64,000 nt of DNA from Candidatus Fimenecus sp. (lineage in GTDB: Bacteria > Bacillota > Clostridia > Oscillospirales > Acutalibacteraceae), in NCBI GenBank assembly GCA_051881455.1, contig JBJEPX010000004.1:6591-70590 (forward strand), written 5' to 3'. Every line of letters begins with the position of its first letter. Position 1 is the first letter of the stretch. The translations under genes and the position numbers were made by a program. The notes beneath the pieces are model-generated. The model ran no database searches. It was given only the letters and a program-made list of their open reading frames with translations, and was not told where the DNA came from. This document shows positions 1-64,000 of the stretch, piece after piece.

Positions 1-1
1 G

Positions 2-1291
2 GCGGCCGTGTTTGTTTTCATTTCTGCGGTCGGATTTTCGGCGGTGAACAGCAGAAACGGTTTGTCGAAAGCCGAGCCTGATGACAACCCACATAACAGT
101 ATTCTGAATATCAACACAATTCAAAACCATAATAGCGAAAGTGATATGCCAAACGGTGACGAAACAATGCCCGACAGTGAGTTGTCCGACACTGTACTCT
201 CATCGGGAGAAGCAGGCAGTTCAACAGTGCCGTCTTCCGAAACGGCAAGTGCGGAAGAAAACGGAACCGTTCAAGGAAACGAAAATGTTTCCTTGGCAGA
301 AAATCCGTCAAATTCAGTTCCGGGAAATCCTGCGGTTAATCCGCCTTCAACATCAAAAACGGAAACCACCACCCAGCCCGCTGAACCTGAATACGATAAT
401 TTTGAATACGCTCCCTACAATAACGGTACAAAATATTATTCCATAACCAAATATACGGGCAATTCGAGGAATGTCACTATTCCTGCAAAAATTGACGATA
501 AATATGTTGTTGAAATTGCATCGGACGCTTTTAAGAGCAACAGCGAAATTGAAACAATCAGCTTTGTAGCGGACAGCGGTCAGCCTTTTTTGTGGATACA
601 GAGCGGCTGCTTTAACTCGCTTAGCTCACTTCACACGATTTCTTTCCCGGACACGGATTTGGGAATTGTCAATGAGTTTGCGAAAAGCTGTACCAAGCTG
701 AAACAGATAAATATTACAAACTGGCAATATAAATTTTTAGACGGCGGACTTTATTACTACACATCAAGGGATTGGAAGCTTCGCTTTTACTGCCCCGCAT
801 ACACCGGTTCTACTCTTACGATTCCGTCTTGGTGCGCAGGTATCGAGGGAAGCTGTAATCTAGACGAAAATCCGTATTTAAAAGTTATCAATATGCACGC
901 AGACTGCACTTCCTTCCCCTCGAACTACAACACCTCAAAGTATCTGGAAGCCGTAAATGTTGACAGTGCGAACACCCATGCGTTCAGCAAGGACGGAGTG
1001 CTGTTCTGTAAGGATTCAAACGGAAACTACTCAACCTCACTTTATCCGCCATGCAAAAAGGATAAGCTTTTTAAAATGCCTGAAAACGTACGGCTTACGG
1101 TTATGTCCAGAGCCGCCTCAAATCCGTATCTTGAAGAGCTTTGGGTTCCAGTTTCATCATCTTTTGATTCATATGACCAGATCTTCTTCAACAGTGCTTT
1201 TCCTAATCTGAAAACAATATATTTGCAAAACGGTCATTCACTGACAGATAGAGCAAAATCCACTTTTACAGGAAATTTATATTTTTATTAA
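2..1291 (+). CDS. BspA-type leucine-rich-repeat surface protein (5' end outside window)
   Basis: The frame of ORF 8..1291 stays open to the window edge. A hydrophobic N-terminal stretch is followed by a ~130-aa Ser/Pro/Asn/Glu/Thr low-complexity linker. Repeated units then follow, such as VTIPAKIDDKYVVEIASDAFKSNSEIETISF and LHTISFPDTDLGIVNEFAKSCTKLKQINI, typical of BspA/Treponema-type LRRs. Confidence 0.55.
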   Translation, partial: AAVFVFISAVGFSAVNSRNGLSKAEPDDNPHNSILNINTIQNHNSESDMPNGDETMPDSELSDTVLSSGEAGSSTVPSSETASAEENGTVQGNENVSLAENPSNSVPGNPAVNPPSTSKTETTTQPAEPEYDNFEYAPYNNGTKYYSITKYTGNSRNVTIPAKIDDKYVVEIASDAFKSNSEIETISFVADSGQPFLWIQSGCFNSLSSLHTISFPDTDLGIVNEFAKSCTKLKQINITNWQYKFLDGGLYYYTSRDWKLRFYCPAYTGSTLTIPSWCAGIEGSCNLDENPYLKVINMHADCTSFPSNYNTSKYLEAVNVDSANTHAFSKDGVLFCKDSNGNYSTSLYPPCKKDKLFKMPENVRLTVMSRAASNPYLEELWVPVSSSFDSYDQIFFNSAFPNLKTIYLQNGHSLTDRAKSTFTGNLYFY

Positions 1292-1304
1292 AGGGATTGG
1301 TAAA

Positions 1305-1730
1305 ATGGTAAAATCAACCACGGAGCTTTTAAATGAACTGAAAGAAGAAAATTGTTCTTTGAACAATTATATAGGAAAAAACGACGAGCATTTCATCAGG
1401 AAAGACATAAAGAATTTTTGGGAAGAACAGATTTGTAATTGTGATTTTTCAAAATCAAATATTATCAACAAATCAGATTTCAGTTACTGCTATTTTTACG
1501 ATGTAATCAACGGCAGGAAACTGCCCACCCGCGACAAAATCGTAAGGCTTGCTCTTGTTATGCATATGAATTTGGATAAGTGTCAAGAGGCTCTTAAACT
1601 TTCGGGCCGCTCCGCTCTGTATCCAAAGTTTAAACGCGACAGTATTATTATCTTTGCAATAGAAAATGGTCTTTCAATTGCAAGGTGTAATGAGCAACTT
1701 GTAAAATACGGAGAGGATGAATTAAAATAA
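1305..1730 (+). CDS. Small helix-turn-helix-like protein (XRE-like family common in gut Clostridia)
   Basis: 141 aa, starting 13 nt after the LRR gene. The segment GRKLPTRDKIVRLALVMHMNLDKCQEALKLSGRSALYPKFKRDSIIIFAIENG resembles the recognition-helix plus 'RDSIIIF' tail of a family I recall being annotated as an HTH domain protein. No search was run. Confidence 0.45.
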   Translation: MVKSTTELLNELKEENCSLNNYIGKNDEHFIRKDIKNFWEEQICNCDFSKSNIINKSDFSYCYFYDVINGRKLPTRDKIVRLALVMHMNLDKCQEALKLSGRSALYPKFKRDSIIIFAIENGLSIARCNEQLVKYGEDELK

Positions 1731-1771
1731 AAGACAAGTCCAATGAAATCCTTGCATATATTGAAAACTCC

Positions 1772-2461
1772 TTGGAGCATTACTTCAACCGTGAAGCAGT
1801 ACTGAAAGAAACAGATTTTTCCAGCATTTTCCTCTATCAGCACAAGGAAAACAGCTCGTATATTGTTAAAATCTTTTCTTTAAATCCAAACGATGATGTT
1901 TTCAGAATTCTCAAGAATAAAGCTCACCCAAATTTACCCATAATTTTCGATGTTTGCGCTGATGATAACGGTATAACTGTTCTTGAAGAATACATTGAGG
2001 GCGACCGTTTGGATACGATTTTGGAAAACGGTCCGTTGGAAAAGAGAACTGCTTGCCGTTATGCCTGTCAGCTTTGCGATGCGCTTACATTTTTACATTC
2101 CTTCGGCATTATTCACCGCGATATTAAGCCCTCAAATATTATTATTAAAAAGGACGGAACAGCGGTGCTTATTGATCTTTCCATTGCAAGGCTTATAAAC
2201 GAAAACGACACCGATACAAGGGAACTGGGTACGCCGGGCTTTGCCGCTCCAGAACAATTCGGGATTTCGCAATCCGGCAAGGAAACCGATATTTATGCCT
2301 TGGGTGTTCTTCTTAATTTAATGCTTACGGGCGTTCACCCAACAGTTAATATGCCCAAAGGACATTATAAAAGGATTATAAAAAAGGCAACTTCAACTCA
2401 AATGACGAAAAGATTTCACAGTGCAAAATCAATGAAAAAGCAGCTTTCACCGTTTACATAA
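1772..2461 (+). CDS. Ser/Thr protein kinase, catalytic domain only
   Basis: HRDIKPSNIII catalytic loop, DLS (the DFG equivalent), GTPGFAAPE (APE motif) and IVKI lysine are present. There is no recognisable GxGxxG loop, TM or sensor domain. The first usable in-frame start is TTG 1772 (no ATG), so the start is uncertain. Confidence 0.75.
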   Translation: MEHYFNREAVLKETDFSSIFLYQHKENSSYIVKIFSLNPNDDVFRILKNKAHPNLPIIFDVCADDNGITVLEEYIEGDRLDTILENGPLEKRTACRYACQLCDALTFLHSFGIIHRDIKPSNIIIKKDGTAVLIDLSIARLINENDTDTRELGTPGFAAPEQFGISQSGKETDIYALGVLLNLMLTGVHPTVNMPKGHYKRIIKKATSTQMTKRFHSAKSMKKQLSPFT

Positions 2462-2495
2462 AAAACCGTGAGTTCACAAAACTCACGGTTTTCTT
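2461..2495. terminator. Bidirectional rho-independent terminator between the kinase gene and copA
   Basis: AAAAACCGTGAGT-tcacaaa-ACTCACGGTTTTCTTTT. A 10-bp stem is flanked by an A-run and a T-run. Confidence 0.75.
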
Positions 2496-4991
2496 TTATT
2501 CTATAACCGTATATCCTTTATCCTCAACGGCCTTTTTGATAACATCGTCGGACAAGTCTGTGTTAAGCTTTAATACTGCCGTGCCCTCTGTATGGCTGAC
2601 GATTGCCTCATCAACCTGAGGAAACTCCTCAAACATTTTCTTAACCGTTGCCTCGCAATGAGAGCACATCATACCTTCGATTTTTACTGTTTTTTCCATA
2701 GTTTTTGACTCCTTTATTTTTGATTTGATTTTTTTATCATGTTTACTGTTATGAATATCCTTAAAGTTTAACCGCAACGCATTTGTAACTACACATACGC
2801 TGGAAAGGCTCATTGCCGCCGCCGCAAACATTGGGCTTAACTGCAAGCCGAAAACAGGTATCAGCGCACCTGCCGCGAGAGGAATTCCCACGGCGTTATA
2901 AAAGAACGCCCAAAAGAGATTTTCGTGAATGTTGCAAAGAGCGGCTCGGCTCAGTCTTACAGCGGCAGGCACATCGGAAAGTCTGCTGTTCATGAGCACA
3001 ACATCGGCGGCATCAATGGCAATATCCGTCCCCGCACCTATGGCGAACCCCATATCGGCGCTAGTCAATGCAGGAGCGTCGTTTATGCCGTCGCCAACCA
3101 TTATTACCTTGCCCTGCTGTTTTAACTGCCTGATTACCTTTTCCTTGCCATCGGGGAGCACTCCTGCCGCAACATCATCAACACCTGCCGCCTTGCCTAT
3201 TGCACGGGCGGTTTTTTCATTGTCACCTGTGAGCATTACAACTCGAAGTCCCATATTTTGCAGTTCCTTTATAGCTTTGGGACTATCCTCTTTTATCACA
3301 TCGGCAACGGCAATCACGCCCAAAAGTTCACCGTTTTTACAAAACAGTAAAGGAGTTTTTCCCTCATCTGCTTTATCCTCCGCATTTTTTTGAATAATGT
3401 CTGGAACTTTTGCTTTTTCTCTGATAAAATTCAAACTGCCGCCGTAAATCTCATCATTTTCAAACTTTGCATATAGTCCGTTCCCCGGCAGAGCCTCAAA
3501 ATCTGTCACGACAAAACGCTGAATACCCATTTCCTCGCCTTTTGCCGTAATCGCTCTTGAAAGCGGGTGCTCACTGTGAAATTCAAGGGAAAAAGCGGTG
3601 GTCAAAAGCTCATTTTCGGTAATACCTTCAGCAGGGATAATATCTGTAACTTCGGGCTTACCCATAGTAATTGTGCCTGTTTTATCAAGCACGGCTATCT
3701 GTGCTTTGCCTGTCTGTTCGAGGGACTCGGCGTTTTTAAAGAGAATACCGTTTTTTGCCCCTACTCCGTTACCTACCATAATGGCAACGGGAGTGGCAAG
3801 CCCCAAAGCGCATGGACAGCTTATTACAAGCACGGAAATTCCCCTTGCAAGAGCAAAGCCGAAGCCCTGCCCCACAATAAGCCAAACGATAACGGTTATT
3901 ACCGCCATTACAGTTACAACGGGAACGAACACGCCGGAAACACGGTCTGCCGCTTTTGCGATGGGTGCTTTTGTGGCGGCGGCATCGCTGACAGTTTTAA
4001 TTATTTGTGAAAGAGTTGTATCCTCACCTACCCGAGTTGCCTCGCACTTAATATATCCCGACTGATTTATGGTTGCGGCAGACACCCTATCTCCCACGGT
4101 TTTATCGGCAGGTATGCTTTCACCCGTCAAAGCCGACTCATCAACTGCCGTTGTGCCCTCAAGAATAATGCCGTCAACAGGAATACTCCCGCCGGGGCGT
4201 ACAACAAATATATCACCTTTTCGGATATTCTCAACAGGCACCTCTGTTTCAACGCCGTCTGTTATTACCACGGCGGTTTTAGGTGCCAAATTCATAAGTC
4301 CTTTCAGCGCATCGGTGGTTTTGCCCTTTGACCGTGCTTCAAGCATTTTACCCACGGTAATAAGGGTGAGAATCATTGCGGCGGATTCAAAATAGAACTC
4401 GTGCATATAGCCCATCACAGCCGCCGTGTCACCTTTTAACTGTGCATCGGTCATGGCAAAAAGCACATATGTGCTGTATATAAATGCGGCGCTCGCACCG
4501 AGAGCCACAAGTGTGTCCATATTGGGAGAACGGTGTAAAAGCCCCTTAAAGCCGCTTATAAAGAATTTTTGGTTGATTACCATTACAATTGCCGTTAAAA
4601 GCAACTGTAACAATCCCATGGCAATATGATTTCCCGTCAATATGGAGGGCAACGGCCAGCCCCACATCATATGCCCCATTGAAATATACATTAAAACTAT
4701 TAAAAACACTAACGAGGCAATAAGTCGCTTTTTAAGCTTGGGAGTTTCTGTATCTTTTAACACATCATCGGATTTTGACGGTGATTTTGTGCTTCTCTTT
4801 AAAGCGGCACCGTAGCCTGCCGCCCTGACAGCATCTATTATTTTTTCAGAAGACGCCGTACCCTCAACGCCCATTGAATTTGTCAAAAGGTTGACCGCAC
4901 AAGAGGTTACGCCGTCCACACCCGTTACGGCTTTTTCCACACGGGCGGCACAGGCGGCACAGCTCATTCCGCTGACAGAATATTGAGTCAT
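2496..4991 (-). CDS. copA: Copper-translocating P1B-type ATPase with an extra C-terminal HMA (CopZ-like) domain
   Basis: N-terminal [21 protein letters not shown] motif ([11 protein letters not shown]), DKTGTIT phosphorylation site and GDGINDAP are present. The C-terminal 67 aa form a second HMA ([13 protein letters not shown]). SD AAGGTGA lies upstream of ATG 4991. Confidence 0.95.
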
Positions 4992-5000
4992 AATTTCACC

Positions 5001-5303
5001 TTATTTCATAAGCTTTTGCAAGGTTTTGAGCAAATCGTCAACCGTTTCAGTTTTTCCTGCCTTAATATCGTCTGTAACGCAAGTCTTGATATGATTTGCA
5101 AGTAATTCTTTATTAAAAGCATTAAGCGCCGCATTAACTGCGGACACCTGTATTATTATGTCCGTACAGCAAGCGTTTTTTTCAACCATTCCGCGGATTC
5201 CCCGAATTTGCCCCTCAATACGGTTAAGACGATTGATAAGCGATTTATATTCCTCCTCGGAACGCATTTTTGTTTTATGACAGCAGTTGCAGTTGTTCTC
5301 CAT
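5001..5303 (-). CDS. csoR: CsoR-family copper-sensing repressor
   Basis: 100 aa with the pattern LINRLNRIEGQIRGIRGM...CCTDIIIQVSAVNAAL typical of CsoR/RcnR (DUF156). The stop lies 9 nt before the copA start. Confidence 0.85.
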   Translation of the reverse strand: MENNCNCCHKTKMRSEEEYKSLINRLNRIEGQIRGIRGMVEKNACCTDIIIQVSAVNAALNAFNKELLANHIKTCVTDDIKAGKTETVDDLLKTLQKLMK

Positions 5304-5335
5304 TACAGTTACCTCACTTGGATTTTCATATTTTC

Positions 5336-5364
5336 ATTATATACCCCCATAGGGTATATGTCAA
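5336..5364 (-). promoter_or_regulatory. csoR-copA promoter with the CsoR operator in the spacer
   Basis: The minus strand reads TTGACA(5364-5359)-17 nt-TATAAT(5341-5336). The spacer is the pseudo-palindrome ATACCC-tatgg-GGGTAT (5341-5357). Confidence 0.7.
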
Positions 5365-5423
5365 GGGGTAAAAAATTTTCCCCTTTTGGGGAATTTTCAA
5401 TTTTTCATTTTCAACTCTCAATT

Positions 5424-5457
5424 AAAAAAAGTACGGGCGATTCACGAATCGCCCGTA
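5424..5457 (-). terminator. lgt-folD terminator, which is also a copy of a repeated palindrome
   Basis: TACGGGCGATT-cgtg-AATCGCCCGTA (11-bp stem), followed on the minus strand by CTTTTTTT. Confidence 0.65.
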
Positions 5458-5540
5458 AAATTACATACAAATTCATATATTGTTTTGAGATATTCACCTC
5501 ATCAGTCGGCTGTGCCGACAGCTTCCCCTCAAGGGGAAGC
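5427..5540. repeat. Intergenic GC-rich hairpin-module cluster A
   Basis: Hairpins lie at 5432-5457, 5505-5519 (GTCGGC-tgt-GCCGAC) and 5521-5540 (GCTTCCCCT-ca-AGGGGAAGC). The unit 5427-5461 recurs inverted at 30362-30396. Confidence 0.6.
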
Positions 5541-5586
5541 CAATTTACGGTGGGAGCAGACGGTCCCCTACAACAACGCCGTGAAA

Positions 5587-6438
5587 TTATTTATTAAAAT
5601 GTTGTTTTGATGCTGTGAGTGTATTTTTGAGAAGCATCGTAATGGTCATGGGGCCTACGCCGCCTGGTACGGGAGTGATAAATGAGCATTTGTCCTTAAC
5701 CGCTTCAAAATCCACATCGCCGCAAAGTTTACCCTCTGCGTTTCTGTTCATACCGACATCAACAACAACGGCGCCGTCCTTTACCATATCGGGCGTTACA
5801 AAATATGCCTTGCCCACTGCGGCAACGAGAATATCCGCCCGTCTTGTTACCTCTTTTAGGTTCTTTGTTCTTGAATGGCAGATTGTAACAGTTCCGTTTT
5901 GACCGAGGAGAAGCATTGCCATAGGCTTGCCCACAATATTACTTCTGCCGATTACAACACATTCCTTGCCCTCAACGGAAATATCATAGTATTTGAGCAT
6001 TTCCATAATTCCTGCCGGTGTGCAGGGCAAAAATGAATGGTCGCCAATCATAATATGGCCTGTATTAACAGGGTGGAAAGCGTCAACATCCTTATGAGGA
6101 GCAATGGCGTTAAGTACCTTTTTTTCATCTATCTGTGAGGGTAGCGGCAACTGACAGAGAATACCGTCAACTGCATTGTCTTTATTGAGCTTTTCAACAA
6201 GTGCTAATAACTCTTCTGTGGTTGTTTCTTCGGGGAGGGCATATTCAAATGACTCCATTCCCACCTCGGCACAGCCTTTTTTCTTATTGTTTACATAAAC
6301 CCGTGATGCGGGATTATTGCCCACTATTATAACGGCAAGTCCTGTGCTTTTGCCCTCTTTTTTGAGCGCTTCAACCTCTTTTTTTATACTTTCGCGCACA
6401 GACGCCGCAACCTCTTTACCGTCAATAATCTTATACAC
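5587..6438 (-). CDS. folD: Bifunctional methylene-THF dehydrogenase/methenyl-THF cyclohydrolase
   Basis: IIDGKEVA start region, YVNNKKKGCAEVG, GRSNIVGKPMAMLL and PVPGGVGPMT are present. The track ORF runs to 6507, but SD AAGGAGA plus GTG 6438 fits a normal FolD N-terminus and overlaps the lgt stop by 8 nt. Confidence 0.9.
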   Translation of the reverse strand: MYKIIDGKEVAASVRESIKKEVEALKKEGKSTGLAVIIVGNNPASRVYVNNKKKGCAEVGMESFEYALPEETTTEELLALVEKLNKDNAVDGILCQLPLPSQIDEKKVLNAIAPHKDVDAFHPVNTGHIMIGDHSFLPCTPAGIMEMLKYYDISVEGKECVVIGRSNIVGKPMAMLLLGQNGTVTICHSRTKNLKEVTRRADILVAAVGKAYFVTPDMVKDGAVVVDVGMNRNAEGKLCGDVDFEAVKDKCSFITPVPGGVGPMTITMLLKNTLTASKQHFNK

Positions 6439-7363
6439 TGCTTTTGTTCTCCTTATACTCTTTAACTTTCTGCTCTTTTTCTTTCTGTATCTGGATAAAC
6501 TTTGCAACGGTCAATGCAGTACAGCAAACCACAAGTACCATAGAGAGCACCTGCGAAACGCGCAGATTTGTAGAGCCGATATAAAGACTGTCCGTACGAA
6601 GGCCCTCGACCACGGCTCTTTCAAGTCCGTAAATTATACCGTAGCCCAAAATAAGCTGACCGTCAAACTTTCTGAATTTTTGACAAACAATAAACAGTAT
6701 TACAAAGCCTATAAGACACCATAGAGATTCGTAAAGGAAAGTGGGGTGAACAGGAAGGTCGGCGTCCATTTGAATTCCGTTTTGAGCAAAAGTTCCGTAA
6801 TTGGCGGTTATGTACGCGGATATTTTGTCGCTTGTCATCCCCCATGGGAGAGTTGTGTTTGTGCCGAAAGCCTCCTGATTGGTAAAGTTTCCCCATCTGC
6901 CGATACCCTGACCTATAAGGAAACTCATTCCTGCCAAATCAAGCAGCTTGTAAAAATTCAAATCAATCTTTTTACAAACGAAAAAGGCAACTATCAAGGC
7001 GCCGATAATTCCGCCGTAAATAGCAAGACCGCCCTCCCATATTTTGAAAATTGAGAGCAAATCGTTTTTATAACTGTCCCATTCAAATGCAACATAATAA
7101 AGTCTTGCGCCAACTATTCCGCCGATTGTGCCGTAAATGAGCACATCAAGCATTTTATCAAGGTCCATTTTCCATTTATAAGCCATTCTGCCGCCGAAAA
7201 GCACGGCAAGAGTAAAGCCCAATGCAATAATTACGCCGTAAAACTTAATGGTAATATCAATATCCCAGCCGGGGATTGTGAATTCCACAAGATTTTCATA
7301 AACATCAAGTTTCCAGCCCAATTTCGGGAACTCAACGAGAGTATAATCGGTTAAAAATTTCAT
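6431..7363 (-). CDS. lgt: Prolipoprotein diacylglyceryl transferase
   Basis: Polytopic membrane protein carrying the GIGRWGNFTNQEAFG signature. Confidence 0.9.
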   Translation of the reverse strand: MKFLTDYTLVEFPKLGWKLDVYENLVEFTIPGWDIDITIKFYGVIIALGFTLAVLFGGRMAYKWKMDLDKMLDVLIYGTIGGIVGARLYYVAFEWDSYKNDLLSIFKIWEGGLAIYGGIIGALIVAFFVCKKIDLNFYKLLDLAGMSFLIGQGIGRWGNFTNQEAFGTNTTLPWGMTSDKISAYITANYGTFAQNGIQMDADLPVHPTFLYESLWCLIGFVILFIVCQKFRKFDGQLILGYGIIYGLERAVVEGLRTDSLYIGSTNLRVSQVLSMVLVVCCTALTVAKFIQIQKEKEQKVKEYKENKSSV

Positions 7364-7378
7364 ACGGTATCTCCCTTG

Positions 7379-8650
7379 CTACATTATAATTGACATTGAA
7401 GAATTTTCAATGTTTATTGCATTTCTTAAACGAGAGTCAATATCCTCGGCTGTTATACTTTCAAGCACCGAAAGGCGTTCAAAAAGACCGCAACCGCTGA
7501 AATATTCACCCACAAGGTCATTGGCTATTGAATCTATATCGTTAAAATTCATTATAAAACTGCCGTAATGCTTTTTCTTGATACGGTCAAAGTCCTCACG
7601 GCTGACGCCCTCTTTTTTCACACGCATAATTTCTTCGTTTATGCGCTCGCGCACCTTTTCACAGTTTGTGCTTTCCCCCGTGAAAATATGGGCGGAGTAT
7701 CCGTAACCTTCAAAATATTCCGTATCAAATGTGGTATTCACAAGCCCCTCGCTTATCAGCTCCTCATAAAGATTTGAGGTCTTGCCCGCAATAATATCAA
7801 GAAGAATTGCGCTTTCAAGGGACTCCTTTAAGGTTCTTTCGGGAGTTTTTACATTCTCTTTATAGCCTATTGCGAAAATAGGCATTGCCACGCTGAGTTT
7901 TCTCGTAACCGTATCCTGAACAACTGTTTCGGGCTCAGGTTCAAAGCTGCGTTCAATTTTCTTGGATACCTTGGGTTTGAGTATTCTATCCGCCACGCTC
8001 AGCACCTGCTCCACGGTAACATTGCCTGCCACAGCAAGCGCCATGTTTGCGGGATTATAAAAGGTTTCGTAACAGCTGTAAAGCAAATCCGCTGTAATAT
8101 GGCTTATAGACTCCACCGTACCTGCTATGTCGATTTTTACGGGGTGCTTATGGTACATTGCACGAAGAAGAGAGAAAAGGAACTCCCAACCGGGGTCATC
8201 GTTGCACATTTTTATTTCCTGCCCGATTATTCCCTGTTCTTTTTGAACGGTTTCGGGAGTGAAATAAGGATTGCTTACAAAATCAAGCAGTATTTCGAGG
8301 GACTGCCGGAAATTACCGCTGCATGAGAAGAGATAACAAGTTTTATCAAAAGATGTGTAAGCATTTGCTGAGGCTCCTGTTTTTGCATATCTTGCAAAAG
8401 CGTCCAACTCCTCGCTTTCAAAAAGCTTGTGTTCAAGAAAATGGGCAATTCCCTCGGGAACAGCAATAAAATCCTTTTCGCCCTCTAATCTGAATCGGGT
8501 ATCTATTGAGCCGTATTTTGTACCGAATACCGCATATGCAGAGGAATAGTTTTCCTTGGGATAAACGAAAATTTTAAGTCCCGAGGAATGGTCAATTTCA
8601 TAATAACTGTCATTTAAAAGTTCGTTTTTAATTTCTTTTATATTATTCAT
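7379..8650 (-). CDS. M16-family zinc peptidase (catalytic subunit)
   Basis: Inverted zinc motif HxxEH (GIAHFLEHKLFE). The gene ends in TAG and overlaps its upstream partner by 8 nt. Confidence 0.85.
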   Translation of the reverse strand: MNNIKEIKNELLNDSYYEIDHSSGLKIFVYPKENYSSAYAVFGTKYGSIDTRFRLEGEKDFIAVPEGIAHFLEHKLFESEELDAFARYAKTGASANAYTSFDKTCYLFSCSGNFRQSLEILLDFVSNPYFTPETVQKEQGIIGQEIKMCNDDPGWEFLFSLLRAMYHKHPVKIDIAGTVESISHITADLLYSCYETFYNPANMALAVAGNVTVEQVLSVADRILKPKVSKKIERSFEPEPETVVQDTVTRKLSVAMPIFAIGYKENVKTPERTLKESLESAILLDIIAGKTSNLYEELISEGLVNTTFDTEYFEGYGYSAHIFTGESTNCEKVRERINEEIMRVKKEGVSREDFDRIKKKHYGSFIMNFNDIDSIANDLVGEYFSGCGLFERLSVLESITAEDIDSRLRNAINIENSSMSIIM

Positions 8651-9926
8651 CGCCCTCAGCCTCCCCCGAAAGAAGATAAACGGAATCCACGGTTACTTTT
8701 TTTGCGCACTCAATTACCTGCTCCCGCGTAACTTCGGAAAGCTTTTCGGCGTATTCTTCACCGTCAATCAACTCACCGTCAAACGCCTGCGAAGCTATAA
8801 AAGTGCAAACCGAAACAGGCGAGTCGCCCACGCCTATGAAAGCGTCTGACAAAGCCGAAATTGAAGATTCAAAATCCTCATTTGTAAACTCACCGTTTTT
8901 CATTATATCAAGCTGATTTAATATTTCGTGAAGAGCCTGACGGTAATTTTCTTCCTCAATACCGCTTTGAACAAATATAATGCCCTTTTCACGCAAAAGC
9001 CTTGCGCCGCAGTAATAGCAAAGGCTCATTTTTTCACGCACATTCATAAAAAGCCTTGAATACGGTCCGCCGCCGAAAATATCGGTCATTACCCTGTATG
9101 CAAAATAATTATCGTCGGAATTTTTCATACCTGTGCGAAGGCCTATAACAAGCTTTGCCTGATTTACTTCCATCTGCTCATTAAAATACCGAATATTATC
9201 CGCTTTTTCCACATACACCGTTTCAAGTGCCTTGGGGGCTCTTTCCTTAACGGAGTTTGCAAAATCCGTAAATTTTTCCGTAAGCATATTGCCGTCAAGA
9301 CTGCCGCAAACGGTTATTACAACCGTTGAGGATTTCAGCATATCCTCATATGCTTCAAAGAGCTTTTCGCCGTCAAGCTCTTTTATGTCGTTTTCAAGCT
9401 TTTCGCGGTCAATTCCGTAAGGCTCATCACTGCACATCAGCTGACGAAGCCTTGACACGGCATAAGCACGCTTATCGTTCTTTTCAGCCTCAATATTTTC
9501 AAGAGTAAAGCGAATTTCACGGGCGGTGAATTCCCTGTCAAAACAGCCGTTTTCACAATTGGGATTTTTAATAATATCAATGAGAAAATCAACTGCGGCC
9601 TCCGAAATTTTACTGCCGTCAAGTGAAAAGCGATCGTCGGGCAGTTCCATTGAAAAGCGGATTCTCACCTTTTCGCCCACGGTGGCAATATCCGAATAAA
9701 AATCAGCACCGTAAAGACTTTCGATTTTACCATTAAAGGTTTTAAAGGTGTTGTACCGTTTTGAGGTGTGCCCCATAAGGGATGACAGCACATTCTGCGC
9801 CGCAAAATGACGGGATATGGGCAAATAAAAATCAAATTTAATGCAATTTGTTTTAAATTTCTCGCTGTTGATGCAAATGAGCTTTACGCCCTTTGCTATT
9901 TCTCTGTACGCCGAAACGCTCACCAA
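8643..9926 (-). CDS. M16-family peptidase-like protein lacking HxxEH (non-catalytic partner)
   Basis: Same length and architecture as the downstream M16 gene, but the zinc-motif region reads SSLMGHTSKRY. The start is TTG 9926 or GTG 9923, after AGGGTGA. Confidence 0.8.
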   Translation of the reverse strand: MVSVSAYREIAKGVKLICINSEKFKTNCIKFDFYLPISRHFAAQNVLSSLMGHTSKRYNTFKTFNGKIESLYGADFYSDIATVGEKVRIRFSMELPDDRFSLDGSKISEAAVDFLIDIIKNPNCENGCFDREFTAREIRFTLENIEAEKNDKRAYAVSRLRQLMCSDEPYGIDREKLENDIKELDGEKLFEAYEDMLKSSTVVITVCGSLDGNMLTEKFTDFANSVKERAPKALETVYVEKADNIRYFNEQMEVNQAKLVIGLRTGMKNSDDNYFAYRVMTDIFGGGPYSRLFMNVREKMSLCYYCGARLLREKGIIFVQSGIEEENYRQALHEILNQLDIMKNGEFTNEDFESSISALSDAFIGVGDSPVSVCTFIASQAFDGELIDGEEYAEKLSEVTREQVIECAKKVTVDSVYLLSGEAEGDE

Positions 9927-10190
9927 GCTTCACCCTGTCTTTTCTAACACGGATACCTAAATGCACATATCCGCATTTAATAGTTTAATAATTAGTTTAC
10001 CATATTTCGGAAGTTTTTTCTACTGTTTTACAGATGTTTTTTGATTTGCCTGTTTATTTTTCCCTTTCGCGGTGCAAAATAACCAAAACAGATATGAAAT
10101 ATTTGTAAATATCGCAAAATAATCATTGACTTTAATTACCATTTACAATAAAATAAATAAGATATGTAGAAAAACTGTTAAGGTGACAAT

Positions 10191-11666
10191 ATGAATTTGG
10201 TTTACAATATTCAAAGAAAAGGTATGAGCATAACGCTTGACCGTCTGCTGAAATACATTGACAAGGACCCTCAGGCAAATATTATTAAACTTGCAGACAA
10301 AATCGGCCCTGTTTTCAGCAAAATTTTCCCCCCTGAAAACTTCAAAAAGATAAAAGCCGCCGCTGAGGATAAAGACAATGTTTGGACTCAGTTCGCCCTT
10401 GGGCTTATCCGTGATATTGACCGCAATGTTTTGAAACAAATGCTTTTGTCTTTCGGTATTGACGCAGGGTATTACGGTACAAAAGCAGTCAGAAAAAACC
10501 GCGAAAAGTACAAGTGTAACATACCCTTCAACATTCTTTTTGACCCCACAAGCGCCTGTAATTTGCGCTGTAAGGGCTGTTGGGCGGCGGAATACGGTCA
10601 TCAGCAAAACCTTACAAATGAAGAGATGCAAAGTATCGTAACTCAGGGCAAGGAGCTGGGATGTCATTTTTACTGGCTTACCGGCGGAGAGCCGCTTATC
10701 CGCAAGAATGATATTATTGAGCTTTGCAAAAACAACAGAGACTGCATTTTCCTTGTATTTACAAACGCAACTCTTGTTGACCAAAAATTCTGTGACGATA
10801 TGAAAGAGGCAGGTAATATTGCACTTGCTTTGAGCATCGAGGGCAGTGAGGAGTCAAACGACTGGCGCAGAGGTGACGGCGCGTACAAAACCACCGTTAG
10901 CGCAATGGAATTGTTGCAGAAAAACAAGTGTATTTACGGCGTTTCCGTTTGCTATACACAGAAAAATATCGAACTTGTAACAAGCGACGATTTTATGAAT
11001 ATGCTCATTGAAAAGGGCGCAAAGTATTCTCTTTTCTTCAATTATATGCCCGTAGGCCACGGAGCCGACAAGGAGCTTATTCCCACTCCCGAGCAGAGAA
11101 AAAGAATGTATCTTTGGCTTAAAGAAACACGCAACAGTAAAACAGGCAAGCCTATTTTCGTAATGGACTTCCAAAACGATGCTGAATATGTGGGCGGTTG
11201 TATTGCAGGCGGACGCAACTATTTCCACATTAACTCCGCAGGTGACATTGAGCCCTGCGTATTTATCCACTATTCAGACTCAAATATCAGGGAAAAAACA
11301 TTGCTCCAAGCGTTGCAGTCACCTTTATTTATGGCGTATTATCACAATCAGCCCTTTAACGACAATCATCTGCGCCCCTGCCCCATGCTTGAAAATCCCG
11401 AAATTTTGCGCAGACTCGTTAAAGAATCGGGTGCAAAATCCTCTGACCTGATTGTAAAGGAAAGTGCAGACGAGCTTTGCGACAAATGCGTTGAGTATGC
11501 GGCAAATTGGGAGCCCGTTGCCGATGAGCTTTGGGAGACTCTTCCCCACCGCGACACACATACTCAATACTACCGCGACACACCCGAGGGCAAGGCGGAA
11601 TTCGGTTGCTGTTCGGGTAAATGTGCACAGTGTACCGCTGAATCGGCAGAAATCGCAGATAAATAA
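10191..11666 (+). CDS. Radical SAM enzyme with an N-terminal ~110-aa extension and a Cys-rich C-terminal auxiliary region
   Basis: CNLRCKGCW (CxxxCxxC) and GGEPL are present. The later segment GGCIAGGRNYFHINSAGDIEPCVFIHY...RPCPML resembles a SPASM/twitch domain, and the tail reads CCSGKCAQC. A TTGACT-17-TAAAAT promoter lies at ~10128-10156. Confidence 0.85.
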   Translation: MNLVYNIQRKGMSITLDRLLKYIDKDPQANIIKLADKIGPVFSKIFPPENFKKIKAAAEDKDNVWTQFALGLIRDIDRNVLKQMLLSFGIDAGYYGTKAVRKNREKYKCNIPFNILFDPTSACNLRCKGCWAAEYGHQQNLTNEEMQSIVTQGKELGCHFYWLTGGEPLIRKNDIIELCKNNRDCIFLVFTNATLVDQKFCDDMKEAGNIALALSIEGSEESNDWRRGDGAYKTTVSAMELLQKNKCIYGVSVCYTQKNIELVTSDDFMNMLIEKGAKYSLFFNYMPVGHGADKELIPTPEQRKRMYLWLKETRNSKTGKPIFVMDFQNDAEYVGGCIAGGRNYFHINSAGDIEPCVFIHYSDSNIREKTLLQALQSPLFMAYYHNQPFNDNHLRPCPMLENPEILRRLVKESGAKSSDLIVKESADELCDKCVEYAANWEPVADELWETLPHRDTHTQYYRDTPEGKAEFGCCSGKCAQCTAESAEIADK

Positions 11667-11704
11667 AAACTACAAAGCATCTTCATTATTGAGGGGGACT
11701 ATTA

Positions 11705-13240
11705 TTGGAAAAGCGGTTTAAAAATTATCTTGTGGATGACATACTGAAAAACAAACTCATTGTTATTTCGTCTTTGCTTATTGCCGTAATGTCTTTTGGC
11801 TTTGCGGTGACGAACTTCTCCATAGGAGTTGACGATACTGCATCGTATCACTATCTGCATACTTTCGGTTGGGGGAATATGCTTCAACAAGGACGGCTTC
11901 TTCACATTCTTTTCGACAGAGTAACCGGTTATCTTGAATTTATTCCCTTTCTTAACGAATTCATAGGCGCTTGTCTTTTTTGGCTTTCGGCTATATTTTT
12001 CTGCGCTCTTTTCCAATATGTTACGAACGGAAAACTAAACAACTTTGTTTTAGCCGTTTTCTGCGGAATATACATTTCTTTCCCGATTACTGCTGAAAAG
12101 TTTATTTACAGTTTAGATGTAATTGTAACCATGCTTTCTTATGTGTGTGTTGCATATTCGCTTGCCAAAGCATATGAAGCGATATATTTAAAAAAGAAAA
12201 TTTCTTTTTTAATTTCAGTAATATTTTTGATTATCGGAATCGGTGCATATGAATCGTTTATTTTCCTTTACATAAGCGGAGTGTTTGCAATTTTCTTACT
12301 GAAATGTATTTTCAGCGAAAGCAAGGTCAAGCTTACGGACACAATTCTTAAAGGGTTTGGATTTTTAGCCATACTTTTGATTGCGTTCTCAGTTTATTAT
12401 GCCGCAGTTTATATTTCGCAATTGGCAATGCATCAATACGGAATTTTCGCGCGTGATTCTGTTTGGTCATATGAGCACCTGACTTTTATTGAAAAAATAG
12501 TCAGAGTATTAGTCAAACTGAAAACTGCCTTTCTTTCCGCAAGCAATGTGGCAATCGTTGAATTCGATATATTCGCAGTAATTTGCGCCGTTATTTCACT
12601 GGTTTTTTCCATAAAGAAAAAAAGTCTTGTTCCCCTTTTGTGCTTCGGAGGTCTTATTGCTGCAAATCTCGGAATACATATAATCATAGGCTATTTCATG
12701 TTAAGAAGCGCCCAGACAATGTGCTTCTTCGTAGCATTTACCGCAATGCTTTTAACACTGTTTTTAAGTAAAATCAAGATAAAAGCATCTCAACCCATAA
12801 TAACCGGTATTGTTTGTTTACTTGTATTTATACAATTAGCAGAGCTTAATTTGGCTTTTTATGACGACTATGCCCGATATAAAAAGGAGGAGTTTGTTGT
12901 CCATTCAATTGCCACACGGTTAGTGGCTGAATGTGATGTTACAAAGCCTGTTGTATTCGTGAACAGAGGCAGCGGGTATTTAAACACCGTTGCAGATGAC
13001 AGACAAGCCATCGGAATGTCTCTTATGCATTGGAGTGTAGGCGCATTCGGAGATGTGCAATCCTCGGTAATGTTGGAATGCTTTAAACTTCACGGATATG
13101 ACTTTTTGGTTAAGCCGGATAAGGAAACAGCCGCAGAGGCACTATCTCATGCCGCTGAAATGGAAGGCTGGCCGAAGCAAGGTTGTATCAAGGAATTTGA
13201 CGAATATATTCTTGTAAGCATAGGTGAACCCGCTGAATAA
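11705..13240 (+). CDS. Polytopic membrane protein, possibly a GtrII/GT-C-like glycosyltransferase
   Basis: About 12 predicted TM segments, an early loop IGVDDTASYHY and a soluble C-terminal ~110 aa. TTG start follows GAGGGGGA. It lies 38 nt after the radical SAM gene with no terminator between them. The family assignment is tentative. Confidence 0.45.
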   Translation: MEKRFKNYLVDDILKNKLIVISSLLIAVMSFGFAVTNFSIGVDDTASYHYLHTFGWGNMLQQGRLLHILFDRVTGYLEFIPFLNEFIGACLFWLSAIFFCALFQYVTNGKLNNFVLAVFCGIYISFPITAEKFIYSLDVIVTMLSYVCVAYSLAKAYEAIYLKKKISFLISVIFLIIGIGAYESFIFLYISGVFAIFLLKCIFSESKVKLTDTILKGFGFLAILLIAFSVYYAAVYISQLAMHQYGIFARDSVWSYEHLTFIEKIVRVLVKLKTAFLSASNVAIVEFDIFAVICAVISLVFSIKKKSLVPLLCFGGLIAANLGIHIIIGYFMLRSAQTMCFFVAFTAMLLTLFLSKIKIKASQPIITGIVCLLVFIQLAELNLAFYDDYARYKKEEFVVHSIATRLVAECDVTKPVVFVNRGSGYLNTVADDRQAIGMSLMHWSVGAFGDVQSSVMLECFKLHGYDFLVKPDKETAAEALSHAAEMEGWPKQGCIKEFDEYILVSIGEPAE

Positions 13241-13268
13241 GCTGTTGCATTTAAACAATAACATAAAT

Positions 13269-13316
13269 AAATCCCCTGCGGCACTCTTTAATTCTGCCTC
13301 AGGGGATTTGTTTTTC
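13269..13316 (+). terminator. Rho-independent terminator
   Basis: AAATCCCCTG...CAGGGGATTT stem followed by GTTTTT. Confidence 0.6.
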
Positions 13317-13357
13317 TGTAAGCTTATTTCTTTTGTATGATGCTTTGGTTTTAGAAA

Positions 13358-14167
13358 TCACGGCTGCATTTTTTTGCGGTATTCTGTGGGCGACATTCCT
13401 GTGTTGCTTTTAAAGCAAGCGGAGAAATACCTTTGGTCGCAATATGAAAGCCTTTCCGCAATCTCCCCCACCGGGAGAGTTGTATTTTGAAGATAAATCT
13501 TTGCCGCTTCAAGTTTTTTCTCCATATAGTACTGATACGGCGTTTCACCGTATGAATCCTCGAACACCTGTATTATGTGATTTTTGGAATAATTCAGTTC
13601 ACTGCAAATTCTGTCCAGCGAAAACTCCTGCTCCACATAAAAATCAAGCCTGCGCCTGATACGGTCGGCAAGAGAATCAGGCTTTTTATCCTCACGGTGT
13701 TTTATATAGACGAGAAATCTTATAAACTCAACGGTTATTTCATCTACCATTCTCTTATAATCTTCTCGGTATTTTTTTACGATTTCGATTACATTTTTAA
13801 CTATTTCTTTACAGTCACAATTCGGAAAATGGTATATATCCTGAGGCAAATACTCACGAATAAGCATTTCGGCAAGAGGTCCGTCAAAAATTATCCAATA
13901 CTTATGCCACGGATTTTCCTTGGAGCTGTAATAGTGATGGCAGGTTCCTTTTTTCAGGAAAAACACATCGTTTTTTTGAGGATAAACGCATTTGCCCTCA
14001 ATTTCCAAAGTTCCGCAACCGTCGTCAATATATTCAAGGGCGGTAAGCTCGGATTTTGTTCTTACAACATCAATCGTGTCATCACAAATTGTTTCACCCA
14101 TCATTCTGATATTAAGCGGAAGGCTTTCGTCATAATAGGGCGCAAAATTCAAAATTTTCTCATTCAT
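13358..14167 (-). CDS. AraC-family transcriptional regulator (cupin sensor plus HTH)
   Basis: C-terminal double HTH (LDRICSELNYSKNHIIQVF...VGEIAERLSYCDQRYFSACFKSNTGMSPTEYR) with an N-terminal cupin-like half. Confidence 0.85.
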   Translation of the reverse strand: MNEKILNFAPYYDESLPLNIRMMGETICDDTIDVVRTKSELTALEYIDDGCGTLEIEGKCVYPQKNDVFFLKKGTCHHYYSSKENPWHKYWIIFDGPLAEMLIREYLPQDIYHFPNCDCKEIVKNVIEIVKKYREDYKRMVDEITVEFIRFLVYIKHREDKKPDSLADRIRRRLDFYVEQEFSLDRICSELNYSKNHIIQVFEDSYGETPYQYYMEKKLEAAKIYLQNTTLPVGEIAERLSYCDQRYFSACFKSNTGMSPTEYRKKMQP

Positions 14168-14283
14168 TGTTATAATCCTAACACACTACTCTGTTTTTGC
14201 AATGAATTGCAGGTTATCAAGTGTGATAATTATAACATATACATTGGATAAAATCAACTGAATAATACTTACAAAATAATTAC

Positions 14284-14320
14284 AAAAAAACTGCTGTTTT
14301 CATAAAAACAGCAGTTTTAA
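14284..14320 (-). terminator. Terminator, bidirectional in form
   Basis: AAAACTGCTGTTTT-cat-AAAACAGCAGTTTT. Confidence 0.7.
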
Positions 14321-14332
14321 TTTTAATTTTGA

Positions 14333-15055
14333 TTATCTTACACCCTGAATATAGCTCAAATCGTAATATCTGATAACTGCAAAATTGCGAAGAAAACGGT
14401 ATTTCAAATTAAGAATTTTCTGCGAAATTCTTGTATCGCAGAATGATACTACCGGTCCCATAAAAAACGCAGTTACAACCGTTCCCACGCCGATAGGTCC
14501 GGAAAGCAGGAAAGCTATAACGGTGCAAATTAAATCTGTTATTACTCTGCACCATTTGTATTTGAGCTTTGACTTTTCTTCAAGCACAAATCCCAAAGCA
14601 TCGTAAGGAGAAACGCCCAGCTTGCAGTTGAAATAAAGGGACGCCGACATGCTCAAAAGGAACACGCCCAAAGCCATACAAACGAGCTTTACTGCAAACG
14701 CTTTTTCAGTCGGAAGGAATCTGTCATAAAGTCCCGTAAAAAATTGGCATACATAGCCTACGCCCACCATATTGAAAACAGTTCCTATATTTATAAGCTT
14801 TTTCGCCGTTATGGCAACGCCGATAAGAATTACTCCGTTTATGCACATTTGCCAGAAGCCGAAGCCTATACCGAGTATTTTGCTCACACTCATATTGAGC
14901 GCGGTATAAGGGTCAACGCCCATTCCCGAATATGAAAAAACGGAAACTGCAAAACCCATAAGTAAAATACTGAAAATCATTGTTGCCATTCGCTTAAAAC
15001 CGTCTTTTTGCGAAAAGAGTGTTTTTAAGCTCATATTTTTTAAAATTTCTGCCAT
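14333..15055 (-). CDS. YczE/YitT-like integral membrane protein
   Basis: Six or seven TM segments. FAVSVFSYSGMGVDPYTALNMSV is repeated later as CKLGVSPYDALGFVL. The start is placed at MAEILKN (ATG 15055) rather than the track's 15142. Confidence 0.5.
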   Translation of the reverse strand: MAEILKNMSLKTLFSQKDGFKRMATMIFSILLMGFAVSVFSYSGMGVDPYTALNMSVSKILGIGFGFWQMCINGVILIGVAITAKKLINIGTVFNMVGVGYVCQFFTGLYDRFLPTEKAFAVKLVCMALGVFLLSMSASLYFNCKLGVSPYDALGFVLEEKSKLKYKWCRVITDLICTVIAFLLSGPIGVGTVVTAFFMGPVVSFCDTRISQKILNLKYRFLRNFAVIRYYDLSYIQGVR

Positions 15056-15224
15056 TGGATACTCGCCTTGCCTTGTTAAAATTGCACATATAACTGCGCT
15101 TTGATTTGTATATATATTACAATCAGTTTGTAGCAAAGTCAAGGGAAAATTGTTAAATTTTTAACTTTCGTCCTTTGGCACAAAATTACAAATTCGCATA
15201 TGGTTTTTTGTGAATAATTACCAA

Positions 15225-16886
15225 TTAAATAAGTGCTTCACCTGTTCTTATATTAAATCGAATCTGATTTTTAACACCGTTTTCGCTGTAATCAATCTCC
15301 ATTATATCCGTTTCACCGAACTGCGCCGTGTTTATCTTTATATTCTTATCCGCAAAGGTATCCTTTAATACGGCGAGCTGTTCAGGCGTGTATTCGCTGA
15401 CATTGTCCGAAATAAACAACAAATTGCCGAATGTGCTGTTGATTTTCGCAAGCAACTTTCTCTCCGCAAAGGTCATTTTGTTGTTTTGGTCACGCAGTAA
15501 GAATACATCGGGGTCGTTTTTCCACGCTCGGCCGTCCAAATGGCGGCGGAAAATGGAATTGCACACGGCGTGGGGAGTAGAAACCTCTTCACGGATAACA
15601 TCTTTTTTCTGCTTCCATTTCAGTGAAATGTCCGAACCGATACGGCAGTAATCCACTTTACCGAAAGCGGGCATCATGGGTACACCGCACCCTAAAATCA
15701 GCTTGTCGCCGCAACATTCACGAATTAAATCCATGGCGTCGCACATAATTTCGCCGCGGGATTTGTTGTGCATGGGCAGTACGCACGCACCGTACAGGAA
15801 GTCAAGCTTGACCAAATCAAAGCCCCATTCATTTAAAACGGTGTTAAAAACATCTTTTAAGTATTTCCTTACGCCCTCGTTATAAATATCCAAGGAGTAA
15901 AAACCGCCCCAGTTATGTCCTGTTTTATAGTGTTTGCCGTTTTCATCCTTAATGAACCAATCGGGATGCTCCCCGAACAGTCTTGACTTTTTAACGCCTG
16001 CAAAGGGAGCAAGCCAAAGTCCTGCAATCATATTTCCTGCATGGATATCGTCGGCAATGCTTTTCATGCCCGAGGGGAATTTCTTCTTATCGGTGTAAAG
16101 CCAGTCGCCTATCGCCTCCTGATAGCCGTCGTCAATCTGGAAGCAGTCAAAGGGAACGTCAAGCGCCTTAATGCTGGCAAGGTCACGGCGTACTACCTCT
16201 TCGGTAACATTGCCGTAATAATTATACCAAGTGGTGTATCCTGTGCGGCGTTTTGTTTCACGGCAGGTAACGCCCATTTTCTCAAAGTACTCGTCAAATG
16301 CCGCATCGTATTCGCCGTTAATAACCGCAAGGGACAGGAGTTCTGTTTCCGCCGCAAAGGTCACGCCTGCAAGTTCCTTGTCGATAATAACCGCATTTTT
16401 GTTCATATCAAAGGTAACCACGGTGTAGCCCGAGCGCTCGGAAAGAGAGCCGTAAATTTCCACCGTATTTTCGTTGCGGATATAGCCGTATGACCAACCG
16501 TAAAACACATTGGCTGTGCGGGGATATTTCCAAAACAGGCTGTCGCCCGATTTGGGAAAACCGATATTTCCAATGGGCGTTTTTGTGATACAGAATTCCG
16601 TAAGTTTTGTAAGCTCACGCATACTTTCGCCATAAGCATATTCAAAACTGTCCGTCTAGCTTTGATAACCGTTTACAAATACACGCTCTGTTTTCTCAAA
16701 GGTGCGCGGCAAAATGAATTGCAACACTTTAAAAGATACTGCGGTGTGGGGTACGAGAGATGCAAAAAGGCAGTTGCCCTCTGCTTGGATTTTAATTTCA
16801 AAATCCTCATTTTGAAAACAGTCGGTTGTCTTTTCCTTGCCGTTTGCTGTGTAAACGGCGTGCAAAGTACGATTGTCGAAGTTCAT
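15225..16886 (-). pseudogene. GH36-like alpha-galactosidase-family gene interrupted by one in-frame TAG (16656-16658)
   Basis: Track ORFs 16656..16886 and 15225..16622 are in the same frame. Read through, the sequence is VFVNGYQS*TDSFEY, against VFVNGYQSWTDCREY in the intact paralogue 46212..47852. Downstream motifs are intact (TTWYNYY, FQIDDGYQ, VKLDFLY). Confidence 0.75.
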
Positions 16887-16928
16887 ACTGATGTCTCCTA
16901 AACTATGCAGTTTTTCTGTTAATCAATT

Positions 16929-18995
16929 TCATATATTTTCTTCCTTTGCGGGAGTAATCATAAAATCAAATCGGGCGTTATCCGCATACCACAGCGGGAA
17001 ATTCGTGCCCCAAACATTGTTGTAAAGCACATAGGAAATGCCGTCTTTTTCCATATCCTCAATTTTGTTATCGTATTCCAAAATCTTGCCCTTGCCCACT
17101 GAGATAAGCGGTGCGTGCAAGTTAACAAAATCATATTTGCCGTCTTTGGTATTTAAAATGCTCTTTTCCACGGCGTGCAAATTGCGGCCGCCCATGGAGG
17201 CGGTGGTGCGGTAGTCAATTTCCGTACCGATTTTTTGCAGGCGGAAATCCTCGCCTGTTGCGGCGGGGCAAAGGTGCAAAAAGATAGCTTCCGTCAAACG
17301 GTTGGCGTCTTTCTCCGTCCATACAAGGGAGAAACGCAGTCCCTCGCTCGACAGAGTATAAACAATCTCCACATTTCGAGGTGCGCCCAGCTCTTCGCAA
17401 AGTTTCTTGTCACATTGAAGCTTTACAAAAACCTTTACGCCGTCCGCAGTCTCACAAACCGTGCTGTCGGTCATTGTATAGTAGAACCGCCCTGTGGGAT
17501 ATTTGCCCTCGGCATACTTTAACAGCGGTCTGCCGAAATCTGGATATGCCCAGCCGCCGTTTTGTTTCATATTCCGTGCATAGTGTGTAAACCAAAAATC
17601 ATAATCCGATTTTTTGTAAGAATGATATTGTAAAATCGGTTCGTTATTCTGTTTGATAATTTCCGTATCATTGTGTGTCAGATGTTCAATACCGCCATGT
17701 TCGTTGAGCGCCAGCGTGTATTCACCGAACGAAATCGGGCTTTCATATTTTTCTGTACCGTTTACAGGGAGTAAATCCGACGGGCGCAATGCATCTAAGG
17801 CTTTCAATGCAATTTCCTTATGCACATCTGATAAAGACGCAACCGCCTTGTCAATATATTCACGCTGTTCTGCCCAGCTTTTTTCAATTACATGGTAGGA
17901 GCCTTTTTTCCGGCTTGAATTGAACCTCCGATTAAATGCGGCAACAATTCCATGAGGAAAATCACGGAAAATATGCTTTGCGGTCACATCGTCTTTTTCC
18001 CGAGCTCTATTAAAATCGGCTTTTAAGTAGTTTTCATAATCTGCAAAACTGATTTTGCTGTCCATACCGTAGGTATGCTCTGCAACACACAAAAGCCCAT
18101 CGGAAAAGCCTTTGTATTCCTCGGTATCTCTTGCCATAGAGCCGTCTTTCAGCCATTCACGCTTTAAGCGCATAAGCGTGCGCAAAGATGCAGATTTATA
18201 TGGGTCGGCGGCACTGCCGTGAATCCAGGTGTCGCCGATTTCGCCTGTAAGAACAGGCAGTTTGTCCCTAACCGCCCAAATCGCCTCGGCAAATTCGTCC
18301 AAAGTGCCTGCCGAAACAGTATAATCGGGATATTCTTTTTGAATATCCGCAAGTTTCTTCTGTACCGCCTCGGGTGCAGGTGCACCGTGATTGTCAAGGG
18401 TGTGGTCGAAGTACAAAACTTCTTCTGTAAATTCGCTTTTGTATGCCCCGCCGTAATCGCCGGAATAGACTACAACTACTTCGGCGCCGCCCACTTTCCA
18501 CAAAAAGCATTTGGGCACTTCGGGTACGGCAGAAGCGCCGTTTACGCCGATATGTAACAGTTTAATGCCGTGTTTGGCAAGCATGGGTACAATCGCCGCC
18601 GTGTGCCCGGGCACATCGGTCATTTTTGCCGATATGGTCTTTTTGCCGCGAATTTCATCGAGCCTGTCAACGATAGAAAGTCCGTAGTCGAGTGTTTCTT
18701 CGTCCAACAACTCCGTGTGCATGGTAAAGGGCAGAGCATGGGGCACAATGTTGCCGTCTTTGAGCGCCTTTATTAAGGCTTCTTTCTGGGCGTCTGTTCC
18801 GTTTTCCAGCGCTTCTTTTAAAATCCACGAGCCTGTGGTCCAAATAAACTTTTTATCCGTTTCGGTGTTAATATTTTCCGAGAGCGTGATGGCGGACGGG
18901 ATAAAGGTGTTTATGTACTTTTGCCTAATGTTCTCGGCGTAGTCCGTAAAGCCTAAATCCAAATGTGTTTTTGAAACAACAATCACTTTTTTCAT
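16929..18995 (-). CDS. DUF5054 / GH38-N-like glycoside hydrolase-family protein
   Basis: The N-terminus VVSKTHLDLGFTDYAEN resembles the GH38/DUF5054 metal-binding start. There is no signal peptide. The family is recalled from memory, not searched. Confidence 0.6.
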   Translation of the reverse strand: MKKVIVVSKTHLDLGFTDYAENIRQKYINTFIPSAITLSENINTETDKKFIWTTGSWILKEALENGTDAQKEALIKALKDGNIVPHALPFTMHTELLDEETLDYGLSIVDRLDEIRGKKTISAKMTDVPGHTAAIVPMLAKHGIKLLHIGVNGASAVPEVPKCFLWKVGGAEVVVVYSGDYGGAYKSEFTEEVLYFDHTLDNHGAPAPEAVQKKLADIQKEYPDYTVSAGTLDEFAEAIWAVRDKLPVLTGEIGDTWIHGSAADPYKSASLRTLMRLKREWLKDGSMARDTEEYKGFSDGLLCVAEHTYGMDSKISFADYENYLKADFNRAREKDDVTAKHIFRDFPHGIVAAFNRRFNSSRKKGSYHVIEKSWAEQREYIDKAVASLSDVHKEIALKALDALRPSDLLPVNGTEKYESPISFGEYTLALNEHGGIEHLTHNDTEIIKQNNEPILQYHSYKKSDYDFWFTHYARNMKQNGGWAYPDFGRPLLKYAEGKYPTGRFYYTMTDSTVCETADGVKVFVKLQCDKKLCEELGAPRNVEIVYTLSSEGLRFSLVWTEKDANRLTEAIFLHLCPAATGEDFRLQKIGTEIDYRTTASMGGRNLHAVEKSILNTKDGKYDFVNLHAPLISVGKGKILEYDNKIEDMEKDGISYVLYNNVWGTNFPLWYADNARFDFMITPAKEENI

Positions 18996-19600
18996 TTTTC
19001 TTCCTCCGCAATGCCGTAAAGCATATAGTCAAGTATTTTTTCCAAGTGTTTTTCGTGTATGTCAAGTGCGGTTGCATACCCATCTGCCGAATGACCTACG
19101 CTTATATAACTGTTGAGCATATCCTGCAATAGCCCGTAATATTGCAATGCGTCCTCTTTTGTAACGCCTTTTCGCAGCTGCAAACCGTCCAGAGCAGAAA
19201 GATACAAATGCGTGTTAAATGTATCAAAATGCTTTCGGATATTTTGCAGAGCATTTGCAAATTCCTCGTCCTCCGAAGTGGGTATTGCAGAAAAAATCAA
19301 ACGCGCAAAATTGGGATTCTTTTTGAAAAATTTGTATCTTTCTTCCATATATTTATGAAAATCCGCGCCGAATTGGAACTCGGACATATATGCAATAAAC
19401 GCGTTGACCGCCGTTTGGGCACAGCAGAGATACAGCGCGCCTTTGTTTTCAAAATTATGGTAAATCAATCCCTTTGAAATATTATGCCGACTGCAAATCT
19501 GATTGACCGTTGCGCCGTCATATCCGTATGTACCGAATTCCTCAACAGCCGCCTTTAAAATTCTTTGTTTGGTCAGTTCTGTTTTATCAGCTTTTTTCAT
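18992..19600 (-). CDS. TetR-family transcriptional regulator
   Basis: The N-terminal HTH reads TKQRILKAAVEEFGTYGYDGATVNQICSRHNISKGLIYHNFENK. The start is set at ATG 19600 (SD AAAGGG). An ATGA overlap joins it to the downstream DUF5054 gene. Confidence 0.85.
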   Translation of the reverse strand: MKKADKTELTKQRILKAAVEEFGTYGYDGATVNQICSRHNISKGLIYHNFENKGALYLCCAQTAVNAFIAYMSEFQFGADFHKYMEERYKFFKKNPNFARLIFSAIPTSEDEEFANALQNIRKHFDTFNTHLYLSALDGLQLRKGVTKEDALQYYGLLQDMLNSYISVGHSADGYATALDIHEKHLEKILDYMLYGIAEEEK

Positions 19601-19619
19601 AATAATGCCCTTTCTTTTA

Positions 19620-19648
19620 TTGACAAGTTGCTTTACTGTTGGTATAAT
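19620..19648 (+). promoter_or_regulatory. Consensus sigma-A promoter for the MFS-phosphoesterase unit
   Basis: TTGACA-17 nt-TATAAT. The ~80-nt leader contains the palindromes TATAATATTATA (19671-19682) and TACCTT-n6-AAGGTA (19681-19698), which are candidate TetR operators. Confidence 0.5.
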
Positions 19649-19729
19649 TTTCATTGTTGACCTTTCGGTCTATAATATTATACCTTTGATGTAAGGTATT
19701 GTCAATTAACTTAATTTTAAGGAAAAGGA

Positions 19730-21286
19730 ATGAAGCAGATGAAAGTAAATCTGAAAGACAAAACGACAAAAGAGATACTTGCGTTTTCACTTTTGCCTTT
19801 CGGTATGAGCACCATATTCAGCCTTCTCGGTACAGCATTGAATATGTACTTTACCGATGTATTGGGACTTACACTGGGTATGACAGGTATTGTGCTCTCG
19901 GCAACAAAGGTTTGGGACGCAATCAATGACCCTATGATGGGTATGATTGTTGACAAAACCCACACTAAATGGGGTAAATGCAGACCTTTCGTATTCTGGC
20001 TCAGCGGCCCTGTGGTTATTGTAACCGCATTGCTTTTTGCTCCCGTTAATTTCGGTCAAAAAGGCAATTTTATATATGCTATTATTGCATATCTTTTATT
20101 CTACACCGTTTATACAGCACTGGACATTCCCTATCAGGGCTCGGTTCCTCTTGTTTTCCCTGAGGACAAGGTACGCGTTAAGGCTGTTTCTTTCAGTAAC
20201 ATACTCGGTTCACTCGGTTCGGTTTTGCCATCGATTTTGTTCTTCACGGTGGCAGGTTTCTGGGGCAGAGAGCATCAGAAGGAAGGCTATTTCTTCTCAG
20301 CCTTGATTTTTGCCGTTTTGGCAGGTATCCCCATGTTCCTCTCAGCCTTCGGATTTAAAGAGAAGGTTTATATTCCCCCGAGAAAAGAAAGTTATTTTGA
20401 CGGCTTAAAGGTCGTTTTCAAGGATAAAAAGTTCATTTGTCTTGTTATTGCGGCATTTGTATCCTCTCTTACAAACCTTGGTGCAGCATTGTTCCTTCCG
20501 TATTTCGCAAAATGGAACTGCATAGGCGTTCTTCCCATGGACAAAATTTCAGCGTTGCTCGGCGGCGCAGAGATTACAAGTGAAGGTCTTTTAATTCCTC
20601 TCCTTCAAATAGGAAGCGGCGCTTCATATATGCTCTCCATGGCTCTCGTTCCATGGTTCTTAAAGAAAATGGATAAGAAAACACTTTGGATCGGCGTTTC
20701 CTTTGCAGGTATCATTGCCGATGTGCTCTGCTTCGTAATCGGTATTTGGATTATCCCCTACAACACTACTGCCGGTGCTATTACATACACAATCCTTCGT
20801 TTCTTCACAAACTTCCCCATCGGTATTATGACAGTATTGCTTATTGCTATGTTCTCCGATGTAGTTGACGATTTGGAAATGCGTACGGGCAAGCGTCTTG
20901 AGGGTACTGTATTCTCGTTCCGCAGCCTTGTAGGCAAAATTTCTTACGCTTTGTTCAATGTAATCGTACTCGGTGTTGTTGATAAATTCGGCTATAATGC
21001 AGACAAGATGGCGGAACTTACTAATAACCTGACAAAGCCGCTTATTCAAAGCACTACACAGGCAGTGGTTTTCGACGGCGTAAACTACACCACATTGCTT
21101 AATGTTATCTTCTTTATGCTCACAGCTCTGGGTGCAGTAGGGCTCTTGCTTCAAGCAATTCCCATGTTCTTCTACAAGTTCGATGAAAAAGCACAGGAAA
21201 GCAAACTGAAAGCTTTCCGCGAGGAAAAAGAAAGAAGAGAAATTGAAGAGCTCAATGCTTTGGCGGCAGAAAGTGCACAGCAATAA
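19730..21286 (+). CDS. MFS transporter, glycoside-pentoside-hexuronide (GPH):cation symporter family
   Basis: Twelve TM segments. The N-terminal part reads LGMTGIVLSATKVWDAINDPMMGMIVDKTHTKWGKCRPF, typical of MelB/GPH. The C-terminal tail is charged. Confidence 0.85.
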   Translation: MKQMKVNLKDKTTKEILAFSLLPFGMSTIFSLLGTALNMYFTDVLGLTLGMTGIVLSATKVWDAINDPMMGMIVDKTHTKWGKCRPFVFWLSGPVVIVTALLFAPVNFGQKGNFIYAIIAYLLFYTVYTALDIPYQGSVPLVFPEDKVRVKAVSFSNILGSLGSVLPSILFFTVAGFWGREHQKEGYFFSALIFAVLAGIPMFLSAFGFKEKVYIPPRKESYFDGLKVVFKDKKFICLVIAAFVSSLTNLGAALFLPYFAKWNCIGVLPMDKISALLGGAEITSEGLLIPLLQIGSGASYMLSMALVPWFLKKMDKKTLWIGVSFAGIIADVLCFVIGIWIIPYNTTAGAITYTILRFFTNFPIGIMTVLLIAMFSDVVDDLEMRTGKRLEGTVFSFRSLVGKISYALFNVIVLGVVDKFGYNADKMAELTNNLTKPLIQSTTQAVVFDGVNYTTLLNVIFFMLTALGAVGLLLQAIPMFFYKFDEKAQESKLKAFREEKERREIEELNALAAESAQQ

Positions 21287-21379
21287 TTTGCCGGTTACAG
21301 CAAAGGAGCAAAAATAAAAAAGGTCAAAAAAGCAGTAGCGATACTACTTTGTATCGTACTTTGGGGAGGAATTCTGTTT

Positions 21380-22639
21380 ATGAACATAGGCTATTTTGGG
21401 ACCAGAGCCGAAATACAAAAAGCAGAAACAAAAACCTTTCAAACAGAAAACAAAAACTTTAAGGTTGCAATTATTTCCGATTCCCAGTTGCCGCCGACAC
21501 AAAAACTGTTAGACGAGGACGATACCTTTCTTGTCAATTTGAAAAATGCCCTGACAGTCATTAAAAACAACGATGTAGATATGATTTTGTATGCAGGGGA
21601 CATCGGCGATTTGGGTACTCGGTTTGCTTTTCAAACCTATATGGACGCCATAGACGAAGTTTTCGGCGAAAACAAGCCCATTATACAAACCATTATGGGC
21701 AATCACGATTATTGGAATGAAAATGTGTTTACCGCCATCAACCACAGAAAGGCGTTTCGGAATATTATAGGGCATTCCCCTTGGACGCATTATGTGGTGA
21801 ACGGCTATCACTTTATCGGCGTATCTCCCGATTACGGCAGTATGACCGCCGGCTATTTAATCGCCTCGCAATGGTTAGATAAGGAACTTCAAAAGGCGGA
21901 AGCGGATTCAAACGGCAAGCCGATTTTCGTAATGACGCACAATCAGCCTAAGAATACCAGCTACGGCAGTGAGGATTGGGGCGATATTACGCTGAACTCC
22001 GTTTTGAAAAAATACCCGAATATTATCAATTTCAGCGGTCATGTGCATTATTCTCTCTTAGACGAGCGTTCCGTTTGGCAGGGTGACTATACTGTTATCA
22101 ATACTCAGTCGCTCTCGTATACAGAGCTTGAAGAGGGCAAAGAAAACGGTACAATCCCACCGAACGAAGATGCGACCCCGATGGGATACATTATGGAATT
22201 TCAAGAAAACGAAATCCTTTTGCACCGTATCAATTTTGCCGACGGCAATATGGGCAAAGAGGAAAAGGCAGATATGCTTTGGTCTTTCCCCTTGCCGTAT
22301 GTAAATGACGGCCGCTATTCTTTTGAAACAAGAAAGGCTGCAAATCAAGCCCCTGTTATCAAGGATACTGCGGGTACGGCAACGCTGAAAGACGGAAAGA
22401 CAGCGCTTTCATTTGCGGCGGCAGAGGACGATGATTTCGTACATTCCTACAAGGTCGTTATTGATGACAAAGAAACAAAGTATTTCTTCAGCGATTTCTA
22501 TAACGGACTGGACAGTATGCAAGATAATGTCACTTTGGAGCTTGATGCACCAACGGACGGTCAGAAGCATACTTACAAAATTTATGCTGTTGACAGTTGG
22601 GACGAAGAGAGCGCCGGCTGTGTAATTATTGAGGCGTAA
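21380..22639 (+). CDS. Calcineurin-like metallophosphoesterase with a C-terminal beta-sandwich domain
   Basis: Motifs AIISDSQ, GDIGDLG, GNHDYW and GHVHYS are present. The upstream in-frame sequence encodes a signal-anchor-like segment (see findings). Confidence 0.8.
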   Translation: MNIGYFGTRAEIQKAETKTFQTENKNFKVAIISDSQLPPTQKLLDEDDTFLVNLKNALTVIKNNDVDMILYAGDIGDLGTRFAFQTYMDAIDEVFGENKPIIQTIMGNHDYWNENVFTAINHRKAFRNIIGHSPWTHYVVNGYHFIGVSPDYGSMTAGYLIASQWLDKELQKAEADSNGKPIFVMTHNQPKNTSYGSEDWGDITLNSVLKKYPNIINFSGHVHYSLLDERSVWQGDYTVINTQSLSYTELEEGKENGTIPPNEDATPMGYIMEFQENEILLHRINFADGNMGKEEKADMLWSFPLPYVNDGRYSFETRKAANQAPVIKDTAGTATLKDGKTALSFAAAEDDDFVHSYKVVIDDKETKYFFSDFYNGLDSMQDNVTLELDAPTDGQKHTYKIYAVDSWDEESAGCVIIEA

Positions 22640-22660
22640 AAAAGCATCATATATAAAACG

Positions 22661-22697
22661 AGGGCGGAGCCATTAGGTTCCGCCCTTAATTTTGTTT
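22661..22697. terminator. Terminator shared by convergent genes
   Basis: AGGGCGGA-gccattaggt-TCCGCCCT followed by TAATTTTGTTTT. Confidence 0.6.
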
Positions 22698-23938
22698 TAT
22701 GAAAGCTTGTGAATGAAAAGTCCCGAAAGGAGTTTTGGCTCAAACCATGTGGATTTAGGCGGCATTACCTTGCCTGCATCTGCAATATCCATGAGTTCCT
22801 CCAATGAGGTGGGATACATTGAAAACGCAAGGCGCATACCCTCCTTTACTCTTCGTTCAAGCTCTTTAAGCCCTCTTATTCCGCCCACAAAGTCAATTCT
22901 CTTATCCGTTCTCGGGTCGTCAATACCCAGCACAGGAGCAATAAGATTGTTCTGCAAGATTGAAACATCAAGTCTTCCCACAGGGTCTGCTTCGTTAATG
23001 TATTCCTGCTTTGCCGTAATTTTATACCATACTCCGTCAAGAAACATACCGAATGTGTGACGGCTTTGAGGCGCAAAGGGACTTTGTTCCGCTTTTTCAA
23101 CCATGAATTTTTCGCTGATTTTATCGAGGAATTCCCCTGTTTCAAATCCGTTAAGGTCGGCTATTACCCTGTTATAATCCATAATTTTCAATTCGTCGCA
23201 AGGGAATATAACGGAAAGGAAATAATTAAATTCCGCATTTTTATCATACTCCCCTTCGCCACGTCTGCGCTGTCCTACACGGACGGCAGAGGCGGCACGG
23301 TGATGACCGTCTGCTATGTAAAGGTAGGGGATTTTTTTGAACTCCTCCACAAGCTTGTTAACTGTTTCGTCATCGTCAATAACCCAAACAGTCTGCCCTA
23401 CTCCGTCATCACTCACAAAATCATAAACGGGAGAATGTGTATTCTTCCAATGCTCGGTGATATCCGAAATGGTTTTATTCTCACGGTGAGTTAAAAATAT
23501 GGGGCCTGTATTTGCGTTGCAGGTATCTACATGGTGAATTCTGTCCGCTTCCTTATCGGCACGGGTAAATTCATGCTTCTTAATAATGTTATTAAGGTAA
23601 TCGTCAACGGCGGTACAGCCCACAATTCCCGTTTGTGCTCTTCCGTTCATAACCTGACGGTAAATATAAAGCATCGGCTTTTCGTCCTGCTCACATATGC
23701 CGTTTTTTGTTAAAGCGTCAAGGTTTTCCTTTGCCTTTTCATAAACTTCCTCGGAATAAATATCCGTGCCCAAGGGTAAATCTATCTCAGCCTTATCCAC
23801 ATGTAAAAAAGAATATGGGTTTCCCTTTACCTTTTCTCTTGCCTCATCGGAGTTCATTACATCATAGGGCAACGCTCCTACCCTTGATGCGTATTCCGCC
23901 TTCGGTCTGACCGCTTTAAACGGTTTCAGAACTGCCAT
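22697..23938 (-). CDS. DUF1015-family protein
   Basis: The start MAVLKPFKAVRP and the internal IADGHHR motif are characteristic of DUF1015. The start is set at ATG 23938 (SD GAAGGA). Confidence 0.8.
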   Translation of the reverse strand: MAVLKPFKAVRPKAEYASRVGALPYDVMNSDEAREKVKGNPYSFLHVDKAEIDLPLGTDIYSEEVYEKAKENLDALTKNGICEQDEKPMLYIYRQVMNGRAQTGIVGCTAVDDYLNNIIKKHEFTRADKEADRIHHVDTCNANTGPIFLTHRENKTISDITEHWKNTHSPVYDFVSDDGVGQTVWVIDDDETVNKLVEEFKKIPYLYIADGHHRAASAVRVGQRRRGEGEYDKNAEFNYFLSVIFPCDELKIMDYNRVIADLNGFETGEFLDKISEKFMVEKAEQSPFAPQSRHTFGMFLDGVWYKITAKQEYINEADPVGRLDVSILQNNLIAPVLGIDDPRTDKRIDFVGGIRGLKELERRVKEGMRLAFSMYPTSLEELMDIADAGKVMPPKSTWFEPKLLSGLFIHKLS

Positions 23939-24027
23939 TTTTATTCCTTCTTTCCTTAAGGTGAGGGGAGTCGAACACAATATGCCGAAAATTTGATATT
24001 ACGGCGTATTTTCACTTTTTCACCGTT

Positions 24028-24163
24028 GTCGGGCGTCAGCCCGACCGCCGTCTCAAAAGCAAAAATTCATCCGTACTCTCTGCATTTTCGGTGCAGAGCA
24101 GTTTAAAACGAGGAGATTGTTGGTTGACCAAGGCACAAAATCGCCGCCATACTGCCGTATGGC
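24028..24163. repeat. Intergenic GC-rich hairpin-module cluster B
   Basis: GTCGGGC-gtca-GCCCGAC (24028-24045), CTCTGCA-ttttcgg-TGCAGAG (24078-24098) and GCCATAC-tgcc-GTATGGC (24146-24163). Confidence 0.5.
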
Positions 24164-24200
24164 AAGATTTTTAACGCAGGTCAGACGAAAATATACCGTT

Positions 24201-24653
24201 TTAAACCATATCGTGTTCAGCTCTCCTCACCTTAATAATTTTAAATATAATAAATGCAATAATTACACCTAAAAGAGCACCTGCACTGTCAATAAGAACA
24301 TCTGTAAACTGACAAGCTCTGCCCTCCGAGAAAATCTGATGAATTTCATCGCTTACTGCATAAATAACAGAGCCGCCTAATGCAAATACAGGGGTAAGCC
24401 TATGGTTAAACGATGCATAAATTGCGTTGGACAAAAGCAATCCTAACCCTGCAAATTCAGAAAAATGCGCGCATTTCCGCAAAAATTCCCCCGATATATC
24501 AATACCTAACAGACCGATTATTTTTTGCAAAACGGAATCGCTCAACGCCTGAGAATCCTCGGCTCCCTGAGAGGACATAAAGAATATAAACCCCATACAG
24601 AAAACAACCGCTATCCATGAAAATACAATATACGCTTTTCTTTTCGCCGTCAT
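24201..24653 (-). CDS. VanZ-like membrane protein
   Basis: 150 aa with four TM segments. The motifs KCAHFSEFAGLG and DEIHQIFSEGRACQFTDVLIDSAGALLG are typical of VanZ. Confidence 0.7.
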   Translation of the reverse strand: MTAKRKAYIVFSWIAVVFCMGFIFFMSSQGAEDSQALSDSVLQKIIGLLGIDISGEFLRKCAHFSEFAGLGLLLSNAIYASFNHRLTPVFALGGSVIYAVSDEIHQIFSEGRACQFTDVLIDSAGALLGVIIAFIIFKIIKVRRAEHDMV

Positions 24654-26236
24654 TTTTTCAGTCCTTTATAAAAATAAACATTGTCCGTATCGCCGCAGAA
24701 ATAAACTCCGCTTGTATTTTTTGCAACTGCAAAAACTGTGTTTTCGCAAAACAGCGGGAGTATTACGCCGTTCTTCAAAAGGAAGCTTTGGCAATACGAT
24801 AATTTCTCACCGCTTGGAGATATTTTGAGTTCGTTGAATATTCGGGTGTATTCCTCAGATTCATACCTGAAAGCATTTCCGCTTTCCGCAAACAGAGAAA
24901 GGAAATCCACCGCATTATCCGAATCCACGGTAACGGGATAAACTGCCGTGTCGTATTCGCCTGATTTTATGAGTTTGACAAAATCCTCATTGCTAACTGC
25001 CTTAACCGCGCCGTTTAATTCAACGCCGATGTTTTTCTGCCAACAGCTGACAACAGCCTTTGCCGTAGCCTCATATTTTTCTGTGCAAAGCACCTCAACA
25101 GTAAGATTTTCGACGCCCAATTCCTTATAAGCCTCAATCATATTTTTTTGCGCCTCTTCAGCATTAAAGGCTATGCCCTCGACCGCTGTATCATTGCCAA
25201 CAGGCTTGTAATAAGGGGGTACCACCGTTCTAAGCGGGGTTTTTGTTACCGCTGAAAGTTCAACAGCGGAAATAAGGCCCGTTCTTAAAGATACATTTTG
25301 CATTACAGAGTCCGACATATTGAATATAAGGGAGCAGGCAATATTTTGCATTTCCGTTTTCTGTGTGCCGCGCCCAAGTTCTTTTAACGCACTTTCCGAG
25401 GAGAAAAATCCAATATCGTATGTCCCCTTATCAACCTTTTTGGCAATATCCGTTTCGTTGCTGTTAAGATAAATGGAAACCGAAGCGGGAAGTGCGGAAA
25501 AATCTCCGCTGTACTCAGTATTTTTCGCAATGCTTACCGATTTCCCATCATTTACCGAGGAAAGATAAAATGCTCCGTTGCTCACGGTATATTCCGCCGC
25601 CAGACCGTATCTTCCCGCGGTGAGTTCAAAGAATTCTTTATCGCAGGGGTATGAAACGGGCTGAGTAAGAGCATAAAGGAAATCTGCCGATGGGCGTTCC
25701 AAAGTAATTTTCAAGGTCAAGTCATCAATTACGCGCACGCCGAGATTTTCTTCTCCCGTTTCTCCGTTGTGAACGGCCTGTGCATTTTTAATAACGCTTA
25801 AAAGCTCATAATCGGGAGAGGCCGTTTCAGGAAGAACCCCACGGGTTATGCCGAAAGCAAAATCCTCGGCTGTTATTCTGCCGTCAAGACTTGCGCCCTT
25901 TTCTTCAATATATTTTTTTGCCTTATTTGAAATGCAATATTTAAGGTTATCTTTTATAGTAAATGTATACGAAAGTCCGTCAGCCGACACCGAATAATCA
26001 CTCACGGCACATTTAACCGCCTCGCCGTTTTCAGAGAGCTTAAACAAACCGTCAAAAATATTCACGGCTACCATTTTTTCGCTCTGTGTTTTCGCTATCT
26101 GTGGGTCAAAATGAACAGGTAACTCATTAACGGCACAAGCAAAAGCCTTGTTTGTACCGTCGTCTTTTGAACAAGCGGAAAAACAGGTTAAAACAAGTAT
26201 TAAAGCAACGGCAAAAGCCGTAATTTTCTTTATCAT
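24650..26236 (-). CDS. Family-5 (OppA/DppA-like) ABC substrate-binding lipoprotein, orphan
   Basis: Signal peptide with lipobox LTCFSAC|S. The start is set at MIKKITAF (ATG 26236). Overall size and pattern match an SBP_bac_5 protein. No permease or ATPase gene lies nearby. Confidence 0.75.
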   Translation of the reverse strand: MIKKITAFAVALILVLTCFSACSKDDGTNKAFACAVNELPVHFDPQIAKTQSEKMVAVNIFDGLFKLSENGEAVKCAVSDYSVSADGLSYTFTIKDNLKYCISNKAKKYIEEKGASLDGRITAEDFAFGITRGVLPETASPDYELLSVIKNAQAVHNGETGEENLGVRVIDDLTLKITLERPSADFLYALTQPVSYPCDKEFFELTAGRYGLAAEYTVSNGAFYLSSVNDGKSVSIAKNTEYSGDFSALPASVSIYLNSNETDIAKKVDKGTYDIGFFSSESALKELGRGTQKTEMQNIACSLIFNMSDSVMQNVSLRTGLISAVELSAVTKTPLRTVVPPYYKPVGNDTAVEGIAFNAEEAQKNMIEAYKELGVENLTVEVLCTEKYEATAKAVVSCWQKNIGVELNGAVKAVSNEDFVKLIKSGEYDTAVYPVTVDSDNAVDFLSLFAESGNAFRYESEEYTRIFNELKISPSGEKLSYCQSFLLKNGVILPLFCENTVFAVAKNTSGVYFCGDTDNVYFYKGLKK

Positions 26237-26373
26237 ATTACTCACCTGTGTTACAGTATAACAAAAAAAATTGTTCCGCGCCATATTTTGATAAAAAATT
26301 TTATAAATTTCTCGCTTTTATTATATAAATTTGTTATAATAGGTATTATATTTTTTACTATGAGGGGAAAACT

Positions 26374-27708
26374 ATGGAATTAACATTAATACTAACTATT
26401 GTTTCCGTTGTTATTTCCGCTGTTTCGCTTGCCGTGGCAGTTCTTGTTCTGAAATCGGTTAAGGACGGCAAAAATGACGGCGCCGTTACGGGAATGGAAC
26501 AAAAGCTTGACTACATATCGAAAAATATCGGTGATGAATTTCAGCGTGTACGCACGGACAGCCGTGAGGGTAACCGTGAAATCCGCGAAGAAATGAAAAA
26601 AAGTCTTGAAGATATGTCACAGCGGATTGACAATATGAACAAGGGTAACTTTGAGCACCGCGAAAAGGTAAGCGAAATGCTCATAAATATGCGTGACAAA
26701 AACGCGGAGCAAAGCGAGCGGCAAAACAAGGTTTTGGAAAACTCAATTTCAAAAATGCAGGAGTCAAACGAGAAAAAGCTTGAACAAATGCGTATGACCG
26801 TTGACGAAAAGCTTAACGAAACTTTAACAAAGCGTCTTGACGGTTCTTTCAAAACAGTTGCGGACCAGCTTGAAAACCTGAATAAATCCTTGGGCGAAAT
26901 GCAAACGCTTTCAACAGGCGTTACGGAAAATGTTACCGCCCTCAACCGCGTGCTTACAAATGTTAAGGCAAGAGGTACTTGGGCGGAGGTTCAGCTTGAA
27001 GGAATCCTTGACCAGACTATTCCAAATATGTATGAAAAGAATGTGGCAACCGTGCCCGGTTCAATAGAGAGGGTTGAATTTGCAATAAGAATACCCTCAT
27101 CTGAAAAGGACGGCAAAGATATTTTACTGCCCGTTGACTCCAAATTTCCCATGGAGGATTACATACGACTTTGCGACGCCGCCGACCGTGCCGACGCAGA
27201 CGCGCTGAAATCCGCACGCAACGACCTTGAAAAAAAGGTGCTCAGCGAAGCAAAGATGATTTCAAAATACATTCACGTGCCCGACACAACGCCCTTTGCC
27301 ATTATGTATCTTGCAACGGAGGGCTTGTATGCGGAAATAGCCTCATCAAAAAGCGGCTTGCCCGAAAAAATACAAAGCGATTACAACATCATGATTGCAG
27401 GACCTTCAACTGTTACCGCGCTTCTTAACTCGCTTTCAATGGGCTTTAAAACCATTGCCATTAACGAAAAAGCCAACGAGGTTCGTGAAATTTTGGGTGC
27501 GGCAAAGGCACAGTATGAAAAATTCGGGACACTTCTCGCCAAAGCCCGTAAAAAGGTTGATGAAGCCGGCAAAACTCTTGACGAGGCAGAGCGTAAAAAC
27601 TTATTTATCCAGCGTAAGCTTAAAAATATTGAAGCCATTGATGCTTCTCAGGCAGACAGCCTTTTATATGAGGGAAATTTTGACAATTTCTCCGAAGATA
27701 GTGAATAA
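26374..27708 (+). CDS. rmuC: DNA recombination protein RmuC
   Basis: N-terminal TM, a long coiled-coil region, and a C-terminal region ARGTWAEVQLEGILD...LPVDSKFP...MYLATEGLYAE typical of RmuC. Confidence 0.85.
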   Translation: MELTLILTIVSVVISAVSLAVAVLVLKSVKDGKNDGAVTGMEQKLDYISKNIGDEFQRVRTDSREGNREIREEMKKSLEDMSQRIDNMNKGNFEHREKVSEMLINMRDKNAEQSERQNKVLENSISKMQESNEKKLEQMRMTVDEKLNETLTKRLDGSFKTVADQLENLNKSLGEMQTLSTGVTENVTALNRVLTNVKARGTWAEVQLEGILDQTIPNMYEKNVATVPGSIERVEFAIRIPSSEKDGKDILLPVDSKFPMEDYIRLCDAADRADADALKSARNDLEKKVLSEAKMISKYIHVPDTTPFAIMYLATEGLYAEIASSKSGLPEKIQSDYNIMIAGPSTVTALLNSLSMGFKTIAINEKANEVREILGAAKAQYEKFGTLLAKARKKVDEAGKTLDEAERKNLFIQRKLKNIEAIDASQADSLLYEGNFDNFSEDSE

Positions 27709-27791
27709 CATTTCACAAAACTCTTGAAAGATTTGTAATTTTGCTTTATCATATAAACAATTACGAATATACATTATGAGGAGGAAAACAA

Positions 27792-30233
27792 ATGGCACTT
27801 AAACACGCTGACCTTATCGCACAGATGACGCTTGAAGAAAAAGCAAGTATGTGCGACGGTCTTGATTATTGGCACAGTCAGCCTATTGAGCGTTTGGGCA
27901 TTAAATCAGTAAGTCTTAACGACGGCCCTCACGGAATACGCAAAAAGGGTGACCCGGATGCCGCAAAAAAAGGTGAAACAAGCCTTTTAAAGGGCGTTCC
28001 CGCAATCTGCTTCCCCACCGCATCGGCGACCGCATGCTCATGGGACCCCGACCTTATTGAAAAGATGGGCGAGGCTCTCGGCGACGAATGCTTAAAAGAG
28101 CAGGTTTCCGTTCTTTTGGGACCGGGTACAAACATCAAGCGTTCTCCCCTTTGCGGCAGAAACTTTGAATATTTTTCAGAGGACCCCCTGCTTGCAGGCG
28201 AAATGGCGGCTTCCTTTATAAACGGCGTTCAGAGCAAAGGCATAGGAACTTCTCTTAAACACTATGCGGCAAACAATCAGGAAACACGCAGAATGACTGT
28301 TAACTCAGTTGTTGACGAAAGAGCGCTTCGCGAGATTTATCTTGCCCCCTTTGAAACAGCAGTTAAAAAGGCACAGCCCTGGACTGTTATGTGCTCATAT
28401 AACAGACTTAACGGTACATATGCCGCTGAAAACAAATGGCTTCTTACAGATGTTCTTCGCGGCGACTTCGGATACAAGGGACTTGTGGTAACTGACTGGG
28501 GCGCAGAAAATCAGCGCGTTCCCGGACTTCTTGCAGGTCAGGAGCTTGAAATGCCCACATCCAGCGGTGAGGGCGCAAGACTTATCGCAGAGGCTGTTAA
28601 GAACGGTACAGTTGATGAATCCGTGCTTGATGAAGCTGTTGACAAACTCATTGATATGGTTAAAAAGGCTGAAAAAGTGCTTGGTGATTATACATATGAC
28701 GCTGACGCACATCATCAGCTTGCAAGAGAGATTGCATCACAGTGTATGGTGCTTATGAAGAACGACGGCGGTCTGCTTCCTCTTAAAAAGGACGCAAAAA
28801 TCGCTGTTATCGGCGAAATGGCAATGAAGCCCCGCTATCAGGGCGCAGGCTCATCGCTTATCAACCCCATTAAACTCGATTCAGCCTATGATACAATGAC
28901 ACAGATGGGCATTAAGTTTGACTATGCTCAGGGCTACGCTACCTCCAAAAAAAGCAGAAAGAGCGATGATGAATACATTGCCGACGCAGTTGCAAAGGCG
29001 AAGAATACAGATGCTGCAGTTTTGTTCATCGGTCTTACGGACGAATTCGAAACAGAAGGCAACGACCGCAAGCATCTGGGTATTCCTCCTCTTCACAACC
29101 GCCTTGTCAATGAGGTTCTTAAAGTTAACAAGAATGTTGTTGTTGTTCTTTCAGGCGGTGCTTCCATTGAAATGCCTTGGGCTGACGAAGTTCCCGCAAT
29201 TCTCAATGCGTTCCTTACAGGTCAGGCATCGGGCAGTGCAGTATGCGATATTCTTTTCGGCGATGTTAACCCCAGCGGTAAGCTCTCCGAAACATATCCC
29301 GTAATGCTTTCCGATAATTCAAGTGTCAACTACTTCCCCGGCACTCCCGTATCGGTTGAATACAGAGAGAGCGTTTATGTGGGATACAGATATTACGACA
29401 CGGCAGGAAAAGCTGTCCGTTTCCCATTCGGTCACGGACTTTCATACACAACCTTTGAATACAGCGACTTGAAATTAAGCGCTGACAAAATTCAGGATAC
29501 AGATACTCTCAAAGTAACCTTTAAAATTAAGAATACGGGCGACCGTGACGGTGCAGAGGTTACACAGCTTTATGTAAGCGATGTTGAAAGCACGATTTTC
29601 AGACCCGTTAAGGAGCTCAAAGGCTTTAAAAAGGTGTTCTTGAAGGCCGGCGAGGAAAAGACCGTTGAAATTGAGCTTTCAAAGCGTGCCTTTGCTTACT
29701 ACAATGTAAAGCTTCAGGATTGGCATGTTGAAAGCGGCGAATTCAAAATCCTTGTGGGAGCATCAAGCCGTGATATTAAGCTTGAAGCATCCGTTCAGGT
29801 TGAATCCACCGTTGAAGCCGAAATCCCCGATTACAGGGAGAGCGCTCCCTCATACTACGGCGCTGACATTATGCATGTGGGCGACGGCGAGTTTACGGCT
29901 GTTCTCGGTCATGAAATTCCGCCTTCACAGAGAGATAAGTCACAGCCCCTTACAGTACTCAACACCCTTGAAGACGCCGCTGACGGCAAATGGGGCGGCA
30001 GACTTAACAGAATGCTCAAAAAGTTCCTCGGCACGGAAACAATGGCAGGTGCCGTTGCTTTGCAGACTCCCATTAAGAACTTTATTTCAATGAGTTTCGG
30101 CCTTTTCAGCCCGAAAATGGCGGAGGGACTTCTCATTATTCTCAATGAGGACAAAATGTGCAAGGGCTTGGGCATAATATTTAAAGGCGTTCCCAATCTT
30201 ATCAAGAACATCGGCAAGCTTAAATCAATTTAA
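27792..30233 (+). CDS. GH3 beta-glucosidase-family enzyme with an Fn3-like domain and a C-terminal extension
   Basis: Motifs NDGPHGIRK, KHYAANNQE, the nucleophile region VVTDWGA and the Fn3-like EVTQLYVSD...KELKGFKKV are present. There is no signal peptide. Confidence 0.9.
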   Translation: MALKHADLIAQMTLEEKASMCDGLDYWHSQPIERLGIKSVSLNDGPHGIRKKGDPDAAKKGETSLLKGVPAICFPTASATACSWDPDLIEKMGEALGDECLKEQVSVLLGPGTNIKRSPLCGRNFEYFSEDPLLAGEMAASFINGVQSKGIGTSLKHYAANNQETRRMTVNSVVDERALREIYLAPFETAVKKAQPWTVMCSYNRLNGTYAAENKWLLTDVLRGDFGYKGLVVTDWGAENQRVPGLLAGQELEMPTSSGEGARLIAEAVKNGTVDESVLDEAVDKLIDMVKKAEKVLGDYTYDADAHHQLAREIASQCMVLMKNDGGLLPLKKDAKIAVIGEMAMKPRYQGAGSSLINPIKLDSAYDTMTQMGIKFDYAQGYATSKKSRKSDDEYIADAVAKAKNTDAAVLFIGLTDEFETEGNDRKHLGIPPLHNRLVNEVLKVNKNVVVVLSGGASIEMPWADEVPAILNAFLTGQASGSAVCDILFGDVNPSGKLSETYPVMLSDNSSVNYFPGTPVSVEYRESVYVGYRYYDTAGKAVRFPFGHGLSYTTFEYSDLKLSADKIQDTDTLKVTFKIKNTGDRDGAEVTQLYVSDVESTIFRPVKELKGFKKVFLKAGEEKTVEIELSKRAFAYYNVKLQDWHVESGEFKILVGASSRDIKLEASVQVESTVEAEIPDYRESAPSYYGADIMHVGDGEFTAVLGHEIPPSQRDKSQPLTVLNTLEDAADGKWGGRLNRMLKKFLGTETMAGAVALQTPIKNFISMSFGLFSPKMAEGLLIILNEDKMCKGLGIIFKGVPNLIKNIGKLKSI

Positions 30234-30260
30234 CGGCAGATGTTTTAAAAGCATAATTTT

Positions 30261-30293
30261 ATCCCCCTCGCAAATTGCGAGGGGGATATTTTT
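30261..30293 (+). terminator. GH3 gene terminator
   Basis: ATCCCCCTCGCA-aat-TGCGAGGGGGAT followed by ATTTTT. Confidence 0.8.
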
Positions 30294-30319
30294 CTGGCAT
30301 AGCCGCCGTAGATGTCTTG

Positions 30320-30527
30320 TCTCCCCTGAAAGGGGAGATGTCACGAAGTGACAGAGGGGTTATTTTACGGGCGATTCGTGAATCACCCATACTTTTCCTC
30401 CCTCTGACGAGGGAGGTGGATTTTGCGTAGCAAAAGACGGAGGGAGAGATAATATTTGCAAAAAACAAATAGTTTGTCTCTCCCCCAGTCGTGGCGGTGC
30501 CACGCCGGCCCCCTCGTCAGAGGGGGC
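30320..30527. repeat. Intergenic GC-rich hairpin-module cluster C
   Basis: Hairpins lie at 30320-30338 (TCTCCCCT-gaa-AGGGGAGA), 30339-30353 (TGTCAC-gaa-GTGACA), 30397-30416 (CCTCCCTC-tgac-GAGGGAGG), 30491-30503 (GTGGC-ggt-GCCAC) and 30508-30527 (GCCCCCTC-gtca-GAGGGGGC). A degenerate palindrome lies at 30366-30391. Confidence 0.6.
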
Positions 30528-30563
30528 AATAACAGTTTTTCACAATTGGTTTCTATGTGACTA

Positions 30564-33011
30564 TTACTGCAAAACGCCCACATGTGCCTGCGGCAGGTAA
30601 TACGCCATCATTATACCGTTCTCATAAATTACATAGACAAATCTTCCGTTGTCTTGGTAATAAGAGTAGAAAGGCACGCAGCTATTGAGCACCTGCTGTG
30701 ATTTTGCCAAATCAAGCTTTTTGAGAGGATGCTCCGCCTCGTTATACACCTTCAAAAGCATATCGTATGACGAGCAATCGTCATTTATAAACATACCTGT
30801 TTGGGAAAGAGAACCCAAAGCAATACTTCCGTCACAACTGAAGATTTTTGTTCTAACAACATACATACGGTTTTCCCAATCGCCGTATCCGCGATAATTG
30901 TTTTGGTTCTTCTCCGCAAAGCTATACACGGCCCCAGAAGTTGAAATGGGACTGTCGGTATAAAGGATTTCCTTGATTTCGCCATCGAAAGCCGGCTCCG
31001 GCTCATATCCGTTTTCGTTAAGATATTTGAGAGTTTCGGTCATCTGCGGATAAACGGGAATATCTATCTGCACCGTTGAACCGTATATATCCGGCTCTTG
31101 CTCTACCGAACCATCATAATAATAGTAGTCGTCATTCCGGATTTTATCGGAAGTTAACATAGGATAACCGTTTACATATCTTGTAAGCACTCCCAAGGGG
31201 CGGCTACCGTTTTTAAAGAGCTCTTCATATGTCATTTTTGACAAATCGTTATAAAGGCACTTATAAAACTCTTTATCCGCCGCTATTTCCTCACCGGGGA
31301 ACTCGCCGGCCTGTGCTGCCAGCAAAACAGAGCTGTCAACATAATGCCATCCTGATGTTGTAAGCTTTCCTTCATAACCTCTGTACATCGGTCCCTCGGC
31401 GTAATCGTACATACCGTTTTCCGTCGTGTCAACAGCAACAGGCTCTTTGAGGAGCATTGTTTCCAGAACCTTGTCAAAATATGATGAGTTGTAAATCGTT
31501 TTTTGATATTCGGCAAAAACTTCATCGGTATAAATCGGGAACATTCTTACCTTCTTGCTTCCGTCCTTATACTCAAAAATAATGTGGACAACGTCTATGA
31601 TATCCGATTTTCCGCTGTCTTTTTTAAGCTTCTCAAAAATTTCTATTGCCGTATCAATATCCTTTTTGTCACTGCCTTCAACCAAGCTTTCATAATCATA
31701 GTTAGAGGCATTATACCAAAGCGCAGGATGACCTGTAACATCTATTGAAACGTTCTTAATTTCTTCCGCTTTCGGTGCTTTATTATAAAGGCCGAAAACC
31801 TGAGTGTTTACTGCCGTTAAGGTTATAATTGTCAAAACAGCAAGAACAGCATAAGTGGTCAGTGATTTTAATGTCTGTTTGAAATTGCGGGTGAGTATAA
31901 GCTGGATAATAAAATGAACTACCAGCGTTGCACCTATAAGTATGGCAATTTCCTGTACAAAGCCAAATTCATCACAAATGATGGAATATACGCCGTATGT
32001 TGTAACAAGGAATACAAAAATTGCAAATACAACTCTTGAAAATGCGAATTTACCAAAGGACTTTGCATTTTCCGCTTTACGCTTTTTCATTAAGTATGCG
32101 CCCAAAGCGATAAGCAATACGGAAATTCCCAGCCAAATGAGTACGGGAAGAATAAAGCCCATATCCACTTTAAGATTTTCGGGTATTTTGAAATCCTTAC
32201 CTGTGCTTTCAAGCAAAGATGCCAAATCCCTTGGGCTCGATACATCGTCATAAAAGTAATAGTCGGTTCTCTGCAATTTGTCGCCGCCCAGGTTAGCGCC
32301 GAAAGTCCAGGGAGAAAAGAGTTTTTGCCACTGATTGTTTTTGATACCGTTTGCATGGGGAACATATCCTTTGAGGAACAATTCGCAGAAAACATTCACG
32401 ATATCGACTATGAGTACGCCTATTGCCGAAAAAGCAATGCTTCCTGCGCCCGCTTCAAAAACATTTCCCGAAACAGTTGACATCATAGTACCTATTGCCA
32501 AGCCTGAAAGGCCGCTGACAAAAAGCAGGGATACAAGGTAAAGATAAACCTGTGTTAAATGTGTGGAAATTCCGAAATAACCTATGTTGATAAAATATGT
32601 TATTGAAAGAGGAATTAAAACAGCAAGGAAGAGCATGAGCGAGCCTGCCGCAATTCTGTTGAAATAGAGGGACATTCTTGAAATGCCCATGCTGAAAAAC
32701 ACATTTGTCTGATTTTTGCGCATCATAAATGAGAACATACGGATAGCTGTTATCATTCCGCACAGTACCATTCCGATAGGCAAAAATGTGAAATCTAAAA
32801 CATAGCTTGCTTCTCGGGTTAAGAAAAGCGAAATCTCATTATGCACCTTGCTCATGACAAACTGTTCGGAGGTAACATATTTGATGACAGGATATGTTAA
32901 GATAAAGAAAAGTACAATCAGCGCAATCGCAGGATAAATCCAGCCAGTCCCTAAGCTTCTTAAAAAGTCCTTTGTGCGGACATTATTTTTCAAAGATTTT
33001 TGTGATGTCAT
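30564..33011 (-). CDS. ABC-2-type permease-like membrane protein with a ~400-aa C-terminal extracytoplasmic domain
   Basis: About 9 TM segments fill the first ~410 aa, followed by a long soluble Tyr/Asp/Glu-rich domain. The start is set at ATG 33011 (SD GGAGGAG, 7-nt spacer). It overlaps the ATPase gene by 29 nt. Confidence 0.6.
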   Translation of the reverse strand: MTSQKSLKNNVRTKDFLRSLGTGWIYPAIALIVLFFILTYPVIKYVTSEQFVMSKVHNEISLFLTREASYVLDFTFLPIGMVLCGMITAIRMFSFMMRKNQTNVFFSMGISRMSLYFNRIAAGSLMLFLAVLIPLSITYFINIGYFGISTHLTQVYLYLVSLLFVSGLSGLAIGTMMSTVSGNVFEAGAGSIAFSAIGVLIVDIVNVFCELFLKGYVPHANGIKNNQWQKLFSPWTFGANLGGDKLQRTDYYFYDDVSSPRDLASLLESTGKDFKIPENLKVDMGFILPVLIWLGISVLLIALGAYLMKKRKAENAKSFGKFAFSRVVFAIFVFLVTTYGVYSIICDEFGFVQEIAILIGATLVVHFIIQLILTRNFKQTLKSLTTYAVLAVLTIITLTAVNTQVFGLYNKAPKAEEIKNVSIDVTGHPALWYNASNYDYESLVEGSDKKDIDTAIEIFEKLKKDSGKSDIIDVVHIIFEYKDGSKKVRMFPIYTDEVFAEYQKTIYNSSYFDKVLETMLLKEPVAVDTTENGMYDYAEGPMYRGYEGKLTTSGWHYVDSSVLLAAQAGEFPGEEIAADKEFYKCLYNDLSKMTYEELFKNGSRPLGVLTRYVNGYPMLTSDKIRNDDYYYYDGSVEQEPDIYGSTVQIDIPVYPQMTETLKYLNENGYEPEPAFDGEIKEILYTDSPISTSGAVYSFAEKNQNNYRGYGDWENRMYVVRTKIFSCDGSIALGSLSQTGMFINDDCSSYDMLLKVYNEAEHPLKKLDLAKSQQVLNSCVPFYSYYQDNGRFVYVIYENGIMMAYYLPQAHVGVLQ

Positions 33012-33885
33012 ACTTTTTCTCCTCCATTTCATTTAAGAATACCTCTTCCATTGTAAGCTTATATTCATCAATAGCCATGGGAAGAAGTGCGTTGAGCTTT
33101 TCCTTTTGCTCCCGGGATTTCTTATCAAATATAACCGTTGCGATTTTGCCGTCGATTTCAAGGGATTTATACTGAATATCTTTAAAATCCTCCTCGGTAA
33201 TATCACGGTTAAATATAAGCCTGAATTTGCTGTAATTGCTTGAAATATCATAAACGGAGCAGTCCATTGTAAGGTGTTTGCCGTTTATGAGCCCCACATT
33301 GTCGCACAAATCGGAAAGCTCGGGCAGGTTGTGGGAAGAAATTATCAGGGAACATTCACTTTCCGCCACATACTCAACAAAAAGCTTTTTTGTGGTTTCC
33401 TTTTTCTGGGGATCAAGTCCGTCAAAGGTCTCGTCAAGAAGCATAAAACGGGGACGGGAAGCAAGGGCCAAAATTATCTCGGCTTGCCTTTGCATACCCT
33501 TTGAAAAGCCTCTTATTTTCTTTTTGGGGTCAAGCCCAAAAACTTCAATCAGATTATCAAGAGTTTTAAAGCTGAAATTGGGATAATAGTCCGCATAAAA
33601 TTTCGCCATACTCTTAATTGACGAATTCATGGGGAAATACAAATCGTCGGGAATGTAAAACATACTTTTTCTTATAACGGGATTATCAAAGGTATTTTGA
33701 TTATCCATTGTAACACAGCCGCCCTCGGGCTTATAAATGCCCGCCGCTGTTTTCAAAAGCGTTGTTTTACCGGCACCGTTGTATCCGATAAGCCCGTAGA
33801 TTGATGAAGGCTCCACCTTAAAGGAAATGTCCTCTACGGCGGTGAAACTGCCGAATTTTTTTGTAACATTTTTAAACTCAATCAT
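32983..33885 (-). CDS. ABC transporter ATP-binding protein
   Basis: Walker A GYNGAGKTT, signature-like FSKGMQRQ and Walker B FMLLDETFDGLD are present. The start MIEFKNV (ATG 33885) overlaps the GntR stop as ATGATTGA. Confidence 0.9.
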   Translation of the reverse strand: MIEFKNVTKKFGSFTAVEDISFKVEPSSIYGLIGYNGAGKTTLLKTAAGIYKPEGGCVTMDNQNTFDNPVIRKSMFYIPDDLYFPMNSSIKSMAKFYADYYPNFSFKTLDNLIEVFGLDPKKKIRGFSKGMQRQAEIILALASRPRFMLLDETFDGLDPQKKETTKKLFVEYVAESECSLIISSHNLPELSDLCDNVGLINGKHLTMDCSVYDISSNYSKFRLIFNRDITEEDFKDIQYKSLEIDGKIATVIFDKKSREQKEKLNALLPMAIDEYKLTMEEVFLNEMEEKKYDITKIFEK

Positions 33886-34264
33886 TGCTTTCATCTCCTT
33901 TGAAAAGTTCATTGATGATTGTCAAGAGCTGTTCCCGGTCGGCTCCCATAGTCTTTGCGTTAATCGCCGCCGTTTTAACATCATTTAACGCCTGTTGAAG
34001 ATACATACTGTTTTTCTGCGCTTCCGCATTTATGAAAATGCCCTTACCCGCAACCGAATAAGTTATGCCCTGCGCCTCCAACTCCGAAAACGCCCGTTTT
34101 ACGGTGTTGATATTAAGACCGAGCTGTGCAGACATCTGCCTGAGTGACGGAAGCTGTTCATCAGCTTTTAAAACTCCCCTGCTTATATCAAGAACAATCT
34201 GTTCTTTTATCTGCTCATAAATTGGTGTTCGGCTATGGTAATCAATAAATATATTCAACGGCAT
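33878..34264 (-). CDS. GntR-family regulator, YtrA subfamily
   Basis: About 126 aa with a winged HTH (PIYEQIKEQI...LPSLRQMSAQLGLNINTVKRAFSELEAQGI). The start is ATG 34264 or, with better SD spacing, TTG 34258. Confidence 0.85.
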   Translation of the reverse strand: MPLNIFIDYHSRTPIYEQIKEQIVLDISRGVLKADEQLPSLRQMSAQLGLNINTVKRAFSELEAQGITYSVAGKGIFINAEAQKNSMYLQQALNDVKTAAINAKTMGADREQLLTIINELFKGDESND

Positions 34265-34287
34265 CACCTCCTGCTTACTGTGCTATT

Positions 34288-34342
34288 TGTAATATCACAG
34301 TTGTTACACCTTGATATTACATCAGCATTTTCGTTTTGTCAA
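34288..34342 (-). promoter_or_regulatory. Promoter of the gntR-ABC operon with an overlapping inverted-repeat operator
   Basis: The minus strand reads TTGACA(34342-34337)-17 nt-TAATAT(34319-34314). The perfect 10-bp inverted repeat TGTAATATCA-n14-TGATATTACA (34288-34321) covers the -10 box and the early transcribed region. Confidence 0.55.
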
Positions 34343-34439
34343 CACAATTTTCTTCTTTTTAACATATTTTAAACAAATCTTAAAAAAACAAAACCCCGCG
34401 AGGACTTAATATCCCGCGGAGTTCTTTGTATCTTTAAAA

Positions 34440-36698
34440 TTATTTATTTTTTCGCTTTCTCTTATGATAATTCATATATTTTAATGCGAAAACCGTTGCG
34501 GCAGTGCAAGCAACAATAAGCCCTAAAACGCACGGAACCGCAACCTCAATTACGGGATGAATATACGGCATTATAATGCCGAAATCGGGAAGAGTGTAAA
34601 GCCCGGAGCCGTCATTGTCACCGTAAGGAATTCGTATAACGCTTGCGGAAAGTCCGCCCATCTCATATTTTACGGAATTATTTTTAATGCTTAAAGCTTT
34701 TTGAGCAGGCGCTACCTTCATTCTCTCGCCCGCCTCGTTGCAGGCGGCCTTAAAGGTTTCGGACATATACTGAACAGTAGGATTTTTGGCATTTTCAAAG
34801 CCTTCAAGATTTATATCTACCGTATGATTTTTGCCCGAGCTGTTTACAAGCTTAACATATATAACCTCTTCGTCCTTATCCACGGTTACGGAGCTGTAAA
34901 TACCCTCCTCGGTTTTATCAAAATCCGTTATAACGTAATGAGTACCGTAATTGTTTGCAAAAAGCATCTGTACAAAGTAATCAGGAGTATATACCACCTG
35001 CCGCGAATCAAACCAAATAAGATTAACATCCCAACACTGGGCATTAACCTTTGCAAAGGTTGGAGCATATGAAATCATCTTTACCACATCGCCGTTGCGC
35101 TCAATGCCTGTAAGATAAGCCGCGCTTTCAACAGCCGCCCAAATATTGTTTTTTGTCATAAGCGTACCCACGCCGTCGCTCTTGGGTGCAAATTCGCCTA
35201 CAAAAACCTTGGCTCCGCTGCGCTCATAGCTATCGTAACGGTGCGTATTCTTAAATAGATAACTGCCGATTGTGTAATAATGCTCGTCAACAATTGTATC
35301 ACGGTATTTACTGTTTGCCGTTATCCAAGCGTTGTTGAAATCCTCGCCTTCAAGCCACGCTCCCGATGTTGTTACAACGGTAATATCGGGATATTTTTCT
35401 TTAACCTCATTATAAAGCGCGTCAAAATTACGCCAATATACCTCGCCCCAGTTTTCATTGCCGAGAGCAATATACTTCATATTAAAGGGCTCCGGGTGAC
35501 CGTTTTCCGCTCTTTTTGTTCCCCACTCTGTGGAAGCATCTCCGTTGGCATACTCGATAAGGTCAAGTATATCCTTTACATACTGCTCCCATTCCGCTGT
35601 TCCGGGAGTGAGGGCAATAGTTTTTAAGTATTCCTGCCAATCGGTTTCGGTAACAGCACCGTTTTTATACTTCTCCCACATTCCGCCGTATCCGTTGCGT
35701 CCCTGACAGGTAAGCCCCACATTGAGAACAGGTATTGGCTCTGCACCCAAATCGTCGCAAAGAGTAAAGTACTCGTGATAACCCATTGAGTTTGTATTTA
35801 TATATCTTCTGCCGTTGTTGTCATCACGCCACAGGTTATAAGTCTGCTCTCTTTCTTCAAGAGGACCGATTGTATTTTTCCAACTGTAAAGGTTTTCCAA
35901 AGATTCGCCCTCGGCAAGACAGCCGCCGGGGAAACGGATAAACGCGGGGGAAAGCTGTTTTAACGCTTCGTACAAATCCGAACGCAAACTTACATATTTC
36001 CACTGCTCCGAGTCATAACCATAGCTGCTTACAGGCACGAGAGAGACAAAATCCATAAAAAAGGTTCCGCTGCCCTCCGCGGCAAGAAGAAACGCGCCGT
36101 CCGCCGTTGTGTCCGCCGTGAGAACCAAATCAATTTTTGTCCATTCATTGCAATTCTCTATATCAAACCGATATTTCTGACTGTTTCCTCTCGCGTCAAG
36201 AGACGCGACGATTGCTCCGTCAAAATCAACATTTTTAAAATATGCCGAAAAGCTATATTCCTCGCCTCTTTTAAATCCCATATCGGGAGTAGATGCTTTT
36301 TTCTCATTGTAATTGTATGTTTTGTAATCGTAAAGTTCGGGATAACCGATATTCTGAATTGTTGCGTTGCCGTTAACGGAAACGGAAAGATACTGCCCGT
36401 TTTTACTGTTAATCCCGCCATCCTCGGAAACAAAATAATTTTCCGCATCAATATTCCAAGCGTAAAGGCTGTCAAAGGGATACTCAAAGGAATTGTTGTT
36501 TATAAGATTTGACACAAGTCCGCCGTCACAGGCGTAGCTTATGTCCTCAATAAACAGTCCGTAAAGGCTGTCGCTTATTTCATAGGCAATATTATCTGAG
36601 GAGACATTAAGCGCCGTGCCGGTCTTTCCCGAGGATACTGCCCCCGTAAAAGAAAAAGCTATAACCGACGCCAGTAATAATGCAATTATTTTTTTCAT
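34440..36698 (-). CDS. Secreted, C-terminally membrane-anchored GH51-like alpha-L-arabinofuranosidase with an N-terminal CBM-like domain
   Basis: Signal peptide MKKIIALLLASVIAFSF (start ATG 36698, SD AAGGAGA). The motifs FIRFPGGCLAEG, IALGNENWG and VGEFA match the GH51 pattern. The C-terminus carries a TM segment plus KRKRKNK. Confidence 0.6.
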   Translation of the reverse strand: MKKIIALLLASVIAFSFTGAVSSGKTGTALNVSSDNIAYEISDSLYGLFIEDISYACDGGLVSNLINNNSFEYPFDSLYAWNIDAENYFVSEDGGINSKNGQYLSVSVNGNATIQNIGYPELYDYKTYNYNEKKASTPDMGFKRGEEYSFSAYFKNVDFDGAIVASLDARGNSQKYRFDIENCNEWTKIDLVLTADTTADGAFLLAAEGSGTFFMDFVSLVPVSSYGYDSEQWKYVSLRSDLYEALKQLSPAFIRFPGGCLAEGESLENLYSWKNTIGPLEEREQTYNLWRDDNNGRRYINTNSMGYHEYFTLCDDLGAEPIPVLNVGLTCQGRNGYGGMWEKYKNGAVTETDWQEYLKTIALTPGTAEWEQYVKDILDLIEYANGDASTEWGTKRAENGHPEPFNMKYIALGNENWGEVYWRNFDALYNEVKEKYPDITVVTTSGAWLEGEDFNNAWITANSKYRDTIVDEHYYTIGSYLFKNTHRYDSYERSGAKVFVGEFAPKSDGVGTLMTKNNIWAAVESAAYLTGIERNGDVVKMISYAPTFAKVNAQCWDVNLIWFDSRQVVYTPDYFVQMLFANNYGTHYVITDFDKTEEGIYSSVTVDKDEEVIYVKLVNSSGKNHTVDINLEGFENAKNPTVQYMSETFKAACNEAGERMKVAPAQKALSIKNNSVKYEMGGLSASVIRIPYGDNDGSGLYTLPDFGIIMPYIHPVIEVAVPCVLGLIVACTAATVFALKYMNYHKRKRKNK

Positions 36699-36864
36699 TT
36701 TTACCGTCTCCTTACACAACAATATACATTTAATATTTTAACAATAAAAACTTAATATGTCGAGTGTTTTTTTACAAATTTTGATATATTAGATTGATTT
36801 TTTTATGAATTAAATATATAATTTTTGTGTATACCAAACTCTATTACTATCGAAAGGGATTTTT

Positions 36865-39800
36865 ATGAAAAAGAAAACCGTATATACTGTTGCAACCGCG
36901 CATCTTGATACCGTTTGGAATTGGGATTTTGAAACAACGGTAAGGGAATACATTTTAAACACGCTTAAAGATAATTTCAAGCTGTTTGAAGCATATCCCG
37001 AATACAAATTCAATTTTGAAGGCTCCTACCGTTATGAGCTTATGCATGAATACTACCCCGATTTGTGGGACAGAATGAAAGGTTACATAAAAAAGGGGCG
37101 CTGGAATGTTTGCGGAAGTGCATTTGAAAACGGTGATGTAAATGTCCCTTCCCCCGAGGCGCTTTTCAGAAATATTCTTTTGGGAAATCAGTATTTTGAA
37201 AAGAACTTCGGCGTGCGCTCCTGCGATATTTTTCTGCCCGACTGCTTCGGATTCGGCTATGCTCTGCCCTCAGTTATGCACCACGCAAATTTAAAGGGTT
37301 TTACCACGCAAAAGCTTACATGGGGCTCGGCGTACGGTGTGCCCTTTGATATAGGCAAGTGGTACGGTGTGGACGGCAATTTTGTTTACGCCAGCGTTAA
37401 CCCCGGCGCATATGTAAATTCCCTTGACAAGGTAAGAGATAATAAATTCGTAACCGACAAACTTTGCGAAAACGAAAAATACGGTTTGGATATGACCTAT
37501 GCTTTCCACGGAACGGGCGACCGCGGCGGTGCTCCTGCGGAAAACTCGGTTAAAACCGTTTGCAATGAAATAAGGAAGAACTCCGAAAGCGATATAAAGG
37601 TAATTTCGGCGGCGGCTGACCAAATATACCGTGATATTGACGCTCTGCCCGAAGAAGCACGCCAAAAACTCCCTGTCTGGAACAACGAGCTTGTTATGCA
37701 GAACCACGCAGTAGGAGGATACACTTCCCGTGCAATCGGTAAGCGCTGGAACAGGCGTAATGAAGAAATTGCAGATATGGCTGAAAGAGCCTGCTCTGCC
37801 GCCCTTGTACTGAACGGCAGAAAATATCCGCATGACACACTCACAAGAGCGTGGAAGAGAGTTATTGCCCATCAGTTCCACGACGATTTACCCGGCACCT
37901 CGGTACAGCGTGCTTATCGCCGTTCCTGGAACGATTACGCCATGTCCCTCAATCAGTTCACAAACGAATACTCGGCGGCGGTGGGAAGCGTTGCTTCACG
38001 CCTTGACACCTCCTTTGCAAAGGGAATTGCCGTTGTAGTGAACAATCCCATGGAATACGAGCGCACAGGTGTGGTTTCGGTAAAAATCCCATCCCGCCTG
38101 AGAAGTGCAAATATGACTGCCTTTGATGCAAACGGCAAAGAGTGTCCCACGCAGATTTCAGAGGTTAAAAGCGATTACACAACTGTTCTTGTTTATGTAA
38201 CCGTTCCTGCTATGGGATATAAAGTGCTTGATATAAGAGGTGTAAAACCCCGCCTTTCCTCCCCATTAAAAGCGTCGGTTGAAACACTTGAAAACGAAAA
38301 ATACACTGTTCGCTTTAACAGCAACGGTGATATTTGCTCGGTTTTTGACAAAGAAATCGGCAAAGAGATACTCAAAAAGCCTGTAATTACGGGAATATTT
38401 GACTACACGGGAAGTCTTCCCTGGCCTGCGTGGGAGATGAATTACAAGGAGCTTAACCGCGAACCTCAGCACAAGGCGAAAATAAAATCAATAGATATTA
38501 TTGAAAACGGTGTCTGCCGTGCCGCGCTGAAAATCGTAAAAACTTACCGTGACAGCACCTTTACCTCTGTTGTGGCTTTGAGCCGCGGCGGAAAGTATGT
38601 TGAGGTTTATACAGAAACAGAGTGGCGCAGTCTTTGCTCTGCATGCAAGGAGATTTTCAGCTTTACTGCCGAAAATCACAACGCCACATACGATTTGGGA
38701 CTTGGCGCTATAAAAAGAGGCAATATGACGGAGAAGCTCTTTGAGGTGCCCGCACAAAAATGGGCGGATATTACAGATAACAGTCAGGAATTCGGAGTTT
38801 CCGTAATCAGCGAATGTAAATACGGCTGGGATAAATTTGACAACAACACCCTACGCCTTACCCTTTTGCACACGCCTATCAGGGACTTCCGCAAGGACAG
38901 TATGCAGTCTAAAATGGATTTGGGGCTTAACCGCTACTCCTATGCAATTTATTCTCACAAGGGAGCGGTAGGTCACGGCACGCAATGTGCCGCCAGAGAA
39001 TTTATTATGCCAATGGCTTCCTTTATCTGCTCCAAGCACGGCGGCGATTTGGGAAATGAGTTTTCTTTCGGCGGAATTTCAGGCAACGCAATTATAAGAG
39101 CCATAAAAAAGGCTGAAAACAGCGATGAAATTATCGTCCGTATCGGCGAAAGTGAGAAAAAGGAGCAGAAGGGCGTAATCCTTTCTTTCTGCCGTGAAAT
39201 TGAAAGTGCAAGAGAGGTTTTCGCCTCTGAGGATCATATATGCAACGCCGCGGTAACCGACGGTAAGCTGATTTTTGATTTAAAGCCTTATGAAATACGC
39301 TCCTTTGCTTTAAAGTTTAAGGGCGATAAGCATGTGGAGCCCGATTGCCTTGACGTAAGCTTTACGGGCAATATTACGGCATTTTCAAATAACGGCAACC
39401 CTCTCGGTACTTTACCTGTTATAAACAAAACCATTCCTGCCGAAATTACCCCGAAAGAAATATATGTTGACGGTGTTAATTTCACCCTCCCCGAAAACGG
39501 CAAGGCGTTGCTTTGCGGCGGTCAAACTCTTATTTTACCCAACGGCACAAAAAGAGTTCATCTGCTTGCAGCCTCTCTGAACGGCGACAAGACTGTTAAA
39601 ATCGGCCGCGGTGCCGTAACGGTAAACGATATCCGTGAATACTACGGCGGCTGGGATATTTTCGGGTTAAATGAAAAGGCACACATTAAAAACGGTAAGC
39701 TGGGCTTTGAATTTACCCACTCCCATACCGACAAGGGCGACGCCCAATGTGAACAGCTCTTTTTCTGGAAAATCACCGTAAATACAGACGGAGAGAACAC

Positions 39801-39975
39801 ACTCTCCCTGCCTGTTGACCGTGATATTCTCGTTCTTGCCGCTACTGCTGACGGTGAAGAAAGCATCTGCCGCCTTGCAACGGAGCTTTATGACAAGGTG
39901 CCCGACAGAGATGTTAATTTCAAAATAAAGCAGGGCAATAAACTCCGTTCCGTATTCAAGCGAATTGGCATATAA
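36865..39975 (+). CDS. GH38 alpha-mannosidase (cytoplasmic)
   Basis: ATAHLDTVWNW, AHQFHDDLPGTS, 1036 aa, no signal peptide. Confidence 0.9.
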   Translation: MKKKTVYTVATAHLDTVWNWDFETTVREYILNTLKDNFKLFEAYPEYKFNFEGSYRYELMHEYYPDLWDRMKGYIKKGRWNVCGSAFENGDVNVPSPEALFRNILLGNQYFEKNFGVRSCDIFLPDCFGFGYALPSVMHHANLKGFTTQKLTWGSAYGVPFDIGKWYGVDGNFVYASVNPGAYVNSLDKVRDNKFVTDKLCENEKYGLDMTYAFHGTGDRGGAPAENSVKTVCNEIRKNSESDIKVISAAADQIYRDIDALPEEARQKLPVWNNELVMQNHAVGGYTSRAIGKRWNRRNEEIADMAERACSAALVLNGRKYPHDTLTRAWKRVIAHQFHDDLPGTSVQRAYRRSWNDYAMSLNQFTNEYSAAVGSVASRLDTSFAKGIAVVVNNPMEYERTGVVSVKIPSRLRSANMTAFDANGKECPTQISEVKSDYTTVLVYVTVPAMGYKVLDIRGVKPRLSSPLKASVETLENEKYTVRFNSNGDICSVFDKEIGKEILKKPVITGIFDYTGSLPWPAWEMNYKELNREPQHKAKIKSIDIIENGVCRAALKIVKTYRDSTFTSVVALSRGGKYVEVYTETEWRSLCSACKEIFSFTAENHNATYDLGLGAIKRGNMTEKLFEVPAQKWADITDNSQEFGVSVISECKYGWDKFDNNTLRLTLLHTPIRDFRKDSMQSKMDLGLNRYSYAIYSHKGAVGHGTQCAAREFIMPMASFICSKHGGDLGNEFSFGGISGNAIIRAIKKAENSDEIIVRIGESEKKEQKGVILSFCREIESAREVFASEDHICNAAVTDGKLIFDLKPYEIRSFALKFKGDKHVEPDCLDVSFTGNITAFSNNGNPLGTLPVINKTIPAEITPKEIYVDGVNFTLPENGKALLCGGQTLILPNGTKRVHLLAASLNGDKTVKIGRGAVTVNDIREYYGGWDIFGLNEKAHIKNGKLGFEFTHSHTDKGDAQCEQLFFWKITVNTDGENTLSLPVDRDILVLAATADGEESICRLATELYDKVPDRDVNFKIKQGNKLRSVFKRIGI

Positions 39976-40085
39976 ACAGTTGAAAAAAATGTTTGAAAAA
40001 AACAAATAATATTGCAATTAACTGTTGAAATATTTCTGCGATATGATAAAATACTCTGTGAAAAAACTAAAAGAGGTACAAAAAT

Positions 40086-40805
40086 ATGAACATTCACATT
40101 CTGGAAAACGCAGAGCAGATTGCGGCGGCAGTGGGCGGTATGATTATTGACGCTGTAAACAGAAAGCCTGATATTACGCTGGGCTTTGCAACGGGCGCTT
40201 CTCCCGTTCCCACCTATAACTATTTAAGAAAAGCATATGACGAAGGTAAGGTGAGTTTTAAAAACATAACAACCTTTAACCTTGACGAATACTGCGATTT
40301 GCCTAAATCCGACAAAAACAGTTATTACAGCTTTATGCACGAAAATCTTTTCAACCATATTGATGTAAACGAGGACAATGTTAATTTCTTAAACGGCAAC
40401 GCAAGTGACGCAGAGGCGGAATGTGAGCGTTATGACAACCTCATAAACGAAAAAAGAATTGATATTCAGCTTTTAGGCGTTGGAAGAAACGGTCACATAG
40501 GCTTTAACGAGCCTGCGAACAAATTTACAAAGGGCTCCTTTAAGGTTCGTCTTACCCAAAGCACAATTGACGCCAACTCAATCTATTTTGACGAAAACCC
40601 CATGCCTCACTATGCACTGACAATGGGCACTGTTTCAATTATGAAATCAAGGCAGATAATAATGATTGCAACAGGCAAATCAAAGCAGGACGCCATTTAC
40701 GGTATGGTACACGGCGATATTACCCCCGCCTGCCCTGCGTCGGTTTTACAGCTTCACCCCGATGTACATATTTTCCTTGATAAGGAAGCGGCGGAAAGAC
40801 TGTAA
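40086..40805 (+). CDS. nagB: Glucosamine-6-phosphate deaminase
   Basis: LGFATGASP, FNLDEY, LLGVGRNGHIGFNEP. Confidence 0.9.
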   Translation: MNIHILENAEQIAAAVGGMIIDAVNRKPDITLGFATGASPVPTYNYLRKAYDEGKVSFKNITTFNLDEYCDLPKSDKNSYYSFMHENLFNHIDVNEDNVNFLNGNASDAEAECERYDNLINEKRIDIQLLGVGRNGHIGFNEPANKFTKGSFKVRLTQSTIDANSIYFDENPMPHYALTMGTVSIMKSRQIIMIATGKSKQDAIYGMVHGDITPACPASVLQLHPDVHIFLDKEAAERL

Positions 40806-40812
40806 ATTATAA

Positions 40813-40839
40813 GACCGAACAGCGGAAAACTGCTCGGTC
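40813..40839 (+). repeat. Direct repeat DR1: hairpin GACCGAaCAG-cggaaaa-CTGcTCGGTC with no T-run
   Basis: 26 of 28 aligned positions are identical to 41155-41182. Confidence 0.8.
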
Positions 40840-40867
40840 TTGACAAAATCAAATAATATGTTACAAT
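40840..40867 (+). promoter_or_regulatory. Near-consensus extended -10 promoter (left arm of the cassette)
   Basis: TTGACA(40840-45)-16 nt-TGtTACAAT(40859-67). Confidence 0.6.
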
Positions 40868-40874
40868 ATAAGTG

Positions 40875-40958
40875 AAATAAGGCGGACCGATAGACGGTTA
40901 GCCTGAAAGTTTTAAGTAATAACCGCTAACTTTTCCAGGGTTGGGCGGTTATTTTTTT
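40875..40958 (+). ncRNA. Candidate ~85-nt small RNA (antisense partner of the small ORF mRNA)
   Basis: It lies downstream of the promoter above and has no SD or ORF. It ends at the stem 40919-40930/40940-40952 (12 bp, one bulge) plus T7 (40952-40958). The 5' end is inferred from the promoter only. Confidence 0.4.
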
Positions 40959-41020
40959 ATGCTTAATATGTAACCTGTGGCTACAACGAGAATAATCACA
41001 ACGAATGTCAAATATTCCAT
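40949..41020 (-). CDS. 23-aa hydrophobic peptide MEYLTFVVIILVVATGYILSIKK (type I toxin-like)
   Basis: SD AAGGGGG (41035-41029), an 8-nt spacer, ATG 41020 and TAA 40951-40949. The peptide has a single TM-like core with a C-terminal KK. It has its own promoter, and its stop codon lies inside the convergent terminator. Confidence 0.45.
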   Translation of the reverse strand: MEYLTFVVIILVVATGYILSIKK

Positions 41021-41113
41021 CAGCATCACCCCCTTATATCAAGAGGGCAAATGCCCTCTGATAAATCAAAGGGCTAACCGCCTACCGTTTAGGCTCACCT
41101 TATTCCGATGGAT

Positions 41114-41142
41114 ATTCTAACATAATATGACATATTTTGCAA
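41114..41142 (-). promoter_or_regulatory. Near-consensus extended -10 promoter (right arm of the cassette)
   Basis: TTGCAA(41142-37)-17 nt-TAGAAT(41119-14), preceded by TGt (41122-20). Confidence 0.6.
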
Positions 41143-41154
41143 GCCATAATGAAC

Positions 41155-41189
41155 GACCGAACAGCGGAAATACTGTTCGGTCGTTTTTT
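41155..41189 (+). terminator. Direct repeat DR2: a perfect terminator hairpin plus T-run
   Basis: GACCGAACAG-cggaaata-CTGTTCGGTC followed by GTTTTTT. It overlaps the stop of the minus-strand GH38 gene. Confidence 0.7.
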
Positions 41190-44124
41190 ATGCTTCTATT
41201 CCTATTGTGATAATTTCAAATGGCTTATACTCCACCGTATCGGTTTCGCCGATTACATCTTCAAGCATATTGAGGATTTTCACTTTTCCGCCAAGCTTTA
41301 TTGCGCCTCTTTTGCCGTTTTGTTCGGACAGGCGAATTACAATCATCTTGCCGTTTTCGCTCATCTTCATCGCCTGCATATAAAGCTCGCCGAAGGAGTT
41401 TTCGCAGGTTAAATCCGCCTTGCCGAGGGGAAGATTATATTCATATGCGATATTGTTTATTTCCGCTTTCACAAAATCGTCGCCGTGGGGATAAATCATA
41501 TAAGAAAACTCGTGATGTCCCAAATCGCTTGTGACATCGGGGCGTATTGTTGCTCTTAAAAGGCTCAGGCTCATTGAGTTTTCCAAAAGCCCTACTCCGT
41601 ATTTGGAATCGTTGATTAAAGCCACGCCGCCGTCCGTTTCCGCCATATCAACCCACTTATGATGGCAAACCTCAAAGCGCGCCTGCTGCCACGAGGTGTT
41701 TCGGTGAGTATCGCGCTCAATATAGCCCGCGCTTGTATCGCAAACCGCCTTGCGGGTGAGCACATTACAGTCAAACTGTGCCTTTGCAAGAACATGCTTT
41801 TCGTTCCAGTCAACAACATTTTCAACCTCGATGCCTCTTGACTGACGGAAAACGCGGATAATACGCTTCCAAGTGCTTTTTTCAGTACCCAAAACCACCT
41901 CAAAGGACGCAACCTCTGAATTTTTCTCAACGGTTTTGAGGGGAGAGATTATTTTCGCCTCAACCTCTCTGTCCTTATAATTGGGGAGAATATCCCACGC
42001 ATCGTAAACGCCGGGATTGTCCTTATAAAGTTTAAGCTTGTTAAACTCCCCGCCTACCCATTCACGGTCAAGCTCACGGTCATAAAGGCTTTCAATACTG
42101 CCGTCGTAGTTAAATTTTATCTTATAAAAAGGAGTTGTAACAGTATCGGCAATCTCGCACCACTCGCCCGCAAAGGTGCGCCACGGAATTTCACCGCTTG
42201 AAAGAGGCGGCAGATTGGGAATCACCCAATTACCTTGCTTGCCGTAACGAATGCTTTTGCCGTTTTCGTCCTCAATAAAGGTGAGGTGCTTACGGGTGAA
42301 ATTAAGTGAATTAAAATATTTTTCGCCCGTTCCTATAATCTTATCAAGTCTGCGGTCAATATCCTCATAATCAGCCATGGCGTCACGGTAAACGGGAGTA
42401 ATATGACTGCCCGGCAAAATATCGTGGAACTGATTTACGAGAAGCTTTTTGTAGCACTCGCGAAGCTCCTCATAAGGGTACTTCGCGCCCTTCAAATGGC
42501 GGAGGGTTGACACCATTTCCGCCTCACGGAGTTTAAATTCAAGCTGACGGTTATACCTTTTCATTTTGGATTTTGTGGTAAATGTGCCGCGGTGCATTTC
42601 AAGATACAGCTCGCCGTCCCACTTTGCAAGATTTTTATTGTCTTTAAGATTTTTCTTTAAAAATTCGGAGCCGCCCATATGCTCGGTTTTGGGCATTATG
42701 GAAAGCTTATTAAAGCGTTTCATAACCTCCAGCATTTCCTCGGTACAGCCGCTTCCGCCGTCGCCGTAGCCGAACATGGACATAGTCTGTCCACCTGTGT
42801 TTTTATCCTGATAAGCCTCCCAGTTTTCCTGAATCTGGCTGGGCATATTCCATGTGATAAAGTGCGTAGGCGGTACGCAGGCATAAACCTCGCTTCCGTC
42901 AATACCTTTCCAGATAAAGTTATTGTGGGGGAAACGGTTTGTATCGTTCCAGGTGGACATTTTGTTTGAAACGAAATAATCCACGCCGCTTTTTTTGAGA
43001 ATCTGCGGCAAAATCCAACTGTTTCCGAAAACATCGGGAAGCCAGCAGTTATCAACGGTTTTGCCGAATTTCTCGCGGAAATAATGCTGACCGTACATAC
43101 ACTGGCGGATAAGACTTTCCGCTGAGGGTATATTGCAGTCCGGCTCAACATACATAGCGCCCACAGGCTCAAACTGTCCCTTTGCAATTTTCTCTTTAAG
43201 CTCCTTAAATACATCGGGATAGTATTTTTCAAGCAATTCATATGTAAATGCCTGAGTGTGTGTATATTTGAATTCAGGATAGCGGTCCATTAAGCGGAGC
43301 TGAATAAGAATTGTACGCAGATTTTTCTGAACGGAATGAATTCTTCGCCAATAATACGCAATATCAAGGTGGGAATGAGCGATAAGCGCAACATCGCCGC
43401 TGCCCTTGTAATCATCATTTGCGTAAATAACATCGTCAATATACTTTTTAGCCGCCGCAACATCTTCGTTTTTAATATCATCAAAATCAATGAGATTGAG
43501 AGCGTTGTTAAGCTCGCGATTTAAAAACGCGCGGTAATCCTCATTGAATAAATCGCTTTTTGCAATGTCCAAAAGCAGTTCAATATCATATACCAAATCA
43601 AGCACGGTATGATTGATTACGGAAAGATACGCGCCTTCAAAAATCTGACGGCAGCCGCGAACGGAAAGGGATTCAGGGTTGCGCTCATCGTCAGGTTTGG
43701 AACGGTTATAGCCCTCCATTTCAAAATGGAGCACAGTTTCATCGCCGATATAGGGAGTGAGCAGAATTCTGTCACGGTTGGGGTCAACTCCGCCCACATA
43801 TTTGCCGTTTACCTTAACAATAATTTCAGCGGCTGTTTTAAGCGAAAACCAAAGTTCTTTGTTTCTGAGCTTTTCGGGAATAATCACATCAGCCTCGAAA
43901 AACGCCGTTCCGTCGGGAGTAAAGTACATATCGCCTTTTTTTAGAGGACGCCACCCCTCGGGGTAGTATTCATACTCCATTTCGGCAACCTGACGGGCAT
44001 CACGCACCTTGATGTTCTCTATCTCGAATTTTTCACTGTATATGTATCTTTTAAGCCAGCCGAAGCGCAAATCCGTCCATTCCTCAGGGCGCATACTTCT
44101 TCTTACTACCTTTATATGTGCCAT
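41188..44124 (-). CDS. GH38 alpha-mannosidase (cytoplasmic), second copy
   Basis: IAHSHLDIAYYW, VNQFHDILPGSH, 978 aa, no signal peptide. Confidence 0.9.
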   Translation of the reverse strand: MAHIKVVRRSMRPEEWTDLRFGWLKRYIYSEKFEIENIKVRDARQVAEMEYEYYPEGWRPLKKGDMYFTPDGTAFFEADVIIPEKLRNKELWFSLKTAAEIIVKVNGKYVGGVDPNRDRILLTPYIGDETVLHFEMEGYNRSKPDDERNPESLSVRGCRQIFEGAYLSVINHTVLDLVYDIELLLDIAKSDLFNEDYRAFLNRELNNALNLIDFDDIKNEDVAAAKKYIDDVIYANDDYKGSGDVALIAHSHLDIAYYWRRIHSVQKNLRTILIQLRLMDRYPEFKYTHTQAFTYELLEKYYPDVFKELKEKIAKGQFEPVGAMYVEPDCNIPSAESLIRQCMYGQHYFREKFGKTVDNCWLPDVFGNSWILPQILKKSGVDYFVSNKMSTWNDTNRFPHNNFIWKGIDGSEVYACVPPTHFITWNMPSQIQENWEAYQDKNTGGQTMSMFGYGDGGSGCTEEMLEVMKRFNKLSIMPKTEHMGGSEFLKKNLKDNKNLAKWDGELYLEMHRGTFTTKSKMKRYNRQLEFKLREAEMVSTLRHLKGAKYPYEELRECYKKLLVNQFHDILPGSHITPVYRDAMADYEDIDRRLDKIIGTGEKYFNSLNFTRKHLTFIEDENGKSIRYGKQGNWVIPNLPPLSSGEIPWRTFAGEWCEIADTVTTPFYKIKFNYDGSIESLYDRELDREWVGGEFNKLKLYKDNPGVYDAWDILPNYKDREVEAKIISPLKTVEKNSEVASFEVVLGTEKSTWKRIIRVFRQSRGIEVENVVDWNEKHVLAKAQFDCNVLTRKAVCDTSAGYIERDTHRNTSWQQARFEVCHHKWVDMAETDGGVALINDSKYGVGLLENSMSLSLLRATIRPDVTSDLGHHEFSYMIYPHGDDFVKAEINNIAYEYNLPLGKADLTCENSFGELYMQAMKMSENGKMIVIRLSEQNGKRGAIKLGGKVKILNMLEDVIGETDTVEYKPFEIITIGIEA

Positions 44125-44142
44125 ATAAAAACTCCCCTCCGC

Positions 44143-44376
44143 TTATTTATCCCAGAAAAAGGGCCTTTTCTTATTTGCAGAGATTTCGCACTCAACGCCT
44201 AAATCTCTTTTTATTTCGCCTTTTATCCAATCAATGCAACGCTCAACGATAAGGCATTTTGAACATTCGCCCTGCAACAGCACGGTTAAAACGCCGTTTT
44301 CAAAGGAAACAAAATCAATCTCGCCGCCGTCGCCCTGTAATTTCGGTTTAATTACGGTGTTTATATAATCTTCCAT
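44143..44376 (-). CDS. NifU/Nfu C-terminal-domain-like small protein
   Basis: 77 aa. The segment KPKLQGDGGEIDFVSFENGVLTVLLQGECSKC carries the CxxC of the Nfu fold. Confidence 0.6.
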   Translation of the reverse strand: MEDYINTVIKPKLQGDGGEIDFVSFENGVLTVLLQGECSKCLIVERCIDWIKGEIKRDLGVECEISANKKRPFFWDK

Positions 44377-44378
44377 TT

Positions 44379-46019
44379 TCAGCCCTCAATTTCTTTTTTC
44401 AAAATATTGCGGTAAGCTTGGAGTTTTTTCTCCGCCTCGCTTTTATCATTGCCGCACAGAGAATAATAAACCTTCAATTTAGGTTCCGTTCCCGATGGGC
44501 GGACTGCAAGCCAGCTTTTGTCTTTGAAAATATATTTCAAAACATTTTCTTTGGGTAAATCGCCGATACCCAAAGAATAATCAAGAACCTTTTCAACATT
44601 TTCAAAAAGACTTTCGCCGTTTCCCCTCATTTTCGTCATTGACGATTTAATTTTCTCGGCTCCGTCCTTGCCCTTTAAAACAAATGTGTCAAGAGTGTCA
44701 AGATAATATCCGTGTTCCGCATATATATTGTTAAGAGCGTCAATAAGCGTCCTGCCGTTGTTCTTATGGTATGATGCCATTTGGCAGATTAGCAGGGAAG
44801 CCACAACCGCATCCTTATCACGGGAATGAGTGCCTACAAGATAACCGTAAGACTCCTCATAACCCATTACAAACTCATTTTCACCTGTTTTTTCATACTT
44901 TCCGATTTGGTCTCCGATATATTTAAAGCCTGTAAGCGTATCCACAATTTTAAGCCCGTATTTGCGTGCTACATTGGCACCCAGCTCACCCGTCACGATG
45001 GTTTTTGCAAGCGTTGATTTGTTATTAAGGCTGTCCTTTTTCATTGAAAGCACAAAATCCGCAAGCAAGGCACCCATCTGATTGCCTGTAATTAAAACAT
45101 ATTCACCGTTATGGAAAACTGCCGTTCCCACACGGTCGCAATCAGGGTCCGTGCCCAGCACAAGGTCGGCGTTTTCACGTTTTGCCTGCTCGATTGCGAG
45201 ATTAAGAGCGTCCTTTTCCTCGGGATTGGGTGAACGAACAGTGCTAAAATCACCGTCGGGCAGTTCCTGCTCCTTTACTACCGACACATTCATACCGTCA
45301 AGAATTTTTCTCACGGGAACATTGCCCGTTCCGTGAAGCGGCGTATAAACGATTTTCAGGTTGGATTTCTCCGAATAAAGCGACTGCTTTTTAACCTCTT
45401 TGAGAAATCCTTCCGGCACCTCGTCGCCTATTATCTCGATTTTTCCCTCGCTTACCGCCGCCTCGAAATCATCTGCGGCAACATATTTTAAATCTTTTAC
45501 GGCGTTTACATATTTTATTACCTCGCCCGCAATTTCGGGCACGAGCTGACAACCTTTTTCGTCATAAATCTTGTATCCGTTATACTCCTTAGGATTGTGG
45601 CTCGCCGTAATAACAATACCGCCGTTACAGCATAAATACTTCGTTGTAAAGGAAAGCACGGGAGTGGGCATTAAAGTATCAAAAATAAAAACCTTTATCC
45701 CGTTTGCGGACAGCACTCCCGCCGCAATTTCTGCAAAACACTTTGAATTGTTTCTCGAATCGTATGCCACGGCTACACTGATTTTATCCTCAAATACGGC
45801 TTTTAGATAATCGGCGTATCCCTTTGTCGCTTTTGCAACGGTATAGCGGTTCATTCTGTTAGGACCTGCCCCCATAATGCCGCGAAGTCCCCCTGTTCCG
45901 AATTCAAGCTCTTTGTAAAACCTGTCTTCAAGCTCTTTTTCGGAGGAAATATTCATAAGTTCCGCCTTTGTCTGTGCGTCAAAGCTGCACCAATATTCAA
46001 ACTGTTTTTGGAAATCCAT
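44379..46019 (-). CDS. Phosphoglucomutase/phosphomannomutase-family phosphohexomutase
   Basis: Phosphoserine loop TASHNPKEYNGYK, Mg site GTDPDCDRVG and sugar loop GYEESYG. Confidence 0.9.
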   Translation of the reverse strand: MDFQKQFEYWCSFDAQTKAELMNISSEKELEDRFYKELEFGTGGLRGIMGAGPNRMNRYTVAKATKGYADYLKAVFEDKISVAVAYDSRNNSKCFAEIAAGVLSANGIKVFIFDTLMPTPVLSFTTKYLCCNGGIVITASHNPKEYNGYKIYDEKGCQLVPEIAGEVIKYVNAVKDLKYVAADDFEAAVSEGKIEIIGDEVPEGFLKEVKKQSLYSEKSNLKIVYTPLHGTGNVPVRKILDGMNVSVVKEQELPDGDFSTVRSPNPEEKDALNLAIEQAKRENADLVLGTDPDCDRVGTAVFHNGEYVLITGNQMGALLADFVLSMKKDSLNNKSTLAKTIVTGELGANVARKYGLKIVDTLTGFKYIGDQIGKYEKTGENEFVMGYEESYGYLVGTHSRDKDAVVASLLICQMASYHKNNGRTLIDALNNIYAEHGYYLDTLDTFVLKGKDGAEKIKSSMTKMRGNGESLFENVEKVLDYSLGIGDLPKENVLKYIFKDKSWLAVRPSGTEPKLKVYYSLCGNDKSEAEKKLQAYRNILKKEIEG

Positions 46020-46211
46020 AGCCGTATCATTCCTTATGTGTTTTCGTTGATTTTAATGATACACCAAACAAATTTTGCTGTCAATTAAAAATGATATACA
46101 GATTATATATTGTGCATAATTTTTTACTGTCGATTTATGAAAAATTACTATTTATTTCAATCTGCCAAATTGATATAATTATCATGAGTGATTGTATCCA
46201 AGGAGCATACT

Positions 46212-47852
46212 ATGGAAAGATTTAAAATTAACATTGAATATTTTACTAATGATACACATTACAGCACAAATCTCTTTGAAACAGAGCACTTCAAAGTGGA
46301 CGTGACTGCAAATACCGACCATATCAAGCTTGTTTTAACGCCTGCGGGCGCGCCTTTGGAAAAGGTAAAATTCAAAATGACCGTACCCTATGAATTTAAT
46401 GACAATAAGCGTGTTTTCGTAAACGGTTATCAGTCCTGGACGGACTGCCGCGAATACTTTATTGATGAGGACCCGCCCCGCCTCGACTTAAAGCAGGAGG
46501 TTTCATTAAAGCTTTCGCCTTTGGGTGCGTCCGGGGATTACAGATTTAAAAAATATGACCGCAGAAAAGGTGTTTTTCACGGCTATTCCTACGCCTATGT
46601 GCGTGACGGCGAAGCCTATGACCTTTTCGGCTCATTAAGCGAGCGGGACGGTTATACAATAATAAATACCGTTTGCCCCGAAAATGAAATAGTTTTTGAA
46701 AGAGATATGGCGGGAGTTCAGATAAACTCACCCTACACTCTAATTGATATTGCTCATTTTTCAGGCTCTGAAAATGAGGTGTTCGATAAATACTTTGCCG
46801 TTATGAACATAGAGAAGCCCAAAGTGGGCAGAGCAAACGGATACACTACCTGGTACAATTATTACAGCAATATAAATGAGGAAATCGTGCTTTCCGACCT
46901 TGAAGCACTTTCAAAGCTCGATGCAAAAATTGACTTTTTCCAAGTGGACGACGGCTACCAGACCGCCGTTGGCGATTGGCTTTCCATTGACCCGCGCAAA
47001 TTTCCTCACGGTATGAAATATATTGCCGATCAAATTCACGAAAAAGGAATGAAAGCAGGTCTTTGGCTGGCTCCTCTCGGCTGTCAGTACAAATCTGCCG
47101 TTGCAAAAAGCCATCCCGAATGGCTTATCCGCGATTCGCACAACAGACCTGTAAGATGCGGCTTTAACTGGGGCGGATTTTACGCTCTGGACATTGAAAA
47201 GCCTGAGGTCAGAGAGTATATACGCAATTTCTTTGATGTTGTCCTCAATGATTGGGGCTACGATATGGTTAAGCTTGACTTTTTATATGCCGCCTGCATC
47301 GTTCCGGCACACGGCAAATCAAGAGGTCAGCTTATGTGCGAGGCTATGGACTTTATCCGTGAATGTGTAGGTGACAAGCTGATTTTAGGCTGCGGCGTTC
47401 CCTTAGCACCCGCTTTCGGCAAGGTTGATTACTGCCGTATTGGTGCGGATATGGACCTGCAATGGACAAAAAGTCTTAAATTCCACCGTGAAGATGTTTC
47501 AACTCCCAATGCGCTGGGGAACACCGTGTTCCGCCGCGCTCTCGACGGAAGAGCATTTTTAAACGACCCTGATGTTTTTCTCCTGCGCGACAGCAATATG
47601 AACTGTACTCTCACGCAGAGAAAGATTATCGCATCTGTTAACCATATTTTCGGCAGTTTGCTTTTCACCTCTGACAACATTGATGAATACGACGATGAAA
47701 AGCGCAATCTGCTTTTGCACATTTTCAAAAACGGAAAGCCGGAGGTTATTTCCGCTGAATTCGTAACAACCGATGTTCTTGAAATTCACTATAACGAGGG
47801 CAACGGAACAGAGCGTCTTTGCTTCAATCTTAAAAACGGCGAGCTTTACTGA
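46212..47852 (+). CDS. GH36-like alpha-galactosidase-family enzyme (intact paralogue)
   Basis: The start is ATG 46212 after AAGGAG. Motifs VFVNGYQSWTD, TTWYNYY, FQVDDGYQ and VKLDFLY are present. It is colinear with the disrupted gene 15225-16886. Confidence 0.75.
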   Translation: MERFKINIEYFTNDTHYSTNLFETEHFKVDVTANTDHIKLVLTPAGAPLEKVKFKMTVPYEFNDNKRVFVNGYQSWTDCREYFIDEDPPRLDLKQEVSLKLSPLGASGDYRFKKYDRRKGVFHGYSYAYVRDGEAYDLFGSLSERDGYTIINTVCPENEIVFERDMAGVQINSPYTLIDIAHFSGSENEVFDKYFAVMNIEKPKVGRANGYTTWYNYYSNINEEIVLSDLEALSKLDAKIDFFQVDDGYQTAVGDWLSIDPRKFPHGMKYIADQIHEKGMKAGLWLAPLGCQYKSAVAKSHPEWLIRDSHNRPVRCGFNWGGFYALDIEKPEVREYIRNFFDVVLNDWGYDMVKLDFLYAACIVPAHGKSRGQLMCEAMDFIRECVGDKLILGCGVPLAPAFGKVDYCRIGADMDLQWTKSLKFHREDVSTPNALGNTVFRRALDGRAFLNDPDVFLLRDSNMNCTLTQRKIIASVNHIFGSLLFTSDNIDEYDDEKRNLLLHIFKNGKPEVISAEFVTTDVLEIHYNEGNGTERLCFNLKNGELY

Positions 47853-47884
47853 TTTTCTTATTCTGCATACAAGGCGGTGAAAAG

Positions 47885-50107
47885 ATGAAAACCGAAACTC
47901 CTCTCGTAAGATACTTTACGCTTGTATTTTTATGTCTGCTTGCGGCGGCAGTTCTTATTATTTTCCCCGTGTTCCTCTCAAAAGAGCTTGATAATCAAAG
48001 CCGGGACTTTCTTCAGGAAATCTCCGAAAAGAACGGAGAAGCAGTCGGCTTCAAGTTCAGGGAACAAGCTTCATTTCTTAAAGACCTTATATCGGATGTT
48101 GACACAGACTTGCTTGACAATCCCGCCGAAGCCGTTAAAAAAATAGATTTAAAAAATACAGGTGTTAAATACAAGCGGTACGGCATTATAACCTCGGACG
48201 CCACCGCATATACCTCCGACGGAATTGCGGAGCAGGTAGTTAATAATGAGCTTGTTGCGGAATGTTTTGAGAGCCGCAAATTGACGGTATCGACTCTTTC
48301 CCCGGATGAAAGCCTTGACGGTGACGAGGTTTTCATTATGATGAGGCCTATTTATAAGGATAATCAGGTAAGTCATGTAATGTATGTTGTTTTCACCATG
48401 GAGCAGATAACGGAAAACTTCAAATCCGATGCTTTTAACAGCAATGAGTTTTTCTATATTATTGATATTGACGGCAACAATATTTTCAGCACAAACAAAA
48501 GAGAAGATTTCCGCAATATCGACAATATTTTTTCGGAAAATCTGCAAGAGAAAAAATACAAGGGTGAACGCATACCCCAAATACAGGAAGATATGAAAAA
48601 CGGGGAATCGGGTGTAACATTCAGTTCTAAAAACAGTGATTACTATCTTTACTATGCTCCTCTCCATTTTAACGATTGGTATCTGTTTTCCATTGTTCCC
48701 GCTGAGGAAGTAACGGTCAGAAGAAATACGGTTCTTGCATATGTTATACTTATGTGCATTTTCCTCATCGGCGTTTTCGTTCTTTTTGCTCTTTACATTG
48801 TATCCTCGGAGCGCCGCAAAAAAAATGAGCTTGATAAGCTTCTTTATACAGACAGCCTGACGGGAGGTCCCTCTTATGCAAAGTTCTGCCTTGATGTTAA
48901 AAAGCAGCTTGCAAAGGGCTACAAAAAAGCCGCTTATATTGTAATGGACCTTGATAATTTCAAGCTTATAAACAGTTATTACAGTTATGAGCACGGTAAC
49001 AAAACCATTAATTACATATATTCAGTTTGGCGTGATATGCTAAGGGAAAACGAATTCGTTGGCAGAATGGCAGCCGACCGTTTTGCGGTATATCTGCAAT
49101 ATTCCGATGAAAATGAGCTTAAACAGCGAATTGAGGAATTCTGTAAAAACTGCCGTATCTATGATAATGAGGGAATGACAAACTATATCTTAACGCCCAG
49201 CATCGGTATTTATTACATAAATCCCGATGATAAGAATATTCAGCGAATTCAGAACTGTGCGGTTATAGCTAAATCCCTTGTTAAGGGCGACAGTGACCGT
49301 CTGTATTCCGTTTATAACGATAAGCTTAAAGACCGCCTGACAAATCGCAAAATACTTGCAGATAAATTAGCCCACGCCATAGAAAATGAAGCATTGTCTG
49401 TTCTGTTCCAGCCGCAGTTCAATGCTTGTGACAGAAAAATCTGCGGAGCCGAGGCTCTTCTGCGCTGGCAGGACGAAGACGGAAACTATATTTCCCCCGC
49501 AGATTTTGTTCCCTTGGCAGAGGCATGCGGTCTTATTGTGGAGCTTGATAAATATGTATTCAGAAAAGCCTGTGAGGCACAGCGCAAAATGGCTGACGCA
49601 GGCCTTAGTGAAATTGATGTTTCCATAAATGTGTCCCAGCAATCTCTTTACAACGCAAGCTTTGTTGAGGACTATGTCAGCATAGTAAAAAGGACGAATG
49701 CCGATATATCTCATATCCAGCTTGAAATTACGGAAAGCACGCTGTTTGACAACAATAAGGTCTTTGTAAAATTGTTGAGAAAGCTGCATAAATCCGGCTT
49801 TAAAATACTTATGGACGATTTCGGAACGGGTTATTCTTCACTGATGCTTTTGAAATCAATGCCCATTGATTATTTGAAGCTTGATAAATCCTTTATTGAC
49901 GATTATGACAGCATGCGCGGCGGCATAATTATAGAATGTATTATGACAATGGCAAAGAAGCTGGGAATAGTTATTATTGCAGAAGGCGTTGAAACCGAGG
50001 AACAGTTCTCATATATTTCAAATATGGGCTGTGATATAGTTCAGGGCTATTATTTCTGCCGTCCCGTCTCTTTTGACGAAATGTGTAATATGATTGAAAA
50101 ATCATAA
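47885..50107 (+). CDS. Membrane sensor (Cache-like periplasmic domain) - degenerate GGDEF - EAL phosphodiesterase
   Basis: Two TM segments flank a ~250-aa extracytoplasmic domain. The GGDEF position reads AADRF (49070-49084). The EAL set is intact: EALLRW, EITES, DDFGTGYSS, KLDKSF, EGVET and QGYY. Confidence 0.85.
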   Translation: MKTETPLVRYFTLVFLCLLAAAVLIIFPVFLSKELDNQSRDFLQEISEKNGEAVGFKFREQASFLKDLISDVDTDLLDNPAEAVKKIDLKNTGVKYKRYGIITSDATAYTSDGIAEQVVNNELVAECFESRKLTVSTLSPDESLDGDEVFIMMRPIYKDNQVSHVMYVVFTMEQITENFKSDAFNSNEFFYIIDIDGNNIFSTNKREDFRNIDNIFSENLQEKKYKGERIPQIQEDMKNGESGVTFSSKNSDYYLYYAPLHFNDWYLFSIVPAEEVTVRRNTVLAYVILMCIFLIGVFVLFALYIVSSERRKKNELDKLLYTDSLTGGPSYAKFCLDVKKQLAKGYKKAAYIVMDLDNFKLINSYYSYEHGNKTINYIYSVWRDMLRENEFVGRMAADRFAVYLQYSDENELKQRIEEFCKNCRIYDNEGMTNYILTPSIGIYYINPDDKNIQRIQNCAVIAKSLVKGDSDRLYSVYNDKLKDRLTNRKILADKLAHAIENEALSVLFQPQFNACDRKICGAEALLRWQDEDGNYISPADFVPLAEACGLIVELDKYVFRKACEAQRKMADAGLSEIDVSINVSQQSLYNASFVEDYVSIVKRTNADISHIQLEITESTLFDNNKVFVKLLRKLHKSGFKILMDDFGTGYSSLMLLKSMPIDYLKLDKSFIDDYDSMRGGIIIECIMTMAKKLGIVIIAEGVETEEQFSYISNMGCDIVQGYYFCRPVSFDEMCNMIEKS

Positions 50108-51250
50108 TGTCTTTACAAATTCGTGCCCCACTCTTCTTATCTTAACTTCAACCTCAACGCTGTATCGGCTTTTTGCCATAAGAGCGTTGAGGTTTTCTTT
50201 ATTATCTCTGTAAACCGAGGGATATTTCTGAAATAGCAGCCTTGAATACCCCGGTGCGTCGCAAACCTCACCCTCATATAGCTTGGAAAGCACTTTCTCA
50301 CTTTCGGTTTTCAGATAATTCTCCGCGCATTTTCTCAATTCTTCCATTCTTTGCCTATCCATACTTTTTTCAATCCCGTTGTATATTTCGGCAACATCGG
50401 TGCTGAGCCTGATTTTAACGGTATAATGCGGTGTTCCTTCGATTATTTTTACCGTTCTGAAAACATTGCAATTTACAATACTCATAGCGACTTTTTCATT
50501 TTCCTCTGTTTTATATGAAAACTCGCCGTTATAAACCCTGCCGCAAAGGAAATTCAACATTGATGTTTCGTCGCCGTTCAGGGTTGATTGAAGCTTTGCA
50601 CTGCAAAATAGCGCTGTTTCTTTAACCTGAACATTTTTTTGCCCCTCCGCCTCCTCTAAGTAGAGAACGGGCATCGCAAAGCACGCTTCCCTATCGCGGT
50701 ATCTGTTTACGAGCTCATAAAGTTCAAGCTTGAAAATCCCCGTATCATATTTTGCCGCCTCAATGGCATCGTCAATATTATCGGCAATAACCTCTCCGCT
50801 GTTTTTTGCCTCTAAAATTTCATCGGCTCTGTTTTCGGCAAGAGCCACATAAACCGACGGTCCGTTGTGAGCGTCACGGGCAAAAAAATCTATAACGCCT
50901 TCAATCCCTCCCGAGGCTGTTGCTTTTCCTATTACAATAACCCGATTTTGAGAATAAAGAGGAATTTTACCCTCAAAGCCCACAACACTCTTAATCGCCG
51001 TATAAACCGTATCACCGTGCACCTTGTATATTTTTACCGCATCTTCACTGCCGCTCTCCTGTGCGGAAGCGGTGTGGGTACTTGTATTTATCGCTTGAAG
51101 CGTAACGGTATAACTGCCGTTATCCTCTTTATCAATTCCTATTCCCTGTATAATAAGGCGGTTGCTTATGTCGTTTTTATATATTTCATTTCCACCGAAG
51201 GAAAAGAGTATTGCAAAAATTACCACTACTGCAACAATTATCTTATTCAT
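50102..51250 (-). CDS. Spore germinant receptor C subunit (Ger(x)C family)
   Basis: RLIIQGIGIDKED is the typical GerAC N-terminal core. It is the third gene of the ger operon and overlaps the B subunit by 8 nt. Confidence 0.8.
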   Translation of the reverse strand: MNKIIVAVVVIFAILFSFGGNEIYKNDISNRLIIQGIGIDKEDNGSYTVTLQAINTSTHTASAQESGSEDAVKIYKVHGDTVYTAIKSVVGFEGKIPLYSQNRVIVIGKATASGGIEGVIDFFARDAHNGPSVYVALAENRADEILEAKNSGEVIADNIDDAIEAAKYDTGIFKLELYELVNRYRDREACFAMPVLYLEEAEGQKNVQVKETALFCSAKLQSTLNGDETSMLNFLCGRVYNGEFSYKTEENEKVAMSIVNCNVFRTVKIIEGTPHYTVKIRLSTDVAEIYNGIEKSMDRQRMEELRKCAENYLKTESEKVLSKLYEGEVCDAPGYSRLLFQKYPSVYRDNKENLNALMAKSRYSVEVEVKIRRVGHEFVKTL

Positions 51251-52313
51251 ACTTCTTTCTCCTGTTTAAAACAAGCAAAATCCCGGGGATTACCGTAGCC
51301 GCCAAAGCCGTAGCAATAAGCTTTGCTATGGAATTGTCAACCACTGTAAATCTTTGCACGGAGCCTGCAATATAAAGGCAGATAACCGACGACAACGCGC
51401 TAAGCCCTGCTAAAATAGTCTTTTTGCTGAAATTATCAAACTCTTTATGCAGAATATCTGCTTGAAGGTAGAGTAAAAACGAAACTTTTAAAAAGGCACA
51501 CAGTATCCATATTCCCGTAATAAGTGGGTCAAGCCTGCCGAACATTGAAAATTGCGCCAAAGCCGCAAGCGAATGAACGGGAAAAAGCTGCGTATTAGCA
51601 AAATTGCCCATAACGCCTACCTCCACGAAGAAAAGCGACGCCGTAACCAATGCCTGCAAAAATATCCAGATAAAAAAGCTTTTCACCTTTTTCCCCGAGG
51701 CAACGGGGATTGCCAAAGTTATCATTACAAGCTCAACTGTTCTGCCTGCCGCGTTCAAAGCCGTTTTAAAAACGGGCAACGCACCGTTATAAAAAACAGG
51801 CGTATAGTTTAAAAAATCAATTTTACCTATAAGTGTGGCAATAATGAAAGCAATCGCCGCCGTTACGGGTATTACCGACAAAACGGCGCTTCTTCCCAGC
51901 GACTCAATGCCCAAATAAGCACCATAGCACCCGATGAGTATTACAAACACCAAAAAGTAATTTACATTTGCTTCGGGGAATACGATTGTGCCTGTAAACA
52001 AATCTAATCTTGAAACGGTTGTAACAGTAAAATAGAATAGTACGGCGCTGTAAAAAACAGCAAGGATTTTTCCTCCTTTTGCCCATCTGTTGCGCGCAAT
52101 ATCAATAATATTCATCTCGGGGTTTTTCCTGAAAAGGAAATATACGGGTATCATCATAATAATGCATATCAGATAACGGAGCACCGCCTGCACAACCAAA
52201 TCGGAAAGTTCAATATCTTTTGTATATGACGGAATATAGGTAAAGGTTGTCAGCAGTCTTGTAAGAAAAAGTAATGAAAAAAACTGAAAAGTGCTGATTT
52301 TAGATTTTGACAT
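51243..52313 (-). CDS. Spore germinant receptor B subunit (APC-type permease-like)
   Basis: Ten TM segments. It starts MSKSKISTFQFFSLLFLTRL, typical of GerAB/GerKB. Confidence 0.8.
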   Translation of the reverse strand: MSKSKISTFQFFSLLFLTRLLTTFTYIPSYTKDIELSDLVVQAVLRYLICIIMMIPVYFLFRKNPEMNIIDIARNRWAKGGKILAVFYSAVLFYFTVTTVSRLDLFTGTIVFPEANVNYFLVFVILIGCYGAYLGIESLGRSAVLSVIPVTAAIAFIIATLIGKIDFLNYTPVFYNGALPVFKTALNAAGRTVELVMITLAIPVASGKKVKSFFIWIFLQALVTASLFFVEVGVMGNFANTQLFPVHSLAALAQFSMFGRLDPLITGIWILCAFLKVSFLLYLQADILHKEFDNFSKKTILAGLSALSSVICLYIAGSVQRFTVVDNSIAKLIATALAATVIPGILLVLNRRKKYE

Positions 52314-52338
52314 ATTGATTCTCCGAAAAGCATTAAGA

Positions 52339-53844
52339 TTATTTCATTTTAGATATTTCCATTCGCCGTTTACCCATACTAAGCCAGCCTTCACGCATAA
52401 CGAGGTCGCGCCACGCACCGATTTTAGTGGGAGAAAGAGGCGACATAAACGGTGTGTTGTACGGACTTAACGCCGCCATATTTACAAGCACCGCCGCAAA
52501 GCCCAGCATTATTCCGTATATTCCCACCATTCCGCCGATTATAATAAAGGTAAAACGCATAACCGCCACAGGTTCATAAAGGCTTGAAACAACAAAGGAG
52601 CTGACAGCCGTAAGTCCCACAACTATAAGCATTGGTGCGGCAATAATTCCCGCCGTTACGGCAGATTCACCGATTACAAGCGCCCCCACAATGGAAACGG
52701 CGTGCCCTACTGCCTTTGGCATTCTCAGCCCCGCTTCACGGACAATTTCATATACTAAATGTATCAAAAGTGCCTCTGCCACTATGGGCAGGGGTGTTTT
52801 GCTTTCCTGGCTTGTTATTCCGAACACCATTGTTTCAGGTATCATTTCCTGATGGAAAGTACAAATTGCCACATACAAGCCCGGCAAAAACACGCTGAAC
52901 ATAAATGAGATAATTTTTAAGGTGCGGACAAAAGCCGCATAATACGGTCTTTTTAAATAATCGTCAAGAGAATGAAAATTTTCGATAAAAAGATGGGGAA
53001 CAATAAGCGCGTCGGGAGTGCCGTCAACAATTATACCCACTTTCCCTTCGCTGAGCTTTGCGGTAAACACATCGGGCCGCTCCGTTGTACCTACGCAAGT
53101 AAAAACAGAGGCTTTTTTATCGTCTAAAAACGGTTGAATAAATCCCGAGCCCGATACAATATCAAGCTGTGCATTTTTTATTCTTTCCACCACATCATCA
53201 AGGAGTTTACTGTCGGTTCGGTCGGACATATAACAAACGCAAACACGGGTTTTGCTTGTAGTGCCAACCTCCAAGGATTTAATCTTGAAAACAGGACTTC
53301 GCACACGGCGTCGCACCATTGCAATATTGTCCTTAAAGTTTTCAACAAAGCCCTCACGGGAGCCTCGCTCCTGATTTTCGGTGCCCGGCTCCTCGGGGTT
53401 TCTTTTTGCAAAACTCTGCACGCCGAAAAGTACAGCGAACTGCGCACCCTGCGCCATCAGAACAAGATTTCCCGAAAGCATTTCGGAAATTGCCGTGTCA
53501 ATATCCGAGGTTATTGATTTATCAATGCTTGCGGATACTCCGTCCGCCGCCTTATATACGATACCATCGCCCTTTGTATCGGAAAAATCCGTATTTATTA
53601 CGGGTAGCATTATCTGCTCGGTTATAAGGAGTTGATCGCACATTCCGTCAAGCATTACAAAAACAAAATCATGACCGCTGACGGTACAGTCACGGTATTT
53701 CACATCAAAAGACTCTCCTAACTGCTGTTTAAAATATGCTCTGTTTTTTTGCAAATCCGCCGATACTCTTACCTTTGACCTATTGCTTTTCTCATCCTGT
53801 ACGGTAATTTCTTCTATGCTTTTTTTGAACCACGAATTTTTCAT
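52339..53844 (-). CDS. Spore germinant receptor A subunit (GerA/GerKA family)
   Basis: The conserved core reads RSPVFKIKSLEVGTTSKTRVCVCYMSD...PLPIVAEALLIHLVYEIVREAGLRMP. The start is set at ATG 53844 (SD AGGTGA). Confidence 0.85.
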   Translation of the reverse strand: MKNSWFKKSIEEITVQDEKSNRSKVRVSADLQKNRAYFKQQLGESFDVKYRDCTVSGHDFVFVMLDGMCDQLLITEQIMLPVINTDFSDTKGDGIVYKAADGVSASIDKSITSDIDTAISEMLSGNLVLMAQGAQFAVLFGVQSFAKRNPEEPGTENQERGSREGFVENFKDNIAMVRRRVRSPVFKIKSLEVGTTSKTRVCVCYMSDRTDSKLLDDVVERIKNAQLDIVSGSGFIQPFLDDKKASVFTCVGTTERPDVFTAKLSEGKVGIIVDGTPDALIVPHLFIENFHSLDDYLKRPYYAAFVRTLKIISFMFSVFLPGLYVAICTFHQEMIPETMVFGITSQESKTPLPIVAEALLIHLVYEIVREAGLRMPKAVGHAVSIVGALVIGESAVTAGIIAAPMLIVVGLTAVSSFVVSSLYEPVAVMRFTFIIIGGMVGIYGIMLGFAAVLVNMAALSPYNTPFMSPLSPTKIGAWRDLVMREGWLSMGKRRMEISKMK

Positions 53845-53945
53845 ACTTATCACCTATTTAATATTTTCCCCGAACGGAAAGTAATATTCCGCGGCAAAAA
53901 GCAAAACATAAGTTTACACAAAACCGTGAAACAAGGAGAGTAGTT

Positions 53946-54620
53946 ATGTTTGTAACTCTTATCAGAACTGTAATTCTGTATTTATTCGTTATATCCACCG
54001 TCCGCATAATGGGAAAAAGGCAGATAGGCGAGCTTCAACCGACGGAGCTTGTTATTACCATTCTGCTTTCCGAAATCGTGGCAATTCCCATGCAGGATAA
54101 TGATATTCCCCTCTTAAGCGCCGTAATTCCCGTGATGGTACTTGTAGGCTTTGAAATACTCATTTCCGTAATAAGCCTTAAAAGCGTGAGGTTTCGCTCG
54201 GCAATGCAGGGCAATTCCATTATTGTTATCCGCGACGGTGTGCCGGACTTAAAAGAAATCAAAAAAATCCGATTTACGATTGACGATATTCTTGAAGCGC
54301 TCAGACAAAAAGATATTTTTGATATTTCAAAGGTGCAGTATGCCATAGTTGAAACAAACGGCTCAATAAGCGTCATGTTAAAACCTGAATTCAGCGAGGT
54401 AACAAAAAAAGACCTCCGCCTGAAAGCGGAGGACAACGGCATACCGTGCGCCGTGATTGTTGACGGAAGAATTATTGAAAGCAACTTTAAATACTGCAAT
54501 ATGACATTAAATAAGCTTAATGAGATAATCAAAAAAGACAATATAAAAATCAAAAATACTCTTTTGATGACTGTGGATAAAAAAGGCAATAAAACAGTTA
54601 TCGGAAAGGACGGAAAATGA
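53946..54620 (+). CDS. DUF421 (YetF-like) membrane protein
   Basis: The N-terminal TM region carries RIMGKRQIGELQPTELVITILLSE, and a C-terminal soluble domain follows. Confidence 0.75.
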   Translation: MFVTLIRTVILYLFVISTVRIMGKRQIGELQPTELVITILLSEIVAIPMQDNDIPLLSAVIPVMVLVGFEILISVISLKSVRFRSAMQGNSIIVIRDGVPDLKEIKKIRFTIDDILEALRQKDIFDISKVQYAIVETNGSISVMLKPEFSEVTKKDLRLKAEDNGIPCAVIVDGRIIESNFKYCNMTLNKLNEIIKKDNIKIKNTLLMTVDKKGNKTVIGKDGK

Positions 54621-54997
54621 AAAGAACCGTACTTGCAATAGGCGCGCTTTTACTGTCGGTTATAATCTGCTTCGCGGGGTTTATGATTTTAAAATCCACC
54701 TGCAATAAAATAACAGATGCGCTTGATAAGGTATCGCAAAGCGCCGCAGAAGAAAACCTTGACGAGGCAAAGAAAAGAACGCAGGAGGCGGTACAGCTTT
54801 GGGAGAATATTCACGGAAGAATTGAAGCGCTCACCAAGCACGCCGAAACGGACGAGCTTGAAGAAACAATAAAAAGCCTCACCGTATATGCCGAGCAGGG
54901 CAATATGGAAAGGCTTTATGAAAAATCAGAAATTGCTAAAAACCGACTTGAACATATCATCAAAAACGAACTGCCGTCATTCAGCAATATTTTTTAA
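54617..54997 (+). CDS. DUF4363-like small membrane-anchored protein
   Basis: 126 aa with an N-terminal TM and a helical remainder. An ATGA overlap joins it to the DUF421 gene, which I recall as the usual partner arrangement. Confidence 0.5.
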   Translation: MKRTVLAIGALLLSVIICFAGFMILKSTCNKITDALDKVSQSAAEENLDEAKKRTQEAVQLWENIHGRIEALTKHAETDELEETIKSLTVYAEQGNMERLYEKSEIAKNRLEHIIKNELPSFSNIF

Positions 54998-56284
54998 TAT
55001 TTTATCCGTATCGGAAAGGTTAATGCGCTTTGATACGATAAAGGTTTTCCTCTTTTGTCTTCCTTTATCCGTATTGTATGCGCCGTCCTGCTTTTCCTCG
55101 GCGGAAAAAATTCCGTAAGAGGAGGTTACAATAGTTCCGTCCTGCAAAACCACATTGCCGCAATAGCCTGTGTCTGCATTTGCAACGATTGAAGGCTTAT
55201 TCTGGCGGGGCAGATATGTATGGGCAATTTTTATGCGATATTGTCCGCTTGATGCGCCTTTTAAGTCATCATATGTACCAACCCATGCAACCCAGCCTTG
55301 GGAATACCAACTGCGCTCGCCGCCGAGCCGCCGCATTTTGCGAACCTCAGAGGGATTTCGCTCTATGGAACGGAAGGTGATAAACAGTCTGCCGTCCGGA
55401 GTATAATCCGCTTTGTGGCGCTCACCGTTAAGAGCAGAGGGAGCCTCAACGGGCTTTGACCAGGTTTTGCCCTCGTCCTTTGAAAACATAAGAAGGCTGT
55501 TGCAGGTTTTTTTATTGCAACGGGCAATAAGACAAATTTCGTCGCCCTCTCCGCCCTCTGAACGGATAGCCTCTACCTCACAAATACCCGCGTACGTTTC
55601 AATATCACGGTATTCGGTAAGATAAGGCTCGGGCTTTGACCAATTATAGTCGCCGTTTTCGTCGAAAGTGAGTATCGTTTTATAATTTATAAACTTACTG
55701 TCGTGAAAAAGGCCCATCCATTTATCCACAAACTCGCCGTTTTCTTTAAGCCTTGTAAGGGACGCCATGGAAACGATGGGTATTACGGGAAAATCACTGT
55801 TTTTATCCCAGAACAGTTTAAATTCCGTCCAGGTTTTGCCCTCGTCCTCTGAAATAGAGCAGTTAAATCCGCCGGGAGTAGGCATATTCACCCATTTGGG
55901 ATTACCTGAAATAAGAATAAGCTTTTCCTTGCCGTTTTTAAACTGCAAGCGGTAAACCGTTGGAGTTTCAAGGGACTTTTCCCAGGAGCGGGGCGGATTT
56001 TCTATTGTTTCGGTATATGTTTTGCCGCCGTCACAACTGATTTTTGAAATAATTCTGCCCTTGCCGTGCCCCTCGGGGAAAAATGTAAGGATTCTGCCGT
56101 CACGCAGAAGCACGGAATCGGGATGCCCTAAATATCCGCTTGACGCGTCAACAACGGAATAATCATACAAATACTCCGTACCCTCAATCATTTTACCGGG
56201 CTTCTCCGCAAGGTTTATCAAAGGAATATTACAACGCTCTGCTTTTTTCGGAAAAGGTCTCTTCTTAAACAGCATCTTATTCAC
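54977..56284 (-). CDS. BNR/Asp-box repeat, sialidase-like (GH33-like) protein, cytoplasmic
   Basis: Asp-boxes SCDGGKTY, SEDEGKTW and SKDEGKTW are present. There is no signal peptide and no clear FRIP motif. It is the last gene of the nanE-ROK operon. Confidence 0.65.
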   Translation of the reverse strand: MNKMLFKKRPFPKKAERCNIPLINLAEKPGKMIEGTEYLYDYSVVDASSGYLGHPDSVLLRDGRILTFFPEGHGKGRIISKISCDGGKTYTETIENPPRSWEKSLETPTVYRLQFKNGKEKLILISGNPKWVNMPTPGGFNCSISEDEGKTWTEFKLFWDKNSDFPVIPIVSMASLTRLKENGEFVDKWMGLFHDSKFINYKTILTFDENGDYNWSKPEPYLTEYRDIETYAGICEVEAIRSEGGEGDEICLIARCNKKTCNSLLMFSKDEGKTWSKPVEAPSALNGERHKADYTPDGRLFITFRSIERNPSEVRKMRRLGGERSWYSQGWVAWVGTYDDLKGASSGQYRIKIAHTYLPRQNKPSIVANADTGYCGNVVLQDGTIVTSSYGIFSAEEKQDGAYNTDKGRQKRKTFIVSKRINLSDTDKILKNIAE

Positions 56285-57173
56285 CCTTTAACAGTCTGCT
56301 CGCCAGATAAGCGGCGCCCAACATTCCCGCCTTGTTGCGAAGCTTTGCTTTTTCAATGCGTACACACTTATAGTTATCGTCCAATCTGCTGTAAAGCTTT
56401 TCTCTGATGTGGCCCACAAGCAAATCCTCTGACATAATTCCACCGCCCAGAATAATCAAAGACGGGTTAAAGATATTGCAAAGAGAAACGAGTCCGTTAA
56501 CAATTTCATTCTCCCAATTATCAAGCTCTTCAATAATCACGGGATTTTTAAGATTTTCTTCTTTGAAAATCTCTCTGCCGGACATATATCTGTCAAAACG
56601 CTCCGAAACGATATTTGTAAAGGCACGGCATGAAGCGTAAGCCTCATAACAACCCTTTCTTCCGCAGGTGCAGTCTCTGCCGCCTGCATGAGTAACAATG
56701 TGACCAAACTCACCTGCCGCACAGTTCGCGCCTCTGAAAACATCGCCGTTCCAGAAAATACAACCGCCCACGCCCGTGCCGTAGGTAAGGCAAAGAAAAT
56801 TATCCTCACCCACGCCTGCGCCGAAATGAGCCTCGCCTAAGCCTGCGCAGTTAACATCGTTATCCACCGCAACAGGCACACCGTATTTCTTTTGGAAGGT
56901 GCCTTTAAGGTCAGAACCCTTATAGTTGGGTATATTGCCTGTTCCGTCAACTACAATACCCTTTTCAAAATCCACCTGACCTGCGGTGCTTATGCCGATT
57001 GCGTCAAACTGACCTGCGTATTCATCCATCTTCATTTCAAGGGATTTCATAACACCGTTGCCGCCGTAAAAGGCGTTGGTGGGCATTTCTTCTGAAAACA
57101 GTACATTAAAGTTTTCATCTACCATTCCGTATTTAATTGCTGTTCCGCCAACATCAAAAACCATTATTTTCAT
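56277..57173 (-). CDS. ROK-family sugar kinase (probable N-acetylmannosamine kinase)
   Basis: ATP site DVGGTAIKYG and ROK zinc motif GHIVTHAGGRDCTCGRKGCYEAY. It starts 2 nt after nanE. Confidence 0.8.
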   Translation of the reverse strand: MKIMVFDVGGTAIKYGMVDENFNVLFSEEMPTNAFYGGNGVMKSLEMKMDEYAGQFDAIGISTAGQVDFEKGIVVDGTGNIPNYKGSDLKGTFQKKYGVPVAVDNDVNCAGLGEAHFGAGVGEDNFLCLTYGTGVGGCIFWNGDVFRGANCAAGEFGHIVTHAGGRDCTCGRKGCYEAYASCRAFTNIVSERFDRYMSGREIFKEENLKNPVIIEELDNWENEIVNGLVSLCNIFNPSLIILGGGIMSEDLLVGHIREKLYSRLDDNYKCVRIEKAKLRNKAGMLGAAYLASRLLKGE

Positions 57174-57175
57174 CG

Positions 57176-57865
57176 TTATACCTCTGTCACCCTTGCAAAT
57201 TTTTTTGTTATATCCCTAGGCCTTGTAATCGCCGTTCCCACAACTGCCGCATGAACGCCGATATTCAACGCCGTTTTTAACTGTTCGGGAGTCCAAATGC
57301 CTCCCTCCGCAATTACGGGGCAATCAAGCTCCGCTACATATCTTTCCATAAGCTCAAAATCGGGAAGGCTTCTGCCCTTTGTATAGGGTGTGTAGCCGCT
57401 CATGGTTGTGCCGATTATATCAAAGCCGATTTCTTTCGCCTTTTTGCCCTCCTCAAAGCAGGAGGTATCCGCCATAAAAAGCTGTTCCGGATATTTCTTT
57501 CTCACCTTTTGGAAGAAGTCCTCAAGCGTTTGCCCGCCCGGACGGAGTCTGTCGGTAGCGTCAATTGCGATAATATCCACTCCGCAGTTATACAGCGCGT
57601 CAACCTCTTTTTCGGTGGGAGTTATATAAACCTCACTGTCGGGATAAACCTGCTTTATAATGCCGATAATGGGAAGCTTTACGGTCTTTTTAATTTCCGT
57701 AATATCCTCCACCGTATTTGCTCTTATTCCCCCTGCGCCGCCCTCAAAAGCCGCGTATGCCATTCGCGACATAATGTAGGAACTGTGAAGCGGCTCATCC
57801 TCCAAGGCCTGACACGACACTATCAGTTTGCCTTTGATTGCTTCAAGAATTTGCGTCTTATTCAA
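57176..57865 (-). CDS. nanE: N-acetylmannosamine-6-phosphate 2-epimerase
   Basis: [36 protein letters not shown]. Confidence 0.9.
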
Positions 57866-58035
57866 CTTTTCACTTCCCGAAAGGACAATTTAAATAGTAT
57901 TATAATATACTTTTTGAAAATTTACAATTGTTTATTAAAAAAAATTGAAAAATTATTGAAATGTTACAATCATAGTGATAGAATTTTATTACTTTAATAA
58001 AAAACACGGTTGTATCCGTGAAACGGGGGAAAAAT

Positions 58036-58947
58036 ATGAAATTCAACACAGAAAAATACAGGGGCGTTTTTGTAGCTCTCAACGCTCTATATGACGAAAA
58101 CGACAATATAAATACAGCGGCTGTTAAAGCGCTTGTGAAAAAATACAAGGAAATCGGTGTTAACGGAATTTATGCCTGCGGCTCAACAGGCGAAGGCTTT
58201 TTGCTCAACACCGAGGAGCGCAAGCAGGTTGCGGAATGTGTAAAAGAAGCAGCGGGCGACGATATGGTGCTCATTGTGCATGTGGGTTCTGCCTCAACAA
58301 AGGAGTCTATCGAGCTTGCACGCCACGCGGAGAAAATCGGAGCGGACGCAATTTCCGCAGTTCCCAGCGTATATTACAGGCTTCCCGAGGAATCCATTGC
58401 CCTGCATTGGAACACAATAACAGAAGCCGTTGATATGCCGTTTATTATTTACAATATTCCCCAGCTCACAGGCTATGACCTTTCATACTCTCTTTTTAAA
58501 AAGATGATTAAAAACGAAAAGGTTATCGGTATTAAGAATTCCTCTGACAGCACTTGTCAGATTGAGCGTTTTTCACAGCTCGGCGGTAAGGATTTCGTTG
58601 TGTTCAACGGTCCCGACGAGCAGTTCCTTGCAGGCCGTCTTATGGGCGCAAAAGCGGGAATAGGCGGCACCTACGGCACAATGCCCGAGCTTTTTCTCCA
58701 CCTTAATTCCCTCATTGAAAAGGGTGATATTGAAGGCGCTAAAATCTGGCAGAACAGAATTAACGAATGTATTTTTGACCTGCTCAGCTGTCCTTCTCTT
58801 TACGGAGCCAGCAAGGCGGTAATTACAAGGCGTTTCGGAATTGACGCGGGCAAGCCCAGACTTCCGTTTTTGCCCCTTGACGCAGACGACGAAAGAGCCG
58901 CGGCAATTGCCGATAAAATAAACGGATATGTTGCTATGATTAAATAA
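58036..58947 (+). CDS. nanA: N-acetylneuraminate lyase (DHDPS/NAL family)
   Basis: GIYACGSTGEGFLL, the Schiff-base region GIKNSSDS, and YNIPQLTG. The start is ATG 58036 after GGGGGA. Confidence 0.85.
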   Translation: MKFNTEKYRGVFVALNALYDENDNINTAAVKALVKKYKEIGVNGIYACGSTGEGFLLNTEERKQVAECVKEAAGDDMVLIVHVGSASTKESIELARHAEKIGADAISAVPSVYYRLPEESIALHWNTITEAVDMPFIIYNIPQLTGYDLSYSLFKKMIKNEKVIGIKNSSDSTCQIERFSQLGGKDFVVFNGPDEQFLAGRLMGAKAGIGGTYGTMPELFLHLNSLIEKGDIEGAKIWQNRINECIFDLLSCPSLYGASKAVITRRFGIDAGKPRLPFLPLDADDERAAAIADKINGYVAMIK

Positions 58948-58963
58948 AAGCTCTGAAAATGTG

Positions 58964-58995
58964 CCTGCCCTGACGAAAATCGGGGCAGGTTTTTG
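58964..58995 (+). terminator. nanA terminator
   Basis: CCTGCCC-tgacgaaaatcg-GGGCAGG followed by TTTTT. Confidence 0.7.
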
Positions 58996-59130
58996 TATAA
59001 ATTGTGAATTTTTGAAAATGGACTTGTATATTTTTCAAAAATAGTATAAAATGTATCTGTTAATGTAAAAAAGTGTGTCTGTTTTCGGTACTTTTTTATC
59101 ATAAAAAAGATGGTAAAGGTGGTTTTTCCG

Positions 59131-60858
59131 ATGGAAAACAACAACAATAAATCTCAGGCAGAGATTTACCGTGAAGAGCGCAAGGCGAGACTTGCAAAAG
59201 AGGCTGCAAAAAAAGCCAAAAAGTCTCCCAAGCTTTCAAAAACTAAAAAGATTGCAGGCAGGGTTATTGCAATTGTTCTTGCAGTTGTACTTGTGTTCGG
59301 CGCAGTGGGCGGAATCCTCAATTTCTTCGGTGCGCCTCAAAAGGTTATTAAGGTTAAAGCAGGTGACAATAAGGAATACTCTTTTACTCTTGCCGAGTTT
59401 AATTACTACTATTTCTTAACATGGTCGAATTATCAGCAGACCGCCGTACAATATGAAAACTACGGCTCAGGCATGGGCCTTCAGTTTTTGGGATATGATT
59501 ATTCCAAATCACCCGATAAACAATCATATACCGATGACCACAGCTCTGTTACAGGCGTTACGGTCGCTGACCTCGGAGTTACAAATCCCACATGGGCTGA
59601 CGCCTTTACATATGCTGCCGTAAGCCAGATTATCCAAATTAAGTACGGCGCGTTAAAAGCAGCAGAAGCAGGCATCACCGTTACCGAAGATGAACAGGCG
59701 GAAATTGATTCCGCAATTGAATCAGCCCGTAAAACTGCCTCCGAAAACGATTATTCGCTTGACCGTTTCCTCCGTGCAACTTACGGAAACGGCGTTTCGG
59801 AGAAGGTTGTACGCCAGGTTTACACAGAATCTTATCTTGCAACTTCATATTTTGATAAGCTTCAGGAGGATACGGAAAATGCCGTAACCGACGCGCAGGT
59901 TGAAGAAAAATACAATGCAAACAAGGACAACTACGACCTCGCAAGCATCAGACTTTATGAATTCACAACAGAAGTTCCCGAAGCCGCGGAAGGTGCAACC
60001 GAAGAGGAGAAAACAGCCGCCGCTGAAAAGGCCTATGCAGAAACAAAAGCAAAGGCTGACGCATTCCTTGCCGCTGTCAGCGATTCCGCAAGCTTTGTTG
60101 CGCAGGCAAACGTTACAATTAAATCAGCCGATTCAAGCAGTAAACTTGATGCTGACGAAACAACAGATTTTTCAGATATAACTTATGCTACTCTTGACGC
60201 AAAGGGTGAAGCCCTTGCCAAATGGGTATATGATGACGCAAGAGTTGCAGGCGACAAGGCTGTAATTGATTTGGGCAGCGGTACATATGATGTGGTACTT
60301 GTTACAGCGGCGCCTCATAAAGATATGAGTGTAAGCACAAACGATGTAAGACATATCCTTGTAAAGTTCCCCCAAGATGAAAGCGGAAATACACAGGAGC
60401 TTACCGACACACAAAAAGCGGAATACAAAGCAAAGGCACAGGCAATTCTTGACGAATACAAAAAAGATGCCACAGAGGATAATTTTGCGGCTCTCGCTAC
60501 TGAAAAATCCGAGGATACCGGTTCAGCTTCAAACGGCGGTCTTATCGAGGGTATTACTAAGAGCAGTAATTATGTTACCAATTTCCTCAATTGGTCAACC
60601 GACGCTTCAAGAAAGCCCGGCGATACAGATATAATCGAAACTGAATACGGTTATCATGTTATGTATTATGTGAAGGCCGAAGGCGTTACATGGTATGAAA
60701 CAGTTAAAGAAGAGATTGTAAGCGAGATTTATTCAAACGTTTTTGAAAATCTGATTGATACGCAAATGTCAAAAATAAACTTGAATTCCCCCATTATCAA
60801 GTGGGCTGTAAACAGCGAAATCAAGCTCATTAAAAATCGTATCGCAATGAATTACTGA
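59131..60858 (+). CDS. Membrane-anchored PrsA/SurA-like parvulin peptidyl-prolyl isomerase
   Basis: A Lys-rich N-terminus and a TM segment (VIAIVLAVVLVFGAVGGIL) are followed by a parvulin core (VRHILVKF...SNGGLIEGI...TEYGYHVMYY). Confidence 0.8.
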   Translation: MENNNNKSQAEIYREERKARLAKEAAKKAKKSPKLSKTKKIAGRVIAIVLAVVLVFGAVGGILNFFGAPQKVIKVKAGDNKEYSFTLAEFNYYYFLTWSNYQQTAVQYENYGSGMGLQFLGYDYSKSPDKQSYTDDHSSVTGVTVADLGVTNPTWADAFTYAAVSQIIQIKYGALKAAEAGITVTEDEQAEIDSAIESARKTASENDYSLDRFLRATYGNGVSEKVVRQVYTESYLATSYFDKLQEDTENAVTDAQVEEKYNANKDNYDLASIRLYEFTTEVPEAAEGATEEEKTAAAEKAYAETKAKADAFLAAVSDSASFVAQANVTIKSADSSSKLDADETTDFSDITYATLDAKGEALAKWVYDDARVAGDKAVIDLGSGTYDVVLVTAAPHKDMSVSTNDVRHILVKFPQDESGNTQELTDTQKAEYKAKAQAILDEYKKDATEDNFAALATEKSEDTGSASNGGLIEGITKSSNYVTNFLNWSTDASRKPGDTDIIETEYGYHVMYYVKAEGVTWYETVKEEIVSEIYSNVFENLIDTQMSKINLNSPIIKWAVNSEIKLIKNRIAMNY

Positions 60859-60878
60859 TATTGATAAATATTCATAGC

Positions 60879-60914
60879 AAAACAGCACTGTTCAAAATGA
60901 ACAGTGCTGTTTTT
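60879..60914. terminator. Bidirectional terminator
   Basis: AAAACAGCACTGTTC-aaaat-GAACAGTGCTGTTTT. Confidence 0.8.
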
Positions 60915-60930
60915 CATTTTATTTGCAATT

Positions 60931-62058
60931 TTATTTAATCAAATACTTAATAAGTATTCCGCCTGCTGCAACTGCCGCGGCAACAACTGCGGCACCTTTA
61001 ATATATGGCTTTACCGAATCCACACTGCTGGGAGCGTATGTATAAGCGGCATATTTAAGACGGTTACCCACATCAAAGTTTTCAATATCAGCAACTGTCA
61101 GCGTTGATGTTTTAAAATCGGCAGGATTTTCTTCATTAAAATCGTAAATCCGCACGCCTCTGTTTTTGGCAGGACCGTAAATATTAAATCCACATCCCTG
61201 ACAGTAGCCCATTTTCATACCCTTATATTCGCCTACAAAACTGTTGTTATGGTCGTGGCCGAAAAATGCGCCGAACACATCGCCTTTTTCACGAAACGCG
61301 TCAAACTCGCCGCCGTTAATGTCGGGTACACTGGGCGTTTCGCCTATAAAGGAACGATCGTCAATAACGGTGGTTTCGGGATTAAGAGCAAAGTATTTAC
61401 CGTTATACTTTCGGTATCCCTTAGCGCTCCCCTTTGTGCCTCTCGGCACTTCCTTTAAAAGCTCGTAAATCTCGGGAACGGGAATATGCTGAAATACTAT
61501 TGAGGGAACATAACCGCCGTTTTTATCTTTAAGATTGTCCCTCGTTTTTCTGTACCAATCAAGCTGATTTTCGCTCACATGGGCGCAGGAGCCGCCCGCG
61601 CTCATTGAAAGGCTGTCGATAAGATAAACATTCAGTTTTGTTCTTCCGTCAGCACCGAGAATTTCAAGATTATGGTTACAATAGCCGTCAATTTCATCGT
61701 CCGCGTTGTATGCAAGGCAGTTTTCGTGGGATTTATATATCTCATACTGCTCTTGTTTCGATATTGAAAAAGAAGTGTCGTCATGATTTCCGAAAACGAA
61801 AGTAAAAGGCACTCCTGCCTCGTCAAGGGGCTTTAATAGATTATTTATGGCGCAAGCCACATTCTTTTTTCTGTCGCCCATAGCAAGGTTAACGCCGTAA
61901 CCTTTTATCTGGTCGCCCGTAAATACCACAAGGTCAGGCTTAACCGTTTTAAGAGCATAACGGATAAGCTCCACCGTTGCCGGAGCAGTTTTGTTTGTAT
62001 CCTGTGTATCGGCAATCTGCATAATGCGGAATTTGCCGTTATTGAATTTAAGTTCCAT
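60931..62058 (-). CDS. Metallophosphoesterase with a C-terminal TM anchor
   Basis: IMQIADTQD, FTGDQIKG, GNHDD and GHDHNN motifs are present. The C-terminus reads AAVVAAAVAAGGILIKYLIK. Confidence 0.8.
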   Translation of the reverse strand: MELKFNNGKFRIMQIADTQDTNKTAPATVELIRYALKTVKPDLVVFTGDQIKGYGVNLAMGDRKKNVACAINNLLKPLDEAGVPFTFVFGNHDDTSFSISKQEQYEIYKSHENCLAYNADDEIDGYCNHNLEILGADGRTKLNVYLIDSLSMSAGGSCAHVSENQLDWYRKTRDNLKDKNGGYVPSIVFQHIPVPEIYELLKEVPRGTKGSAKGYRKYNGKYFALNPETTVIDDRSFIGETPSVPDINGGEFDAFREKGDVFGAFFGHDHNNSFVGEYKGMKMGYCQGCGFNIYGPAKNRGVRIYDFNEENPADFKTSTLTVADIENFDVGNRLKYAAYTYAPSSVDSVKPYIKGAAVVAAAVAAGGILIKYLIK

Positions 62059-62226
62059 ATCATCACCGAAAACATTATATAATTATTACATAGTAATTTC
62101 AAGTGTATAAATAGTGTTTTCGAGTTGAAAATCATCACTCCACGCTCAGTGGACTCATTTCTAATCAGCGTAGGTTGTATTTTATCTCCGAAAATGATAT
62201 ATTAAATGCAGAAAAGAGGGATCGTT

Positions 62227-63069
62227 ATGAACAATACAATGATTGGTCAATTTATTTCTGCAAAAAGAAAATCGTTGGGAATGACTCAACAAGAATTGGC
62301 GGAAAAACTGCAAATAACAAATAAAGCTGTTTCCAAATGGGAAACAGGCGACGGTATGCCCGACATCCAATTGCTAAAGCCCTTGTCAAAAATATTGGGT
62401 GTTACCGTTGACGATATTCTGAACGGCGAAGAAAAAGAAGCTGTAAAATCCAAACCCACACTGCCCATTTTTTGCTGGAATCTGCCCGCGAGCGTTGTAA
62501 TTGTTTGCATATTAGCATGTGCATTTGCCGTTAACTATGCCATAATTTGCTTAAATTCAATTTTTCAACACGCAATTATTGCCGGTTTCAACGAGTCGTT
62601 TGAAGGGACATTTCAGCGCATACTTATCTCACTGGGATTTTTTGCTTATTGGATTATAATTTCCGCCATATTTATGTGCCGCACTCTCAAAATATTCGAT
62701 TATGAAGTTAAGTGTGAAAAGCCGTTGACAATTATTGCTTTTATATCGGGATTTGTAATGCTGTTTGCACAGCAAATTGACCTTTCTCCTATAAACTACG
62801 GTATGTTTATGTTTTCTTTTGCATTACTTTTAGGCACATTCCACGGTTACAGGTTGCCGCACAAACTTTTCTTCGGATTTACTGTACTTTTCACTTGCGT
62901 TAACGGTATTGCCGGAATAGTAGATTGCTTGCATGATATCACACATGACCAAATGTATATTTTTATTTATAAATTTGTCACTGCTCTGATTTTCTATATT
63001 TCTTATGAATTGCTTGAAAAATTCAGCAGTGAATATGAGGGATATGAAGAACAGCGTTCATCAAATTGA
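62227..63069 (+). CDS. XRE-family HTH domain fused to a polytopic membrane domain
   Basis: HTH_3 segment IGQFISAKRKSLGMTQQELAEKLQITNKAVSKWETG, followed by about 6 TM segments. Confidence 0.75.
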   Translation: MNNTMIGQFISAKRKSLGMTQQELAEKLQITNKAVSKWETGDGMPDIQLLKPLSKILGVTVDDILNGEEKEAVKSKPTLPIFCWNLPASVVIVCILACAFAVNYAIICLNSIFQHAIIAGFNESFEGTFQRILISLGFFAYWIIISAIFMCRTLKIFDYEVKCEKPLTIIAFISGFVMLFAQQIDLSPINYGMFMFSFALLLGTFHGYRLPHKLFFGFTVLFTCVNGIAGIVDCLHDITHDQMYIFIYKFVTALIFYISYELLEKFSSEYEGYEEQRSSN

Positions 63070-63080
63070 TATAACTATTA

Positions 63081-63112
63081 AAAAAAACAGCCATCTGAAA
63101 TGGCTGTTTTTT
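63081..63112. terminator. Bidirectional terminator
   Basis: AAAAAACAGCCAT-ctgaa-ATGGCTGTTTTTT. Confidence 0.8.
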
Positions 63113-63164
63113 GAGAAATTATTTACTTTCAATCAATAATTGATTTCAGGCTATATCACAAATA

Positions 63165-63512
63165 CTAATTCTGTGTTGCAGAATTCGCTTCCGCACCTGA
63201 CGCCTCGTCAGAAGTCGGCTCGTCGGTAATCAACTTGCCGTTGGAGTCATATCTTCCTGTGTCAATCATTGTTGGGAACGCGGCGTACACTCTCTTGCCG
63301 TTTTCAAGGGAAAATGTATTTCCGAACAAGTCTTTGTAATAAGTAATCGGTTGACCGTTATCATTCAAATAGACTTCGCCTTTTTCGTTTTTAACATATT
63401 GCGCTTCTGATTTGTATAATGCAAAAACCAAACAAAACAGAGCAACAGCCGCAACAAGAACTCCTGTAACTATTAAAATACACTTTTTCTTTGCTGTTTT
63501 ATTCATAGACAC
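63165..63512 (-). CDS. Hypothetical membrane-anchored small protein
   Basis: An N-terminal KKK plus TM (CILIVTGVLVAAVALFCLVFAL) precedes an ~80-aa soluble tail. A TTGACA-17-TACAAA promoter lies near 63590-63618. No recognisable family. Confidence 0.5.
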   Translation of the reverse strand: MSMNKTAKKKCILIVTGVLVAAVALFCLVFALYKSEAQYVKNEKGEVYLNDNGQPITYYKDLFGNTFSLENGKRVYAAFPTMIDTGRYDSNGKLITDEPTSDEASGAEANSATQN

Positions 63513-63704
63513 CCGCTTCTTTTCAAAAGATTTCAGATTTTATAATGAAAAGCCAATAGTAAAACTATGGACTTTTCAATTCTTTTGTACCATAAATATT
63601 ACTGCTTGTCAATAGAAAGCATCAAGTGATTTTACGGTTATTACAGTGTGCTGATTTATCCCCTATGAGGTTTCTCGCTTTTCACATCCTCGTTATTAGT
63701 TTCC

Positions 63705-63742
63705 GCATAAAACAACCCGACAAAGAAAACCTCGTCGGGTTG
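63705..63742 (-). terminator. Terminator of the PEP carboxykinase gene
   Basis: CAACCCGAC-n12-GTCGGGTTG, followed on the minus strand by TTTT. Confidence 0.65.
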
Positions 63743-63757
63743 TTTGCTTATATGAAA

Positions 63758-64000
63758 TTATTTAAGATTTGCTTTGAGGGTTTCGAGTTCCTCTTTGAGT
63801 GTTGCGGGAAGCTTATCGCCGAACTTTGCATAGAACTCCTCGATTCCCTCTGCCTCTGCTGCCCAAAGGTCCTTATCAACATCAAGGATGCTTTCAAGGG
63901 ATTCAAGGCTTACCTCGTCTTCAATACCTTCAAGGTTGATGTCCTTTGCATAGGGAAGATAGCCGATTGCTGTTTCCTGTGCGTCAACCTCGCCGTCGCA
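63758..64000 (-). CDS. pck: GTP-dependent phosphoenolpyruvate carboxykinase, C-terminal 80 codons (5' part outside window)
   Basis: My own translation gives ...DGEVDAQETAIGYLPYAKDINLEGIEDEVSLESLESILDVDKDLWAAEAEGIEEFYAKFGDKLPATLKEELETLKANLK*. This matches the characteristic C-terminal tail of GTP-PEPCK. It is absent from the ORF track because it has no start in the window. Confidence 0.75.
   Translation of the reverse strand, partial: CDGEVDAQETAIGYLPYAKDINLEGIEDEVSLESLESILDVDKDLWAAEAEGIEEFYAKFGDKLPATLKEELETLKANLK

Follow-up and report, generated by a model that had tools for sequence, protein, structure and literature searches.

Two converging sugar genes, nagB and GH38, have one bidirectional terminator hairpin in common, and in the stretch of DNA analysed here (64 kb in all, hereafter the window) 315 bp lie between two copies of this hairpin. 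The locus raises the question of what so short an insert encodes and how it came to lie inside a terminator. We consider positions 40840–41154 to be a type I-like toxin-antitoxin cassette that was inserted into the nagB/GH38 terminator, is regulated by fold-back of its mRNA and belongs to a family dispersing without a mobility gene of its own, and we give this reading a probability of about 0.7.

The insert is bracketed by two direct repeats. DR1, GACCGAACAGCGGAAA-ACTGCTCGGTC (40813–40839), and DR2, GACCGAACAGCGGAAATACTGTTCGGTC (41155–41182), match at 26 of 28 aligned positions with one gap, in agreement with the initial annotation of this DNA, and a 16-mer common to both occurs twice in the 64-kb window, in DR1 and in DR2 only. 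The DR2 stem is a perfect 10 bp (14 bp including its flanks) and is followed by T6 at 41184–41189, whereas DR1 has one A.C mismatch in its stem and adjoins the TTGACA at 40840; DR2 is indeed the only copy with a perfect stem and a T-run, and DR1 does abut the -35 box of the cassette, as had been claimed. Repeat alignment and empty-site comparison identify DR1 as the left-hand duplicate of the nagB/GH38 terminator hairpin, which has lost its T-run, and DR2 together with the original T-run (41155–41189) as the right copy of the target, adjoining the GH38 stop codon at 41188–41190. A REP-like repeat was ruled out, since the window contains no further copy of the hairpin motif; two partial matches of 13 nt, at 25262 and 26424, lie in unrelated sequence and were dismissed as chance.

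The initial annotation had placed the insertion between the stem and the U-tract of the nagB terminator, and had pointed to relatives with an empty site as the comparison to make. Such sites were found in L087/L088, whose NagB is 83% identical to that of the window: the nagB TAA is followed by 17 nt, a single hairpin GACCGAGTAGCAAAAACTACTCGGTC (GACCGAGTAG..CTACTCGGTC), T7 and the GH38 stop, and the window equals this arrangement plus 315 bp (40840–41154) and a second hairpin copy. Because the same hairpin is also the nagB terminator in L091/L092 and L090, these empty sites place the cassette between the stem and the U-tract of an ancestral nagB/GH38 terminator, with duplication of the stem-loop, just as had been proposed. 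Filled sites with both repeats are present in independent assemblies (L001, L009, L010, L028 and L054). Insertion with long target duplication is recognized by related genomes that hold a single repeat copy beside filled sites, and this is the relation of L087/L088 to the window, L054, L028 and L009; the nagB/GH38 locus is the one locus for which a filled/empty pair was found. Insertion at the stem/U-tract boundary would have duplicated the whole 27-bp stem-loop, giving DR1 and DR2. The empty state of L087 could in principle derive from a precise DR1-DR2 deletion instead of being ancestral. In L002–L008 (88–89% NagB identity) the hairpin is present once, and these genomes were not accepted as clean empty sites because another insert of ~1.9 kb lies there, consisting of a 105-aa gene and 1.4 kb without ORFs and having no Rfam match; L086 is uninformative because its synteny is different. 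An identical-protein look-up returned no record for the exact GH38 protein and, for the exact NagB protein, a sole match, on a 4-kb contig that breaks off within the cassette; a scan of JGI metagenomes for a pattern taken from the end of GH38 gave 0 matches.

Tandem arrays of the cassette could point to a different origin of DR1 and DR2, as relics of a hairpin-cassette-hairpin-cassette array after loss of a cassette, or as a local duplication. In the arrays L074 and L073 each cassette opens with its own left hairpin, and hairpins appear to accompany cassettes elsewhere: CACCCTTTCGGGTGC recurs at many loci, and the left hairpin of L050, a cassette 86.6% identical to that of the window at a different locus in a second Ca. 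Fimenecus species, resembles DR1, so that either the hairpin travels with the cassette or similar hairpins are targeted. An array relic is nevertheless very improbable: the hairpin is native in cassette-free relatives from three clades, where its left flank matches that of DR1 and its right flank, down to the T-run and the end of GH38, matches that of DR2, and DR2 runs into the ancestral T-run without any remnant of TTGACA.

The two ends of the insert are related to each other. Positions 40840–40903 align with the reverse complement of 41072–41142 at 51 matches in 73 columns (70% identity), with a score of 25.5 against -4.3 ± 3.6 for shuffled sequences (z about 8). An inverted duplication of two promoter-plus-leader arms at ~70% identity had been noted by eye, with the proviso that the likeness should not be confined to the promoter hexamers; it extends far past them, into AATAAGG and CGGTTAGCC. 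The further description of the cassette as an imperfect ~315-bp palindrome holds for the arms, which are inverted repeats, and does not hold for the central ~168 bp, which score -7 against -3.9 ± 4.2 for shuffles, the sRNA terminator hairpin excepted. The arms are homologous promoter-plus-leader modules, the left being a diverged inverted copy. A second copy of the cassette was found in the window neither by blastn nor with a covariance model of the small RNA (sRNA) described below, which detects the sRNA itself at 90.4 bits and the other arm only weakly, at 22.5 bits.

From the left arm, a sigma-70 promoter would drive a rightward sRNA of ~85 nt. The predicted promoter (40840–40867, plus strand; TTGACA, 16-nt spacer, TGtTACAAT with extended -10) agrees with the consensus at 11 of 12 positions and is kept in all listed family members. 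The sRNA itself is predicted at 40874–40958 on the plus strand (covariance model E = 4e-17), probably beginning with GAAAUAAGG, and its predicted structure begins with a 5' stem-loop (40881–40903) and closes with a long terminator hairpin and U7 (40918–40958); this strong terminator would end the transcript over the last codons of the opposing ORF. Promoter, 5' stem-loop and terminator are conserved across the family with some compensatory pairs, and a further helix is supported by the pairing energies of cognate compared with non-cognate partners (p = 1e-10). The conserved promoter, ~85-nt unit and terminator strongly predict a separately transcribed RNA complementary to the toxin mRNA. Rfam 15 gave nothing at E < 0.01 in this region of the window and no gathering-score match over the cassettes of 6 other loci; weak matches to SdsR/RyeB and ohsC lay far under the gathering scores and were rejected as terminator look-alikes.

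On the minus strand, the right arm would drive a leftward mRNA encoding a membrane-type peptide. A predicted sigma-70 promoter (41114–41142; TTGCAA, 17-nt spacer, TGtTAGAAT) precedes a 5' leader, GGAAUAAGGUGAGCCUAAACGGUAGGCGGUUAGCC (41072–41106), whose homology to the sRNA 5' end is seen both in the arm alignment and in the weak hit of the sRNA model. The leader continues through a segment (41040–41071) with the elements CCCUUU, AGAGGGC and GCCCUCUU, by which, according to the predicted fold, the Shine-Dalgarno sequence would be sequestered or freed, motifs that recur across the family. The Shine-Dalgarno sequence, AAGGGGGUGAU (41025–41035), belongs to a conserved GGGGGTGATGCT-ATG arrangement and pairs with GCCCUCUU in the predicted minimum-energy fold. 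The ORF at 40949–41020 encodes the 23-aa hydrophobic peptide MEYLTFVVIILVVATGYILSIKK, which ends in a KK tail, and its last three codons and stop overlap the U-tract of the sRNA terminator. All 28 distinct homologous ORFs have 23 codons, and 36%, 13% and 51% of their differences fall at codon positions 1, 2 and 3, respectively. The ORF thus has what is expected of a type I toxin gene, namely a peptide of <60 aa, its own ribosome-binding site and coding conservation, and we infer that it encodes the toxin of a type I module.

An ORF that is not a toxin is the alternative here: the cassette might encode a small membrane peptide that does no harm and is controlled by a cis-antisense regulator, or the reading frame might be incidental to two non-coding RNAs. 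Such a reading fits the database searches, in which Pfam gave no match for the 23/24-aa peptides and matched a 28-aa subfamily to Hol_Tox at E = 0.15, below the cut-off, while NCBIfam gave no significant match for the peptides. It also fits the disrupted copies (a frameshift in L082, truncations in L081 and L015, and a MITE in the leader in L028/L009), as some cassettes evidently dispense with an intact ORF. The invariant 23 codons, the strong Shine-Dalgarno sequence and the coding-type substitutions speak against this alternative, and so does the combination of a hydrophobic peptide with a KK tail, a sequestered Shine-Dalgarno sequence and a convergent antisense RNA. Moreover, multi-copy spread, tandem arrays and insertional inactivation, all seen in this family, are hallmarks of type I toxin loci such as hok, ldr, ibs, txpA and bsrG. 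We therefore think it unlikely that the peptide is not a toxin.

How the two RNAs would interact depends on where the toxin mRNA ends. For the central terminator, the folding energy is -17.5 kcal/mol in the sense of the sRNA and -13.0 kcal/mol in the antisense direction, and among the 10 bases that follow it on the mRNA strand only 3.1 on average are T. Since this terminator is weak in the toxin direction, the toxin mRNA is expected to read through the sRNA gene and to halt at DR1, which gives a predicted full-length transcript of ~300 nt (40806–41106, minus strand). Read on the minus strand, DR1 is GACCGAGCAG-UUUUCCG-CUGUUCGGUC followed by UUAUAAUUU, a hairpin of -20 kcal/mol that is the predicted terminator of this mRNA; that the U-tract past DR1 in the window consists of UUAUAAUUU only counts against this role. 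In L028 an A7 run lies to the left of DR1. In about 25 of 64 promoters a hairpin adjoins the sRNA -35 box without any gap, and these hairpins represent at least six unrelated sequences; other offsets are each represented at most six times, and the U-tracts of these left hairpins are on the opposite strand. The left hairpins of the family would thus be toxin-strand terminators, so that transcription of the mRNA should extend across the sRNA gene; here we relied on a listing of the hairpins and on their positional enrichment, automated U-tract counts after them being confounded by secondary hairpins.

An mRNA that runs through the whole sRNA gene would have a 3' untranslated region (3' UTR) to which the sRNA is fully complementary, and because the two arms are homologous, the mRNA 5' leader can pair with the same 3' UTR segment. 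Across 43 cassettes the leader:3' UTR duplex has a mean energy of -43.9 kcal/mol, compared with -15.5 kcal/mol for shuffled leaders. In the predicted fold of the 299-nt window mRNA (z = -7.6) the leader is paired with the 3' UTR, the Shine-Dalgarno sequence is sequestered and DR1 forms the hairpin at the 3' end. A hok-like fold-back, which the initial annotation had offered as speculation, thus gains support from the toxin-strand terminators and the predicted 5'-3' fold. We propose that the sRNA would compete with the leader for the 3' UTR site, leading to duplex-dependent decay or translational silencing.

The arms might, on the other hand, owe their likeness solely to a strong promoter and a protective 5' stem-loop that both RNAs require, the latter for example against a 5' exonuclease or as the site of a common factor; there would then be no fold-back or competition, and the sRNA would act by 3' overlap as RatA and SR4 do. 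Both leaders are able to form a local 5' stem-loop, and the sole clear compensatory pair lies inside the sRNA stem-loop itself. In addition, cognate leader:3' UTR pairing was not significantly better than non-cognate pairing (p = 0.09), so that arm co-evolution is not demonstrated and arm likeness may have another reason. A shared need for promoter and stem-loop accounts less well for the extent of the homology, which covers ~35 transcribed nt including a single-stranded G(A/G)AAUAAGG 5' end in all 43 cassettes, for a terminator geometry that puts the complement of the leader in the mRNA 3' UTR, and for a global mRNA fold that favours the long-range helix. We give this explanation an appreciable chance, well short of even, and retain regulation by fold-back as the better account of the arms.

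Further copies, which the initial annotation had suggested looking for, are numerous. A pattern matching both arms, with a chance expectation of <1, identified 75 loci in metagenome-assembled genomes (MAGs) of Acutalibacteraceae/Oscillospirales (GTDB), and one match was in a viral contig. The family occupies many different sites, with several copies per genome in several MAGs. A single-copy cassette fixed at one site, with no empty site in any relative, was the outcome that would have spoken against mobility, and neither the copies nor the empty sites agree with it. The cassettes form a multi-copy family of gut Clostridia that is previously undescribed and absent from Rfam, Pfam and NCBIfam.

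About nine other copies have locus-specific flanking repeats of 15–145 bp; in all, such repeats flank only ~10 of the 43 complete cassettes. They measure 145 bp in L046 (144/145 identical), about 50 bp in L077 (covering a whole terminator), 39 bp in L013, 37 bp in L049, 23–24 bp in L037 and 15 bp in L034, the 95th percentile in mismatched-flank controls being 13 bp. Other hairpin repeats abound around the L049 repeat, which may have an origin other than target duplication. For the 145-bp case, no independent empty site was found among the closest deacetylase homologues, from which nothing is concluded because they are only 74% identical and have variable C-termini. The earlier suggestion that the element targets terminator hairpins fits the nagB hairpin and is too narrow for the family, as not every target is a hairpin. 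The family would thus spread within and between Oscillospirales genomes, often near gene 3' ends or terminators, with 15–145 bp duplicated.

These repeats bear on whether the element is a true MITE, with the arms (TTGACAAAAT... / ...ATTTTGCAA) serving as terminal inverted repeats for a transposase acting in trans, for example that of IS1630 (IS30 family) or IS1634, and with palindrome targeting or long variable duplications. [quoted passage not shown] The cassette shares with MITEs and with palindrome-targeting insertion sequences (IS1630; REP-targeting IS) its small size, lack of a transposase, many dispersed copies, inverted arms and duplicated terminator palindrome. As regards a transposase, the initial annotation recorded neither one nor an integrase in the window, and the sequence compared comprised the 64-kb window and 8-kb loci. 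In the window the arm similarity extends to both ends of the insert and the duplication is exactly the terminator palindrome, as expected if an element behaves like IS1630 as summarized in PMC2853133; across the family, hairpins stop precisely at the -35 box. However, the other repeat-flanked inserts start 0–33 nt before the left -35 box and end 9–100 nt past the right one, and in L037, L046, L077 and L013 the DNA between the repeats continues past the arms, and its true ends are not inverted repeats of each other. Nor is there the short target duplication of fixed length expected of a MITE: repeats of 15, 23–24, 27/28, 31–50, 37, 39 and 145 bp were found, several of them non-palindromic. The arms, conserved well inside the element, are accounted for by their promoter, 5' stem-loop and leader roles, and the cassette carries two genes. 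The MITE-like or att-like architecture first proposed thus stands as regards inverted arms and a duplicated hairpin, and gives way as regards a strict MITE, which we consider unlikely.

Spread of the family resembles instead the 'insertion with long target duplication' described for restriction-modification gene complexes (Nobusato et al. 2000; Furuta et al. 2010, PMC2853133), and an insertion mechanism of this kind is what we infer. In both cases an addiction-type module without a mobility gene is flanked by long repeats of variable length, often over gene 3' ends, with a single-copy target at the empty site; the restriction-modification complexes measure several kb, whereas the insert here is ~0.3 kb and encodes RNA and a peptide. 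The window repeat of 27/28 bp falls just under the 30-bp cut-off used in that work (PMC2853133), and members with repeats of 31–145 bp are those for which empty sites were not found. Tentatively, and with less confidence than we give to a shared need for promoter and stem-loop, one may go further and see here selfish mini-elements of a new class, in which a type I cassette of 0.3 kb would move itself into terminators and gene 3' ends via host functions alone, by template switching in replication or by repair of breaks at stalled hairpins, both of which would duplicate target DNA of variable length, and would keep the captured left hairpin as its toxin terminator and carry it on. Retention of that hairpin on later hops would account for the exact abutment of unrelated hairpins on the sRNA -35 box, and the arms would serve both as an RNA switch and as homology for swapping toxin modules between copies, an exchange that may be seen at the nagB/GH38 site between the window and L009/L054.

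Among known type I systems, the Bacillus subtilis pairs txpA/RatA, bsrG/SR4, bsrE/SR5 and yonT/SR6 are similar in being Firmicute loci with convergent genes, complementarity at the 3' end or 3' UTR of the toxin mRNA, and small hydrophobic toxins with a Lys-rich C-terminus. Binding of SR4 at the 3' end also alters the structure around the Shine-Dalgarno sequence, which is comparable to what is predicted here. The N-terminus of the 28-aa subfamily (M-I/V-TYSELF..KKK) presumably resembles those of TxpA and BsrG. The cassette differs from these systems in its lack of detectable family membership, its toxin of only 23 aa, the location of the sRNA gene wholly inside the toxin 3' UTR, the homologous promoters and 5' leaders of its two RNAs, and its dispersal with target duplications rather than residence in prophage regions. 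Pairing of a 5' leader with the 3' end and a sequestered Shine-Dalgarno sequence are features that the predicted mRNA shares with hok/sok and Helicobacter aapA/IsoA. The hok/sok antisense RNA targets the 5' leader, whereas the cassette sRNA is complementary to the 3' fold-back partner and mimics the 5' leader; the cassette also lacks a mok-like frame and any sequence similarity to hok/sok, and its fold-back is a prediction. RNA I and RNA II of the par (Fst) locus of Enterococcus pAD1 are likewise convergent, with a common central terminator and 5' repeats that take part in the interaction. The DRa and DRb repeats of par are direct in the DNA, making the RNAs complementary at their 5' ends, whereas those of the cassette are inverted and its RNAs therefore carry the same 5' sequence; complementary 5' repeats are thus absent, and searches of Pfam and NCBIfam gave no match to the Fst family.

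The E. coli ldr/rdl 'LDR' and ibs/sib 'QUAD' loci are also type I modules that were first seen as repeats, amplified within a lineage and sometimes in tandem. They are thought to have spread by local duplication, whereas the present family occurs at many loci and in many genera and has a filled/empty site pair. Type I systems in general are viewed as having a narrow distribution and little mobility, with local duplication as their main route of spread (PMC5367252); the present family is dispersed through uncultured gut Oscillospirales, with recurrent long duplications of the target. It extends insertion with long target duplication from restriction-modification systems to a 0.3-kb RNA-regulated addiction module, whose small size should make the insertion mechanism easier to study, and its sRNA gene embedded in the toxin 3' UTR, with a 5' end common to sRNA and toxin mRNA, represents a new regulatory layout. 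Cassettes of this kind can confuse MAG assembly and annotation. They also split terminators and change the last codons of neighbouring genes, here those for the C-terminus of GH38.

The spacer between nagB (40086–40805, plus strand) and the GH38 alpha-mannosidase gene (41188–44124, minus strand) spans 40806–41187 and holds the 315-bp cassette (40840–41154). The initial annotation described an imperfect, MITE-like palindrome of ~315 bp between direct repeats. The repeats were borne out: DR1 (40813–40839) and DR2 (41155–41182), the hairpins flanking the cassette, align with a single gap and agree at 26 of 28 positions, and the 16-mer common to both occurs only twice in the whole window. The terminator scan called DR2, whose hairpin is perfect and precedes T6; DR1 contains one mismatch and is immediately adjoined by the TTGACA box at 40840. 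The cassette arms are also inverted, the left one (40840–40903) aligning with the reverse complement of the right one (41072–41142) at 70% identity with a score of 25.5, compared to −4.3 ± 3.6 for shuffles; AATAAGG and CGGTTAGCC are similarities outside the promoter hexamers. However, the central ~168 bp gave no palindrome on the alignment test, so inverted repetition is confined to the arms. An exact 12-nt repeat, TTTTTTATGCTT, is present 3′ of the sRNA terminator (40953–40964) and of DR2 (41184–41195), and may be either coincidental, consisting of a T-run and ATGCTT, or a remnant of the joining event.

A clean empty site, which the initial annotation had suggested looking for, was found in two cassette-free relatives, L087 and L088 (NagB 83% identity). 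Their nagB-TAA is followed by TTAAACATAAAAATTAT, GACCGAGTAGCAAAAACTACTCGGTC and TTTTTTTAT, with a single hairpin, and leads directly into the end of a 978-aa GH38 gene. Alignment A2 matches the empty site's left flank to that of DR1, best with L028, where the A-run is kept, and its right flank, T-run and GH38 end to the right flank of DR2. The ~342 extra bases of the filled site equal one extra hairpin plus the 315-bp cassette, supporting the earlier placement of the cassette between stem and U-tract of the nagB terminator. The same hairpin lies 3′ of nagB in L091 and L092 (79% identity) and in L090 (84%), where its loop is larger. On comparative grounds, this identifies the hairpin as the ancestral bidirectional nagB/GH38 terminator. 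Parsimony thus favours insertion of the window copy into this terminator within the window's clade, with duplication of the whole hairpin; precise deletion between DR1 and DR2 would be a less parsimonious route. The feature is real, and its initial interpretation was largely right.

Seven further relatives, L002–L008 (NagB 88–89% identity), keep the synteny and have a single hairpin and a different insert of ~1.9 kb. In these, ~1.4 kb devoid of called genes (L002:5760–7120) separates nagB from the hairpin; this stretch has no Rfam match and is followed by a 105-aa membrane-anchored ORF. The last two to three GH38 codons differ among the filled, empty and alternative states (..IEA* in the window, 41188–41200; ..IETR* in L087, 4264–4285; ..IPVL* in L002, 7663–7680), indicating that spacer rearrangements reach into the coding end.

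On the plus strand, a predicted sRNA promoter starting at 40840 (TTGACA-16-TGtTACAAT, 11 of 12 consensus positions) precedes a predicted sRNA unit of ~85 nt (40874–40958) that has a stem-loop near its 5′ end and closes with a long terminator hairpin and U7. The minus strand contains a predicted toxin promoter (TTGCAA-17-TGtTAGAAT), a leader, AAGGGGGUGAU and an ORF with a well-spaced start ATG at 41020, encoding MEYLTFVVIILVVATGYILSIKK. The final codons of this ORF (IKK and stop) are the complement of the sRNA terminator U-tract. Judged by sequence, the arrangement matches that of a type I toxin-antitoxin module with 3′ overlap, the peptide being the putative toxin. The cassette has no match in Rfam 15, Pfam or NCBIfam.

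A degenerate pattern over the −10 box and leader, which matches both window arms and has a chance expectation below 1, matched 75 stretches in GTDB species genomes, all from Acutalibacteraceae, Ruminococcaceae, Oscillospiraceae or 'Clostridia' MAGs of animal and human guts; several MAGs contain more than one copy. L028 (Ca. Fimenecus sp.) is 92–94% identical to the window across the locus, which probably places the window in the same genus. The architecture is common to 43 non-redundant complete cassettes. Among these data, 28 distinct ORFs have exactly 23 codons each and a conserved GGGGGTGATGCT-ATG, and their pairwise differences at codon positions 1, 2 and 3 (36/13/51%) argue that the peptide is a real coding sequence. 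Two further peptide subfamilies occur between the same arms, of 28 aa (M-I/V-TYSELF...ITKKK) and 24 aa (MD..VF..LIFATGYI..KKK). The sRNA is highly conserved across the family: RNAalifold recovered its 5′ stem-loop and terminator with a few compensatory pairs. An extra helix between the post-stem-loop segment and the terminator loop gains support from better cognate than non-cognate pairing energies, at a p value (1e-10) inflated by sequence relatedness. In the window, a covariance model built from 53 sRNAs detected the sRNA (90 bits) and nothing else but a weak hit, on the opposite strand, to the toxin leader (22.5 bits). The description that fits the element best is a new family of type I toxin-antitoxin-like cassettes whose promoter/leader arms mirror each other.

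Across the family, a GC-rich hairpin very often lies just upstream of the sRNA −35 box, its 3′ arm stopping exactly at the TT of TTGACA. Under strict criteria, a stem occurs at exactly that offset in 25 of 64 non-redundant promoters, compared to at most 6 at offsets of 3 nt or more. These left hairpins comprise at least six unrelated sequences, among them GCACCC/GGGTGC, GGACTTGG/CCAAGTCC, CCCAACAG/CTGTTGGG and GACCAATCA/TGATTGGTC. On the opposite strand, U-rich tracts come after them, so they are predicted to be intrinsic terminators of the toxin strand. DR1 is this hairpin in the window, with a minus-strand energy of −20 kcal/mol and the tail UUAUAAUUU; on the toxin strand, its L028 counterpart is followed by U7. 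When read as sRNA, the central terminator is strong (−17.5 kcal/mol, then U7); it is weaker the other way (−13.0 kcal/mol, with a mean of 3.1 T in the next 10 bases). With such terminators, the toxin mRNA would be expected to cross the whole sRNA gene and stop at the left hairpin.

The alignments identify the arms as two diverged copies of one module, a promoter plus ~35 nt of 5′ leader. Because the 3′ UTR of the mRNA is the sRNA complement and the arms are homologous, the 5′ leader is complementary to its own 3′ UTR. Over 43 cassettes this duplex has an energy of −43.9 ± 3.1 kcal/mol, compared to −15.5 for shuffled leaders. The predicted 299-nt window mRNA (−104.5 kcal/mol, z = −7.6) forms the long-range helix in both minimum-energy and centroid folds, with the Shine-Dalgarno paired with GCCCUCUU and DR1 as the 3′-terminal hairpin. 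The hok-like fold-back raised initially is therefore a structural possibility, but the antisense RNA would not pair with the leader, unlike in a hok-like scheme; its expected target is the leader's 3′ partner in the fold-back, so that it would mimic the 5′ leader and compete with it. Cognate leader:3′ UTR pairs had no significant advantage over non-cognate ones (p = 0.09), so arm co-evolution is not supported. A simpler reading thus stays plausible, in which the arms would reflect a common promoter and a common protective 5′ stem-loop.

For each of the 43 cassettes, the 200 nt on its left side were compared with the 400 nt on its right. Direct repeats longer than 13 nt, the 95th percentile of mismatched-flank controls, flank ~10 of them. 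L046 repeats 145 bp (144/145) from the 3′ terminus of a polysaccharide deacetylase gene, whose intact copy gains new final codons at the junction. In L013, 39 bp from the 3′ terminus of a rubrerythrin gene are duplicated, and in L077 ~50 bp comprising a complete terminator including its T-run. Locus-specific sequence is repeated in L037 (23–24 bp, perfect), L034 (15 bp) and L084 (15 bp); the 37-bp repeat of L049 lies in a hairpin-repeat-rich region and is doubtful as a target duplication, and L074 is a tandem array of two cassettes. In L037, L046 and L077 the left hairpin belonging to the cassette sits inside the flanking repeats, indicating that it moves together with the unit. L050, from another Fimenecus species, fits this picture: its cassette, at an unrelated locus, is 86.6% identical to that of the window and carries a hairpin resembling DR1, with compensatory changes, but lacks a repeat on the right. 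In L013, L015, L017, L018 and L083, from different MAGs, the cassette is bordered on the right by the 3′ end of a rubrerythrin-like gene, which may have been targeted repeatedly or may mark one old insertion common by descent.

The flanking repeats resemble the 'insertion with long target duplication' reported for restriction-modification complexes (PMC2853133). A MITE-type element with arms recognised by a transposase is kept alive as an alternative by IS1630 (IS30-type), cited in a passage of PMC2853133 as duplicating target palindromes; inserted-DNA ends and duplication lengths vary across the family, which argues against such recognition. Template switching, or repair of breaks at terminator hairpins, may underlie insertion. 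In IMG/VR, one viral contig matched the pattern and carries a complete cassette, making phages a possible vector. This cassette (L089:2980–3290; IMGVR_UViG_3300045988_136367, a predicted viral contig of 68.6 kb) contains a left hairpin, the sRNA and a 23-aa ORF (MEQYYPVILFLVIATGYIISIKK).

At the same nagB site, both direct repeats recur in L009, L010 and L054, whose NagB is 97% identical and whose arms are almost unchanged. Compared to window 40904–41071, L009:1000–1640 and L054 (reverse strand) have a different centre, with the product MDQTVFLLLVLIFATGYIMTVKKK, which suggests allelic swapping of the toxin/sRNA core via recombination between conserved arms. The tandem cassettes of L074 (1600–2900) have identical arms, with 61-nt identical right arms and identical left hairpins, but encode one 28-aa and one 23-aa predicted toxin. 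With the same arms around different centres, the conserved arms seem to allow the central module to be swapped.

Several copies seem to be decaying. In two close relatives, a MITE-like element of 271 bp, bounded by 25-nt terminal inverted repeats (GGCAAAGCCGACGGATTCGAACCCG), lies in the toxin-mRNA leader at L028:2845–3115, L009:1271–1541 and L010:1162–1375, at the equivalent of window 41093/41094; at the nagB site it is absent from the window and L054, and a 69% identical copy is present at L057:7114–7318. IS insertions silence toxins in chromosomal hok loci, and by analogy this element probably silences the predicted toxin. Only the sRNA is kept in L015:4100–4330. Comparison with L083:2100–2560 suggests that a cassette of the L083 type lost its toxin start and promoter here when the DNA between two 15-nt direct repeats (TGAAAAACAGTRACA) was deleted. 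In L082, the ORF is frameshifted.
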